Source: Octopus vulgaris (Eukaryota). From it: a stretch of 64,000 nt of DNA. The DNA is taken from NCBI GenBank assembly GCA_951406725.2, contig OX597815.1, positions 187,860,001-187,924,000 of the forward strand, given 5' to 3'. The notes under the pieces are model-generated. The model had not been told where the DNA came from and searched no databases. It was given only the letters and a program-made list of their open reading frames with translations. Shown here piece after piece: positions 1 through 64,000 of the stretch. Position 1 is the stretch's first letter. Each line of letters begins with the position of its first letter. A program made the translations under genes and the position numbers.

Positions 1-268
1 CGGGGACATAAACACACCAGCATCGGTTGTCAAGCAATGCTAGGGGGACAAACACAGACACAAACACACACACGCATATATATATATATATATACATATA
101 TACGACAGGCTTCTTTCAGTTTCCGCCTACCAAATCCACTCACAAGGCTTTGGTCGGCCCGAGGCTATAGTAGAAGACACTTGCCCAAGGTGCCACGCAG
201 TGGGACTGGACCCGGAACCATGTGGTTGGTAAACAAGCTACTTACCACACAGCCACTCCTGCGCCTAC
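1..268 (-). mobile_element. Bipartite SINE, family A (head with CCTTGGGCAAGT CORE-like motif, internal (TA)/(TG) tract, tail half); partial copy
   Basis: Reverse complement of the recurring GGTTCAGTCCCACTGCGTGGCACCTTGGGCAAGTGTCTTCTACTATAGCC...GAAACTGAAAGAAGCC sequence, seen more than 12 times in the window. Confidence 0.85.
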
Positions 269-308
269 ATACACACACACACATATATATATATACATAT
301 ATACATAC

Positions 309-361
<53 letters not shown>

Positions 362-384
362 CATACATATACACACACACATAT

Positions 385-710
385 CTCTTTTACTTATTCT
401 ATTGGTCTCCTTTGCTGAAACGCTAAGTTATGAGGATGTAAATACATCAACATCGGTTGTCAAGCAATGGTGGGGGACAAACAAGGGCACACAAACATAT
501 ACATACATTCATACATACATATATATATATATATACACACATATAAATGACAGGCTTCTTTCAGTTTCTGCTTACCAAATCCACTCACAAGGCTTTGATC
601 CGCCCAGAGCTATAGTAGAAGACATTTGCCCAAGGTGCCACGCAGTGGGACTGAACCTGGAACAATGTGGTAGGTAAGCAAGCTACTTACCAAACAGCCA
701 CTCCTGCACC
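385..710 (-). mobile_element. SINE family A copy
   Basis: Same head and tail modules as 1-268. Confidence 0.8.
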
Positions 711-1267
711 AATTATATTTTGCTGTAATATAGCCTTAGATAAGATGCCAATTTTCTTACACAAATTACTCACGTAAGCAATGAAACTAATAAATTGAGA
801 TGTAACAGAAAAATTAATTAACAAATTATTTTTTCAAAATGAAATTTTCATTATTTACTTCTTTTGGTTTTTAGTTTCTGTCAAATGAATTAATTTGAAT
901 AATAATTCATTAGTAACTTGTTGCTTTAATGAACAATAGGTCTTGTTGCATCCATTTGTTTCATATTTCAGACAATAATGTGTATTAATTACCTGTTCAG
1001 GTCTTCATTTAACCATTCACGGGATGCATAAAGTTAAAAAAAAAAAACACTAGTATTTTTAGCCTGAATAAAACAGGGCAAATGAATGGTGTCGACGATG
1101 GCAGCTAGATTTTAAAATAATTAAAGATGGTGAATTGGCAGAGTCATCTGAACATAAGACACACTACTCGCAGCATTTATTTTCACGTCTTGCTTTTTGC
1201 TGATCAAATCATGTCAAAATCAACCTTGCTCTTTAACCTTCTGGGGGCAATAAATAAAGTAACTTGA

Positions 1268-2078
1268 AGGTGGCAAGCTGGCAGAATCGTTAGCATGCCG
1301 GACAAAATGCTTAGTGGTATTTCGTCTGCCACTACGTTCTGAGTTCAAATTCCGCCAAGGTTGACTTTGCCTTTCATCCTTTTGGGGTCAATTAAAATAA
1401 GTACCAGTTATGCACTGGGGGTCAATATAATTGACTTAATCCGTTTGTCTGTCCTTGTTTCTCCTCTCTGTGTTTAGCCCCTTGTGGGTAGTAAAGAAAT
1501 AGGTATTTTGTCTCCTGTTATGTTCTGACTTCAAATTCTGCTAAGATCAACTTTGCCTTTTCATCCTTTCGATAAATTAAGAACCAGTTGCATACTGGGG
1601 TCGATCTAATTGACTGGTCCTCCTCTCCAGAGTAGAAACGATTATAGTAAGGAGGCAAGCTGACAGAAATGTTAGCATGCCGGGAAACATACTTAGCGGT
1701 AATTCGTCTGTCTTTATGTTCCGAATTCAAATTCCGCCAAGGTCATCTTTGCCTTTCATCCTTTCAGGGTCGATAAATTAAGTACCAGTTGTGTACTGAG
1801 ATCAATCTAATTGACTGGCCCCTTCCCCAAAAATTTTGGGCCTTGTGCTTAGAGAGAAAAGAATATTCAAGGTGGTGAGCTGGCAGAAATGTTAGCATGC
1901 CAAGCGAAATACTTAGTGGTATTTCATCTGCCTTTATGTTCTGAGATAAAATTCCGCCTAGATCGACCTTGCCTTTCATCCTTTAGAAGTACCAGTTGTG
2001 TACTGGTGTTGATCTAATCAACTGCCCCCCCCCCTCCCCAAAATTTTGGGCCTTATACCTAGAGTAGAAAAGAATATC
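1268..2078 (+). mobile_element. Cluster of about 4 family M SINE units (MetaSINE-like core)
   Basis: Repeated GTTCTGAGTTCAAATTCCGCC...GACTTTGCCTTTCATCCTTT..GGGGTCGATAAATTAAGTACCAG, resembling the MetaSINE central domain. Confidence 0.8.
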
Positions 2079-2661
2079 TCTTATGTTCTTGACCCAAATT
2101 GCGTTCATTGACTCATAAAGAATGACTGAAGGAATTTCATAAAATGGAATTTGATTTAAATATTTCTTCTTTTGGGTGCGGGATTTCTATTATTTTTAGT
2201 GACTATTGTGTAAAACTTAGTGAAAGCACATGCCTTAGTGGTTACAGTGTTAGACTCATGATTATAAGATTGCGGTTTCAATTCCTGAACCAGGCAATGT
2301 GTTGTGTTCTTGAGCAAGACACTTCATTTCACATTGCTCCAGTCCACTCAACTGGCAAAAATAAGTAATGCTGCAACGGACCGGTGTTCTGTCCAGAGAG
2401 GAATATATTATGCCAGAGAAACCAGGGAGCCAGCCTTATGCTCCTTATAGAATAATATGGACCAAACATTATGTACACTTGCAAATTTTTATTCATAGAA
2501 GTGTTGTAGTTGTGTATGTTTTCGCTAAAAACCTTCAATATTAACTTGGTTGTTTATCCTGATTCTATTTCCATCTTTTATTATTTGTCTCTCATATCTT
2601 TGACTCTTACACAGTGGTTAGTCTTTAATCTCTTTATAAATGGAATCTACACAAGTCACTC

Positions 2662-2764
2662 ATAATAAAAACTTGATGAATTAATTAAACATCATAAACT
2701 GATGTACTAATAATTCTTAGTAAAAGCAGTGAATGAATATAAATTAGGGAAATAATGAATGTGT
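2662..2764 (+). repeat. About 100-bp direct repeat, copy 1 (copy 2 at 5543-5641)
   Basis: ATAATAAAAACTTGATGAATTAATTAAACAT...TTAGGGAAATAATGAATGTGT occurs twice. Confidence 0.85.
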
Positions 2765-3391
2765 TACAAAATGTATTGTGGCTACAACGAGTTATATCTA
2801 TTAGATTATAATTTTTTTTATTAGTCACAAAGGCCTAAGATTTTGAGGAAGGTCCATAGGGGAAATTAATAAGAAAACAAAGAGAACAAGCGGGGGATTT
2901 GCATTGAGTCAAATTGTGAGCAACAAAAGTAAATAATAATAAAATGGTATTAATACTGCAAATGAAAAATATAAACAGGAAATATTAAATAAATAATGAA
3001 AATATACAATAAAGAAAAATACATTTGTTCGAAAATGAAATAAAGTTGCTTAATGAAATAGTCTTTGAATTAGATATTTTGATAATTTCAGCATTTAATG
3101 ATACTTGCTTCATAGTTGTATTATATGAGAATTATGTATCACTTGTATAAAGAGAAATAATTAAATTTGATGATTACTCTTGCAGTTGGGTCATTGCTGA
3201 TAAAGTGGCTAGCCAATTATTTGATTAAAATTTTACTTTTTTAAAAATGTTTTTTTTTTTTTTAATATTCTAAGACTGATGTTTTTCAATTCTAAAAATA
3301 TTCTTTATCTTCATTGCAGATTAACTTCCATAAAATCGCAATCAAAAATTATCGAAACCAGTCATGATAAGGCTTATTTCATACTTCCTCA

Positions 3392-3781
3392 TCTCCATAT
3401 ATAAAGCTGAAGTTGTCTGTGTATGGCAAGTTTGGTAGCCTTCAACTAAGACTATCTCCTCCGAGACCCTGCAGCGCAAGTTGATCAAAATTAAGAGTGT
3501 GATAGAAGAAGGCTTGCTCTTCCTTCCGTAGAAGAAAAAAAATTCAAATCAGACCATGTTAAGACCAAAAATTATTTACATCAAAAGGGTGCTCTTTTTC
3601 TATGAAAATCCCTATTTTTTACGATTTTTTTTACTGTGTCGCGATTTTTCGGTGTATTTCAACCAGAAAAATATTCACTTAAAGAGAATAACAAGCTACA
3701 TAATGCAAAATTTTTACTTTTCAAAAATTCCAATTCTGAAGGGTCGAAACAAACTCGAGCAATGCCAGGTGATACTGCTAG
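3392..3781 (+). mobile_element. Non-autonomous Helitron-like element (family H1)
   Basis: A|TC 5' end; 3' end is an imperfect hairpin CTCGAGCAATGCCAGG then CTGCTAG|T; further copies at 54258-54637 and 62889-63283. Confidence 0.75.
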
Positions 3782-3884
3782 TTTGTTTTAAAATAATTCT
3801 GTGATCAGCTTTAACTCTCAGCCACTCCCACAACAATCACAAATGATCCTTTCAAATCAGAATCTTATATTTTTTTATCTTCTT

Positions 3885-5100
3885 CTTTTACTTGTTCTAG
3901 TCATTAAAGCACGGCCATGCTGGGGCACCACCTTCAATAATTTTCTGAATGAATCAACCCCAGTATTTATTTTAGGGTTTTTTTTTTTTAAAGTCTGGTG
4001 CTTATTCTATTGGCCTCTTGTGCAGAACCGGTAATTTATGGGAACATTAACACACCAACACCGGTTGTCAAGTGGTGATGGGCAACAAAGACAAACACAA
4101 AGATGCACGCACAGACACAATATACATATATAAATATACGAGCAAAAGCCCCCCCCCCCCCCCGCCGTCCAATGGACGGTGCTGAGTTGTCAAACATTTA
4201 AACCAAAGTTTCTCAAAACAACTTGTCCGACCGTTCCATAGGCCTCCCATTTGAAAAACAATGATTTAACCTAAATTTGAGACACCAGCAAAAGAAGAAA
4301 TAAAGATAGACTTTTTTTCTATTCCAAAGAAAAACGATTTTATTCAAACAAATATGCAACCAAAGAGTTTAGAGTACCAGTAATAATAAGGCTGTTGACT
4401 GGGAGAACACAAACATGGTTTAAACAGTAAGCTTGGCTGGAAAGAAATGCGCCTTTAAGCAGTACAAAAACAACAAAAAATGGAAAGTGCAGTTATGTAC
4501 AGGTTGACAGAAGAAAAGCAGGACAAAAATGGCTTTATCGATTGCATTCTCACCTGGAATCAATTTATGTAATTTTTTCAAGACTTATACACGTCCTGAT
4601 ACCGTTGGTATCTACATATCAAATTTGAGCGCAATCAGATGGAGGATGCCCAAGATCTGAGAAGACACACACACTCAGAACGGATTTTATATAAAAGATA
4701 TATTATGGGCTTCTTTCAGTTTCTGTCTACCAAATCCACTCACAAGTCTTTGGTCAGCCCAAGACTATAGTAAAAAACACTGGCAGAAACGTTAGCACGC
4801 CGGGCGAAATGCATTGCTGTATTTCGTCTGTCATTACGTTCGAAGTTCAAATTCCGCCGAGGTCGACTTTGCCTTTTATCCTTTCGGGGTCGATAAATTA
4901 AGTACCAGTTACGCACTGGGGTCGATGTAATCGACTTAATCCGTTTGTCTCTCCTTGTTTGTCCCCTCTGTGTTTAGCCCTTTGTGGATAGTAAAGAAAT
5001 ATAGTAAAAAACACTTGCCCATGGTGACACATTGTGAAACTGAACCTAGAACCATGTGGTTGGGATGCAAGCTTCTTACCACACAGTCACACCTGCACCT
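3885..5100 (-). mobile_element. SINE family A copy interrupted by a Helitron (4139-4698) and a family M SINE (about 4781-5000)
   Basis: Family A modules resume at 4700-4780 and 5001-5100 after each insertion. Confidence 0.75.
4139..4698 (-). mobile_element. Non-autonomous Helitron-like element (family H2)
   Basis: Minus strand starts A|TCTTTTATATAAAATCC and ends with hairpin CCGTCCATTGGACGG followed by CTCG|T (degenerate CTAG). Confidence 0.6.
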
Positions 5101-5235
5101 TCCTAATGCCTTAGTTCTGTTTAAAAAAATGAATGAAGAGGCTGTTCTTTTTGTAGAAAATACATATTTTATGAATTACAAGCATAGTATATGTAAAGGA
5201 CATGCTCGATTTAGAGAAGAATAAGCTGAGTATCA

Positions 5236-5529
5236 GCTGTGTCTTCTAGTATAGCCTCGAGCAAACCAAAACCTTGTGAGTGGATTTGGTAGATGGAAAC
5301 TGAAAGAAAACCATCGTATATATGTGGATACATATATGTGTGTGTGTGTGTTTTCCCCCCCTAACATCGCTTGACAACCAATGCTGGCGTGTTTACATCC
5401 CTGTAACTTAGCGGTCCAGCAAAAGAGACCGATAGAATAAGTACTAAGCTTACAAAGATTTGCTCGACTAAAGGCGGTGCTCCAGCATGGCTGCAATCAA
5501 ATGACTGAAACAAGTAAAGAGTAAAGAGT
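5236..5529 (+). mobile_element. SINE family A copy (5'-truncated)
   Basis: Family A modules ending GACTGAAACAAGTAAAGAGTAAAGAG. Confidence 0.8.
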
Positions 5530-6984
5530 ACGTATGTCTCTTATAATAAAAACTTGATGAATTAATTAAACATTGTAAACTGATGTACTAATAATTCTTA
5601 GTAAAAGCAGTGAATATCGATTAGGGAAATAATGAATGTGTAATAAGACCAAGGAATGGCAGATTATCATAAGTCTTGTAAAATGTTTGGAACTTTAATG
5701 CAGCTGGACAAAGATATGTGAATAAAGTTCTTTCTAATAGTATTTCTAATAGTTTTGTGAATTGTGTGATGTCTATTTATGAATAATTTCATGAACAGGT
5801 GAATTTGGAAAGAAAAGCATGATTGTTTTAACAGAGGCACAGTCATGGATGAATAGTCAAGAAGTTTGCTTTCCAAATCTGTGCTTCTAAGCTTGGTCTT
5901 TGATCTGCATGGCACCTTGGGTGAGAGTATTCCACAAGAGCTGTAGAACAACACAAGCCTTATATGAGGTAAAAATCTGGAAGAAGCTCATTGTATATGC
6001 ATGTGTGTGTGAGTGTATGTGTGCTTGTGCGCATATGTATTTGTGTGTGTGCACATGTGCATATGTATTTGTGTGTGTGTTCATGTGCATAAGTATTTGT
6101 GTGTGTGGGTGTGTGCTTATGAACATATGTATCTGTGCATGTGTTCATCTTGACATTGTATGGCAGTTGTAAATATGCGTTGCTTGTTTCCAGTCTGTGA
6201 AAATACGTCTGGTCACTGCAAAATATTACCTTACCTGGAACAGGTGAGGTTTGGCAACAGGAAGGAAAAACTGCTTCTTCATTTGACACATGCAAGTATG
6301 AAAAAGTAGATGTTAAAACGATTTTGATGATGTAACAGCAGCACAAATTTAGCTCCAAGTCAGCTCTGAATGAACAGCCTTATTGGCAAAGACTTTCTAC
6401 CCATGGCAATCCCATCTTTTTGTCTCAAACATAATGCATCAAGGACTGTTATATATGCCCGTTCTATGCTTCAGATGACAAGATGTGATATGAAGAATAT
6501 TTATTTGGTTGTTATAGATAGGTGTATATTTGGCATATAGATAGGTGTATAAAGAGATAGGTAGATATGAATGTCTTCCTGGGGCTATAAACAACAGTGA
6601 CACCATCTTCTATAGGACCGCTACATTTAGTTGACAAATATATTTTATGAATAAACAGACAGGGAAAAATAGACAGATAAATAAATAAATGGATGAAAAT
6701 GTTACATCATTATTTACAATTATTTAAGGCAAGCACAAGTAAAACACAAATTCTTATCACTTTAATGTTTTTGTCTGTATTTAATTTCAATTTGCATATG
6801 TTTGTCAATTTGCTACGATCTCTTTAACATAAAGAAAATCAAAAATTTAAATCGGGGATGGGGAATTAAAAAAAAAATTTTTTTTTGCATATTCGTAATT
6901 TCTGACATCCAAAATGTAGGGATCTGAAAATTTTTTTTCTTCAAAAAAAGTGAATTTTTCAAGGAGAGGTGCGAAACTGCATTA

Positions 6985-7625
6985 GCCCCAGTCAAAGATC
7001 TGTGATTTCCTCTGGATCTCAACAACGGTATTAAAAGGGCGACCTTTGAGCTGCATTTTCATCTTGGGGAAGAGATAGAAGTCTGTATGTGCTAAATCTG
7101 GCAAACAGGGAGGGTATGGAAGTGATACCATGCTGATGGCGAAGAATACAATTCTTCACACCCCACAGATCCGGTCGCTTTAGTTGAATGACACTTCAAA
7201 ACATCCACAGCAGAACACTTGACTGGCCCTGGGGGATGAATACTCAATGCGCAGTACCACATTTCTGGGGGGATGATGCAAGTCACCCAGATTGCTTATC
7301 ATCTTCCAAGGACATTCTCCTGCTTTCGAATTACCCGTGCCATTCAAAACACTGCAGACAACCCATTGCCTCATTGCTGTAGGCTTGCCAAAGCATGCTA
7401 AATGTCTCTGTAGCAGACTTCCCCAAGTTTAATGTGGACTATGGCACACACGTGGTCACAAAAACACAAATTTCACAACTTGTGAAGTAAACACACCAAC
7501 ATCACTTGGCACATTGCCTCATGAAGGTCACTCCTAGTTCTCACTGTGCATGCAGCCATGTGCTGCCACCTGTTGGCACACTACAGAACTAGTCTGGGAA
7601 CATTTTGATTAATACCACCTCATAT
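6985..7625 (-). mobile_element. Degenerate, internally deleted mariner transposon
   Basis: Minus strand gives an LFPKMKMQLKGR-like C-terminal mariner motif near 7035-7075 and other frameshifted transposase-like segments. Confidence 0.6.
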
Positions 7626-7821
7626 GCACCCCTTTGATTACTATTTTGTTCTGGTGGGCACCCATAGCCATTTAATGTTTACAAGTTAGTTTTATAGTTA
7701 TTTCGTTCGAAATTCCAATTTTGTTTTTCACACATTCAATTGTTGCAACAGTACTCTCTGAAATATGAGAGAAATATTGGAAATATTACACTTTGAGGCC
7801 TTGTACTTCCAGTAGATAGAA

Positions 7822-8015
7822 TTATTACCGCTGCCTTCGCTAAGGTGGAGGTATTGTTTGCAGTTGTGTTTGTTTGTTTGTCTATGAACAAGATGTCTCA
7901 AGAGCCACTGGGTGGATTCGGATGAAACTTTCAAGGATGTTTGGCCTTGTGACTTGCACAAACTGGATAGATTTGGGATCGATCCGGTACCGGACAAGGA
8001 TTCTGGATTATTTGT
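7822..8015 (+). mobile_element. Helentron-associated (HINE/pearl-like) element, 5' fragment
   Basis: TTATTACCGCTGCCTTCGCTAAGGTGGAGGTATTG start followed by a (GTTT)n microsatellite, the layout typical of HINE/pearl elements. Confidence 0.45.
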
Positions 8016-8209
8016 CCGTTTTCTCTAAAATATGAGAGAAAGAAACATATGTTTCTTGCAATAAATATAAAGAAATTTTTTTTTTATGGGCTCCTTAAAA
8101 TACAACTGTGAATTCCTAATTTACTGTTTTGCTAGCTGGGACCCCCCCAAAGTTCTATATGGATCCTAGTTGAGAATCATTACTCTTGAATAAATCAAAT
8201 ATAACTTAA

Positions 8210-9287
8210 CCCTTTTGTTACCAAACCGCCCGAAAAAAATTTTGGTTAATGTGACCAAGCCGCCCAAAACCGCCCGAATTTACCTATTCATATTTAAATG
8301 AGAATATCAGAGCAAATCTCTTTAGTACATTCGTGAAAATACGTATTATACTTCATAAAGTGTTGAACTACAGTTTTGTACAAAAATCGAAGTGTAATTT
8401 TAATTCCGTGAATTTTGGGAGATTTTTTTTCCAAAATTTGTTCCTATCGTGTTTTCAAAATTTGTAATTCTGACAAAAAAATGGATACGAATTTCATTAT
8501 ATCAAGCAGCGAGTCAGAATTCGAAGGATTTTCTACTGAAGACCTTCATAAATCTAACTCTATGACTGAAAAAAAAAAGCACGTGGTATTTGATAATGAA
8601 TCTGATGTTTCATTTTCCGAAAGTGAAAACAGTGAATCCGAGAGCTCCGACAGCGATAAAGAAAATGAATTGGCACCTGAATGGAGTGAAAATTGAAAAA
8701 CTGTTTCTTTCGGTGATTTTTCTGAAGAAACTGGACCAAGCCACAGACTTTTCCAGAAGAGTAAAGCCTTGGACTATTTCTTTTTACTTTTTTGAATGAG
8801 CCTATTTGAAATAATTACGGCGGAAACGAACCATTACACTAAACGTAAACAAAGCGAAAGAAAGGATACTTTGTGGTTTCCCACAACCTTAAATGAAATT
8901 AAGACTATTTTGCCATAAATATTATTATAGGTATCAGAAAGTTACCCAGAATAACAAATTCTATCGTAAAATTTTCTTGTATACCCAATTGAATATTAGC
9001 TAATAACCCATTTTCTATAGCGATGTTTGAACAAAATTTTTATAATTTTATATTTTGTTGAATTTACCTGTATCTACCTGCAATTAGAGTCACTTTGTGA
9101 CAAAAATTATAGTATAGAATTGGTTGGGAACATTTCATTAAATTATGTTCCAAAATTCCCGTTAATATATTGATAAATAAAAAAGTTATAGTTGTTTAAT
9201 GAAACCAGACTAAATTTATGATTACGTTAGAAATTAATTGAAACACATAAGGGGTGTATTGTGGTCAGAAATATAGTAACGAAAGGG
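8210..9287 (+). mobile_element. Internally deleted piggyBac transposon
   Basis: TTAA TSDs (8206-8209, 9288-9291); TIRs CCCTTTTGTTAC / GTAACGAAAGGG; transposase N-terminal remnant inside. Confidence 0.88.
8481..8960 (+). pseudogene. piggyBac (PGBD4-like) transposase N-terminal remnant
   Basis: Acidic MDTNFIISSSESEFEGFS... then, through stops, ALDYFFLLF*..IITAETNHY..WFPTTLNEIK..GIRKLP, matching piggyBac N-terminal motifs. Confidence 0.75.
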
Positions 9288-9959
9288 TTAAACAGTAATG
9301 ATTATTATGGCTTATATTTTGTGACACTGAGGCAGTTTCAGTCCTATATTTATTTAAGCAGTATTTATCTATAGCAAGATATCACATGTCTATTTTCTGA
9401 GAATCGATTCAAGAAAGAAAAATTAATAAAATTCTATATTGCAGCTGAGTCTGATGTAAATTGGTATTGATAACTTTTAAATAAATATGTTCAATAAAGT
9501 CCAGACATTCAGTTGTAATATTTTAATCACCTGAGAGGAATGAATGGCATAATTAGTCCCAACAGAATTTGAACTCAGAATAAACTGGGTCACAAGTATA
9601 TAGTGTGAGATAACGATCCCCACTCATTTAATTTTAATAGTCCATTTGAAGAACCAAATTTGAAGGAGAGCGATATACTATAGCTGTATAATTACTCTTT
9701 TGAATTGATTCTAAAGTACCATTGCCAAGTCAAGCAGACATCTGTCTGTGAAGTTGCATATTAATAATAGGAAGTTTATAATTAAGAAGATAATTTTAAC
9801 CCTTTTAAATGCTTTGAATATTAGATAATCATTAACATGGAACTCTTTCTACAAGAGTATAATCCAAACCTTTACAAGAGGATCACACAGTGTTGCAGAG
9901 TCAAAGGTTTTTATTTAAAGTGTATTTAAATTCTCTACTTGGAATGACCAAGTTTAAGA

Positions 9960-10482
9960 ACTGCAGGATCTAACTCATAAGGGAATCTTACGTTGTGTAT
10001 AAATTCTATATTTGGAAGGACCCACTTTAAACTCTTGGACTTTACTCATAAGGTATTGGAATATTGCATATATACCATTCTGCCTAAAAAATGGATCTAC
10101 AACTTCAATATCTCTACATATCTTACATCTATTTTTTTTCCTCCACCTCACTCTCTATTTTGTATCACATCTAAACTATGACTTAACCATCCTCTCACAC
10201 TGTCTCCGATGAAGGGATATAATTAATAAATATCCTGGAAACAGCTGTAAGACCTTCTATCTATAAATGTTCTAATATCTACACAGCCTTGGTTTTTTTT
10301 ATCTCATTATGCAAAAAATTCTTATATACACACGCTGACATACAACCAACGTTGAACCCCTTATTCGCAAAATTACCGAACCTGGAACTTAACTATGGTC
10401 TGTCTATAGCACTTATTCAGCATTACCTGACACCTTTGGGTCTCAATGACACCATTATCTCTTATAACCTCAACTTCTCGCT
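9960..10482 (+). mobile_element. Penelope-like element 3' end / pLTR fragment
   Basis: Weak PTLN-type GIY-YIG C-terminal remnant near 10020, followed by a hammerhead motif, ending in (TA)n. Confidence 0.55.
10202..10253 (+). ncRNA. Minimal type I hammerhead ribozyme (variant core CCGAUGA)
   Basis: GTCT-CCGATGA-A-GGGATAT..ATATCCT-G-GAAA-CAGCTG-TA-AGAC: stem I GTCT/AGAC, 7-bp stem II, palindromic stem III, GUA site. Confidence 0.72.
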
Positions 10483-10652
10483 ATATATATGTGTATATAT
10501 ATTTATAAATATATATGTATATGTATGTATATATATATGTGTGTGTGTATATATGTGTATAAATATGTGTGTGTGTATATAAATATATATATATGTATAT
10601 ATTTATATCTTTGTATGTATATATGTGTGTGTATATGTATATCTATATATAT
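10483..10652. repeat. (TA)n/(TG)n compound microsatellite
   Basis: Direct reading. Confidence 0.95.
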
Positions 10653-10747
10653 AGTTAATCCAAACATGGAAACACAAAGAGAAAACACAACAATGCGAGG
10701 ACGTGGAACAAGTATAGTGATGTATGTATATGTATACATATGCATGT

Positions 10748-11000
10748 ATCATCATCATCATCATCATCATCATCGTTTAACGTCCGTTTTCCGCGCTAGC
10801 ACGGGTTGGACGGTTTCGACCGGGGTCTGGGGAGCTAGGGACTGCCCCAGGCTCCAGTCTAGTCTGGCAGAGTTTCTACGGCTGGATGCCCTTCCTAACG
10901 CCAACCACTCCGCGAGTGTAGTGGGTGTTTTTTACGTGCCACCTGCACAGGTGCCAGAGGGGGCTGGCATCGGCCACGTTCGGATGGTGCTTTTTTTATG
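10748..11000 (-). mobile_element. RTE-LINE 3' end / derived SINE (family B, (GAT)n tail)
   Basis: Reverse complement of CCCACTACACTC..GGTTGGCGTTAGGAAGGGCATCCAGC..GGACGTTAAACGATGATGAT. Confidence 0.85.
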
Positions 11001-11066
11001 TGTGGGGGGGGTGCAGAAATATAGGGGAGCACCAGTGGGGAGGGGTGGTTCAGAGAAATGATGACA

Positions 11067-11067
<1 letters not shown>

Positions 11068-11111
<44 letters not shown>

Positions 11112-11125
11112 CATGTATACATATG

Positions 11126-11156
<31 letters not shown>

Positions 11157-11263
11157 ATGCATGTATACATATGCATGTATGTATATATATATGTATGCAT
11201 GTATACATATGCATGTATGTATATATGTATGTATATATATGTATGCATGTATACATATGCATG

Positions 11264-11307
<44 letters not shown>

Positions 11308-11426
11308 CATGTATACATATGCATGTATATATATATATGTATGCATGTATACATATGCATGTATATATATATATATATATGTATGCATGTATACATATGC
11401 ATGTATATATATATATATATATATAT
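11068..11426. repeat. Minisatellite of TGTATGCATGTATACATATGCATG units separated by (TA)n
   Basis: About 6 near-palindromic units read directly. Confidence 0.9.
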
Positions 11427-12106
11427 GAAGCACAACCTTTGAACATTGGGCCTTACCGAGGCAATGACTAGTGACCGGGACCTTTGGAGATATGCTGTGC
11501 TTGAGAAGACCCGACAAGGCAAGTGAGAAGTGAGACCATGGCCTATGCCAGTGGGTGTAACCAGCCCATTTATGAATACCCCTCATTCATTGGACAATAA
11601 ACCTTGCTTGTGAAGACCTATTGAGGCAAGTAAAATCAAAATCGCTGATGTGGCCGATTACAGTACCGCCTGATTGGCATTCGTACAAGTGGAACATTAA
11701 TAGCACATCTAAGCATGATTGTTGCCAGGGCCATGGATTGGCTCCTGTGCCAGTGACACGTGAAAAGCACCATTCGAGCATGATTGTTGCCAGCATCACT
11801 GGTGGCATGTGAAAAGCAACATTCAAGCGTGGTCATTGCAAGTGCCACCAGACTGGCTCCTGTGCAGGTAGCATGTAAAAACACCTTTTGAGCGTGAGCA
11901 TGGTCATTACCAGAACCGCCTGACTGGCCCTCATGTCGATGCCACGTAAAAAGCACCCACTACACATGACATTAGGAAGGGCATCCAGCTGTTGAAACTT
12001 TGCCAGACCAGATTGACCTGTGTGCAGCCTCTGGCTCACCAGTCCTCAGTTAAGCTGTCCAACCCATACCAGCATGGAAAGTGGACGTTAGATGATGATG
12101 ATGATA
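11427..12106 (+). mobile_element. RTE-LINE 3' end (ORF C-terminus, tandem-repeat 3' UTR, (GAT)n tail), family B
   Basis: [31 protein letters not shown] remnant, about 65-70-bp AAAAGCACC-anchored repeats, then the family B tail. Confidence 0.8.
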
Positions 12107-12959
12107 TACAAATGAGGTGAGGACCGAAATCCTTAAACTCCAATTACTATATATATTTATATATATGTATATATTTATGTATATATATATATTTATGCAT
12201 GTATATTTACGTATGTATATTTATGTGTGTATATTTGTATATATATTTATGTATATGTATGTATATATGCATGTATGTATATATACATATATGTATGTAG
12301 AAAGACTGTTGTATATATGTGTATATTTGTGTGTGTGTGTGTCTGTACCCCCACCATTGCTTGACAATCAATGTTGCTGTGTTTATGTCCCCATAACTTA
12401 GTGGCTCGGCAAAAGACACTGATAGAATAAGCACTAGGCTTACAAAGAATAAATCCTCTAGTCGATTTTTTTTTACCAAAAGCAGTGCTCCAGCATGACC
12501 GCAGTCACATGATTGAAACAAGTAAAACAATAAAGAAACTATGCCATTTTAATCCCGAGCAAGGCCGGATATCTCTGCTAGTATAAAATGTAGCTAAGAT
12601 TAATTTTTTCAAGTTTGTTCTTAGTTGTACCAAAATATAACTGCTTGTACTGTTCATATTTTTAGTGATATATTTTCTTAAGATATTCTCTTCAAACTTT
12701 AAACTGAAGAGAGCTCTATAGAAAATACATCACAAAATAGAAATAATATATTTCTAAATCTCTCAGAGAGATTTATGCAGTAGCAGCATGATAAAGTGAT
12801 AGTATGTTGTCAACTTAATGTGACAGTCCCATGAAAGGGAAGAATGCTACTGTTATTTAGCCCTAGGAAACACCGTTTCCTGTTGGACTTGACACATTTC
12901 CTGTGTCCTTATGTTTTCAAATAGGGGAGATAAGCATCTCCATCCAGCAAAACCAGCAG

Positions 12960-13000
12960 CCAGAGACTAGTTTCAGAGTCATTGCTCATCATCAGTCTGG
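12960..13000 (-). ncRNA. Minimal type I hammerhead ribozyme, intact core
   Basis: Minus strand CCAGA-CTGATGA-TGAG-CAATGA-CTCT-GAAA-CTAG-TC-TCTGG: perfect 5-bp stem I, GAG/CTC stem II, ACTAGT palindrome, GUC site (predicted cut between 12965 and 12964). Confidence 0.88.
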
Positions 13001-13064
13001 AGTAGCATGGCTTGCTACCTGTCAATGCCTAACCACCTTTGAAAACATAAGGACACAGGAAATG

Positions 13065-13270
13065 TTATTTCTTAACTGCCCACAAGGGGCTACACACAGA
13101 GGGGACAAACAAGGAAAGACACACAGATTAAGTCAATTACATCGACCCCAGTGCGTAACTGGTACTTAATTTATCGACCTTGGCGGAATTTGAACTCAGA
13201 ACATAGCGGCAGACGAAATACCGCAAAGCATTTCGCCCGGCGCTAGCGTTTCTGCCAGCTTGCCGCCCTA
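13065..13270 (-). mobile_element. SINE family M copy with TSD
   Basis: ACACAGGAAATG duplicated at 13053-13064 and 13273-13284. Confidence 0.88.
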
Positions 13271-13457
13271 AAACACAGGAAATGTGTCAAGTCCAACAGG
13301 AAATGGTGTTTCCTGGGTCTAAATAACAGTAGCATTCTTCCCTTTAATGGGACTGTCACATTAAGTTGACAACCTGCTATCACTTCATCATAAAATATGT
13401 TTAAATGAAAAGAAAATAGGTGAAATATGTGATAAAAATGGTGTTTTTCTGTTTCAG

Positions 13458-13531
13458 ACTAAGGTTCATGAACAACCATTATATTGCATCCAATCAATGT
13501 CTCATGGAAAATAAATATTTGCAAGAAATAG
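13458..13531 (+). CDS. Candidate exon (LRFMNNHYIASNQCLMENKYLQEI), unidentified gene
   Basis: TTTTTCTGTTTCAG acceptor, AG|GTAAAG donor, one open frame; no recognisable homology. Confidence 0.25.
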
Positions 13532-13677
13532 GTAAAGCCATAGAGATGCTGTCATAAGGACAACACAAAACAAACATGTTAAAGACTAATTCATTCTTGT
13601 AATTGTCTTCCACAATTTCATGAGAAAATTCTTGCAATGAAGAAATTTTGATTTGTGGGGGAGGGGGTTGTACATTT

Positions 13678-14112
13678 GGCATGGCTGTGTAGTAAGAAAT
13701 TTGCTTCCCAAGCACATGATTCTGGGTTCAGTCCCACTGCATGGCACCTTGGCCAAATGTCTTATATTAGAGCTTCAGGCTGACCAAAGCCTTTTGAGTG
13801 AATTTGATAGATGGAAACTGAAAGAAGCCCATCATATTTATACATATGTTTTTGTGTGTGTGTGTCTATGTGGAAGAGAGAGAGTGTATGTGTCTTTGTA
13901 TCTGTGTATGTCCCCCACCACTGCTTGATAACCGGTGTTGGTGTGGTTATGTCCCTGTAAATTTGAAGCTTGGCAAAAGAGACCAACAGAATAAGTACCG
14001 GGCTTAAAAAATTAAATAAGACCTGAGGGCACTTCATTTGACTAAAAATTCTTTAAGGTGGTGCCCCAGAATGGCCACAGTCTAATGATGGAAACAAGTA
14101 AAAGGAATAAAA
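13678..14112 (+). mobile_element. SINE family A, full-length
   Basis: Head, (TG) tract and tail modules all present. Confidence 0.85.
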
Positions 14113-14217
14113 GACATTCACTTTGAATGATTTCACTAAAACTCAATTCTAATTTTTCTTGGCAACAATCATTTTCTAAAACTCTTTTCCAATTTACGAA
14201 AACTCTTATGAATGACC

Positions 14218-14630
14218 AATTTCTTTACTACCCACAAGGGGCTAAATATAGAGGGAACAAACAAGGACAGACAAACGGATTAAGTCGATTACATCGACCC
14301 CAGTGCGTAACTGGTACTTAATTTATCGACCCCGAAAGGATGAAAGGCAAAGTTGACCTCGGCGGAATTTGAACTCAGAACATAACCGCAGACGAAATAC
14401 CTATTTCTTTACTACCCACAAGGGGCTAAACACAGAGGGGACAAACAAGGAGAGACAAACGGATTAAGTCAATTACATCAACCCCAGTGTGTAACTGGTA
14501 CTTAATTTATCGACCCCGAAAGGATGAAAGGCAAAGTCGACCTCAGCGGAATTTGAACTCAGAGTGTAACGGCAGACGAAATACAGCTTCGCATTTCGCC
14601 TGGCGTGCTAACGGTTCTGCCAGCTCACCC
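14218..14630 (-). mobile_element. SINE family M dimer
   Basis: Two units joined at GACGAAATACCTATTTCTTTAC. Confidence 0.85.
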
Positions 14631-15224
14631 TCCTTTGTTCTCTTCTTTTCACTGATTAAAAATATGCTTCTTGGAGAGCCAAATCCATTGCAGACTATTA
14701 ATCTTAAGTCTCACACCAATTATAGGTTCTTCCTTTTGAAAACGTCAGAGTAAACAACACTTTTGTCTTGCGTGAAAATTCTCTAAGGAAACTGCAAGTA
14801 TGGGAATGTCTCCACTCTTCCTTAATAACTTGGTGAGAAGCTTCTTGACGTTTTTATTACCCTTTTATTTTTTGCATGGACATCTTATTCATTGTCACTG
14901 ACAATTCCACGTACTCTTATGTAAATAATGTCACACTCACTTTCTCTTTCTGTGTACTCGTGTCTCCTTCACATGTAATCTCGTACAACGTTTCTCTTGA
15001 GACCTGCACATTTTCCATGAAACATCACAACTTGATCTTAATCAGGGGTATTAAAACATGTCTCAACAGACAGCAGATGTCAAAACATAACTTTTGAATG
15101 AAATGGCCAGACTCGTGTGAATTTTGCCATGAATATTCAGTTATTCAATCAACTAGACATCCTACTCTTTGAAGTAGCATGTAAAATAGCTGAATTTTCC
15201 ATAGATAAGTGTGTGTATCCTTAA

Positions 15225-15427
15225 ACCTTTAGCATTTAAACTGGCTGTGTCAGGCCCAAATATTATACCTACAGGATCCTGCTTCTCACACCTACCCTAT
15301 GATGTCATTCTGAAAATAAGCGATCACATCAGTGAAATCTCAAAGCTATGAGATAATGCATGATTAATCCAAAGCAATGTGAATAAATAATCAGAACATT
15401 TGACAGAGTAATCTGAACACTAAAGGG
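15225..15427 (+). mobile_element. piggyBac-type MITE
   Basis: TTAA flanks; (A)CCTTTAGCATT / AACACTAAAGGG TIRs; related partial copies at about 18760-18897 and 29872-29940. Confidence 0.7.
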
Positions 15428-17300
15428 TTAATATAATTCTTAGGCATAATAAGCATGACACCAGTGAATCACAGGTATAGTCCATCTGATGGATTTCTAC
15501 ACGGTTTCCATCTACTTGAATTCACACACATGGTTTGGGTTGAGGTAAAGATATGGTAAATGTACCTGCCCAAGGTACCATGAACTAAGATCAACCCTGG
15601 GGCCTTGTGGTTATAAAGTGAACTTATTAACCACTCAGCTGTTCTTGACCAAAGCCTAAAAACAATCTTACCTTTTATAAACGTTTGAGTTTATACACCT
15701 GGAATGAGTTTTACCTCATCACAATACTTGTGATGACATGTGGAACCCTTCTAAGGAATGGGGGATGATTGTACAAGGTTGTACAACCTCCTTGAAACAG
15801 CTTCCTTAAACTTCCATCTACCAAGTCCACTCATAGGGCTTTGGTCAGCCTGGGGCTATAGTAGAAGTCACTTGCCCAAGATGCCACGAATGAGACTGAA
15901 CCTGGAACTATGTGGTTGAGAAGCAAACTTTTTACCACACAGCCACACTTGTGCCAATAATTAAAAACATCTCAACTGCTTCTAAAAGTCTAATGAACTC
16001 TTAAAAAGTGTGGTGATGTGAGTTCACAAGAATCCTATACACCTGGAGAGTTCTAGAAGACCGAAACACACCCTCCCTACCACATCTCCATGAACTGCAT
16101 TCTGAAATTTTTATTCTAATTATATGAACTTTTGAGAGTTACATTTTTACCTGAACATATATTTTTGCATCATACGAAGAAAATGGAGAAAAGAACATTT
16201 CTTTTTGTGAAAAGCAAAACAAAACAAAACAAATTGAGATTTTTGATTTAAAATGCTGTGCTCTAGTTTATTTCATAAAGGTTTTATACTTAAAAATTTG
16301 TTGCAACTTCAGAGAAAGTATAGAATAAAAAATTTCCTTGAGAAAAAAAAAAGGGAAAATGCTATTTTGTTGCACAAGAAATTACCAAGAGTTGACTGAT
16401 AAATATCTGTTCAGGTATTTTTTTTCTTCTTTCTCCCATCTCAGAAAATGCATACGATGTATCAATACAAGAGAAACTGAGATGTCTAAAAGTAAAACTA
16501 ATAAAAACAAATATGTCCAGAATTTTCTTTAAAACCAAAAAAAAAAAGATATTCATTCACAAATTTATTCAATGATGTTTTTTTTTTTTTTCTTTTTTTC
16601 TTTTGAACTTGGGCATAAAGAATCCTGTGATTTATTTTCACAAATAAGTAATCACCAAAGTAATTCTTATGCGAAAATTCTTTTGCTTTAATCTTACTGA
16701 GAACTTATAGAAAATCCCTTTCTTTTGAAAACGGAGACAAAAGGATAATAATAAAAATAATAATAATAATAAGAGAATGTAAAAATGTAAATAATGAAAT
16801 CACAGTAAAATTATCAATCAACTCTACATGTTTTTATATGTATCAAGCAAAGAAAAAAAAGCAGAAGTATTTCTTGGCGAGTGGGGGAGGGGGAGACGAC
16901 AAAAATTAATTAGTAAATATTTACTTTGCGTTTACAAAAATGTTTCAGCGGAAGCTTGATTTATCCTCCTTTTGCTAACCTGTTAACCCTTTTTATTTTT
17001 ATGAATTATAAAATAGGTGCCGACATGGCTGTACGGTAAGGAGTTTGCTTTCAACCACATGGCTCTGAGTTCAGTCCCACTGTGACATCTTGGGCTGACC
17101 AAAGCCTTGTGTGTGGATTTTGGTTAACATACATACTTCTGTGTAATTATGCATCCACTCACCTCCCTGATCCAGGCCCTTTAGCCAGTTTCTCGTCATA
17201 AATTTGCTGCTAACTTAAACTCCTCACTCTCTTCCCCGAATTAGGGTCAGTAGAGTCATATGGCACAATGTACTTGTTTCTTTATATATATATATATATA

Positions 17301-18038
17301 TTTAACAATTAAGGATAACTTCTTAATAAGGAATCTTAACAAGAAATTATCAGGTAGTTAGCGTGAAAAAAATAATTTTTTTCCTTTTGAACATATTAAT
17401 TATATTTATATTGTATAGAGGGCATTATTACACATAAATGCCTCACACTAAGAGGGACAAAGTCATTACTACCAAAATTACACTAATCATACCTAATGCA
17501 GTTCTTGTCCCTCTTAGTGTGAGGCATTTATGTGTAATAATGCCCTCTATACAATATAAATATAATTAATATGTTCAAAAGGAAAAAAATTATTTTCGAA
17601 TTCTTTTCTCTTATGAGGTTTTTCACGCTAACTACCTGATAATTTCTTGTTAAGATTCCTTATTAAGAAGTTATCCTTAATTGTTAAATTTATTCTGAAA
17701 TACTTTTCTTACCTGACATGCAGTTCGAAAAAGCCCGCCATTTACCGAATATATGATTTATAAACATTCCATGTGCTTGGCCGGAGTGAATAGATGTCTG
17801 TTCGTCTTCGCTAGGTAAGGTTGGTGGTTTATTTATGATGTGTTCAGAATCAGTTCTGCTGATGATCATAGACGTAATTTTTTATACATTAAATGTGAAA
17901 TCACAGGTGATACAGAACTAAATTCATTTTTTAAATGTCTTGCTTTGAAGAACTGCATTAGGTATGATTAGTGTAATTTTGGTAGTAATGACTTTGTCCC
18001 TCTTAGTGTGAGGCATTTATGTGTAATAATGCCCTCTA

Positions 18039-18041
<3 letters not shown>
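17301..18041 (+). mobile_element. Penelope-like / retrozyme-like element: inverted partial copy plus 489-bp unit with 48-bp terminal redundancy and a hammerhead
   Basis: 17301-17506 is the reverse complement of 17948-17995 plus 17507-17688; 17505-17552 equals 17994-18041; (TA)n on both sides. Confidence 0.85.
17852..17919 (+). ncRNA. Type I hammerhead ribozyme, intact core
   Basis: AGTTCTG-CTGATGA-TCAT..ATGT-GAAA-TCACAGGTGA-TA-CAGAACT: 7-bp stem I, stem III ATCAC/GTGAT, AUA site (predicted cut after 17912). Confidence 0.85.
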
Positions 18042-18075
<34 letters not shown>

Positions 18076-18076
<1 letters not shown>

Positions 18077-18276
18077 TCTTTTACTTGTTTCAGTCATTTG
18101 ACTGTGGCCATGCTGGAGCACTGCCTTTAGTCGAGCAAATCGACCCCAGGACTTATTCTTTGTAAGCCTAGTGCTTATTCTATTGGTCTCTTTTGCCGAA
18201 CCCCTAAGTTATAGGGAGGGATGTAAACACACCAGCATCGGTTGTCAAGCGATGTTGGGGGGACAAACACATGCAA

Positions 18277-18315
<39 letters not shown>

Positions 18316-18463
18316 CGACGGGCTTCTTTCAGTTTCTGTCAACCAAATCCACTCACAAGGCTTTTAGTAGAAGACACTTGCCCAAGTTGCCATGCAGTGG
18401 GACTGAACCTGGAACCATGTGGTTGGTAGGCAAGCTACTTACCACACAGCCACTCCTATGCCT
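18076..18463 (-). mobile_element. SINE family A, full-length
   Basis: Complete reverse-complement copy. Confidence 0.85.
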
Positions 18464-19280
18464 ATATAAATATACATTTAGCTCTCTCTCTCTATATATA
18501 TATATATCGATTATGCTGTGTGACAAAATTCATCAGGCCAGGTGAAATCGTAGCTGTGGCTGTGTAGGTGTCATGGAAATGGCACCCATAAAATTGTAGT
18601 CATGGCCATTGCCAGTGCCTTGTAAATGGCACCCCTGAATCATAGCTGTAGTCATTAATGACGCTATGTTAAGTGGCACCTGTGAGTCATAGTTCTGGTC
18701 ATTGATGGTACCATGTAAATGGTATCCATGAATTGTAGTCATGGTCACTGCTGGTGTATTTTCTCATAGCTTTGAGATTTCGATGAAGTGATTGTGTATT
18801 TTTAGAATAACATTGTAGGGTAGGTGTAAGAGGACAGATCATGACACTTTGAACATAAAATAGGTAGAATATTTAGGCCAGTTTAAATGCTAAAGGGTTA
18901 ATGTGGATGTTATAGATATTGCAGCACTTGGCACAAGGCAGTGCATGGGTCAGTGGGTTAGGGGTCAATTTTGTAATACAGCTACATCATTTTCCTGGAA
19001 CTTTTGTTTCCAAAGCCTCTCCAGGATACCCATTTTCCCAAACCAAGGATGGGTCACCTTGGTCAACACACTCCAAATTATACAAATATTAAATTCACTT
19101 AAATAATTAAATAATGAACCATTTTTTTACCAATGAGCCTTCTTTGATGCTTATTGTACTCCCGTAGATCCTCATAGCCAATCAATGTTTTTTTTAAAAG
19201 AACCTTATAGTATTTTTATACATTATTTACATTGGATGGATGTGTTCTCACCTTGTTTGTTGTTACCACAACGTTTCAAG

Positions 19281-19588
19281 GTGGAGGCACATGGCCTAGT
19301 GGTTAGAGCAGCGGACTCGCGGTCAAGGGATCATGGGTTTGAATCTCAGACCGGGCGATGTGTGTGTTTATGAGTGGAACACATAAGCTCCATGCAGCTC
19401 CAGCAGAAGGTAATGGCGAACTTCTGCTGACTCTTTCGCCACAACTTTCTCTCACTCTTTCTTCCTGCATCTTGCAGCTCATCTGCGACGGACTGGCGTC
19501 CCATCCAGGTGGGGAACCTACATGCCACGGAAACAGGGAAACCAGCCCTTATGAGCCAGGCATGGCTCGAGAAGGAACAAACTAACTA
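19281..19588 (+). mobile_element. tRNA-derived SINE (family T1)
   Basis: A box TGGCCTAGTGG, B-box-like GGTTTGAATCTC; TSD ACCACAACGTTTCA / ACCACACCATTTCA; second copy at 40656-40958. Confidence 0.88.
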
Positions 19589-19590
19589 AC

Positions 19591-19633
19591 CACACCATTT
19601 CAGCTGATGTACTCTCCAGCCTTCAATAGGTGT
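19591..19633 (-). ncRNA. Degenerate hammerhead-like motif
   Basis: Minus strand ACAC-CTATTGA-A-GGCTG-GAGAGTACAT-CAGCT-GAAA; the other TSD copy supplies CG-TT-GTG; core mutated. Confidence 0.55.
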
Positions 19634-19806
19634 TCTGGTGGAATTTCAAACCCAAACCTTTATTTGATTAATGGGGTACTCTGTTCTCATTTCTAAGGTA
19701 TTGTTTCTGATGTTATTATTTATTCAAGTCACTGCCTGTACATATTTATTCAACCACTAAGCTATCGAACTGTATTTTTACAATTAAATATTATTAAGAA
19801 CTCACC

Positions 19807-19907
19807 GGCACAGGTATCACAACTACAATTTCCATTTGATATTTATTTTGAGTACATCAACATCAAAATAAATATCAAATGGAAATTGTAGTTGTGATAC
19901 CTGTGCC
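19807..19907. repeat. Perfect 45-bp inverted repeat with 11-nt loop at the 5' end of a family B insertion
   Basis: GGCACAGGTATCACAACTACAATTTCCATTTGATATTTATTTTGA and its exact reverse complement. Confidence 0.95.
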
Positions 19908-20265
19908 ACGTAAAAAGCACCATTTGAACGCGGCCAATGCCAGCCTCCCCTGACACCTGTGCCAGTGGCACGTAAAAAGCACCATTTGAACGCGGCCGAT
20001 GCCAGCACCGCCTTGACTGGCTTCTGTGCCGGTGGCACATAAAAAGCACCAACTGATCGTGGCTGTTGCCAGCCTCCCCTGACACCTGTGCCGGTGGCAC
20101 GTAAAAAGCACCCACTACACTCATGGAGTGGTTGGCGTTAGGCAGCTGTAGAAACACTGCCAGATCAGACTGGAGCCTGGTGCAGCCCCCTGGCTTCCCA
20201 AACCCCGGTCAAACCGTCCAACCTGTGCTAGCATGGAAAACAGACGTTAAACGATGATGATGATG
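19852..20265 (+). mobile_element. Family B RTE 3' end with internal tandem repeats
   Basis: Four GGCACGTAAAAAGCACC-type units and a (GAT)n tail. Confidence 0.85.
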
Positions 20266-20274
20266 TATAAAAAT

Positions 20275-20384
20275 TGTTAATCTATATTATAGAACTATAA
20301 GCGATTTTATTACACATAAATTTTAACACCAAAATCTTATAGAGACCCCTAAGGATCACATGGACCCTAGTTGAGAACCACTGG
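20275..20384 (-). mobile_element. hAT (Charlie-type) MITE end
   Basis: Minus strand CAGTGGTTCTCAAC TIR; related end at about 8090-8182. Confidence 0.5.
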
Positions 20385-21292
20385 TATAAACGATACAAGT
20401 ATATTAATACTGAACTGTGCAAGGTAATAGCCTGTACAAGATACCAATAAAATAGTCTGGTAGTCATGGGGATTTAAAACTCCAGCTTGTAATTCAATAC
20501 AGATTATGAAAGATACCAAACCATCAATATCTGGAAAGATGGTGTTGTACCTGTATTTCAATGGGGGAAGGGGGGAATGCTGGTCTGCGAGCATCTAAAG
20601 ATATCAAGGTTGCACCCAACCTATTCTCACTGTTCATTCTTATTCAATCTCTGCAGATCTTTATTTACAACTTTTTTAGAACATTCCCAATAAAGCAGCA
20701 TCAAAGATCTAACTTTTAGTAACACAGTCTGGTTTTTGTGTGGAGAAATAAATCTTTTGTTGCTGAAAGAAGAAGTAGTTCTCTATATCTTTACCATCTC
20801 TTTAAATTTGTGACCATTAGGCTGTCTTTAGCCACATTTTCAGCAGTTGTTGTAAATGTACTTATAAAGCAGAACTTATCTACTTTTCCCAGCAAAAACA
20901 TTTCAGTAGTCGATATGTTTCATTCTGTCCATGGCTGTATATGATGTTATCTCTTTCAGTATTTCTGCTGTACATAAAGCTCTGCATATATATATGTGTG
21001 TGCGTGTGTAAGTTGTTGTTTGGTTTTGAAAATAATACAAGAAATGTTATATTTTCTCTTAGTCACTTTGGCAGTCTCACTATTTCTGATATGCACTTGT
21101 TAATGTAATATTGTTAAAATTTAGAGATATTTCACTATCATTATATGCCGAGATAAAAATGAATAACTAAAGATGGAACTTTATATCACCATCAGCAATA
21201 ACAAATGGACTACCTCTGCGTGGTGCCTCAGTCTGCAAGAAATAGCAACCATATCTCCCTCAAATCACACTTTGCCATCTTAGATAAGCATA

Positions 21293-21453
21293 TGGAGTGG
21301 CTGTGTGGTAAGTAGCTTGCCTACGAACGACATGGTTCTGGGTTCAGTCCCTCTGTGTGGCACTTTGGGCAAGTGTCTTCTACTATAGCCTCGGGCCGAC
21401 CAAAGCCTTGTGAGTGGATTTGGTAGAAGGAAACTGAAAGAAGCCCGTCGTAA

Positions 21454-21513
<60 letters not shown>

Positions 21514-21721
21514 TTGTGTGTCTGTGTTTGTCCCCCTACCATTGCTTGACAACCGATGCTGGTGTGTTTATGTCCCCGTCACTTAGCGGTTCGGCAAAAG
21601 AGACCGATAGAATAAGTACTGGGCTTACAAAGAATAAGTCCCGGGGTCGATTTGCTCGACTAAAGGTGGTGCTCCAGCATGGCTGCAGTCAACTGACTGA
21701 AACAAGTAAGAGAGTAAAGAG

Positions 21722-21765
<44 letters not shown>

Positions 21766-21991
21766 TGTGTGTATGTGTTTGTGTGTGTGTTTGTTCCCCC
21801 AACATTGCTTGACAACCGATGCTGGTGTGCTTACGTCCCCGTAACTTAGCGGTTCAGCAAAAGAGACTGATAGAATAAATAATAGGCTTCCAAAGTATAA
21901 GTCCTGGGGTCGATGTGCTCGACTAAAGGCGGTGCTCCAGCATGGCCACATTCAAATGACTGAAACAAGTAAAAGAGTAAAAGAGTAAAAG
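21293..21991 (+). mobile_element. SINE family A, full copy followed by a tandem second tail half
   Basis: Head 21293-21450, tail 21500-21720, repeated tail about 21770-21991. Confidence 0.85.
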
Positions 21992-22492
21992 AGAATAATG
22001 TAGTCCTTGTTTCTCCTGCTGAAAAGAAAATGAGAGGATGGTCATGGATAGAATGGTTTATGTGATAAGATGCCTGCTTGATTAGAGCACTCCTAGTGCT
22101 AAACAACAACAGCAATGCAAACAAAAATAATGTCAGCTGTAGAATCATTAAGAACACAAACTGCTTCCTTAGCAATAGCTTTGGGTCAACCAAAACTTTA
22201 TGGTTTCCTCCAACCAAAGCTTTATGAACTTTGACTGGAGGAAACTGTGTGGAAGCTGGTTGGATAAAACATTCCTGTTCTTTGCTGTTGAACATAATCC
22301 ATCATCCAAGTTAAAATCACATCTTGGCCCTTGATGACTTTTAGTGGAATTTACTCTGATTCGAGCATTTAAGGCAGAGCTTTGATCTAAAGATAACTTT
22401 CCTTCCCTACTCTGACCGTTCTTGGAAGCCTCAAGAAAGAAACATGGACACTCTTCTGGCTAAGCCATAAATGCGTGTATTCACGCACACAA

Positions 22493-22830
22493 TCATCATC
22501 ATTTAACGTCTGTTTTCCATGCTGGCATGAGTTGGACAGTTTGACTGAGGTCTGGAGAGCCAGCAGCTGCACCAAGCTCTAATCTGACCTGGCAAGGTTT
22601 CTACAGCTAGATGCCTTTCCTAATGCCAACCACTCCGAGAGTGTAGTGGGTGCTTTTTCAAGCATATCATATTGAACGATGCATCAGGGGTACTCTTAAC
22701 TGGGCCATATCCCTGATGCATCAGGCAATATGATATGCATGAGAAGACCTGTTGAGTCAAGTAAAACCAATATCATAGCTGTGGTCAGTGCCCCCTGACT
22801 GAGTCCCGTGACACTGGCATGTAAAATCTA
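22493..22830. mobile_element. Family B fragment with an internal inversion and a hairpin junction at 22662-22738
   Basis: Minus-strand tail switches to plus-strand LINE sequence at GCATATCATATTG..GATGCATCAGGG / CCCTGATGCATC..CAATATGATATGC. Confidence 0.65.
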
Positions 22831-23702
22831 TGTAAGGTTAATTTAGCATCTTCTCTGTAGATTGGATAACATGATTTAAAAGCTTGATTAATTTTCATAT
22901 GTTCTTCCTAGAGGTAAGAGGAAAATTTTTTATGTTCACTGCCCATACACATCTCTGCCTCTATACATTCAGTGAAGCTTTACCTAGTGTCGAATGGTTA
23001 TCCACTGCTATTTCCAGCAAAAATTGGTACCTTGTTGTGCCACTATTTCCTATATATATATATATCTGTATATTTATAAATCACCTTGAGCCACTGAATT
23101 AGTAGTTTTAACTTTTATGGCAACCTTTCCGAGCTTTTTGATTATCGTTTGAATAACATATCTATTTCCCCCTAGTTAGAAGCACGTTAAAATAGCTTGA
23201 GATAATTGTAAGCATCTTCAATTTGCATAAATTCTGAAAAATCTAGATTTACTGACAAGCTGTTCGTACATGTGTTATTCTTTCTCAAGAAATTTGGCAA
23301 AAACAAAATTGTCTCTGGAGACCTTATAAATTCTTTATTGAATCTTGCATGGAAATATGACTGTTTTTCCAGACTAAATGTTATTGAAGGAACCGCTATG
23401 TGGTAGCTTGATCTGTTAGAAATAGCAGCCAAATCTTCCTCAAATTGTACTCTGTCTTCTTAAATAAGGAAAAGACACATCAAATAACGCAGTTTAAGAC
23501 ACATCCTTAAAAGACATGGTAGTCATGGCTGGAATGCTTTTAATCATAGTTCTACTTGATCAGAATTTTGCCTAGGGTTAAACAACAACAACACTAATCT
23601 TATGACTTGTATTAATAGTTTCTTCTCTAATAATTTTATTTTTTCATCTTTTGTGTTTTACTTGCTCCAATCACTAGACTGTGGCCATGCTAGGGCTCTG
23701 CC

Positions 23703-24075
23703 TTACTCTTTTACTTGTTTCAGTCATCTGACTGCGGCCATGCTGGAGCACTGCCTTTAGCCGAGCAAATCGACTGCAAGAATTATTCTTTGTAAGCCTA
23801 ATACTTATTCTATCGGTCTCCTTTGCCGAACCGCTAAGTTACGGGGACGTAAACACACCATCGGTTGTCAAGCGATGTTGGGGAGACAAACATAGACACA
23901 CACACACACATACATATATACGACGGGCTTCTTTCACTTTCCGTCTACCAAATCCACTCACAAGGCTTTGGTTGGCCCGAGGCTATAGTAGAAGAACTTG
24001 CCCAAGGTGCCACGCAGTGGGACTGAACCCGGAACCATGTGGTTGGTAAGCAAGCTACTTACCACACAGCCACTC
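23703..24075 (-). mobile_element. SINE family A, full-length
   Basis: Low-divergence reverse-complement copy. Confidence 0.88.
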
Positions 24076-24411
24076 TTGAAGAATTTCTTTTAGCTGAATG
24101 AATCAACCTCAGCCTGGTATTCATTCTAACTGTCTCTTTTGCTGAACAACAAATTTATAAGGATGTAAACACACTATCACTGGTTGTCAAGCAGTGGTTG
24201 AGACAAATACACACACACACACATTGTCAGTAGTTCAGATATCTGATATATCATACATCAGATATACTGCTAAGCACTTTATCAGTGTGAAATCAGTGGT
24301 TGCTCTCTGACCAACCATAACTTTTAAATTCCTAGATATATATATATACATATGATTAGATTTGATTTGATCTAGTTTCAGCTCATGAGCTGTGGCCATG
24401 CTGGGGCACCA

Positions 24412-24812
24412 CTATTTATATGTGTCAATGGCCATTGACAAGGTTGCAAAAGCAAAAAAAAATTTTGGAAAGGATAAAATATAAATAATAAATAAGTGGA
24501 AATTGAGCCAGTTTGTGTTAGATATTAAGGCAGTACAACTCTCCTCAGATACAACAAAATTTGTTTCAACACACAAATTCACATAAAGAATCTTGCAAAC
24601 CAGATACAAAAATGAAGTATATATATATATATATTGGGAGAGTTTACGAAAAAAACAAAAGACGAAGACAGGTGGTGCACAAAACAAACAGATGTATTAG
24701 TATAATGCTCAGGAATAGAAAAAGTCTTTTAGGTTTCGAGCCTACGCTCTTCTACAGAAAGGGACACAGAAAAAACAAGGAGAGAAAAAAAATGTGTGTA
24801 GTGGCTAACGAT
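24412..24812 (-). mobile_element. Penelope-like pLTR fragments
   Basis: Shares CAACACACAAA..ATAAAGAATCTTGCAAACCA with 27075-27115; carries a hammerhead-like motif. Confidence 0.55.
24724..24765 (-). ncRNA. Degenerate hammerhead-like motif
   Basis: Minus strand CTTT-CTGTAGA-A-GAGC-GTAG-GCTC-GAAA-CC-TA-AAAG; core position A6 substituted. Confidence 0.5.
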
Positions 24813-25066
24813 ATATATATAAAGCAAATAAGTAACAAGGATGTCCAGGCACATATATATTCTTTTTTTATTATTCTTTTTACTTGTTTCAGTCATTTGG
24901 CAGTGGCCATGCTGGAGCACCACACTTAGTCAAGCAAATCGACCCCCAGGACTTATTCTTTGTAAGCCTAGTACTTATTCTCTTTTGCCAAACTGCTAAG
25001 TTACAGTGATGTAAACACACCAGCATTGGTTGTCAAGCAATGTTAGGGTAGATAAACACAAACATA

Positions 25067-25452
25067 TGGATGGAAGCACTCCGTCGGTTACGACGACGAG
25101 GGTTCCAGTTGATCCGATCAACCTAACAGCCTGCTCGTGAAATTAACGTGTACGTGGCTGAGCACTCCACAGACACGTGTACCCTTAACGCAGTTCTCGG
25201 GGATATTCAGCGTGACACAGAGAGTGACAAGGCCGGCCCTTTGAAATACAGGTACAACAGAAACAGGAAGTAAGAGTGAGAGAAAGTTGTGGTGAAAGAG
25301 TACAGCAGGGATCACCACCATCCCTGCCAGAGCCTCGTGGAGCTTTAGGTGTTTTCACTCAATAAACACTCACAACGCCCGGTCTGGGAATCGAAACTGC
25401 GATCCTATGACTGCGAGTCCGCTGCCCTAACCACTGGGCCATTGCGCCTCCA
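25067..25452 (-). mobile_element. tRNA-derived SINE (family T2) nested in a family A SINE (about 24878-25703)
   Basis: Minus strand GGAGGCGCAATGGCCCAGTGGTTAGGGCAGCGGACTCGC head like T1 but a different tail; TSD ACACAAACATA. Confidence 0.85.
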
Positions 25453-25701
25453 CACACAAACATATACACATACATACATACACAATGTATATATATATAT
25501 ATATATATATACATACATATACATACATACACACATATATATATTTATATATAGGACAGGCTTCTTTCAGTTTCTATTTTCCAAATCCACACACAAGGCT
25601 TTGGCAGCCTGAGGCTATAGTAGAAGACACTTGGCCAAGATGCCATGCAGTGGGACTGAACCTGGAACCATGTGGGAAGCAAGCGTTTTACCACACAGCC
25701 A

Positions 25702-25740
<39 letters not shown>

Positions 25741-26855
25741 CAAGCTTCTTTTAGTTTCCGTCTACCAAATCTCCTCATGAGGCTTTGATCAGCTTAAGGA
25801 TATAGAAGACATTTGTCCAAGGTGCCTTGCAGTGGGACTGAACTTGAAATTATGTGGTTGGGAAGCAAGCCTATACTGCAATGTTTTTTTTTCTTCTTTT
25901 TTGCTCATTATTTTATCCCTGCCAATGAAATGGACTCTTGTGTGCAGATATTCTCATCCACATCCTCATTTCTCAAGCAGCCTTATCAATTCCTGACTAG
26001 CTCTCATACACCCTCCATTAATAAAGAGGCTCTGAATTCTACAATTGGGTTAGAATCTAATAGCATTTAGCAACATTTATTGTAAATGTTATTCATTTCC
26101 TGAAAACACAATGGCAAAGCAGCCACTCCTCCACTGAAAGATAGATATATGTGCACATGTACTTGGTCCCATGCAGAAGCTCATGTTTCAGTCTGATTAG
26201 ATTGCTTGTTACACACACAATACTAAATGTATCATACTTAAATTCATGCTCATTGTAACTAATCTAATTTATGTGTAAACACCTACGTACGAAAGTAGGC
26301 AGAAAATATAATCATGTCAACGATTTTCAATAGCTGCTTACACTTAAAATATTTATGCGGTAATGCATACGTAGATATACGTTTACCCCTTCACACAGGT
26401 GTTAATTAAAATCTAAATTGGAGTAGAAAGCCAAATTATAATTATTACATAAATGATGCTGCATTCTTTTAGAAATTATAGAGCTAAAATAATTCTCATG
26501 CATTCCTAAATTGTAAGAATATTCTCTTGGAAGCCATTCATGTCCAATAAATGATTTCACTGACTGCATACCATTGTATTAGTTTCTTATAACTCTTGTA
26601 AGTTAATTCCAGTAGTATATAATTGGTTTTGATGGTGTCTATTTTAGAGATATGTAACATTTGATTTAAATTAATACTCTACGCTGATATTTTTAGCTTC
26701 AAGAAATAGGCTAACTTTTACATTTTCTAGGTTTGTTTTTCTTTTCAAATAATCTTAAAGTCAATTTATCCTGATTTTTTTTCTGTCATATTTATGTAAA
26801 AGCTATTTATTAAAATATCTAGATTAGTGTTGTTTGTGCCACAAAATAACAACAA

Positions 26856-27130
26856 TATTCTGTTGTGTCTGGGGAGAGTCATTTTCTTTTTGTGCCTTAT
26901 TATGTAACACACTCACCCAGTAACATTTCCACTTTTTTTCTTATTTATATTGTCCTAAAATTTTCGTTGCGTCTTGCAACCTTTTCAATAGTTTTGACTA
27001 TGTCCGTTATTTCCGTGTGTTACATAATAAGGCACAAAAAGAAAATGACTCTCCCCAGACACAACAGAATATGCTTCAACACACAAACTCATATAAAGAA
27101 TCTTGCAAACCAAATCCAAAAACGAAATAT
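26856..27130. mobile_element. Penelope-like fragment with a perfect ~57-bp inverted repeat
   Basis: 26856-26912 is the reverse complement of 27015-27071. Confidence 0.7.
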
Positions 27131-27587
27131 AATAACAATATGTTTTCAATAAAAGTAGTGGTCAGTTTGTGCAGGGCCCTCATAGAAAACTGCAAACTGT
27201 AGTGCATTAGTGAGTTTATTTTCTTGACTGGGGCTTCAGTTCAGTAATACAACAGCTTCTAATACAAATGCTTAGGATCATAATATCATCTGTCTTGTCA
27301 TAATGATTTTGCATTCCTTACCACCCATCAGGCTAGTTTAATAAAGAGTTAAACCTTTTATGGATTGGATGTTAATCTGAAAATCATATAAAGGAAATTA
27401 CTAGTTTGGGCTAATCTCATTTTGGATTATTATGGTTAGCATTATGTTAAGCGTTAAAACACTTACTACCAAAATTATGTTTGCAATTAATATTATATCT
27501 ATTACTTCAAATAGAAAACAATGTAACATTTTATTGTGATCTGTCTGTTTTTTTTTTTTTTTAGTGTTTTTTTTTCTCCCTTATCAG

Positions 27588-27613
27588 GGATTGTTTATTG
27601 AAATCATTTTAAA
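27588..27613 (+). CDS. Candidate 26-nt microexon (GLFIEIIL)
   Basis: Very long polypyrimidine tract ending TTATCAG; AAA|GTAAGG donor; one open frame. Confidence 0.25.
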
Positions 27614-28898
27614 GTAAGGATCATTCCAGAAAAAAATATTACAAATGGCAATTTTGCTAATCCGAAGGAAAATAGCCAAGATCTCTGTAAAATGAAAAGT
27701 TAAGAGAATGAAAGGAGATTGGAACAGTAAATCCCACTCCCCGTTACCCATTTTAGTTGTGTGTCTATAATGGGAAAAATAACATAGAGGGAAGAATTAG
27801 TTCTAAATATATAAGATTTTAGAAAAAAGGTGTTTCAAAGAATTATGGTTTTTAGAGGATAATATTTGCTTCAGTTCTCATTAGAATGAAAGAAAAAGCA
27901 ACTGATACAAGGTAAAATATTCAAGGAACAAAATGAAGGAAAAAAAAAAAAAAACTAGATGAAAAAGGAAAAATACTTTTATGCTAAATGTAAAGCTGTA
28001 AGTCTTATATTTGGTAAGCCATAGGATTAGAAATATTTTTAGATATAATGTGATGGAAGGAATGTTAAATATGTCTAAAGCAAATAATAAAGAATCAAAG
28101 CCTACAAAAAAGTGCTTATGTAATGATGCTGTTACATTAATTATTTGTGAAAATGAGAAAAGGAATAGGAAATATATTTTGGGAGAATGTATAGAGAATT
28201 TGGATGGAATAAAGTGGGTTAAACCAAAAATAAGAATTATCCCTACTGCCAGCAATGGCACATCTGAGTTATTTGTAATAAAGATAAAAGCTGAACAAGT
28301 TATTAGAGAAATACTTGTGCAGGAAGACTGGAGGAAAATGAAAGGGAAAAAAAGTAAAAGACAGTCAAAACCGAAAATTATTAAAGTAAGGAAAATTTTG
28401 AGTGATTCTTGAATATCTAAAGGCTGTGAAACATGAAGGTGGTTTGTTAAGAATTAAGAAGCCCTAACAATTATTAATGCAAAAGAATGTGTTTTAAAAT
28501 TCTTTTCATAGCTAACTAATTATTTGTCTTGGGATTGCTGAAAAAAGGTAAATTACAATTCATTACAAGAGCTGTTTACAATTCCTTACCAGAACTTCCA
28601 AATCAGTCAATCAATCAATGTTGATAATGTAGAGAAAAGACATGGATATTGTTGAAGTGTTTTGAAAGCACTCACATCTTACGTAGCAAAATTTTATATC
28701 AAACTTCAAATCTTGGACATAGGCACATGCATGGCTGTATACAAACATACATACATAGAGATAAATATATATATTGGCCTGCTCGCTTAGCTAGCGGAGT
28801 GGCGTCATTTGAAGGCTAAAACAATGCGAAGCACAATGTGACCAGCAATGCGTAGCAACATCTGATAGCCTGGTCAGTCACGGTGATATATATATATA

Positions 28899-29150
28899 TC
28901 ACTTTCACTTTGATCACTTTGACCGACCAGTCTGTCAGGCGTCCATTTGACACCGCTGGTTACAGCACGCTGTCCACTCCTCTCTGGATCGCGTCTTTCT
29001 CATCCACGTGATCCCAATCGTCCTCTTGAAATCATCACTCCACTGTCGTGGAGGCCTTCCGAGTGGTCTTTTCCGCTCACGCAGGTACCACTCAACAACT
29101 GCGTGCGTCCACCAATTATCGGTGAGCCGGGCGACGTGTCCAGCCCATCT
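28899..29150 (-). mobile_element. RTE-clade LINE 3' end (RT C-terminus)
   Basis: RWAGHVARLTDNWWTHAVVEWYLRERKRPLGRPPRQWSDDFKR...SREEW; short (AAAGTG) repeat tail. Confidence 0.88.
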
Positions 29151-29214
29151 ATACTTATATATATATATATATATACACACACACAATGTGTGTGTGTGCT
29201 GATCTCTAACTGTG

Positions 29215-29612
29215 GAGGTAACCTGTGGTAGAGGTAGATCCAGGAAGACATGGGATGAGATGGTGAAGCAAGATCTTTGAATGTTGGGCCTCACAAAGGC
29301 AATGCAGCCAATGCCAGTATCATTTAACTGGCGCCAGTGACACATAAATAGCACCATTTGAGCACTGGGCCTCACAGAGGCAATGTGGCCAATGCTAGTC
29401 TCATGTAACTGACACCTGTCCTGGTGGCATATAAAAAGCACCATTTAAGTGTTGGGCCTCACAGAGACAATGAGGCCAACGCTGGTGACACATAAAAGCA
29501 CCCATTACACTCTGTAAAGTGACTGGAGTCTGGTGCAGCTCCTCAGTTTACCAGCCCTGGTCAAACTGTCCAACCCATACCAGCTTGGACAATAGACATT
29601 AAATGATGATGA
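29215..29612 (+). mobile_element. Family B RTE 3' end
   Basis: GRGRSRKTWDEMVKQDL remnant plus family B tail. Confidence 0.75.
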
Positions 29613-29944
29613 AGTATGTATAAATAGGTACAAACATGACTGTGGTAAAGATGTTCACTTTGTAACCATGTGGTTTTGGGTTCTGTCCCCCACTGCATGG
29701 CTGCATGTTACTTTGGACGCTATCTTCTGCTATATCCTCTGGGCTGACCAATTGTCTGATACTCTGTTGGTTACAGCAACAAGTGTTCTAGTTGATTCAA
29801 TCAACAAAACACCTTGCTTGAGAAATTAACATACATACGGCTGAGTATTCCACAGACATGTACATCCCTAATCTTTTAGCATTCAGATTATTCTACCAAA
29901 CGTGTTGCTTATATATTCATATTTTGTATTAGTCATGCATGGTT

Positions 29945-31270
29945 AATGCCATTAATATCCCTCTTGAATATTTGCAAGTCAAAACCCTGCAGGAAGGGAA
30001 TTCCAGAAAACCAGCATTCTTGGAAAGAAGGACTCAGTGTACTGATTAATGAAAGGCCCTTGTGGATATGAGAGGGTTTCAACATTAGGCCAATAAGAGC
30101 AAGAGACATGTGTAGGTTGTGAAATCCTGAGATGGGTGGAATAATTTTGCGGGAGATAATGAGTTGATTACTTCAACCCCAGTGTTTCACTGGTACTTAA
30201 TTTATCAACCCCTAAAGGATGGAAGGCAAAGTCGATTTTGGCGGAATTTTAACTCAGAATATAGTGACAGACAAAATACTAATAAGCATTTCACCTGGCG
30301 TGCTAACAATTATTTCCTACTCTAGGCACAAGGCCTGAAATTTGGGGGGAAGGGCCCAGCTGATTATATCGACTCCAGTACGCAACTGGTATTTAATTTA
30401 TCAACCCTGAAAGGATGAAAGGCATAGTTGACCTTGGCAGAATTTGAACTCGGAACATAAAGCCAGATGAAATACCGCTAAGCATTTCACCTGGCATGCT
30501 AATGTTTTTGCCAGTTTGCCGCCTTCACACACACATGACCCTGAAAGGAAGAAAGGCAAAGTCAACCGTGACAGAATTTGAACTCAGAACATAGCGATAG
30601 ATCAAATACCTATTTCTTTACTACCCACAAGGAGCTAAACACAGAGAGGACAAACAAGGACAGACAAACGGATTAAGTCGATTATATTGACCCCAGTGCG
30701 TAACTGGTACTTATTTAATCGACCCCGAAAGGATGAAAGGCAAAGTTGACCTCAGTGGAATTTGAACTCAGAACGTAGCGGCAGACGAAATACCTATTTC
30801 TTTACTATCCACAAGGGGCTAAAGACAGAGAGGACAAACAAGGACAGACAAACGGATTAAGTCAATTATATCGACCCCAGTGCGTAACTGGTACTTATTT
30901 AATCGACCCCGAAAGGATGAAAGGCAAAGTCGACCTCGGCGGAATTTGAACTCAGAACATAGCAATAGATGAAATACCATTAAGCATTTTACCTGGCATG
31001 CTAACGATTCTGCCACCTCACCGCCTAGATGGGTGGAATAAAGCCAGCCAGTTCCAAAGAGCAGAAACCAATATAGTAATAGTAGAAAAAGCAGAGACAG
31101 AGCACTTGTGAGCCATGAGGTTAGGGATCTCTATCAGTGACTTTATTCCGAGTTAGTCAAGATGCCCCTTTCTGGGTGGGATCTAGGATGCATTGTGTGC
31201 AATAGCAGCAGCACCACACCACTGTTCCACTTTTATGGATTTTGGGGAATATACTTAAAAAAAGAAAAGA
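29945..31270 (-). mobile_element. CR1/Jockey-like LINE RT C-terminal remnant split by a SINE concatemer
   Basis: Minus strand FFYYYYIGFCSLELAGFIPP (31030-31090) and SFFPRMLVFWNSLP (about 29992-30033). Confidence 0.6.
30145..31026 (-). mobile_element. Concatemer of about 5 family M SINE units within one TSD
   Basis: AGATGGGTGGAATAA at 30130-30144 and 31027-31041. Confidence 0.85.
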
Positions 31271-31479
31271 CCCCAGGGATGTTTGAACATCATGTTTACA
31301 TTATTATATAGGTTAGTGGCCTTTACATAAAATTGCAACAAATGATTTCATATTATTCATTGTATAAAGTGTTTCAACTGAAATATAATTCAATGAAAAA
31401 AAAGAGAAAAAACAACAACCAAAACCCTTTGAAAACATTTAAAGTAAACTCACATACTATTATAAACTAGTATAATTTT

Positions 31480-31856
31480 ATATATTTCTTTTCACTTTTA
31501 TAATTTTAATCTTTTATATTTCTTCATTTCTCTTAATTTTCCCTTTTGTTTCTCATTTTTGTTTTTTGTTTTTCATTCCTCCCAATTTATTTTCCTCTTA
31601 ACACACTTTCTTTGACTTTCTGTTATTTTCTCTCTTTTTTTTTTCCCCCTTATTTTGTTTCCTTATTTATCTTTTGATTACTTTCATTCAATTTCCTCTA
31701 ACTGTTCTCTTGTTTGGTTTTTCTCTTCTTGGCTTTCTCACATTTCTTTCTTTCCCCCCATTTTCCACTTATGACGTTTTCTTCCATTTTCTTTTCCTTT
31801 TTATTCTCTTCTTCCTTTATTATTATTTTTTTTTTTTTACTTTCCATTATTTTGAC
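31480..31856 (+). repeat. Pyrimidine-rich low-complexity tract
   Basis: About 370 nt dominated by T and C. Confidence 0.8.
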
Positions 31857-32279
31857 AGAAAGTAAAATATAAAATAGAATCCATTACTTGTTCAGGAAAA
31901 TAATAAGATAGTGTTGCATTTCTGTACGTTGAAATATTTAAACTAGAATATCTTTTATATACATACACAGATATATACATACATATACTGACATATATAT
32001 GTATATGTGTGTCTGTATCTGTGTGTGTTAGCTAATCAGTCTATGAGCAAACTTTGAGCAGTAATTATAAGGTTATCAGATGAATTTGGTGTATGCTTGA
32101 TATGTAGCACAAAGCTTTTGTATTTTTATCTCCTTTAAATGCTTTTTACATTGTTAGAGGCCAATCTTTATATAATCGTACCTAAAATATCTTGATTTTT
32201 GGTTCTTTTGCATTCATCAGAGTTTGGGTTTGATAAAGAGAAATGCATTAAAAACACACTGGTACCAAAGAGCTGCATT

Positions 32280-32890
32280 AGTAGAAATGACTAACCTATA
32301 AACGGCAGACAATGTCAATTGGTGTTTCGTTAGAAAATGGCGGGCACCATCAATTTTATGTTTCAAAAAGTTTACGTGGATAAGGCCATCAACAATTGAT
32401 GCCTGAGTGTCTACTTTGGCAAATGTGCTTAAGTGTAAGTGGCCCCTTATCAATGGGAGAAATCATGTTGCAAATGTAAGATTTATAAAGGGATGAAGAA
32501 ACGTTTTTCTGATTTTCCTTCATCATCGCATGAGGTAGACGATGATGATGACACTCTAGATAACACAGAAGAAAGTGATGCTTCAACCAACTCTGGATGC
32601 AAAAAGTTCACTGATTTTTTTCTCCATTTGTGCATTTGTTTGACAACTACACAATGTGGGAATCTCAAATGAATTTATGCTCACACCAGATACAAAGGAA
32701 AGTGAATATTTTATGGACCTTTCAATAAGATTGTAAAATTTATTATGAAAGGCACTGACAACTATTACAGTTATTGTACTTATTCAAAGTGAAAAAAAAT
32801 ATAAAAATAACCCTAAAAAAATAAAAACTGGGGTTTTTGCTCATTTAACACACACATTCATACAACCCTTTTCCACCATTTAAGGGTTAA
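32280..32890 (+). mobile_element. Possible piggyBac-type remnant
   Basis: Acidic stretch SSSHEVDDDDDTLDNTEESD and a terminal AAGGG|TTAA; left end not found. Confidence 0.35.
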
Positions 32891-33171
32891 TAACCCTTGT
32901 CGTTTAGTCTTGATTGAATATTCATATGACATGTGCCTATCCACATCCAGTGCACACAAATACATTAATTCTCAAATTAGATGAAAACCATGGTGAATAG
33001 CGTATGACATGCAGTAGTTTATTAGATAGGATGCAGTGTAACAGTCTGAGCATGTTTTTCTCAACAATACAGAAAATCCAGCAGAGACAGTAATAAGAAT
33101 TAATTAATTTTTTAAAAAACAGAAACAAATTTCAGAGTGCATTTACTGCTTATATACTAAGTCTTTTATCT

Positions 33172-33790
33172 TTTAACTTTTACTAGTTTCAGTCATCAGA
33201 CCGTGGCCATGCTGGAGTAACACCTTGAAGAATTTTAATTGAATGAATCGGCACCAGTATTTTTTAAAAACTTGGTACATATTCTTATTTCTTTATTGCC
33301 CATGAGGGGCTAAACATAGAGGGGACAAACAAGGACAGACAAGCGGATTAAGTTGATTACATCAACCCCAGTGCGTAACTGGTACTTGATTTATCGACCC
33401 CGAAAGGATGAAAGGCAAAGTCGAACTCGGTGGAATTTGAACTCAGAACGTAAAGACAAAATACCGCTAAGCATTTCACCCGGCGCGCTAACGTTTCTGC
33501 CAGCTCGCCGCTTCTTGGTACATATTCTATCGATCTCTTCTGCTGAACCACTAAGTTACAGGGATGTAAATATATCAACACTGGTGGTGGGAGATAAACA
33601 CAGGTACAAAGACATGCACACACACAAATGATGGGCTTCTTCCAGTTTCTATCAAATCCACTCGCAAGGCTTTGGTCAGCCTGAGGCTATATATATATAT
33701 AGTAGAAGACATTTGCCCAAGTTGCTGTGAAGTGGAACTGAACTTTGGAGCCGTGTAGTTGGAAAGCAAGCTTCTTACCACATAGCCATG
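33172..33790 (-). mobile_element. SINE family A with a nested family M SINE (about 33285-33512)
   Basis: CTTGGTACATATTCT duplicated around the nested copy. Confidence 0.8.
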
Positions 33791-34349
33791 CAAACAGCTG
33801 AAGTTAATGAAAATAATTGGCTAATTATATTGTTAAGTGTCGTTTACAAATATAAGGACAATTAAAGATACTAAGACTATTCATAGAACGATCATTTAAG
33901 AGAAAATATTACAGTATTAATGGAAGCTGGGTTACTGCCAAGTTGCTAATGCATATCATAATAGATTCATATTTGAAAATTTTTTATCTACTTTGCTTAA
34001 ATTTATCAGAAATAAAAATGAAACTTGATAATAACAATAAATATATAACTATGGTGAAAATGTAAATACTGTGTGTTTAAAACCTACTTCAATAGCTAAA
34101 GCCTACTTAAAATTAAAACCATCTCATTCTTTAATTAGAGACCTTTTTCATGCCTTATCGCTTAACTTTATAATGCATGTAGCTCTCTGTATATGTGTGT
34201 GTGTGTGTGTGTATCATTGCGCATCGAAAAATTATAACATGTAGATTGATGTCAGCTGTGGTTGAATTATGCCAGTAGTGTGTGTGTGTCTGTGTGCGTG
34301 CATGTGTACATATATTTTGTTCTCCAGTGCACAAATGGGACAACCTGGT

Positions 34350-34830
34350 TGCTGAGATGAATCTTCATTCATGAGGACAGCATCTGAAAGTTTCGCTTTT
34401 TGAGTTGAGGAAATTACCCAGGTTGTGGGAATTTTTTTGATGGATTCTCCTTTCTGCCAAACAATGCTTGCAATGACTGCTTCCATTTAAATATAGTCCA
34501 GGCTGCTCTAGTAATTTCATATTGATTTCGAGGGTATTGCTTCCTCTTTTAATCACCATATATAAATGGTTAATGTTGTAACATTGCATTTCACTTAGAT
34601 TCTAAAAGAGGAACAATGATTATTTCTGTATGTGCATTTCTCCTTTGTTGTTGAACACCACCACCTCTGCTTTGTAGATCATTGCAGTCACCATTCACTG
34701 GGCATTCATTGTGAACTCTACACGAGCATCTTTCCTCTGCCCGGGGCCTTAAGATACTCGCAAAAAATTTTATTTTGAAACAAGGCTTACAGCTAAACAA
34801 GACTCCGTATGTCTTTGCGATTATGCCACT
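34350..34830 (-). pseudogene. Penelope-like GIY-YIG endonuclease region remnant
   Basis: CSCRVHNECPVNGDC and LYLNGSSHCKHCLAER...LNSKSETFRCCPHE match the CNCR..CPL.G.C and Y.NGSK.C.LCL.EK..LNKRSE...CRH motifs of Penelope ORFs. Confidence 0.75.
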
Positions 34831-34955
34831 TGGGAACTAGATACTACTTTGGATCCTACAGAGATTTGAACTCAGAATATAGAGGTGAGAAAGTGGTGTT
34901 GTTGCTTTGCTTGTCACATTTAATTGCCTACAACCAAAACAATATTGCCACATCT

Positions 34956-35167
34956 CTCTCAGATGTACTGATTTTGTCTTTCCTCTGACCCAGAGAAACC
35001 TCTTGATAACTGTGAAAAGTACCCCAGTTGGCTTAAATCAGCTCTGGTTAAGATTAGCATAAGCTCACTTTATCTGTCTATTGCTTCCTCCAAAGACATT
35101 ACTGACTGTTGATGAGTAGTGATGTTACTCTTGTCTTGTTGTCAGAAAAGACAGACACATGCCAAAA
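34956..35167. repeat. About 210-bp inverted repeat, left arm (right arm 36582-36791)
   Basis: CTCTCAGATGT..AGAAAAGACAGACACATGCCAAAA versus TTTTGGCATGTGTCTGTCTTTTCT..ACATCTGAGAG. Confidence 0.9.
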
Positions 35168-36061
35168 ACACTCTTGTATCGGACTAATTATTGACGACAC
35201 AGATGATCGCTAGTTTCCTTGAATTTAAGATATTAGACTAATTTAATAGGTTTAAGTTAACAGGTTGGTAATAAAATAAAACAATAAAAGCTGGATCAAT
35301 TTAATATGCTGAAATATCAATAAAGTCTAATTACAATTATTTTAATGTTTAATATCAGAATGAAGTTTTTAAAAGCTATTTATGTTTCAAATAGAATTTA
35401 AGATAGTTGAAAATATTTTGATGCTTCTGTTAAAAAAAAATATTTAAAACTAATGATATTTTTTATTGTTTAAAACGAAGCTATTATAAGCGGTTATTTA
35501 ATTTATCCTTTTCTATTGAGAAAACTGTATTATACCTATTAGAATGAAAATATTAAAATAAATATTTAATTTATAATCTTACTTCAATTCATAAAAATGT
35601 AATATACTTATTAGTGCATACTGTAATTAAAAAGTATTGCAGAATTTATATGTGTGTGTGTGTGAAAAATATTGAGAAGTTGAAAATGCATAAAAGTTTT
35701 CTTGTGTGTGTGTGTGTGTGTATATGTTTGTGTGTGTGTGTATATATGTATGTATGTGTGTGCACATGTGTGTTGTGTAATTAAAACAAATTCAACTTTT
35801 TAATGTAAATTGGAGAATAATTTTATTCTATGAGTTTATGTGTGTGAGAAATAAGAATATAATGATACGTTTTCACAGAATAAGTTTTTTGGTATCATTG
35901 TTTAATTGAAATTATATTGGTATATGTATTCTTAAGATGAGTTTTGGCATATATAATCTATGTAAACATATAAAAGTGAGAAGGATAGAAAGGAACTTGG
36001 AAAAATAAGGAGTCAAATGTTGCTTCAAATTATTTGTATAGAAAAGTGTTTTAGCATATAT

Positions 36062-36334
36062 ATTGCCAGCGCCGCTTTGGCTGGCTTCCGTGCTGGTGGC
36101 ACGTAAAAAGCACCAACCGATCGTGGCTGTTGCCAGTCTCCTCTGGCCCGTGCCAGTGGCATTTAAAAAGTACCCACTACACTCATGGAATGGCTGGTGT
36201 TAGGAAGGGCATCCAGGTGTAGAAACACTACCAAATCAGACTGGAGCCTGGTGCAGCCTCCTGGCTTCTCGGACCCCGGTCGAACCGTCCAACCCATGCT
36301 AGCATGGAAAACGGATGTTGAATGATGATGATGA
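36062..36334 (+). mobile_element. Family B RTE 3' end
   Basis: Family B tail with (GAT)n. Confidence 0.85.
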
Positions 36335-36581
36335 TTTCTGAGTTTTGTGACTAAAAGGGATTTTCTTTTGTAGTATAAGAAAAAAGTCATTTTTAGCTGA
36401 GCTGGATCTGGTTCCACTGATTTCAGCTTACAGAGTTTTATGGAATTTTCCATATTTTCCCCTCATTTAAAGCAATGTATGGTTTAATGATTAAATAGGC
36501 ATATCACTTAAGACATTTCCAAAACAAAGGACGCAGCCCTCATTTATGATTCTTTGTTGCTTGTGATCTAAAGTAAAGTTC

Positions 36582-36791
36582 TTTTGGCATGTGTCTGTCT
36601 TTTCTGATAACAAGACAAGAGTAACAACATTCATCAACAGTCAGTAATGTCTTTGGAAGAAGCGAGTGAGAGACAGATAAAGTGAGCTTATGCTAATCTT
36701 AACCAGAATTGATTTAAACCTGGGGTGCTTTTCACAGTTATCAAGAGATTTCTGTGGGTCAGAGTAAAGGCAAAATCAGAACATCTGAGAG
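36582..36791. repeat. About 210-bp inverted repeat, right arm
   Basis: Reverse complement of 34956-35167 with scattered substitutions and indels. Confidence 0.9.
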
Positions 36792-37890
36792 TGTCACTTC
36801 ATTTTTTTTTTTCGTTTTTGGTGGTATTTGGTATAGCTGATATTTGTGCTGGTGGCATTGTTCGATACTATCTATCAGTCTAAATCCAGTGCAAATGATG
36901 AGGTGGACCTTTTAGTGGTTTGTAATTTTGCTTTGGTCCACATATATATTCAGAGATGCATACTCACATATATACATTTACATACATGCACATACATAAA
37001 CACACACATGTACATATATGCATAAATATAAACGTATCATACATGTACATACACCTATAGGATTATATATATATATATACATATAAATTCACATCCACTA
37101 TATATATGTGTGTGTGTGTGTGTGTATGTATATATATATATATATCAATCAATCTATATATCAATATACACACATATACATGCATATCCACTAATGTATC
37201 TTGATTTATATAAATGAACACAGACACATAGATATACACACACATATATGACTATATAGTATATACACATAATATATATTATGTGTGTGTGTCTTTGCAT
37301 GTATGTTATGTATTCGTCAGAAGCAATATCATGATATTACAGGAACAAGCGTATTTCTGTGAGTCTTCTTATATTACTTACAACGTATGGAGGAGTCTTC
37401 GCATTTTGTTGGAACAGACTATGACTATACAAATATCATTTCATTACCTTATTCTAGAAAGCAATACGATAAAATATCAGATGTTGGTTTTAGGATAAAA
37501 TGCATAATATTAAAATTTCAAGAATCCGAAGCATAATCAATAAATTTGAAATGAAAAATAGCTGGCAAAACTTCAAATTTAATTAAAATAATATTTGTTC
37601 TTAATTTGTATTCGTTTTTGAATGACAATGACTTAAGAATTAGATGCCATAGAAAAAATTTCAAGATATGTTTAGCGTGCAACTAATTCAAGGTTAAAGT
37701 TGACTGTGTTGGGAGGGAATAACAACAGAATTTCAGTCAGTAAAGTAAATATTTTAATTCTAGCAAAAATCAGAAAGCTGATAATTGAGATGTTGGAGTT
37801 TGTTGTAATATGACGCAGAAAGCATCCAATAGTTGCTGTTGTTTAGCCCCGGGTTAGCGAGCTGGCAGAACCACTGGCACACTGGGTGAA

Positions 37891-38163
37891 ATCATCATCA
37901 TCATCATCATTTAACGTCCGCTTTCCATGCTAGCATGGGTTGGACGATTTGACTGAGGACTGGTGAACCAGATGGCTGCACCAGGCTCCAATCTTGATCT
38001 GGCAGAGTTTCTACAGCTGGATGCCCTTCCTAACACCAACGACTCCAAGAGTGTAGTGGGTGCTTTTATGTGCCACCGGCATGAGGGCCAGTCAGGCAGT
38101 ACTGGCAACGGCTACACTAAAAAATGGTGCTTTTTTACGTGCCACCTGCACAGGAGCCAGTCC
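37891..38163 (-). mobile_element. Family B RTE 3' end
   Basis: (CAT)n followed by the reverse family B tail. Confidence 0.85.
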
Positions 38164-38844
38164 AAAGAATAAGTCCAGGGGTCGATTTCTTTGACTAAAA
38201 GGCAGTGTCCCAGCATGGCCACAGTCAAATGACTGACACAAGTAAAAGAATAGAAGAACCTCTCTGCCAAGCCATGTCACATGTGACAGTGTGACAGAGT
38301 AGACTCATTGAACCAGTAGGATCTCAAGCCATTCTAAGGTTGAGAGAACAATCTGAGGCCTTCATCCTGCAGTGGACTGAACACAAACAGTCCAATTCAG
38401 TCCAGTTCCAGGCCATCCATAGTCAAGTAGACTTATAATCAAAAGCAAGCCAATCTAGTTTGTAATTTCATTCTAATATGTTGACTATTTTTTGTTAATA
38501 AAAATATAAATTAACTGACTTTTTTTTTTACATACTAAAAACTACATTGTCCAATGTGTCCTTCTTTTTTTTTTAAGATGGCAAGGTGTAATTTGCAGGA
38601 TTCTGGCTGCTATTCCTAGTCAACCTTTGCAACTGCATAGAAGCTTCTCTATGGGTCCCACTAATAATTGTCTGTGTTGATGTTTATACTGTTGTTTAAG
38701 GATGTAAGTTGGCATGTTCTTTATGTTTACATATGATCATATACGAACTTGCACATGCGTGTTTATATATATATATATGTTAACCTCATGAAGGGATAGT
38801 TGCATCCAAGGAAATACTGGTTCAATACCTAGTATATATATATG

Positions 38845-39145
38845 AAAAACACCATCTGAACATGGCCACTGCCAGTACCTGACTGGCTCCTGTGCTGATG
38901 GCATGTAAAAAGCACTACCTGAACGTAATTGATACCAGGCCCGCTTGAATGGCTCTTGTGCCAGTGGCACGTAAAAAACACCCACTACATTCTTGGAGTT
39001 GGTATTAGGAAGGGCATCCAGCTGTAGAAATGTTGCCAGATCAGACAGAAGCCTGGTGCAGCCGCTGGTTCTCCAGACCTCAGTCAAACTGTCCAACCCA
39101 TGCTAGCATGGAAAACGGACATTAAACGATGATGATGATGATGAT
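38845..39145 (+). mobile_element. Family B RTE 3' end
   Basis: Family B tail with (GAT)n. Confidence 0.8.
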
Positions 39146-39489
39146 TGATAGGCAACAAGAATGTATTGTAGCTCTTTGCTCCAGCATTCAAGACTGAGTA
39201 CTATGACAACCTTTTACTGCTTGTTCTAATTTATAACATATATAAATAATCTTCTATTTCTCTAATATTGAGATCTCATTCTTTTGTTGTTACATTTTAT
39301 TATATATATTGGCAAATGAAATAAGTATAAAAATGTGCATTGTCCGTTTAATTAAAAAATTCTATATGTGGCTGAAGATTGCGCGACATTTTAAAACTGA
39401 TGTAATACTTACAGTGTTTAATAAAATGAAGTAGCATGAACCGATTGTACTACACTACCTTGGATATCCTTGTTGCTTATTTTGAGTAC

Positions 39490-39524
<35 letters not shown>

Positions 39525-40655
39525 CATACATACATACATACATACATACATACAGGTATGCTAGTATGAATGAGAGAGAGAGAGATGCAGCTGATGGTCT
39601 CATTGTCTGTCTGTCAGTATCCCAGTGAGTCAGTGTCTACTCCCACCCCCAAAAGAGATTAGTGTCTCATTAAAAAGAATCCATTAGTTGGAGTTTTGTA
39701 GCTTTTCTGATGTTGCTTGATGGAATCTCTTGTTTGGATGTTTTGAGCACCTGCTGCCTAAACATATGTCATTTTGCTCTTTTAATAGCATTGTTATTAA
39801 AGGAATGTCATTTGGAATTAGGTGAAAGACCAAACTAGAAGTAAGAATATACTCCTCAAACAGATGGTGACAATCAGTGGTGGGTTAACGCATTATGCAA
39901 AATAAGCACGTGTTTAGGTCACCAAGGCACGGGGGTACCACAGAAATGAAAATGGTTTATGGCATGAAAGAAATCACTTTAAACTTGCAAAAATAATATT
40001 CGTAATGTCTTATCTCTTCTAAGTATAGAAGCAGAAATTTTATGTAAAATTAATTTTAACGATATCATCAAACACTTTGCAATTAAAAAAAAAATTAAGG
40101 AGAAAACTTTTCAAATATAAATAAAACGGAAGCATACAAAAATAAACTTTATTTTCTACTCGCGAGGCTTTGGTCAGCCCAAGGCTATAGTGCAAGACAG
40201 TTACCCACAGTGGGGCCAAGCCTGGACTCCTGTGGTTGGGAAACAAACTTCTTACCACACTGTCGGACCTATCCACAAAATTTCTCTCACAAGGAATTGG
40301 TTCAGTCCATTTTGGTAGAATCCTTAAATGTCAGAATGCCTCACAGTTTTTGATCTGATACTTGAACTTCTAAGTTCAAATCCTCCTGAGATTAGTTGTG
40401 ACTTTTGTCCTTTTGGGGGTCAATAAAACAGTATCAATCTTGGTTATATGCTGGGTAAGACTTTAAGCTGCATCTGGTAGTGGGGCCGTGGTACAGGAGT
40501 TCTAAGGTTTTGAGGAGTGTGGAACCAACTCTCAGTCACTGTTGTTCTTAAGACCCAGTGTAGTAGCACCTGTTAGGGCCCTGACTATGGGTTAACTAAC
40601 ATGTGTACCACCCACTTCAAACCCAGGATATGTCTGCTCCCATAATCAGCAGTGT

Positions 40656-40958
40656 GGAGGCACATGGCCTAGTGGTTAGAGCAGCAGACTCGCGGTTGAG
40701 GGATTGCGGGTTCGAATCTCAGACCGGGCGATGAGTGTGTTTATGAGCGAAACACCTAAGCTCCACGAGGCTCCAGCAGAAGGTAATAGCGAACTTCTGC
40801 TGACTCTTTTGCCGCAACTTTCTCTCACTCTTTCCTCCTGCATCTTGCAGCTCACCTGCGATAGACCGGCGTCCTGTCCAGGTGGGGAACCTATATGCCA
40901 AGAAACCGGCCCTTATGAGCTTATGAGCCAGGCATGGCTCGAGAAGGAACAAACAACA
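40656..40958 (+). mobile_element. tRNA-derived SINE family T1
   Basis: A and B boxes (TGGCCTAGTGG, GGTTCGAATCTC); TSD ATAATCAGCAGTG. Confidence 0.9.
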
Positions 40959-41542
40959 ATAATCAGCAGTGGCTTGGTCAGTGAATCCCTTGTGATGGTC
41001 AACAATCAACAGCAAGCTGAGCTGCTACAAATCACACCATCTTAAAGTGTGTATTGTATGTGACTGGGAGAGGGTCACATGTGAACTGATATCCCCACCA
41101 AACTTCAAACATGGACTCTGCACCTCAACTACAGTTATGGCATCTATGCTATCAGATGTACTTGCTCTCCCAGTGGGGCATTTGTCAAATGTGCAAGCTG
41201 GATTTTAGGGATGCAGGGGGGAGGGGGAGTGTTATTTTTGCCTGCTGGAACATTAGGGTTGGCCGTCAGATGTAGAAAGCATTCATGAGGGACATTGGAA
41301 CCAGCTCAACCCAAGCCAGGTGAATGCCACCACAAGTACAAGAAAATAAGTAGCAATCTTGGCTGGTACCTTGCAGGAAAACTGTAGGAACAGTGAATCA
41401 GACACCTTGCAATATTTGCTTCAGCTTTGTGCATTCTATGATCAAATCCTAACATGGCCTCTTTGGGTGACAATTTGGTAATCTATCACTTTGTTTAACA
41501 CCACCACCTAGCACTTCGAGTGCCTGTATTAGAGTCAACTCT

Positions 41543-42130
41543 TCATCATCATTATCATCATCATCTTCATTTAATGTCTGCTTTCCATGCTGGCATGGGT
41601 TGGATGGTTTGATTGAGGACTGGTACGCCAGAAGGCTGCACCAGGCTCAATCTGATCTGGCAAAGTTTCTACAGCTGGATGCCCTTCCTAATGCTAACCA
41701 CTCCAAGAGTGTAGTGGGTGCTTTTACGTGTCACTGGCATGAGGGCCAGTCAGGCGGTACTGGCAACAACCATGCTTAAAAGGTGTTTTTAGGTGCTACA
41801 TGATGGGAGTCAGTCCAGCGGCACTGGTAATGACCATGCTTTAATGTTGGTTTTCACGTACTACCGGCATGTGCCGGTAAGGTGACGCTGGCACCAATCA
41901 CGCTCAAATGGTGCTTTTTATGTGCCACTGGCAAGGGAGCCATCCATGGCCCTGGCAATGATCATGCTCGGATGTGCTTTTAATGTTCTACCGGCACGAG
42001 TGCCAATCAGGCAGTACTGTCATCGGCCATGTCAGCGAATTTAATTTAATTTCACTTGCCTCAGTAGGTCTTCGCAAGCAAAGTTTATTGTCCAATGAAT
42101 GAGGGGTACTCATAAGCTGGTTACACCCCA
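41543..42130 (-). mobile_element. Family B RTE 3' end with tandem-repeat UTR
   Basis: Reverse-orientation homologue of 11560-12106. Confidence 0.8.
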
Positions 42131-43821
42131 TGTTGGGAGGAACCAGGCCAGGTTTTCCATTTGACGATACCTTCCTCCTGCCCCCTCCCCCCACAATTAA
42201 ACACATAGGCCTTGTGAAAGGTTATGAGGTCATTAGCACTGCCTTCACTTGACTAAAACAGATTAAAAATCCAGCACAAAACCTTGTTGGTGTGTTTGTC
42301 ACAGTGACATACATGGGAAAATTTTAATGTCCATTTCTTATCATCTTCTATTTGATAGCAATAATTTCATTATGTATATATTTGAATAAATAAATATATA
42401 TTGTCCTGTTGGCATGTAATTTAGTCACCCTGTGAATTTAGGTTCCATTATTTTGGCAGTTTGAGATAGACCCAACTAGTTTGTTTTTCTTTTTTGTTAC
42501 TTAACAACTTGTCAGGACCCACTTCTAAAACTGCTCACAAAAAGTAATAAAAACCTACTTATTAAAATGTAAACATGTTTGTGTCTAAGCAAAGCACGTT
42601 TACATAATGATAAAAAAGGTTGATGACCGAGTGATAATTATTAGATTGTCAACACAGAATGGCTTGTGAATAAATAAATATAATCCGTTCTATATTGGGT
42701 ACTCTTGTAATTATATTTTAATAATTTAAGGCAAAAGAAAATATTTAAAAAAATTAAAATGTATAAATAACTCTTTATTATAACATAATGCCCATCATTT
42801 TATCACAAGATACTTTTGTTTGTTTTCTTTTAACATATTTACATTACATGAAAGCAAACCAACTCCTGCTGAAGACATATTCTGCAAACAAATTAGTTTA
42901 GAATTATTCCAAACAATTAAGCAAATTATGATTAAACAAATTATAAAGTAATTGTAAAATTTTCCCAAATTATTGAATTCAATTGATGAAATATGAATTC
43001 AGTTTTTTTATTTATTTTCAGAGTTAGTAGCCAACCAATATATTTTGATATTAAATAATTGAATGCAACAAAAATCCATTGGAAATTATTTTATTATTGC
43101 TGTATTTTAATGTAAATGTTTGTCTTGTCTTTGAGAAGCTATTTAAGGAATTGTAAATTTGGATTAATTCCAAATACCATACCAAGATAGAATAGCTATA
43201 AAACAAAATACCATACCAACAAAAGTTATCTAGCAAAAGATTTTATAATATAATTCTTAGTACTTTGACTGAAATGAAGAAGACTGACGAAAGTTATCTT
43301 AAATACCAAATATTTTAAATTCTAAACATTTTCAATAAATTAATTTTTTTTTTTTTTTCAAGAATTGAATTGTTGAAAAGATTATTATATCCTGATATTC
43401 AGCAAATGTGAAAATAGACTATTGAACAAATTATACATATCCTTTTCATGGCAAAGTTTTCCCCCCAAGAAATAATGTATTTATTTCCACCGAAGTGCAG
43501 CTTCAGCTTTGATAATCAATGAAATTTGAGATGTTTTATCTGAACTGTATAGGAATAGACAGATTATTAGCTATTTTAGGTGAACAGATATTCTAAATAG
43601 CTGTTCATTATGAAAGAAACTATTGATTAAGTGCGTTTTATGATTGCTAAGTAAATTGATTATACATTTTTGTGACTAAAACTTCTAGAAAACAGTTGCT
43701 AAAATTAGAAAATGTACAGCAATTTTTTATTTATTAATATTTTGAAATTGGAAGACTGTGGTAAGATATTACTATTCTGTTTGTCCTTCTAATGTTTTCT
43801 CATCTATCTCCTTTGTGGCAA

Positions 43822-44640
43822 ATTATTATTATTATCATTATATTACCATCATCATCATTATTATTATTTATTATTTGTATCTAAGGCTCCTGGAATCTTG
43901 CATGTGTAGCGACCTTACTACCTGCACCCTACGATACCATGCTATTCATTCTTTTCAGCTATCTAATACTTTCCTGATTATTCTGGCCATGCCAAGGCGG
44001 CAAACCTTTTGTAATAGTTCTACTGGGCACTCTATTCCAATTTCCTTGATATTCCTCTTGATGCCTTCTGATACTGTCCCTTAGAACCCAATAATAATTG
44101 GCACTATCTTCACCTTCTTCATTTTCCATAGCTGAGTTATTTCATACTTAAGAGGATTGTATATATATATATCTATTTTTCCACCTTCCTTCTTGACTAT
44201 TCATGAGTCAAAGGCCCACACATCTACTACATAGCACATAGGTCTGGTTTGTTATGCTCTAGCATCTGACCTGTGTGGATTAGGAAATCTCAGAGGATTT
44301 TGCAGGTCTCTGACACTTCCACGCTCTGGTTTGTGCTCATACCATGTCTTGGATCTTTCTAGCCCCTACTTTTTGCAGTTTCCAATGTAGCACTTTCACT
44401 ACCCCATGGTCTCACCACAACTTGTAGTGGTTTTGGATAAGTCTAGCTTATTCATTTGCGATTTGGGAAATAGTTTCATTCTCTCTGTTACAGATGTGAT
44501 ACAGCAAAAACACTTGCACATTCCTTAGGTTGACCCTCCAATTCATGGCCAAAGTTTGGTCTTGCACTGCCAGTATAGTGCTAGCCGTGCTGTTATCCTC
44601 AGGCTTGGTGGACCATAAGTCTCCTAAAATTTCCAGGAAC
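43822..44640 (-). mobile_element. R4/Dong-like (restriction-like endonuclease) LINE 3' remnant with (TAA)n tail
   Basis: Degenerate AVQDQTL..ENETIS..KVLHWKL..KIL*DFLI..HNKPDL motifs on the minus strand; (ATT)n at 43822-43872. Confidence 0.65.
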
Positions 44641-45049
44641 TCTCTTGCAACATACAGAATGGCACTTTTTTGCAGTCTGAAAATACATGTTTCCTTTCTA
44701 ATATCTTTCAGCGTCTTGTGTTATAGTTTAGAATTGGTGCTGAGTACACCACAGGAACAACTGTCACCTTTATGTTCCACTATCACTTCATCTGGCCTGC
44801 TAATTATTATTATCATTGCTATTATTATTAAAGTAGCAAACTAGAAGGTTGACTTGCCTTCTGACCTTTCAGGGAAAATAATATAAGTACCAGACTTAAA
44901 AATAAGTTCTGGGTTGATTTGTTCAAGTAGAACCCTTCAAGACAGTATCCCAGCATGGCTACAATCTAATGACTGAAACAAATAAAAGATAACAGAAAAT
45001 GGAGATTAACTCCATGTAATACCAGTCGATTGAAATTTTTCTTTCAGTT

Positions 45050-45722
45050 TAATATATTACATATTATATATCATATATATCAGACACTATTACATATATA
45101 TATCAGACCCTATTATATTATATATATATCAGGCCCTATTATATTATACATTACATATATCAGACCCTATGATATATCAAACCCTACTATATTATATATT
45201 AGATAACAAATAGAAAGATATATTTTTCAACACGTAACTATAGATAGAACAATATATATAGGATAAAAATCCTTTGAGAGCAGACCCTATTATATTACAT
45301 ATTATATAACACTGGCCGTTGCCAGTGCCGCCCTGACTGACTTCCGTGCCGGTGGCACGTAAAAAGCACCATCCGACCGTGGCCGTTTGCCAGACTTGTC
45401 TGGCACCTGTGCAGGTGGCACATAAAAAGCACCCACTACACTCATGGAGTGGTTGGCGTTAGGAAGGGCATCCAGCCGTAGAAACATTGCCAGATCAGAC
45501 TGGGCCTGGTGCAGCCTTCTGGCTTCCCAGACCCCAGTTGCACCGTCCAACCCATGCCAGCATGGAAAGCGGACGCTAAACGATGATGATGATAATGATA
45601 ACAGATAGAAAGATATATTTTTCAACACGTAAATACTGATAGAACAGTATATATAGGATAAAAATCCTTTTGGAGCAGACTCTATATATGAGACCCTATT
45701 ATATTATATACCAGACCCTATA
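45050..45722 (+). repeat. ATATCAGACCCTATTAT minisatellite and ~90-bp direct repeat flanking a family B insertion (45311-45600)
   Basis: 45201-45290 resembles 45597-45685. Confidence 0.8.
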
Positions 45723-46751
45723 TCTGTATTTAGTTTGAAGAAAGCTCCCCAGTCAAGGTCTTTTACTTCAGCTGCATTTGTCATAGGATATTGGGCTTTC
45801 CTAATGTTTTTGAAATGTGATAGTATTGTAGTATATTGTTTAAGAACATATTAATGTTTCAGCATTTGTGGAGGTTAATGAATGTTCATATTTAATGTGT
45901 TTCCATAGCTAGTTTAATGATAAGTGTTCTTTTATAAGCATATCTTACATTCCTTTCTATAACTAGTCTATGTTTAATGCAAGGCAACTTTCAACCTCGT
46001 TCAATAAATTAAAACACCGACTATTGTTACTTGTCTATGGATATTTGCAAATTATTTCAGTCGTATTTGTTTCCGCTGAGTACAGACTTTTCTACAGAGT
46101 ACAGACATAGATCTCTGAAAATATGTCAGCAATTTAATGGATGAGAGCTTATCTGCAAGTTATTTAGTTATTCACATTACAAATGTAATAATAAATAGCC
46201 TTCATATAAATTATTACCGAACATCTTTCATAAAAAAATTCTTCCAAACTGACTACAAAACAGATTGCCTCACCTTGTTTGTTGACAAACTGCTTACATA
46301 AAGCTATCACAACACGACAACATAGAAGAGAGACATATTATGGAACAAAATATCATAACATAAAATATCAAAATATAATACACATTCAAATAATAATCAC
46401 AGAAACATATTCATAGAATTTAGCCATTATACAAGCAAACACAACTTTTATATACAACTAGTACAAGTACAAAAGCACCTGAATATCACTATCATCATCA
46501 TCATCATCATTGAACATCCATATTTCATTCTGGCATGTGTTAGATGGTTTAACAGGATCTGAAAAATCCAAGGACTACATCATGTTCCAAGGTTTGATTT
46601 GCCATGATCTCAATAGCTGGATGCCCTTCCTAGTGCCAACCACTTTGCAGTGTGTACTGGGCACTTTTTTCATACCACCTGCGCTGTGTATATATATATA
46701 TGTTTGGGTATGTTTATATATATCTATATTTATATCTATCTATCAATATAG

Positions 46752-47557
46752 GTGCAGGCATGGCTGTGTGGTAAGAAGCTTGCTTCCCAATCACATGGTT
46801 CCAGGTTCAGTCACACTGTATGGCACCTCAGGTAAATGTCTTCAACTATAGCTTTGGGCCGACTAAAGTCTTGTGAGTGGATTTAGTAAACAGATACTGA
46901 AAGAAGCCTGTCGGTCGTGTGTGTGTGTGTGTATATATGTATGTATGTATGTATCTATGTGTGTGTGCCTTTTTGTCTGTTTGTCCCCCACACTCCATTA
47001 CTGCTTGACAACTGCCGCTGTGCTTACATACCCGTAGCTTAGTGGTTCAGTAAAAGAGACCAATAGAATAAGTACTAGGCTTAAAAAGAAAATTCTGGGG
47101 TTGATTTGCTTGACTAAAATCCTTTAAGGCAGTGCCCCAGCAAGGCCACAGTCAAATGACTGGAACCGATAAAAGAATAAAGAACATGCCTATATGTGTG
47201 TGTGTGTGTGTGTATATATATGTGTGTGAGTGTGTGTGTGTGCTGGTGCAAGTGAAAAGCACCATTCGAGCATGGTTATCACCAGTGCCACCTGACTTGC
47301 TCCCGTGTCAGTGACACGTAAAAAGCACCATTCAAGTGTGTTCGATGCCAGGGCTGCCTGACTGGCCCTCGTGCCAGTGGCACATAAAAAGTACCCACTA
47401 TACTCTTGGAGTGGTTGGTGATGGGATGGGCATCCAGCTGTAGAAACCTTGCCATATCAGATTGGAGCCTGGTGCAGCCTTCTGGCTTGCTAGCCCTCAG
47501 TCAAACCGTCCAACACCATGCCAGCATGGAGAGCAGATGTTAAACGACGATGATGAT
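46752..47557 (+). mobile_element. SINE family A (46752-47183) followed by a family B tail (47243-47557)
   Basis: Family modules read directly. Confidence 0.8.
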
Positions 47558-47616
47558 ATATATATATATATATATATAAACACATACATATATGTGTGTG
47601 TGTGTGTGTATACATG

Positions 47617-48005
47617 TATTGGATTGGCCAAAATGTCCATTCCATTTTTGTCAATTCCAAAAACTTCAAGCACCCGAATAAGCAGATAACTTAATTTGGC
47701 ACCTTGCACATAAACACTAGTTAGATATTTAAAAATTCAACATAGTTCAGCTCAAACTTATGATGAGACAGGTTGTATTCTGTGTTTTGGAATCACCCTG
47801 ACAATGGAGAACCAAAATGAACATTATTAGCATCTGTTACATTTTTAGAGTGAAAAAAAGGCAAGAGAATGGCAGAAAGCTGCTGGAAGATATGCATAGA
47901 GAATGGAGAGGATGCTGCTATGGACCATATGTGCCAGACGTAGTTTGCAAGAATTGATTGAGAAAATTTTCAGTACAAGATGCCTCTCACTCTGGCTGGC
48001 ATTAG
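47617..48005 (+). mobile_element. Mariner 5' remnant (TIR plus HTH region)
   Basis: TATTGGATTGGCCAAAATGTCC TIR-like start; MENQNEHY*HLLHF..KICIENGEDA..CQT*FAR..QDASHSG mariner N-terminus. Confidence 0.65.
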
Positions 48006-48064
48006 CAGCATAGTACAGAGGGGAGAAATAGAGGATACGCTATAGAAATTATACATATATATAC

Positions 48065-48503
48065 TCATGGAGGCAATGACCGAGTCCATTTGGCATTATA
48101 TTGTGCTTGAGAAGAAGACCCAACAAGCCAAGTAAAACCACAGTTGTGGCAGATACCAGTGTCATACAAATGGCACCTATGCCGGTGGTAGATAAAAGCA
48201 CCCATTGCACTCTCAGAATGTTTGGTGTTATGAAGGGCATTTAGCCATAGAGACCATGGCAAATCAAACTGGAGTGCGGTGTAGTCTTCCAGCTTACCTG
48301 TCCAACCCATGCTGGCATGGAAAATGGATGTTAAATGATGATGATGATGAGTAGCTGTGTGGTGAGTGGTTTGCTTACCAATCACATGGTTCCAGGTTCA
48401 ATCCCACTGCATGGCACCTTGGGCAAAATGTCTTCTACTATAGCCTCAGGCTGACCAAAGCCTTATGAATGGATTTGGTAGACAGAAACTGAGAGAGGCC
48501 CGT

Positions 48504-48541
<38 letters not shown>

Positions 48542-48754
48542 AGTATGTTTGTGTGTCCGTGTTTGTTCCCTCTCACCCACACCATCACTTGACAACCGAT
48601 GCTGGTGTGTTTACGTCCACGTAACTTAGTGGTTCGGCAAAAGATAGAATAAGTACTAGGCTTACAAAGAATAAGTCCTGGGGTTGATTTGTTCAACTAA
48701 AGGTGGTGCCCCAGCATGGCCACCGTTAAAATGACTGAAATAAATAAAAGAATA
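48065..48754 (+). mobile_element. Family B tail (48065-48350) followed by SINE family A (48352-48754)
   Basis: Family modules read directly. Confidence 0.8.
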
Positions 48755-49826
48755 GAGAGGAGGGGGAATTGAGTTCAAATGCCACCAAGGTCAACTTCGC
48801 GTTTCATCCTTTTGTGATTGATAAAATAGGTACCAGTTGAATACTGGGGTTTATGTAATCGACTTATCCCTCCCATCAAAATTGCTGGCCTTGTGCATAA
48901 ATTTGAAACCAATATTATCCAGTCTATGCCAGCATTGAAAAATAGTTGCTAAAACAAAGGATATCATGGACAATGATTCTTTTAAGAGTATTTCACAATT
49001 ATTAACTAAAATTCTTCAATCAAAAAGCAAAATAAATAAATAATAAATGTTAAAAATGATAAGAATGGATAATAGTGCTGATATTTATTTCAAAATCGTA
49101 TTATTTATATTTTCATTGATTTTTAAAAATATTTATGTTTCTATACATTGTTAAAATATTTTGATTAAAATTATTGATGTTTATTTTCAAAGCCTTCTAT
49201 ATTAATTTTATCTTCGGTCATTAGTTTTTCCAAAGAGTAAGCTCAGTTTGTTGGTTTTTTTTTTAATCAGCGATTCACTCTTTTTTTTTTCTTCTTTATT
49301 TCAAATATATTCATATTTATACTGACAATAATTTTATTGTTTCACTTTATTATTTTTTTATCTCATAGGATTAAAATTTCCTAACATAATTGCTTGGTGC
49401 ACTTTTAAATTCGATAATTTTTTTTACCGTTTATATATGCATAATTTTTTGTGGTTTTGAATTTGATGAAGTGAACATTTTAGTTGTGATCTCAAGATGT
49501 TTATAACTAATGTTCATTTGTCATTAAACATAAAATAAATGCACAAATTCAATCAAAACTGCCACCCATTTACACCATTTAACAAAACTGTAAGAAACTT
49601 TCCTTTGGAAAATTTTAATATAATTATTGGTATGTGTGTTCTCAAGTACAGCTAGTCATGTCAAGGTTAGCATTTTGGCAGTTTGGTGTATTGACCCCAT
49701 AACATTTGTTGGTGTAAATTTTTGTACGCTGTGTACTCACTTTGAGCCAGAAGATGAAAATATACACAGCCCTATCTGCTGCAGTTTTATACCTGATTGT
49801 GTACCGGTTGATATGAATATCTGTTG

Positions 49827-50412
49827 TCAAGTACATCAACATCAAGATAAAAATCGTATGGATATTGTAGTTGTGATACCCGTGCCGGTGGCACGTTGGG
49901 CCTCACAGAGGAAATGACGAAAGACTGAGACCTCTGAGATATGATGTGACTGTGAAGACCCGACAAATGAAGTGAGTTCATGGCTCGCAGGAAGGCCTGC
50001 TGTGCTAACCTTGGATCGTAGAGTGACCCGCTGTTCTTGAGGAGACCTATGTCAAGTACGTCAAGTACGTCAACACCAACATCAAAATGAAAATCAAAGA
50101 TACTCGTTCCAGTGGCACATAAAAACACCTTCCAAATGAGGCCGATGCCAGTGCCGGCTAACTGGCGTCCATGTCGGTGACACATAAACAGTACCAACCG
50201 ATCATGGCTGTTTGTCAGCTTCCTCTGGCACGTATAAAGCACCCACTACACTCACGGAGTGGTTGGCATTAGGAAGGGCATCCAGCTGTAGAAACACTGC
50301 CAAATCAGACTGGAGCCTGGGGCAGCCTCCTGGCTTCCCGGACCCCGGTCAAACCATCCAACCCATGCTAGCATGGAAAACGGACGTTAAATGATGATGA
50401 TGATGATGATGA
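49827..50412 (+). mobile_element. Family B RTE 3' end
   Basis: LGLTEEMTKD*DL*DM remnant, UTR repeats, (GAT)n tail. Confidence 0.8.
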
Positions 50413-51991
50413 CTCACGGAGTCGATAATAGAAGCCACCATGCAAATTTCAGGGGATCTGATAGGTTTGTTAGACTCTTCATGTAAATGTTTCCAACTCT
50501 GTTTGAGACCTTCATCACCATAATAGTATAAAAGCAGCAATTTTGGTGGTTACACCACTATTTCCACTATGACTTCCTATCAAATTCATACACATTCAGC
50601 AAATTCTTCAGGTCCTTCACGGAATTTACAGTCGCATCCAACCATGCCAGTTTAGTTGAATTTACAATCCTCACAGGGATGACAGTTTGCATAAATAAAC
50701 AGTGCATGCTTCAAAACGGTTGATGTAAATATACACTGAACCATTGTTGCATGCTAATTGCTGATCTCAACCAAAATGATTACCGTTAATACACCCTCTT
50801 TGCCCGATAAAAAAAAAAACTGTTGTCAAGGGGTTAAAATGTCAAAATTGCTTATTATGGATTCTGCATCTGCATATGTGCCAATGCAGAGTTTAAAATT
50901 ATATGTCATATTCTAGTATTAAAAAACAGAAAGCAATCATGAATTCTGTGAATTCTGGACCAAATTCAGCTGCTTTAATTAAATGTGTCCTGGAGGCAAA
51001 GTTATTAATACTTAGAAAAAAAAAAAAAATCAAACTGGGTATTTAGCTTAAAAGTTCACAATCAGTTTAGCAGCTTTGGTGAATTTCCTTTAATCTCTCA
51101 CTGATGAACATCTCATTACAAATAATAAATACTAGATTAGTTTTTATGCTCACTTGTTAGTTTTTCAGAACCATCTTTTATGATTAAAAAAATAAAATAA
51201 AGAAGAAAAGTAAAACATGAGACAAACTGTAAATAAGTCTTCACGGGGAAACAAAGATGAAAACAAAATCTCACTGGATATCTATGCTTGTATTATCATT
51301 ATCAGATTCATTTTGTATTGACTATTCATTTCATGGTTGAGACTTTGCTCTATACACAAATGTTCTGGTTTGCCTGTAGTTATGCTGATACGAATTACGG
51401 TCAGAATTGAACTATAAAACTAGAAACAATAATCTCCAGTCAGTTCATTAACGTATTTTATTTTATTCAATTTGATTTAATTATGAGGCACAGAAATATG
51501 AATATACCTTCGTGTCTTATTCTCTGCTGGCAAAGATCCATATTGACAGATTTCCAATTCCTCTGGAGTTCTGTTCTACATTTTAAGCTTTTGGCTGATA
51601 ATAAAGCTTCTGCTATTTTCACAGATGTTTGTTTTTCTGTTGTATGATTCTTTGATGCATCAAAGCCCCATACAGCTTGTCAATCTGAGATTGTGATTCA
51701 GGTAATATTTAAAGCTGGCTTCTGTTTTTGTTCTCTATTATTTGAAGCAGTGCTAGCTACTGTATGCCACTTAGCCTTTATGCATTGTTAATATGCCTAG
51801 TAATCTTATGATAAAGATCAAAGTATGCAGAGCAGTTTAGCAGTTGTTTTTACATAGTGACTCAGAGTTTTGAATACTAAACTGAATTTCATCAATGAAA
51901 GCATCAAATCAGAAATAGACATACAGGGGTAGACAAAAGTAGGTATGCAGCTGCTTAATATGAGTGGGAAGTTCTTTTCATTTCTCTATCA

Positions 51992-52618
51992 CAAAGGCAA
52001 TGACAAGTGACCAAGACCTTTGGAGATATGCTGTGCTTGAGAAGACCTAGCAAGCCAAGTGACATCATAGCCATGGCTGATGCCAGTGTCGCATAACTGG
52101 CCCGTTTAAAGTACCCTTTAATAAATCAAGCAATATGATGTGCTTGAGAAGACCTGTTGAGTCAAATGAAATCATAGTTGTGCCACCTGACTGGCACATA
52201 AAAGGCACCATTCAAGCGTGACTGATGCCAGTGCTGCCTGACTGGCACCCATGACAGTGACATGTAAAAAGAACCAGCATGGTTGACACCAGTTCTACCT
52301 GACTGGCCCCCATGCTGGTGGCATGTAAATAACATCATTGATGGTTGATGCCAGTTCTGCCTTACTAGCTCCCATGCCAGTGGCACATAAAAAACACCAT
52401 TCAAGCATGATTGATGTCAGTGCCACCTGTCTCCTGTGCTGGTGGCACATAAAAAGCACCCACTACACTCTGGGAGTGATTGGTGTTAGGAAGGGCTTCC
52501 AGCTGCAGAAACCTTGCCAGATCTGATTGGAGCACCCTGGCTTGCCAGTCCTTAGTCAAACTGTTCAACCCATTGCCAGTAAAGAAAGTGAACATTAAAT
52601 GGTGATGATGACGACGAT
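51992..52618 (+). mobile_element. Family B RTE 3' end
   Basis: [17 protein letters not shown] remnant, UTR repeats, tail. Confidence 0.8.
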
Positions 52619-52699
52619 ATGAGTTCTATGATTCTATGTTCTTTTTAACCAATTCTTTCTAAAATAAAATAATCATTCTTAATTTCAGATATTCATTAT

Positions 52700-53045
52700 A
52701 TAGCTGGAAAATTAACTAATGATGAAGAAAAGTGGAGGATAATCATGCAGTACAGGAAAACAGACAATGCGGAAACGGTTAGACAGACATGGACTGAAGA
52801 ATTTCAAAGACCAGCTCCATCAAAATTAACAGTTTACAGAATATGTGAGAAATTTGAGCAGACTGGGCCCATCGGCAATGTACAGAAAAGTGGTCGACTG
52901 GTCAGTGTTATCACTGGAAAAAATGAAATGCTTGTGGTCCAAGCTTTCGCTCGATGTCCCTAGAAATCAAAAAAGAGGGCTTCCAATGAATTAGGCATCT
53001 CCCACAGTTCCCTTAGTCTACTTATGAATTGCTTAGGTTTAAAAA
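52700..53045 (+). pseudogene. Tc1/mariner-superfamily transposase N-terminal HTH remnant (DUF4817-like)
   Basis: YRKTDNAETVRQTWTEEFQRPAPSKLTVYRICEKFEQTG..KSGR..AFARCP*KSKKRASNELGISHSSL. Confidence 0.75.
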
Positions 53046-53674
53046 AGAAATAGAGGAATTTTGTCTACTCTAGGCACAAGGCCTGAAATTTTGGGGGAGG
53101 GGACGATTAGATTGACTCTAATACGCAACTGGTACTTAATTTATTGGCCCTGAAAGGATGAAAGGCAAAGTTGACCTTGGTGGAATTTGAACTCAAAATG
53201 TAAAGACAGCATTTTGCCTGGAGTGCTAATGTTTCTGCCAGCTCACCGCCTTGAATATTATTCTTTTCTACTCTTCTTTAAGGACAGAGTAATATAGATT
53301 GCTAAAAGAACTTTAATTTTTATTTCAGCAATTGTATGTATGTGTTTGGATGAACGGTTACGAATATTTGCATTATTAAAATGTCATATAATCAGTGATA
53401 ATAGGTTTTTATGTGAACCAAAGGAATGAGTTTGAAAATCTGGCATTTAAACATTTTTATTTTAATATCATAATGTGAACAATAGCACCAACAGTTAGAA
53501 ATTTCCAACTGGCCACTCACTTTGTTTACTGCATTTTGCAATTCAAAAGTGACAAAAGATTGTCTCTGTAACTCCTCACGCAGAATAAATGGTGATATAC
53601 CTTTTTTTCAATTTTCTCATTTACAAACACACACACATTACATATGTACTCAACAATCATCCACACAGTTTCTT

Positions 53675-54095
53675 ATTTCTTTATTGCCCACAAAGGGCTA
53701 AACATAGAGGGGGAAAACGAAGACAGACAAACAGATTAAGTCGATTATATCGACCCCAGTGCGCAACTGGTACTTATTTAATCAACTGGTTTTTATATAA
53801 GGCGGTGAGCTGGCAGAAATGTTAGCACACCAGGCGAAATGCATAGCCGTATTTCGTCTGCCGTTATGTTCTGAGTTCAAATTCCGCCAAGGTCGACTTT
53901 GCCTTTCATCCTTTTGGGGTCGATAAATTAAGGACCAGTTACGCACTCAGGTCGATGTAATCGACTTAATCCATTTGTCTGTCCTTGTTTGTCCTCTCTG
54001 TGTTTAGCCCCTTGTGGGAAATAAAGAAATAGGTACTTACTTAATCAATCCTGAAAGGATAAAAGGCAAAGTCAACCTCGGCGGAATTTGAACTC
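53675..54095. mobile_element. Nested family M SINEs (plus copy inside a minus copy)
   Basis: Minus unit broken at GGTACTTA by a full plus-strand unit at about 53800-54031. Confidence 0.75.
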
Positions 54096-54257
54096 TGTCT
54101 ATCAATTTTCATTTATATGGCATTGGCCAATCCAAAGACGATGGGAGAAGACACAATGGTGCTGTCTGTGTGATTGAACCTAGATCCACATCATTGTGAA
54201 GTAAGCTCCTTAACTACACAGCCATGTTTGCACTCATTGTAAGACCTTTTATGATTA

Positions 54258-54637
54258 CTAGCAGTATTGCCCGGCGTTGCTTGGGTTTGTTTCGACCATT
54301 TAGAATTGGAATTTTTGAAAAGTAAAAATTTTGCATTATGTAGCTTGTTATTCTTTTTAAGTGAACACTTTTCTGGTTGAAATACACCGAAAAATGGTGA
54401 CACAGCAGTCAAAAAATCGTAAAAAATAGGGATTTTCATAGAAAAAAAAGCACCTTTTTGATGTAAATAATTTTTGGTCTTAACATGGTCCGATTTGAAT
54501 TTTTTCTTCTATGGAATGAAGAGCAAGCCTTCTGTCAATTTTTGTCAACTTGTGTCGCAGAGTCTCGGAGGAGATAGTGTTAGCTGAAGGCTCCCAAACC
54601 TGCCACACACAGACAACTTCAGCTTTGTATATAGAGA
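54258..54637 (-). mobile_element. Helitron family H1 copy
   Basis: A|CTAGCAGTATTGCCCGGCGTTGCTTGGG end; homologous to 3392-3781. Confidence 0.8.
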
Positions 54638-55194
54638 TTATATTTTAAGGAGCAGCCATGGGTTTAGATGCGACCCCTACTCCTCAAAAATGGTAGAGGA
54701 GTAGGGGCCAAAACCAGATGTGGTTCCTCCTCTTGATATCTTTAGCCACTGGATCCTATAAAGAGTTGTTGAGGTAGCAAACTATGAAACTTGGTTGGAA
54801 TTCCTTCCTAAGGAGCAGCCATTGGTTTAGATGCAGGCTTGGCTGTATGGTAAGAAGTTTGCTTCCCAGCCACTTGGGTTCAGTCCTGCTGTATGGCATC
54901 TTGGGCCAAAGCCTTTTACTAGAGCTCCAGGCTGACCAAAGCCTTATTAGTAGATTTGGTAGATGGAAACTGAAAGAATCCCATCGCATATATGAGTGTA
55001 TGTTATTGTCTCCTTGGCTTGATTTCATGTGATTGTTGTAAACGAATGTCCCTGTCATGTAAGTAGTGTTGTTCATTTTCAGTCTTCTATGGAAACATGT
55101 CTAGTCATGGGAAAATATTACCTTTCATGAAACAGGTGAGAGCTGGTGTCAGAAATGGGCATCTGGCAGTAAAAAAATATCCCTCAACAAACAT

Positions 55195-55477
55195 TCGAGC
55201 GAGGTCGCTGGACTGGCTCCTGTGCAGGTGGCACATAAAAAGCACCATTTGAGCATGGCCATTGCCAGTACCGCCTGACTGGCACTCGTACCAGTGGCAC
55301 GTAAAAGCACCCACTACACTCTCGGAGTGGTAGGCGTTATGAAGGGCATCCAGCAGTAGAAACTCTGCCAAATCAGATTGGAGTCTGGTGCAGCCATCCG
55401 GTTCACCAGACCTCAGTCAAATCGTCCAACCCATGCTAGCATGGAAAGCAGATGTTAAACGATGCTGATGATGATGA
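55195..55477 (+). mobile_element. Family B RTE 3' end
   Basis: Family B tail. Confidence 0.8.
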
Positions 55478-55561
55478 AATTCTATCTGACCCATTCAAGC
55501 ATGGAAAAGTGGACATTTAAAACGATGTTGATATTTTCTTTCCTTTTCTTTCTTTTGTCAG

Positions 55562-55639
55562 ACCCTCTACAAGGAAAGTCCTCCTGATATTGTCATATCA
55601 AGACAGTATTTTTGTAAAACATACAGTGATGAGGAGAAT
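55562..55639 (+). CDS. Candidate 78-nt exon, unidentified gene
   Basis: Strong polypyrimidine tract ending TTTTGTCAG; AAT|GTTAGT donor; two open frames. Confidence 0.28.
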
Positions 55640-56046
55640 GTTAGTTTCAATTGTCTAGCATAATTTATTCTTTCCCTTTTATTGGTTGTCTGCAAAGTTC
55701 TCTTTCCACAATTGAAAAGGAAACAAATAAACAATTTATCAGATAAATGTGTGAAAAATTTTAATGCATTCTCCGATATTTTTGATCAATAGAAAACAAT
55801 CTATACACCATTCCTTCTGTTACTGTTATGTCTCAAAACCGAAATTGTTTCTGAGATTCTTATTTTTGATGTCTCACTTAGACAAGCTCTCACTTATAAC
55901 CACAATACTGCAACCTGTAAGTTGTTTAAAGTTGTAATCAGCACACTTAAATAGAATCTCTTCTGCATTCCTTAAGGGCCTTTAATATGAGATGATTATG
56001 TATTGGTAAATAAGACAGTTAAAATTTCCATTGAATTTGTATGCAG

Positions 56047-56108
56047 TGTCAATAATATGAAACTGATGTTTGTTGAAGATAAGAATTTCGAATGTAGCCA
56101 CTCAATAG
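56047..56108 (+). CDS. Candidate 62-nt exon (VNNMKLMFVEDKNFECSHSI)
   Basis: TATGCAG acceptor (weak), TAG|GTAAGC donor; phase-compatible with 55562-55639. Confidence 0.22.
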
Positions 56109-56423
56109 GTAAGCTAATAGATGATATACCTTACATTATAAACAAGCGCGTGCTTCTAGTAGCATTATAAATACTCTATATCAAGTATGATCATTAATTT
56201 TCTTGTGGTAGGGAAGGAAAAGTAAAAAAAAAAAAATTTAAAAAAAATACAAAAGAGATATACTAGGAATATAAAATTTTAGTCACATATTTTAAAACCT
56301 ATTTTTCATGCTATTATTGAGTTTGAGAAAATAAATTAAATAGACAAAACACACTATGGAAATTAATTGCTAGTGAGGAGACAGTATTTCATTTTGCAGT
56401 CATAATAGACGTCTGAGTATATT

Positions 56424-56628
56424 CTTTTCTAACTTTAGGCACAAGGACCAAAACTTTTGGGGGAGGGGGCCAGTCGATTAGATCGACCCCAGTATGCAAC
56501 TGGTAGTTAATTTATCAAGCCTGAAAGGTTGAAAGGCAAAGTCGACCTTGGCGGAATTTGAACTCAGATTGTAAAGACAAATGAAATACCACTAAGCATT
56601 TCACATGTTTCTGCCAGCTCACCACTTG
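56424..56628 (-). mobile_element. SINE family M copy
   Basis: TSD ACGTCTGAGTATATT / ACGTCCAAGTATATT. Confidence 0.8.
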
Positions 56629-58498
56629 ATACGTCCAAGTATATTAAAGGTTTACAAGTCAGTATTGTGCCTTACTTTTGTGTTAGCAGTGCAATATTCT
56701 CATATTTATAAAGTTTAGAAAACTATGGAAATTGTTACTCTCTGTCAGAATTCCAAACAACATTTGTTCTATAAAAGAAACTTAAGGTTTTGGTTTCATA
56801 TTGTATGAACAACTTTTGTGGTATTATACACAATTGTTTTCTAACATTAGCACACAACAACAAATTTGGTTGGAGGGGGGAAAAGTCAACTATAACACCT
56901 TCGGTACATTATTAGTATTTTTGGTAGTGACCTTAGAAGGGAAATTAAAGTTGACCCCTGTAGATGTTAAACTCAGAACATAGAGGGAATGAGACTTATT
57001 TCTTTGACTTTTCTCCACCAATTCCGTCAGGCCATTATTAATAAGTAAAAGAAAGTATAATACAGTAAAATAAATTGATCAATATTCTATTTATCTCATA
57101 CAAATGAGGAAGATAGTTGCTCGACTTTTCCTGATTAGAAATATTCGTCACTGAATAATTAGCACCATTGACTTTAAGGAACTGGGAAATTATCAAGTTT
57201 ACATTCATGCTTTTGCCAAAACCATTAATAACACGAGTAAAGAGAAAATAAGATGCCTGGGAATTAAAAAAAAAAAAGAAAATGAGGTCAGAAACTTAGC
57301 TACTCAAATACCTTTCGCCTTATAATATATCTACTATTTTAAGGATGAAATGATGAAGCCAGTGTGAAGTTTATGTTAAAAATATATCATAATCTATTTT
57401 GGTTCCAGATTATTTTCCTCTTATTTACAGAAATGCTCTTCTATTATTGTTTCTTCATAACAGTATCAAAAGACTGTCAAATAATTCTTTAAACAAAGGG
57501 GAAGAAAAATTACTTTGTAATTTTTTTTTTTTTTTTTAATGTGTGTTTCTAATAAGATTTTAAGCAGTTTTCTTGTATTTGAGTCGATCTTTAAAATCCG
57601 AAATTCATATGATTTTACTTTTATCTTCAAGTTGTAATTTTCAAGCTGTAATTAGAAAACAATTCATTCAAAAGAAAGAAATTATCACTATAAAACTGAT
57701 ATTGTTTTTTTGGTTTTACGTTTTTCTTTACCAAATTTTGTTTAGTATTTCCTGAATTTCTTTCTGTTAATAGCCTTTCTTGTTAATGTTGCCATTTGTT
57801 GATGGAAAATTGATGGAAAAAAAAAACAATTGCTCGTAGCATTATCGAAAATAAAAAAAAAAAATAAATGTTATATTAGAAACGTAAAAGTTTCTATTTT
57901 TTTGCTTCGTTTAACAGATTAGGATGTTTCCAGCTGTTCAATATTTTTCTAATCATACATTAAAGTAACAAAAAAAAAAGGGATTTTTTTCGTGTGTTTC
58001 TTTCTCTTAATTTCTCAAAAATCAAAATTTCTCAACCCTCAGTAATTCATTAATTTCTTTCCTTTTGTTGTATTAATAATTTTTGGAAATCCTCCGCTGT
58101 ACAACATTCTTTGTTTTCAAAATCAATGGAAATTATTTCCTCTGCTTATTCACATACATTATTTATAAGTATACGAGTCACATTGTCTGATCTGATTGAA
58201 ATGATATTTAAGCAACATAACAATTCTTTTTTTCCCGAAGATTTTTAATAATTTTACTTCTTTTTCGTTGTTGTTATTTATAGCTTAATCAAAAGACAAA
58301 GAATAGTGTCCATGACCTTTCTAGAAAGTCTCCAAGACTGGTATGAGAAAGAGAGGAAGACACAACAATTTTTGAGTTGTCATAGTTGAAAGTAGGACAT
58401 CAAAATATCTTGTATCTTTATGCTGGAAGGCACTGCTATGAATACTCGAAACACAACGGACACTGATAAAGATATCCTGATGGTGGTATTAAAACCAG

Positions 58499-58913
58499 GC
58501 AGCGAGCTGGTAGAATAGTTAGAATGCCAGGCGAAATGCTTAGCGGTATTTCGTCTGCCGCTACATTCTGAGTTCAAATTCCACCGAAGTCAACTATGCC
58601 TTTCATCCTTTCGGGGTCGATAAATTAAGTACCAGTTACGCACTGGGATCGATATAATCGACTTAATCCGTTTGTCTGTCCTTGTTTGTCCCCTCTATGT
58701 TTAGCCCCTTCTGGGTAGTAAAGAAATAGGTATTTCATCTGCCGTTACGTTCTGAGTTCAAATTCCGCCGAGGTCAACTTTGCCTTTCATCTTTTCAGGG
58801 TCGATTAAATAAGTACCAGTTACGCACTGGGGTCGATATAATCGACTTAATCCGTTTGTCTGTCCTTGTTTGTCCCCTCTATGTTTAGCCCCTTGTGGGT
58901 AATAAAGAAACAA
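58499..58913 (+). mobile_element. SINE family M dimer within one TSD
   Basis: GTATTAAAACCAG at 58486-58498 and 58914-58926. Confidence 0.88.
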
Positions 58914-59431
58914 GTATTAAAACCAGAGACCTATTAAGTCTACTGCCTGTTTGATTAGCTTCCATACAATTCCTGTCTACCCTATTTTGTAATTTCCCTT
59001 ACATGGCAGCTGAGGACAACCTTAAGCTGTCATAGAAAACACTTGGTGAAAGTGAAGCATCACGGGATCAGATGTGGAGGCACAGGATTCCAAAGGAAAC
59101 TTTCAAAACACACAGATATGCTTTCACTTTGTCTAGTAACTATTTTTACTGAATGTTGATCAGCACAGTAGAACCACACAGCACGAGTGCTCCACTCTAC
59201 GAGTAATTTGCTGTACAAGCCGAGACTCATGTGAATTTTTGTCTTGAAGTACGAGCAGTACGAACACACAAATTGTCTCATCTTTAAGGTGATTCACTTA
59301 ATAAAAGCACTTTACATATTTCTTCTGCATTCTCTTATTTATAATTGTCATTTTGCTTTTAACGACATCTTTTCTGTTTTAAAACAAATAAAAATTATCT
59401 TTGAGTGGTTTTTCAGGCCTGGAACAGAATA

Positions 59432-59871
59432 CAGTAGTCCCCTAATATTTGTTGGGGGGTTATGTTTCTAATGCACCCATGAATAATGAAAAACTGCAAA
59501 TACTGGACATGGTCCATAAAAATGCCTATAATGTCAAAATATAACGTAAAATATTATATATATATATATATATTTGAGTGTGATTGTTACCAGCATCGCC
59601 TTACTGGCACTTGTGCTGGTGTGCAGATGACACGTAAAAAAACACAATTTTTTCATGGCTGTTGCCTGTACTGCCTGACTGGCCCTCGTGCCGGTGGCAC
59701 ATAAAAGCACCTACTACACTCTCAGAGTGGTTGGAGTTAGGAAGGGCATCCAGCTGTAGAAACACTGCCAGATCAAGATTGGAGCCTGGTGCAGCCATCT
59801 GGCTCGCCAGTCCTCAGTCAAACTGTCCAACCCATGCCAGCACAGAAAGCAGCAGTTAAATGACGATGATG

Positions 59872-59911
<40 letters not shown>

Positions 59912-61020
59912 TAATAATAATTTAATAAAAATTAAATTAAAATGTATGGTTACTCATCAATAATGAATAATATTGATTTAAGACGATGATGATGAAAATA
60001 ATGAAGGTAATGACTATACAGCAAAAATTAAAAACTCTTCAGGTGACACCTCTTCTTCAAGTGTTTTAGGGGATGTCATATCTTCCTGCAAGGTTTTCTT
60101 GGTGGGGTTGAGGAACAGTGTGATAGGAAGTTGCTGTCATTGTTTCTTCATGGTGGTGAGGAGAGTTTTATATGTCTGCATGGCAGCATCAATGGCATTT
60201 TTAAGTTGGAGAGACTGAACCATGTGGGGATCCCATGCTTCCGCCTTCCCTTGTAATTCCTTTGTTGCCCTTAAAAGGTCAGACAGATGTTTGATGGTAA
60301 TGCCTACCTCATCCTCCTCTAGACCTGATGCTTCTTCCTCCTCTTCGCTGGCAGACTTAGTTTCACTCTAACAAATCTTCGTCTATCAGGATTTCAGAGT
60401 GGGCATCGATGAGATTGTTTGACCTCATCTTGCGTGATGTCATCAAAATCTTCGCTTCCAAGTACCTTTGCCAGTTTCACTGCATTCTTGACAGCCTCAT
60501 GCTGAATATCTTCAGGTGAGAAGCCCTCATAGTCCTGGACACGCTCTGGCCACACCTTCTTCCAGCATGCGATGAGGTTTCTTTATCCTGTCTTTAAGAG
60601 CAGCATGGATGACTGACAGGTACGTTGCAATTGTGAAATTATGCCAGTACTCCTTTAATTTGAAATTCTTGTCTGAATCCATTGTGTCCACAAGGTGTTG
60701 GAGAGAGTTCTGAATGTAAAGTGCCTTGAAGGTACAGCAATCACACCTTGATTCATAGGCTGGATGAGGGAGGTGGTGTTAGCAGCGAGGAACTCAACAT
60801 ACAAAATCTTTCTTGTGTCTAATATGCACATACCACCAATGGAAGATTGAGCAGAGATTAAAAATAATCATGGTTTTGAAAAATTTAGTTTGTATTACCA
60901 CTAGATACAGTAATCTGTACTATAATAATAACAATAAGAGAGAGAGAGATTGACATGAAAGAAGTCATAAAAAATTGCGAATTTTATTTACAATTCCACG
61001 AATATGTGGTGGTTTCCACT
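59432..61020 (-). mobile_element. pogo/Tigger transposon remnant containing a family B insertion (59575-59873), possibly nested in a second Tigger-type MITE (about 59180-61142)
   Basis: TA|CAGTAG TIR-like end at 59432, CACTG|TA end at 61142, transposase remnant inside. Confidence 0.65.
60000..60800 (-). pseudogene. Tigger/pogo (TIGD1-like) DDE transposase C-terminal remnant
   Basis: VEFLAANTTSLIQPMNQGVI..TFKALY..KEYWHNFTI..ACWKKVWPE..GSEDFDDITQDEV, with frameshifts. Confidence 0.85.
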
Positions 61021-62888
61021 GGGGGTACACCGTAAATATATTTTAGTTAATTTCAATGGGAAAAACTGATTTGTAAAACGAGTAAATTGTAAGACAAGCT
61101 CGGCCATGGAAAGAATTAAACTCGTACTGCAGGGTATCACTGTATTTTAATATTTTGTTGAAAATTAGAATAAAAAGAACAATGACAATGCCTCTTTTTG
61201 AGTCTTCTCAGACTGGTCAGAATAATGTGGTCGGTGTCCAGTAGGAATATCTTGTTGGAAAAACTTGCACAGAAGGAAGAGAACCAAAGAGTTTGGTCTA
61301 ATGCTTGTATTAGAGTAACTTCTGTTAAGGATATTAGAAGACCATGTGATAGTGTCAAACTAAACACCTCCCACACAAAACATTTTCTGAGTTAGTATGT
61401 TGCTAAGAGTACGTCAGTTAATGTTTCAGCGGTGGTGCCCCAGCATGGCCGCGGCCTTCAGGCTAAAACATTTTTAAGGATTTATATGTAAACCAGAATC
61501 AAAAATAAAAACAAGAGATAAGGTGAGAAATTTCATTTTTTAGTACCCATGGACTGGGTCTCCTTTCCTGTTCATGTGTTTCCATCTTTTACTTAAAGGG
61601 GCATCTCAAAATCCTTCATACAGCCAGTTATATATGCCTTGCTCTCAAAACTGGAAATGAATAACATCACTTTTTACAGCTATCACATGATATCAAGACA
61701 GGGGCAGTATAGCTAGAAACAAACACACACACGCATACGATATCAAGATGATTTTGCTTGTGTTAGTTTACGTTCCTGACAGAATGGTGTGTTGCCGCTT
61801 TGTAGCTGAGGGAATTGTATTTGGCTACAAAAGTAACTGCTCTGGCAATTAGTGAATATCCAACGTAGTAGAATCTATTTCATTTATGGCAACTAGGAAA
61901 AATTGGGCAAACGTAAAATAATTATTTTTAAAAACTGTATTAATTTTCATTAAACTCAGCAATCAAGTATTGACCCTTAATCTTCTTTCTGACAAATTAG
62001 TAAATATTGATTTCAGATTTTGGTAGAGGGCCAGCAGATTTGGGGGAAGGGGTAAGTCACTTACATTGACCTCTGTGTTCAAATGGTGCATATTTCATTA
62101 ACGCCCAAAAGAAAGAAAGGCAAAATCGACCTCAGCAGTATTCGAACTCAGAATGTAAAGACGGATGAAATACAGCTAAGCATTTTCCTGGCATGTTAAT
62201 GATTCTTCCAGCTCGCCATCTAGAGAAATTAATAAATACGGTGTCCTATTTTTGTGATATTGATTTTTTGTTACACATGCATAGAGGTCAAAATTTGGAG
62301 GAAAGAAACAGTTGATTAGATTGACACTTGCACTTGACTGATGCTTATTTTATCAACCCCAGGAGGATGAGAGGCATAATTGATCTTGGAGGCACAAAGC
62401 AGTTTCTTTTCACCTTGCTTGTTGTTAGCCATGTGATCCTGGGTTCAGTCTCACTGTATGGCACCTGATTCAAGCATCTTCTACTGACCAAAGCCTTTTG
62501 AGTAGTGGATTTTGTGGATGAAAACTAAAATAAGCCCATCACACACACACATTTGTGTGCGTGTGTAAGAGAGTGCACGTGTGTGTTGTTTTTGTATATA
62601 ACCTGCCCTCATCTTGATATCATGTGATGGCTGTAAACAAGCTTCCCTGTCAAACAAGTGGTGGTGTTCATTTCCAGCATTGCATAAAAAAAAAAAAAAA
62701 ACATTGGGAAATGATACCTTGCTTTGAAACAGGTGAAGGTTAGTGACAGGAAGAGCATCTGGCCGTAGAAAATTTGCTTCAACAAATTCTGTCTAACAAC
62801 AATATGCAACCATGAAAGAGTGGAGGTTCAATAATTATGATGTGGGATTTGAACTCACAATAAATAGAGCTTTCAGCAAATAAAGAGA

Positions 62889-63283
62889 CTAGCAGTATTG
62901 ACTGGCATTGCTCGGGTTTGTTTCGACCCTTTAGAATTGGAATTTTTGAAAAGTAAAAATTTTGCATTATGTAGCTTGTTATTCTCTTTAATTGAACATT
63001 TTTCTGGTTGAAATACACTGAAAAATGGCGACACAGCAGTCAAAAAATCGTAAAAAAATAGGGATTTTCATAGAAAAAAAGCACCTTTTTGATGTAAATA
63101 ATTTTTGGTGTTAACATGGTCCGATTTGAATTTTTTTTCTTCTACGGAAGGAAGAGCAAGCCTTCTTCTATCATACTCTCAATCTTGGTCAACTTGCGCC
63201 GTAGGGTCTCGGAGGAGATAGTGTTAGTTGAAGGCTACCAAACCTGCCATACACAGACAACTTCAGCTTTATATATAGAGAGA
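62889..63283 (-). mobile_element. Helitron family H1 copy
   Basis: Homologous to 3392-3781 with CTAG and TC termini. Confidence 0.8.
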
Positions 63284-64000
63284 TATAAGCATTGTCTGAT
63301 TTTTTAAAAGATTTTTGCCAATACACCTTTGGTGATATTAACTGAGTTTCTGTTACAATGACTATAAGAAAGTAGTTAGTTTTGTAGGAAACAGATCTTA
63401 GCTTTTTCTTGCTTGTGTCATTAAACTGTGGCCATGCTAGGGCACTCACTTGAGTAGTGGGTTTGGTAGATGGAATCTACCAAATCTATTGGTCCAATCA
63501 ATGAAACAGCCAGCCTGTGAAATCAGCGTGTAAGTGGCTGAGCACTCCACAGACACACATACCTTTAATGTAGTTCTCAAGGAGATTCAGTATGACAAAA
63601 CTGGTCCTTTGTATTGCAGGTACAACTCATTTTTGCCAGCTGAGTGGACTGGAGTAATGTGATGTTAAGTGTCTTGCTCAAAGATACAACAGGTATTGAA
63701 CTCATGACCTTACTATCTTCAGCCGAGTACTCTAACCACTGAGCCATGTAGAACAGGACAAATACAAAGACACATACATGTGCACACAAACACATGCATG
63801 CACACACACTCACTCACACATGCATGCACACACACACACACACTCACAAAATGAGCATCCACACTATTTTCCTCTACCAAATTCAATCACAATGGATTTA
63901 GTCAGCCCAGCACTGCAGCAGAAGACACTTGCCCAAGGTGCCATGCAGAGGGACAGAACCCAAAACCATGTGGCTGGGAAGGAAACTTCTTAACCACACA

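Follow-up and report, generated by a model that had tools for sequence, protein, structure and literature searches.

The window analysed here, that is the whole 64,000-nt stretch of Octopus vulgaris DNA (GCA_951406725.2, contig OX597815.1, positions 187,860,001 to 187,924,000), harbours a 742-bp element made of two arms inserted back to back, flanked by (TA)n at both ends and devoid of coding capacity and LTRs. Its constituents are the following, in positions of the window:

17283-17301, no strand: left (TA)n target tract, read from the sequence; (TA)n abuts nearly all ends in the family
17300-17506, minus strand: inverted arm, with its 3' end at site B (equivalent to 17689) and its 5' end equivalent to 17948, lacking 24 nt (17597-17620)
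17505-18041, plus strand: main arm of 1.1 units, with its 3' end at site A (18041, equivalent to 17552)
17507-17995, plus strand: one 489-nt period, older subfamily A, non-coding
17515-17552, plus strand: hairpin A, just 5' of site A, with a second copy at 18004-18041 (fold z -1.64)
17553-17689, plus strand: 137-nt 'tail' between sites A and B, present on one arm only of two-armed insertions
17638-17675, plus strand: hairpin B, just 5' of site B (fold z -3.03)
17788-17813, plus strand: stretch where a Tx1-like LINE lands in other copies, from LINE positions in other loci; possible candidate transcription start
17852-17919, plus strand: type I hammerhead with a predicted cut at 17912/17913 after AUA, from the sequence and family comparison
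18042-18075, no strand: right (TA)n target tract, read from the sequence

The two arms share an overlap of 2 nt (17505-17506). Once reverse-complemented, the inverted arm runs through 17948-17995 directly into 17507-17596 and, past the gap, resumes up to 17689; the 24-nt deletion lies at a T-run microhomology and is private to the window copy among the fetched loci. A sequence-only reading made beforehand had described a 489-bp period, which the sequence bears out, as well as a position within a (TA)n tract and the lack of any ORF, in agreement with the two flanking tracts and with a six-frame scan of the doubled unit, where the longest stop-free stretch reaches 63 codons. The inverted copy passing from unit end to unit start, also reported there, is indeed present but with the deletion left unmentioned, and the 48-bp redundancy is exact in length but extends from 17505 rather than 17507 (17505-17552 being repeated at 17994-18041). 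As 5' ends in the family occur all round the unit, 17507 has no standing as a unit start and is simply where the window copy stops; the notion of a terminal redundancy with defined ends has likewise to be given up for a permutable tandem, with variable 5' ends and 3' ends fixed at two sites. Compared to the young 480-nt unit, the 17507-17995 period differs by 24 substitutions plus gaps.

Beyond the window, the unit of about 480 nt constitutes a dispersed non-coding family residing inside (TA)n. Searching the octopus's own genome (2.8 Gb) with the unit returned 182 matches from 40 of 1703 candidates, and exact matches amount to 340 for the family-A ribozyme core and 711 for a tail 25-mer common to families A and B. 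Copies lie within (TA)n on many chromosomes and contain between 0.3 and 7.5 units arranged head to tail, the family-A unit occupying less than 0.04% of the genome, and young units differ by a mean of 1.8 positions within arrays vs. 7.7 between arrays. While the window copy has a single hammerhead, the array at L031, with seven full units, provides the family with consecutive ones. A BLAST search for tandem copies without an adjacent RT ORF, suggested along with the sequence-only reading, did recover such copies, namely arrays whose units, up to 7.5 in number, are not separated by any ORF. The sister family B (loci L098-L127 and most of L192-L251) has a period of 497-502 nt, is older and 66% identical to A, and exhibits the same two ends and the same pairing rule as set out below.

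The intact type I hammerhead layout recognised early on is present in the sequence, on the plus strand, as follows:

17852-17858/17913-17919: stem I, from the sequence layout
17859-17865: CUGAUGA core, from the sequence layout
17866-17869/17893-17896: stem II, with a U.U pair at its base
17897-17900: GAAA core, from the sequence layout
17900-17904/17907-17911: stem III, with the predicted cut after AUA at 17912

Rfam reports no hammerhead at gathering score across the window, nor at E<=10 across 17250-18100, and the matches it gives by E-value were rejected as hairpin artefacts of inverted arms. Because the fold of the window hammerhead is no better than that of shuffled sequences (z -0.62), the support for a ribozyme is comparative. 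Among 125 family-A hammerheads, the common variants differ in the core solely at the free position N7 (G, C or U), and the 10-nt insertion in loop II of the window copy is common to L002 and L047. In a nine-sequence alignment of families A and B, 5 of the 14 pairs change on both sides and 95% of cells pair (19-49% in slid controls), a covariation that reflects one divergence between two related groups, counted several times, rather than nine independent events. The family hammerhead is conserved and covarying, and self-cleavage can be predicted. The U.U at the base of stem II goes with weak cleavage in axolotl (PMC7229834); family B has a canonical G-C there, and its cut-site base is mostly C. 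Within a 71-nt stretch that contains the 5' ends of 28 family-B arms, 4 of these ends coincide with the cut site (p 0.008), which hints at cleavage in vivo. A comparable pile-up in family A was rejected, 4/114 5' ends lying within 7 nt of the cut vs. 3.3 expected.

The most distinctive trait of the family is the way its copies end. They terminate at two fixed 3' sites 137 nt apart, A (17552/18041) and B (17689). The family-A sample of 107 loci, less 34 duplicates, leaves 73 unique insertions, of which 32 are single-armed (18 ending at B, 12 at A, 2 elsewhere) and 41 two-armed; by script, 39 of the latter are A+B and 2 odd, one of which (L043) is interrupted by an inserted LINE, with A and B as its outer ends, and is hence A+B as well. 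If ends were independent, 39/39 A+B would have a p of about 4e-13. Along two chromosomes, 60 loci from the exact-pattern list gave by script 26 A+B, 1 B+B and 6 with one end unclassified, and 30 family-B loci gave 11 A+B, 1 A+A and 2 unclassified. Piece lists were re-read by eye for L115 (A+A by script), L229 (B+B by script), L238 and L243, all of which have extra inner pieces and outer ends B and A, bringing A+B to 29/33 for the pattern-list loci and 12/14 for family B, with the remainder unclassifiable. Altogether, the pooled back-to-back insertions comprise 81/88 A+B, 0 A-A, 0 B-B and 7 unclassifiable, in samples two of which required the tail sequence, so that A+A was under-sampled and B+B was not.

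Besides, the arms stop within 3 nt of an equal template position in 9/39 cases (permutation mean 0.96, p<1e-4), and they are not nested in 13/39, the window copy included. Locus-private variants common to both arms were found at 6 loci, for which gene conversion between inverted arms could be an alternative source; most private variants are arm-specific. Together with a (TA)n or AT-rich target, 5' truncation, an inverted copy and a tail at one end only, the family carries the insertion signature of Penelope-like elements (PLEs).

PLEs do reside in this genome. A young autonomous family, N1 (loci L078-L094 and L258-L287), encodes an extra upstream ORF1 of 466 aa and an ORF2 of 781 aa in which a Cys linker connects RVT_1 and GIY-YIG, and would be a Neptune-type PLE as judged by domain layout alone, RT, Cys-rich linker and GIY-YIG being the Neptune/Nematis arrangement (PMC8557442). 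Copies of N1 are bounded by (TA)n and use two 3' ends separated by 38 nt; those that are two-armed with both ends in view combine a long and a short end in 4/4 cases, and one N2 copy fits the same rule. Read by eye, N1 also contains a minimal hammerhead-like motif with U3-A8, and its full-length 5' ends cluster in the upstream 3' UTR. Several further PLE families occur in the genome besides N1.

The unit itself has no RT plus GIY-YIG ORF, and no significant DNA similarity was detected between it and PLE bodies in 50 GIY-YIG loci, following the scoring of 150 of the 6136 GIY-YIG candidates in the genome; because the two lack significant common DNA, the class of the partner is deduced from the insertion signature. 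A terminal motif common to the unit and Neptune ends was considered and rejected, the resemblance of the N1 long end to site B having a shuffle p of 0.38-0.41. No autonomous parent was found in the GIY-YIG loci, the family-B loci or the 60 loci on two chromosomes. Whether all other copies are attached to RT/GIY-YIG ORFs, which would have contradicted the sequence-only reading, was checked in 163 family loci (by tblastn for 90 of them, by blastn with seven PLE bodies for 47 of the 73 family-A insertions, and from flanks and piece maps for the others), and none has the unit bounding such an ORF in a pLTR arrangement. Two loci are ambiguous. At L213, a family-B copy is joined on the same strand to an old PLE 3' UTR fragment with no TA spacer; at L038/L188, a retrozyme array stands tail to tail with a truncated N2 copy, both without 3' ends, through either a deletion or a chimera. 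L248, L195 and L210 turned out to be separate insertions beside PLEs.

From these data, the window element is probably a hammerhead tandem-repeat retrozyme served by the RT-endonuclease of what is likely a Neptune-type PLE, which likely nicks both (TA)n strands and, starting at two fixed points, makes two copies of a single RNA. Arrays would give rise to multimeric RNA, often left uncut. We infer that hairpins A and B are the recognition or start elements of the RT; they would be bound by an RT-endonuclease dimer whose two subunits prime on opposite strands, one using A and the other B, and a single-armed copy would result when only one of the two priming events is completed. The two cDNAs would then be joined head to head via 0-10 nt of microhomology, often at an equal template position, as would happen if the trailing RT moved over to the cDNA that it is displacing, or if both ran up to a single RNA end. 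Arrays may be regenerated through ribozyme cleavage and circles, neither of which would be required for the window copy. In L1 twin priming, a head-to-head 5' inversion likewise arises via priming on both target strands, the second priming taking place at a variable internal RNA site; in the octopus unit, by contrast, both sites are fixed.

The nature of the template calls for a closer look, as the sequence-only reading had taken the passage from unit end to unit start as a sign of a circle. With arrays of up to 7.5 units in the genome, this passage shows a tandem template alone. The idea of a non-autonomous retrozyme mobilised by a Penelope RT finds support in a hammerhead tandem family with PLE insertion marks; the argument for a circle from read-through is not supported. 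In 78/109 canonical arms the cut site is crossed one or more times, hence a template that was uncut or re-ligated. A main template consisting of a 480-489-nt monomer circle, formed by hammerhead cleavage and ligation and around which the RT would roll to generate arrays, accounts for these crossings, for the near-homogeneity of many arrays (1.8 differences within vs. 7.7 between), for the intact hammerhead core of mobile lineages and for the family-B arms stopping at the cut site, and circles are established in coral, mussel and axolotl (PMC7229834). It does not predict, though, that at L005 and L148 a private variant is found in the far unit and in the other arm, yet not in the near unit, nor that variants at L031, L032, L033, L036 and L037 are common to some units only, both of which indicate that those copies at least derive from multimeric templates whose units could be told apart. 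The absence of a 5'-end excess at the cut in family A and its U.U pair, tied to weak cleavage in axolotl (PMC7229834), also speak against it, and we regard the monomer circle as unlikely to be the main template. Homogeneous arrays fit both models, and multimeric circles remain compatible with the family-A variant data. A circle is in any case not needed to read through the cut site, given such arrays, autonomous PLE copies in the genome that also cross their own hammerhead, and the use of uncut RNA by PAc, the Poseidon element of Anolis (PMC11167929). A divergent RT-PCR product would also be expected from the read-through RNA of tandem arrays; contigs of four runs (presumed RNA, without DNA control) cover 18-26 of the 30 bins of a young array, where a circle junction would look the same as a tandem junction, and the coverage favours neither the presence nor the absence of expression or circles.

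The dual-priming route has to be weighed against three further explanations. Should the inverted arm derive from a self-priming fold-back of one cDNA, as proposed for Penelope (PMC3846280), rather than from a second priming, near-perfect palindromic junctions would be expected, and 9/39 are of this kind, several at local palindromes. Nonetheless, the 13/39 cases of arms that are not nested, among which the window copy, exclude the folding back of one arm from the other there, and single-armed copies ending at A as well as B make of site A a start site in its own right, such that this origin appears quite improbable. Alternatively, the unit could be the pLTR of an autonomous Penelope element, with solo and tandem copies as 5'-truncated leftovers; insertion marks like those of PLEs, the share of GIY-YIG candidates scored (150/6136) and the junction without TA spacer at L213 lean that way, against which stand the head-to-tail arrays without intervening ORF, the 0/163 loci where the unit flanks a PLE ORF, and the fact that ORFs found inside units belong only to an APE-type LINE. 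Such a derivation is thus considered very improbable. About as little credence is given to monomers being retrotransposed and arrays growing later by unequal exchange at the DNA level, like minisatellites, a scenario from bioRxiv 10.64898/2026.07.22.740005; the periodic variant patterns within L031, L033 and L037 are in keeping with it, but arrays are young and dispersed, have one end exactly at A or B and the other at a random 5' position, and are also found within two-armed structures, which would follow from their insertion as finished arrays. Dual priming from A and B on a multimeric RNA is consequently retained as the preferred reading.

Regarding nucleotide changes in the copies, A-to-I editing of the template was rejected, private A>G amounting to 9 vs. 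21 T>C. In run X11, a contig (depth 2.8, without DNA control) on L031:1622-1787 displays a T>C cluster, a pattern expected from A-to-I hyper-editing if antisense or double-stranded RNA were the substrate. Private substitutions on the sense strand include 32 G>A vs. 15 C>T (p 0.056), and young family-A copies 18 G>A vs. 5 C>T (p 0.02, uncorrected), perhaps through deamination of single-stranded cDNA.

Like the unit, the animal non-LTR retrozymes (PMC7229834; bioRxiv 10.64898/2026.07.22.740005) are non-coding tandem repeats with a type I hammerhead each, scattered in monomeric and multimeric form alongside autonomous PLEs, by which both papers proposed that they are mobilised. The octopus unit measures 480-500 nt vs. 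170-400 (PMC7229834) and 51-972 (bioRxiv 10.64898/2026.07.22.740005). Circles were demonstrated in coral, mussel and axolotl (PMC7229834), whereas for the octopus family both circles and cleavage are putative. Kinship with pLTRs was found for 24 of 57 Xenopus families (bioRxiv 10.64898/2026.07.22.740005), in contrast to the octopus unit, without pLTR homology in the 50 GIY-YIG loci (150/6136 candidates scored). Fixed double 3' ends and two-armed insertions are not described for animal retrozymes in the parts of these papers compared; the main text of PMC7229834 mentions neither octopus nor cephalopod, its supplements possibly listing cephalopod repeats, and bioRxiv 10.64898/2026.07.22.740005 sampled vertebrates, three insects and one anthozoan. 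The words 'ribozyme' and 'retrozyme' are absent from the main text of the O. vulgaris repeat paper, and a literature search without most subscription papers and Repbase returned no description of this family or of a strict A+B pairing rule. That the element represents an animal non-LTR retrozyme family not previously described in the literature found is well supported.

With respect to PLEs themselves, EN+ elements of the Neptune/Naiad type (PMC8557442; PMC3846280; PMC4209133) have an ORF and a minimal hammerhead, unlike the unit with its full hammerhead and no ORF, and their tail is 30-40 bp in those papers vs. 137 nt here; the one-ended tail they exhibit is quantified here as a rule, with 81/81 classifiable insertions. 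A parallel to the proposed route comes from PAc (PMC11167929), in which the tail is delimited by two internal start sites of the RT. PAc has an AT-rich target, cuts and extends both strands, uses uncut RNA as main template and is predicted to form a dimer. Its start sites lie within the ORF and show no strand difference in vitro (PMC11167929), whereas the non-autonomous unit pairs its sites strictly; on account of this lack of strand difference in PAc, a strict pairing per target molecule is put forward here as a deduction.

Somewhat less than evenly probable, and advanced tentatively, is the broader proposal that the family constitutes a natural record of Penelope integration, with one RT-endonuclease dimer, a single retrozyme RNA, two hairpins, opposite strands and a template switch onto displaced cDNA, the retrozyme serving moreover as landing site and borrowed promoter for Tx1. 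If true, this would account at a stroke for the tail at one end only, for the inverted pLTR and for the palindromic junction, and Neptune, retrozyme and Tx1 would form a three-level chain. For the movement of animal retrozymes, PLE mobilisation and circular templates are proposals. The octopus family provides the PLE signature in countable numbers and, with the strict A+B rule, a sharp prediction for an in vitro PLE assay, as well as a caution, namely that tandem continuity is not evidence for circularity.

As for the third level of this putative chain, family-A units contain a 5.3-kb L1/Tx1-like LINE (ORF2 of 1133 aa with APE, RT and zf-RVT), Tx1-like by its domain layout alone, and a 1.7-kb ORF1-only relative thereof. 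At L288, L289, L290/L323, L322 and L327, the LINEs are in sense orientation within unit positions 282-307, and duplications of 4, 15 and 19 nt accompany them. Conversely, LINE copies at unrelated sites (L323, L325, L326) have a 5' head of 19-23 nt from unit positions 280-307, which suggests a transcription start inside the retrozyme in this stretch; the 5' ends of family-A arms form no clear pile-up there. A role of the LINE as retrozyme mobiliser was rejected, as retrozyme ends are without the LINE 3' tail and most LINE 3' ends abut other DNA, and a strictly retrozyme-specific Tx1 is not supported, with 4/30 and 2/30 top LINE 3'-end loci abutting family A. Target preference is known in the Tx1 clade, other transposons included (PMC4494074), and the literature search, again without most subscription papers and Repbase, held no description of Tx1 in retrozymes. 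Elsewhere in the window, a perfect 45-nt inverted repeat with an 11-nt spacer is found at 19807-19907, beside a 62-nt tandem repeat.
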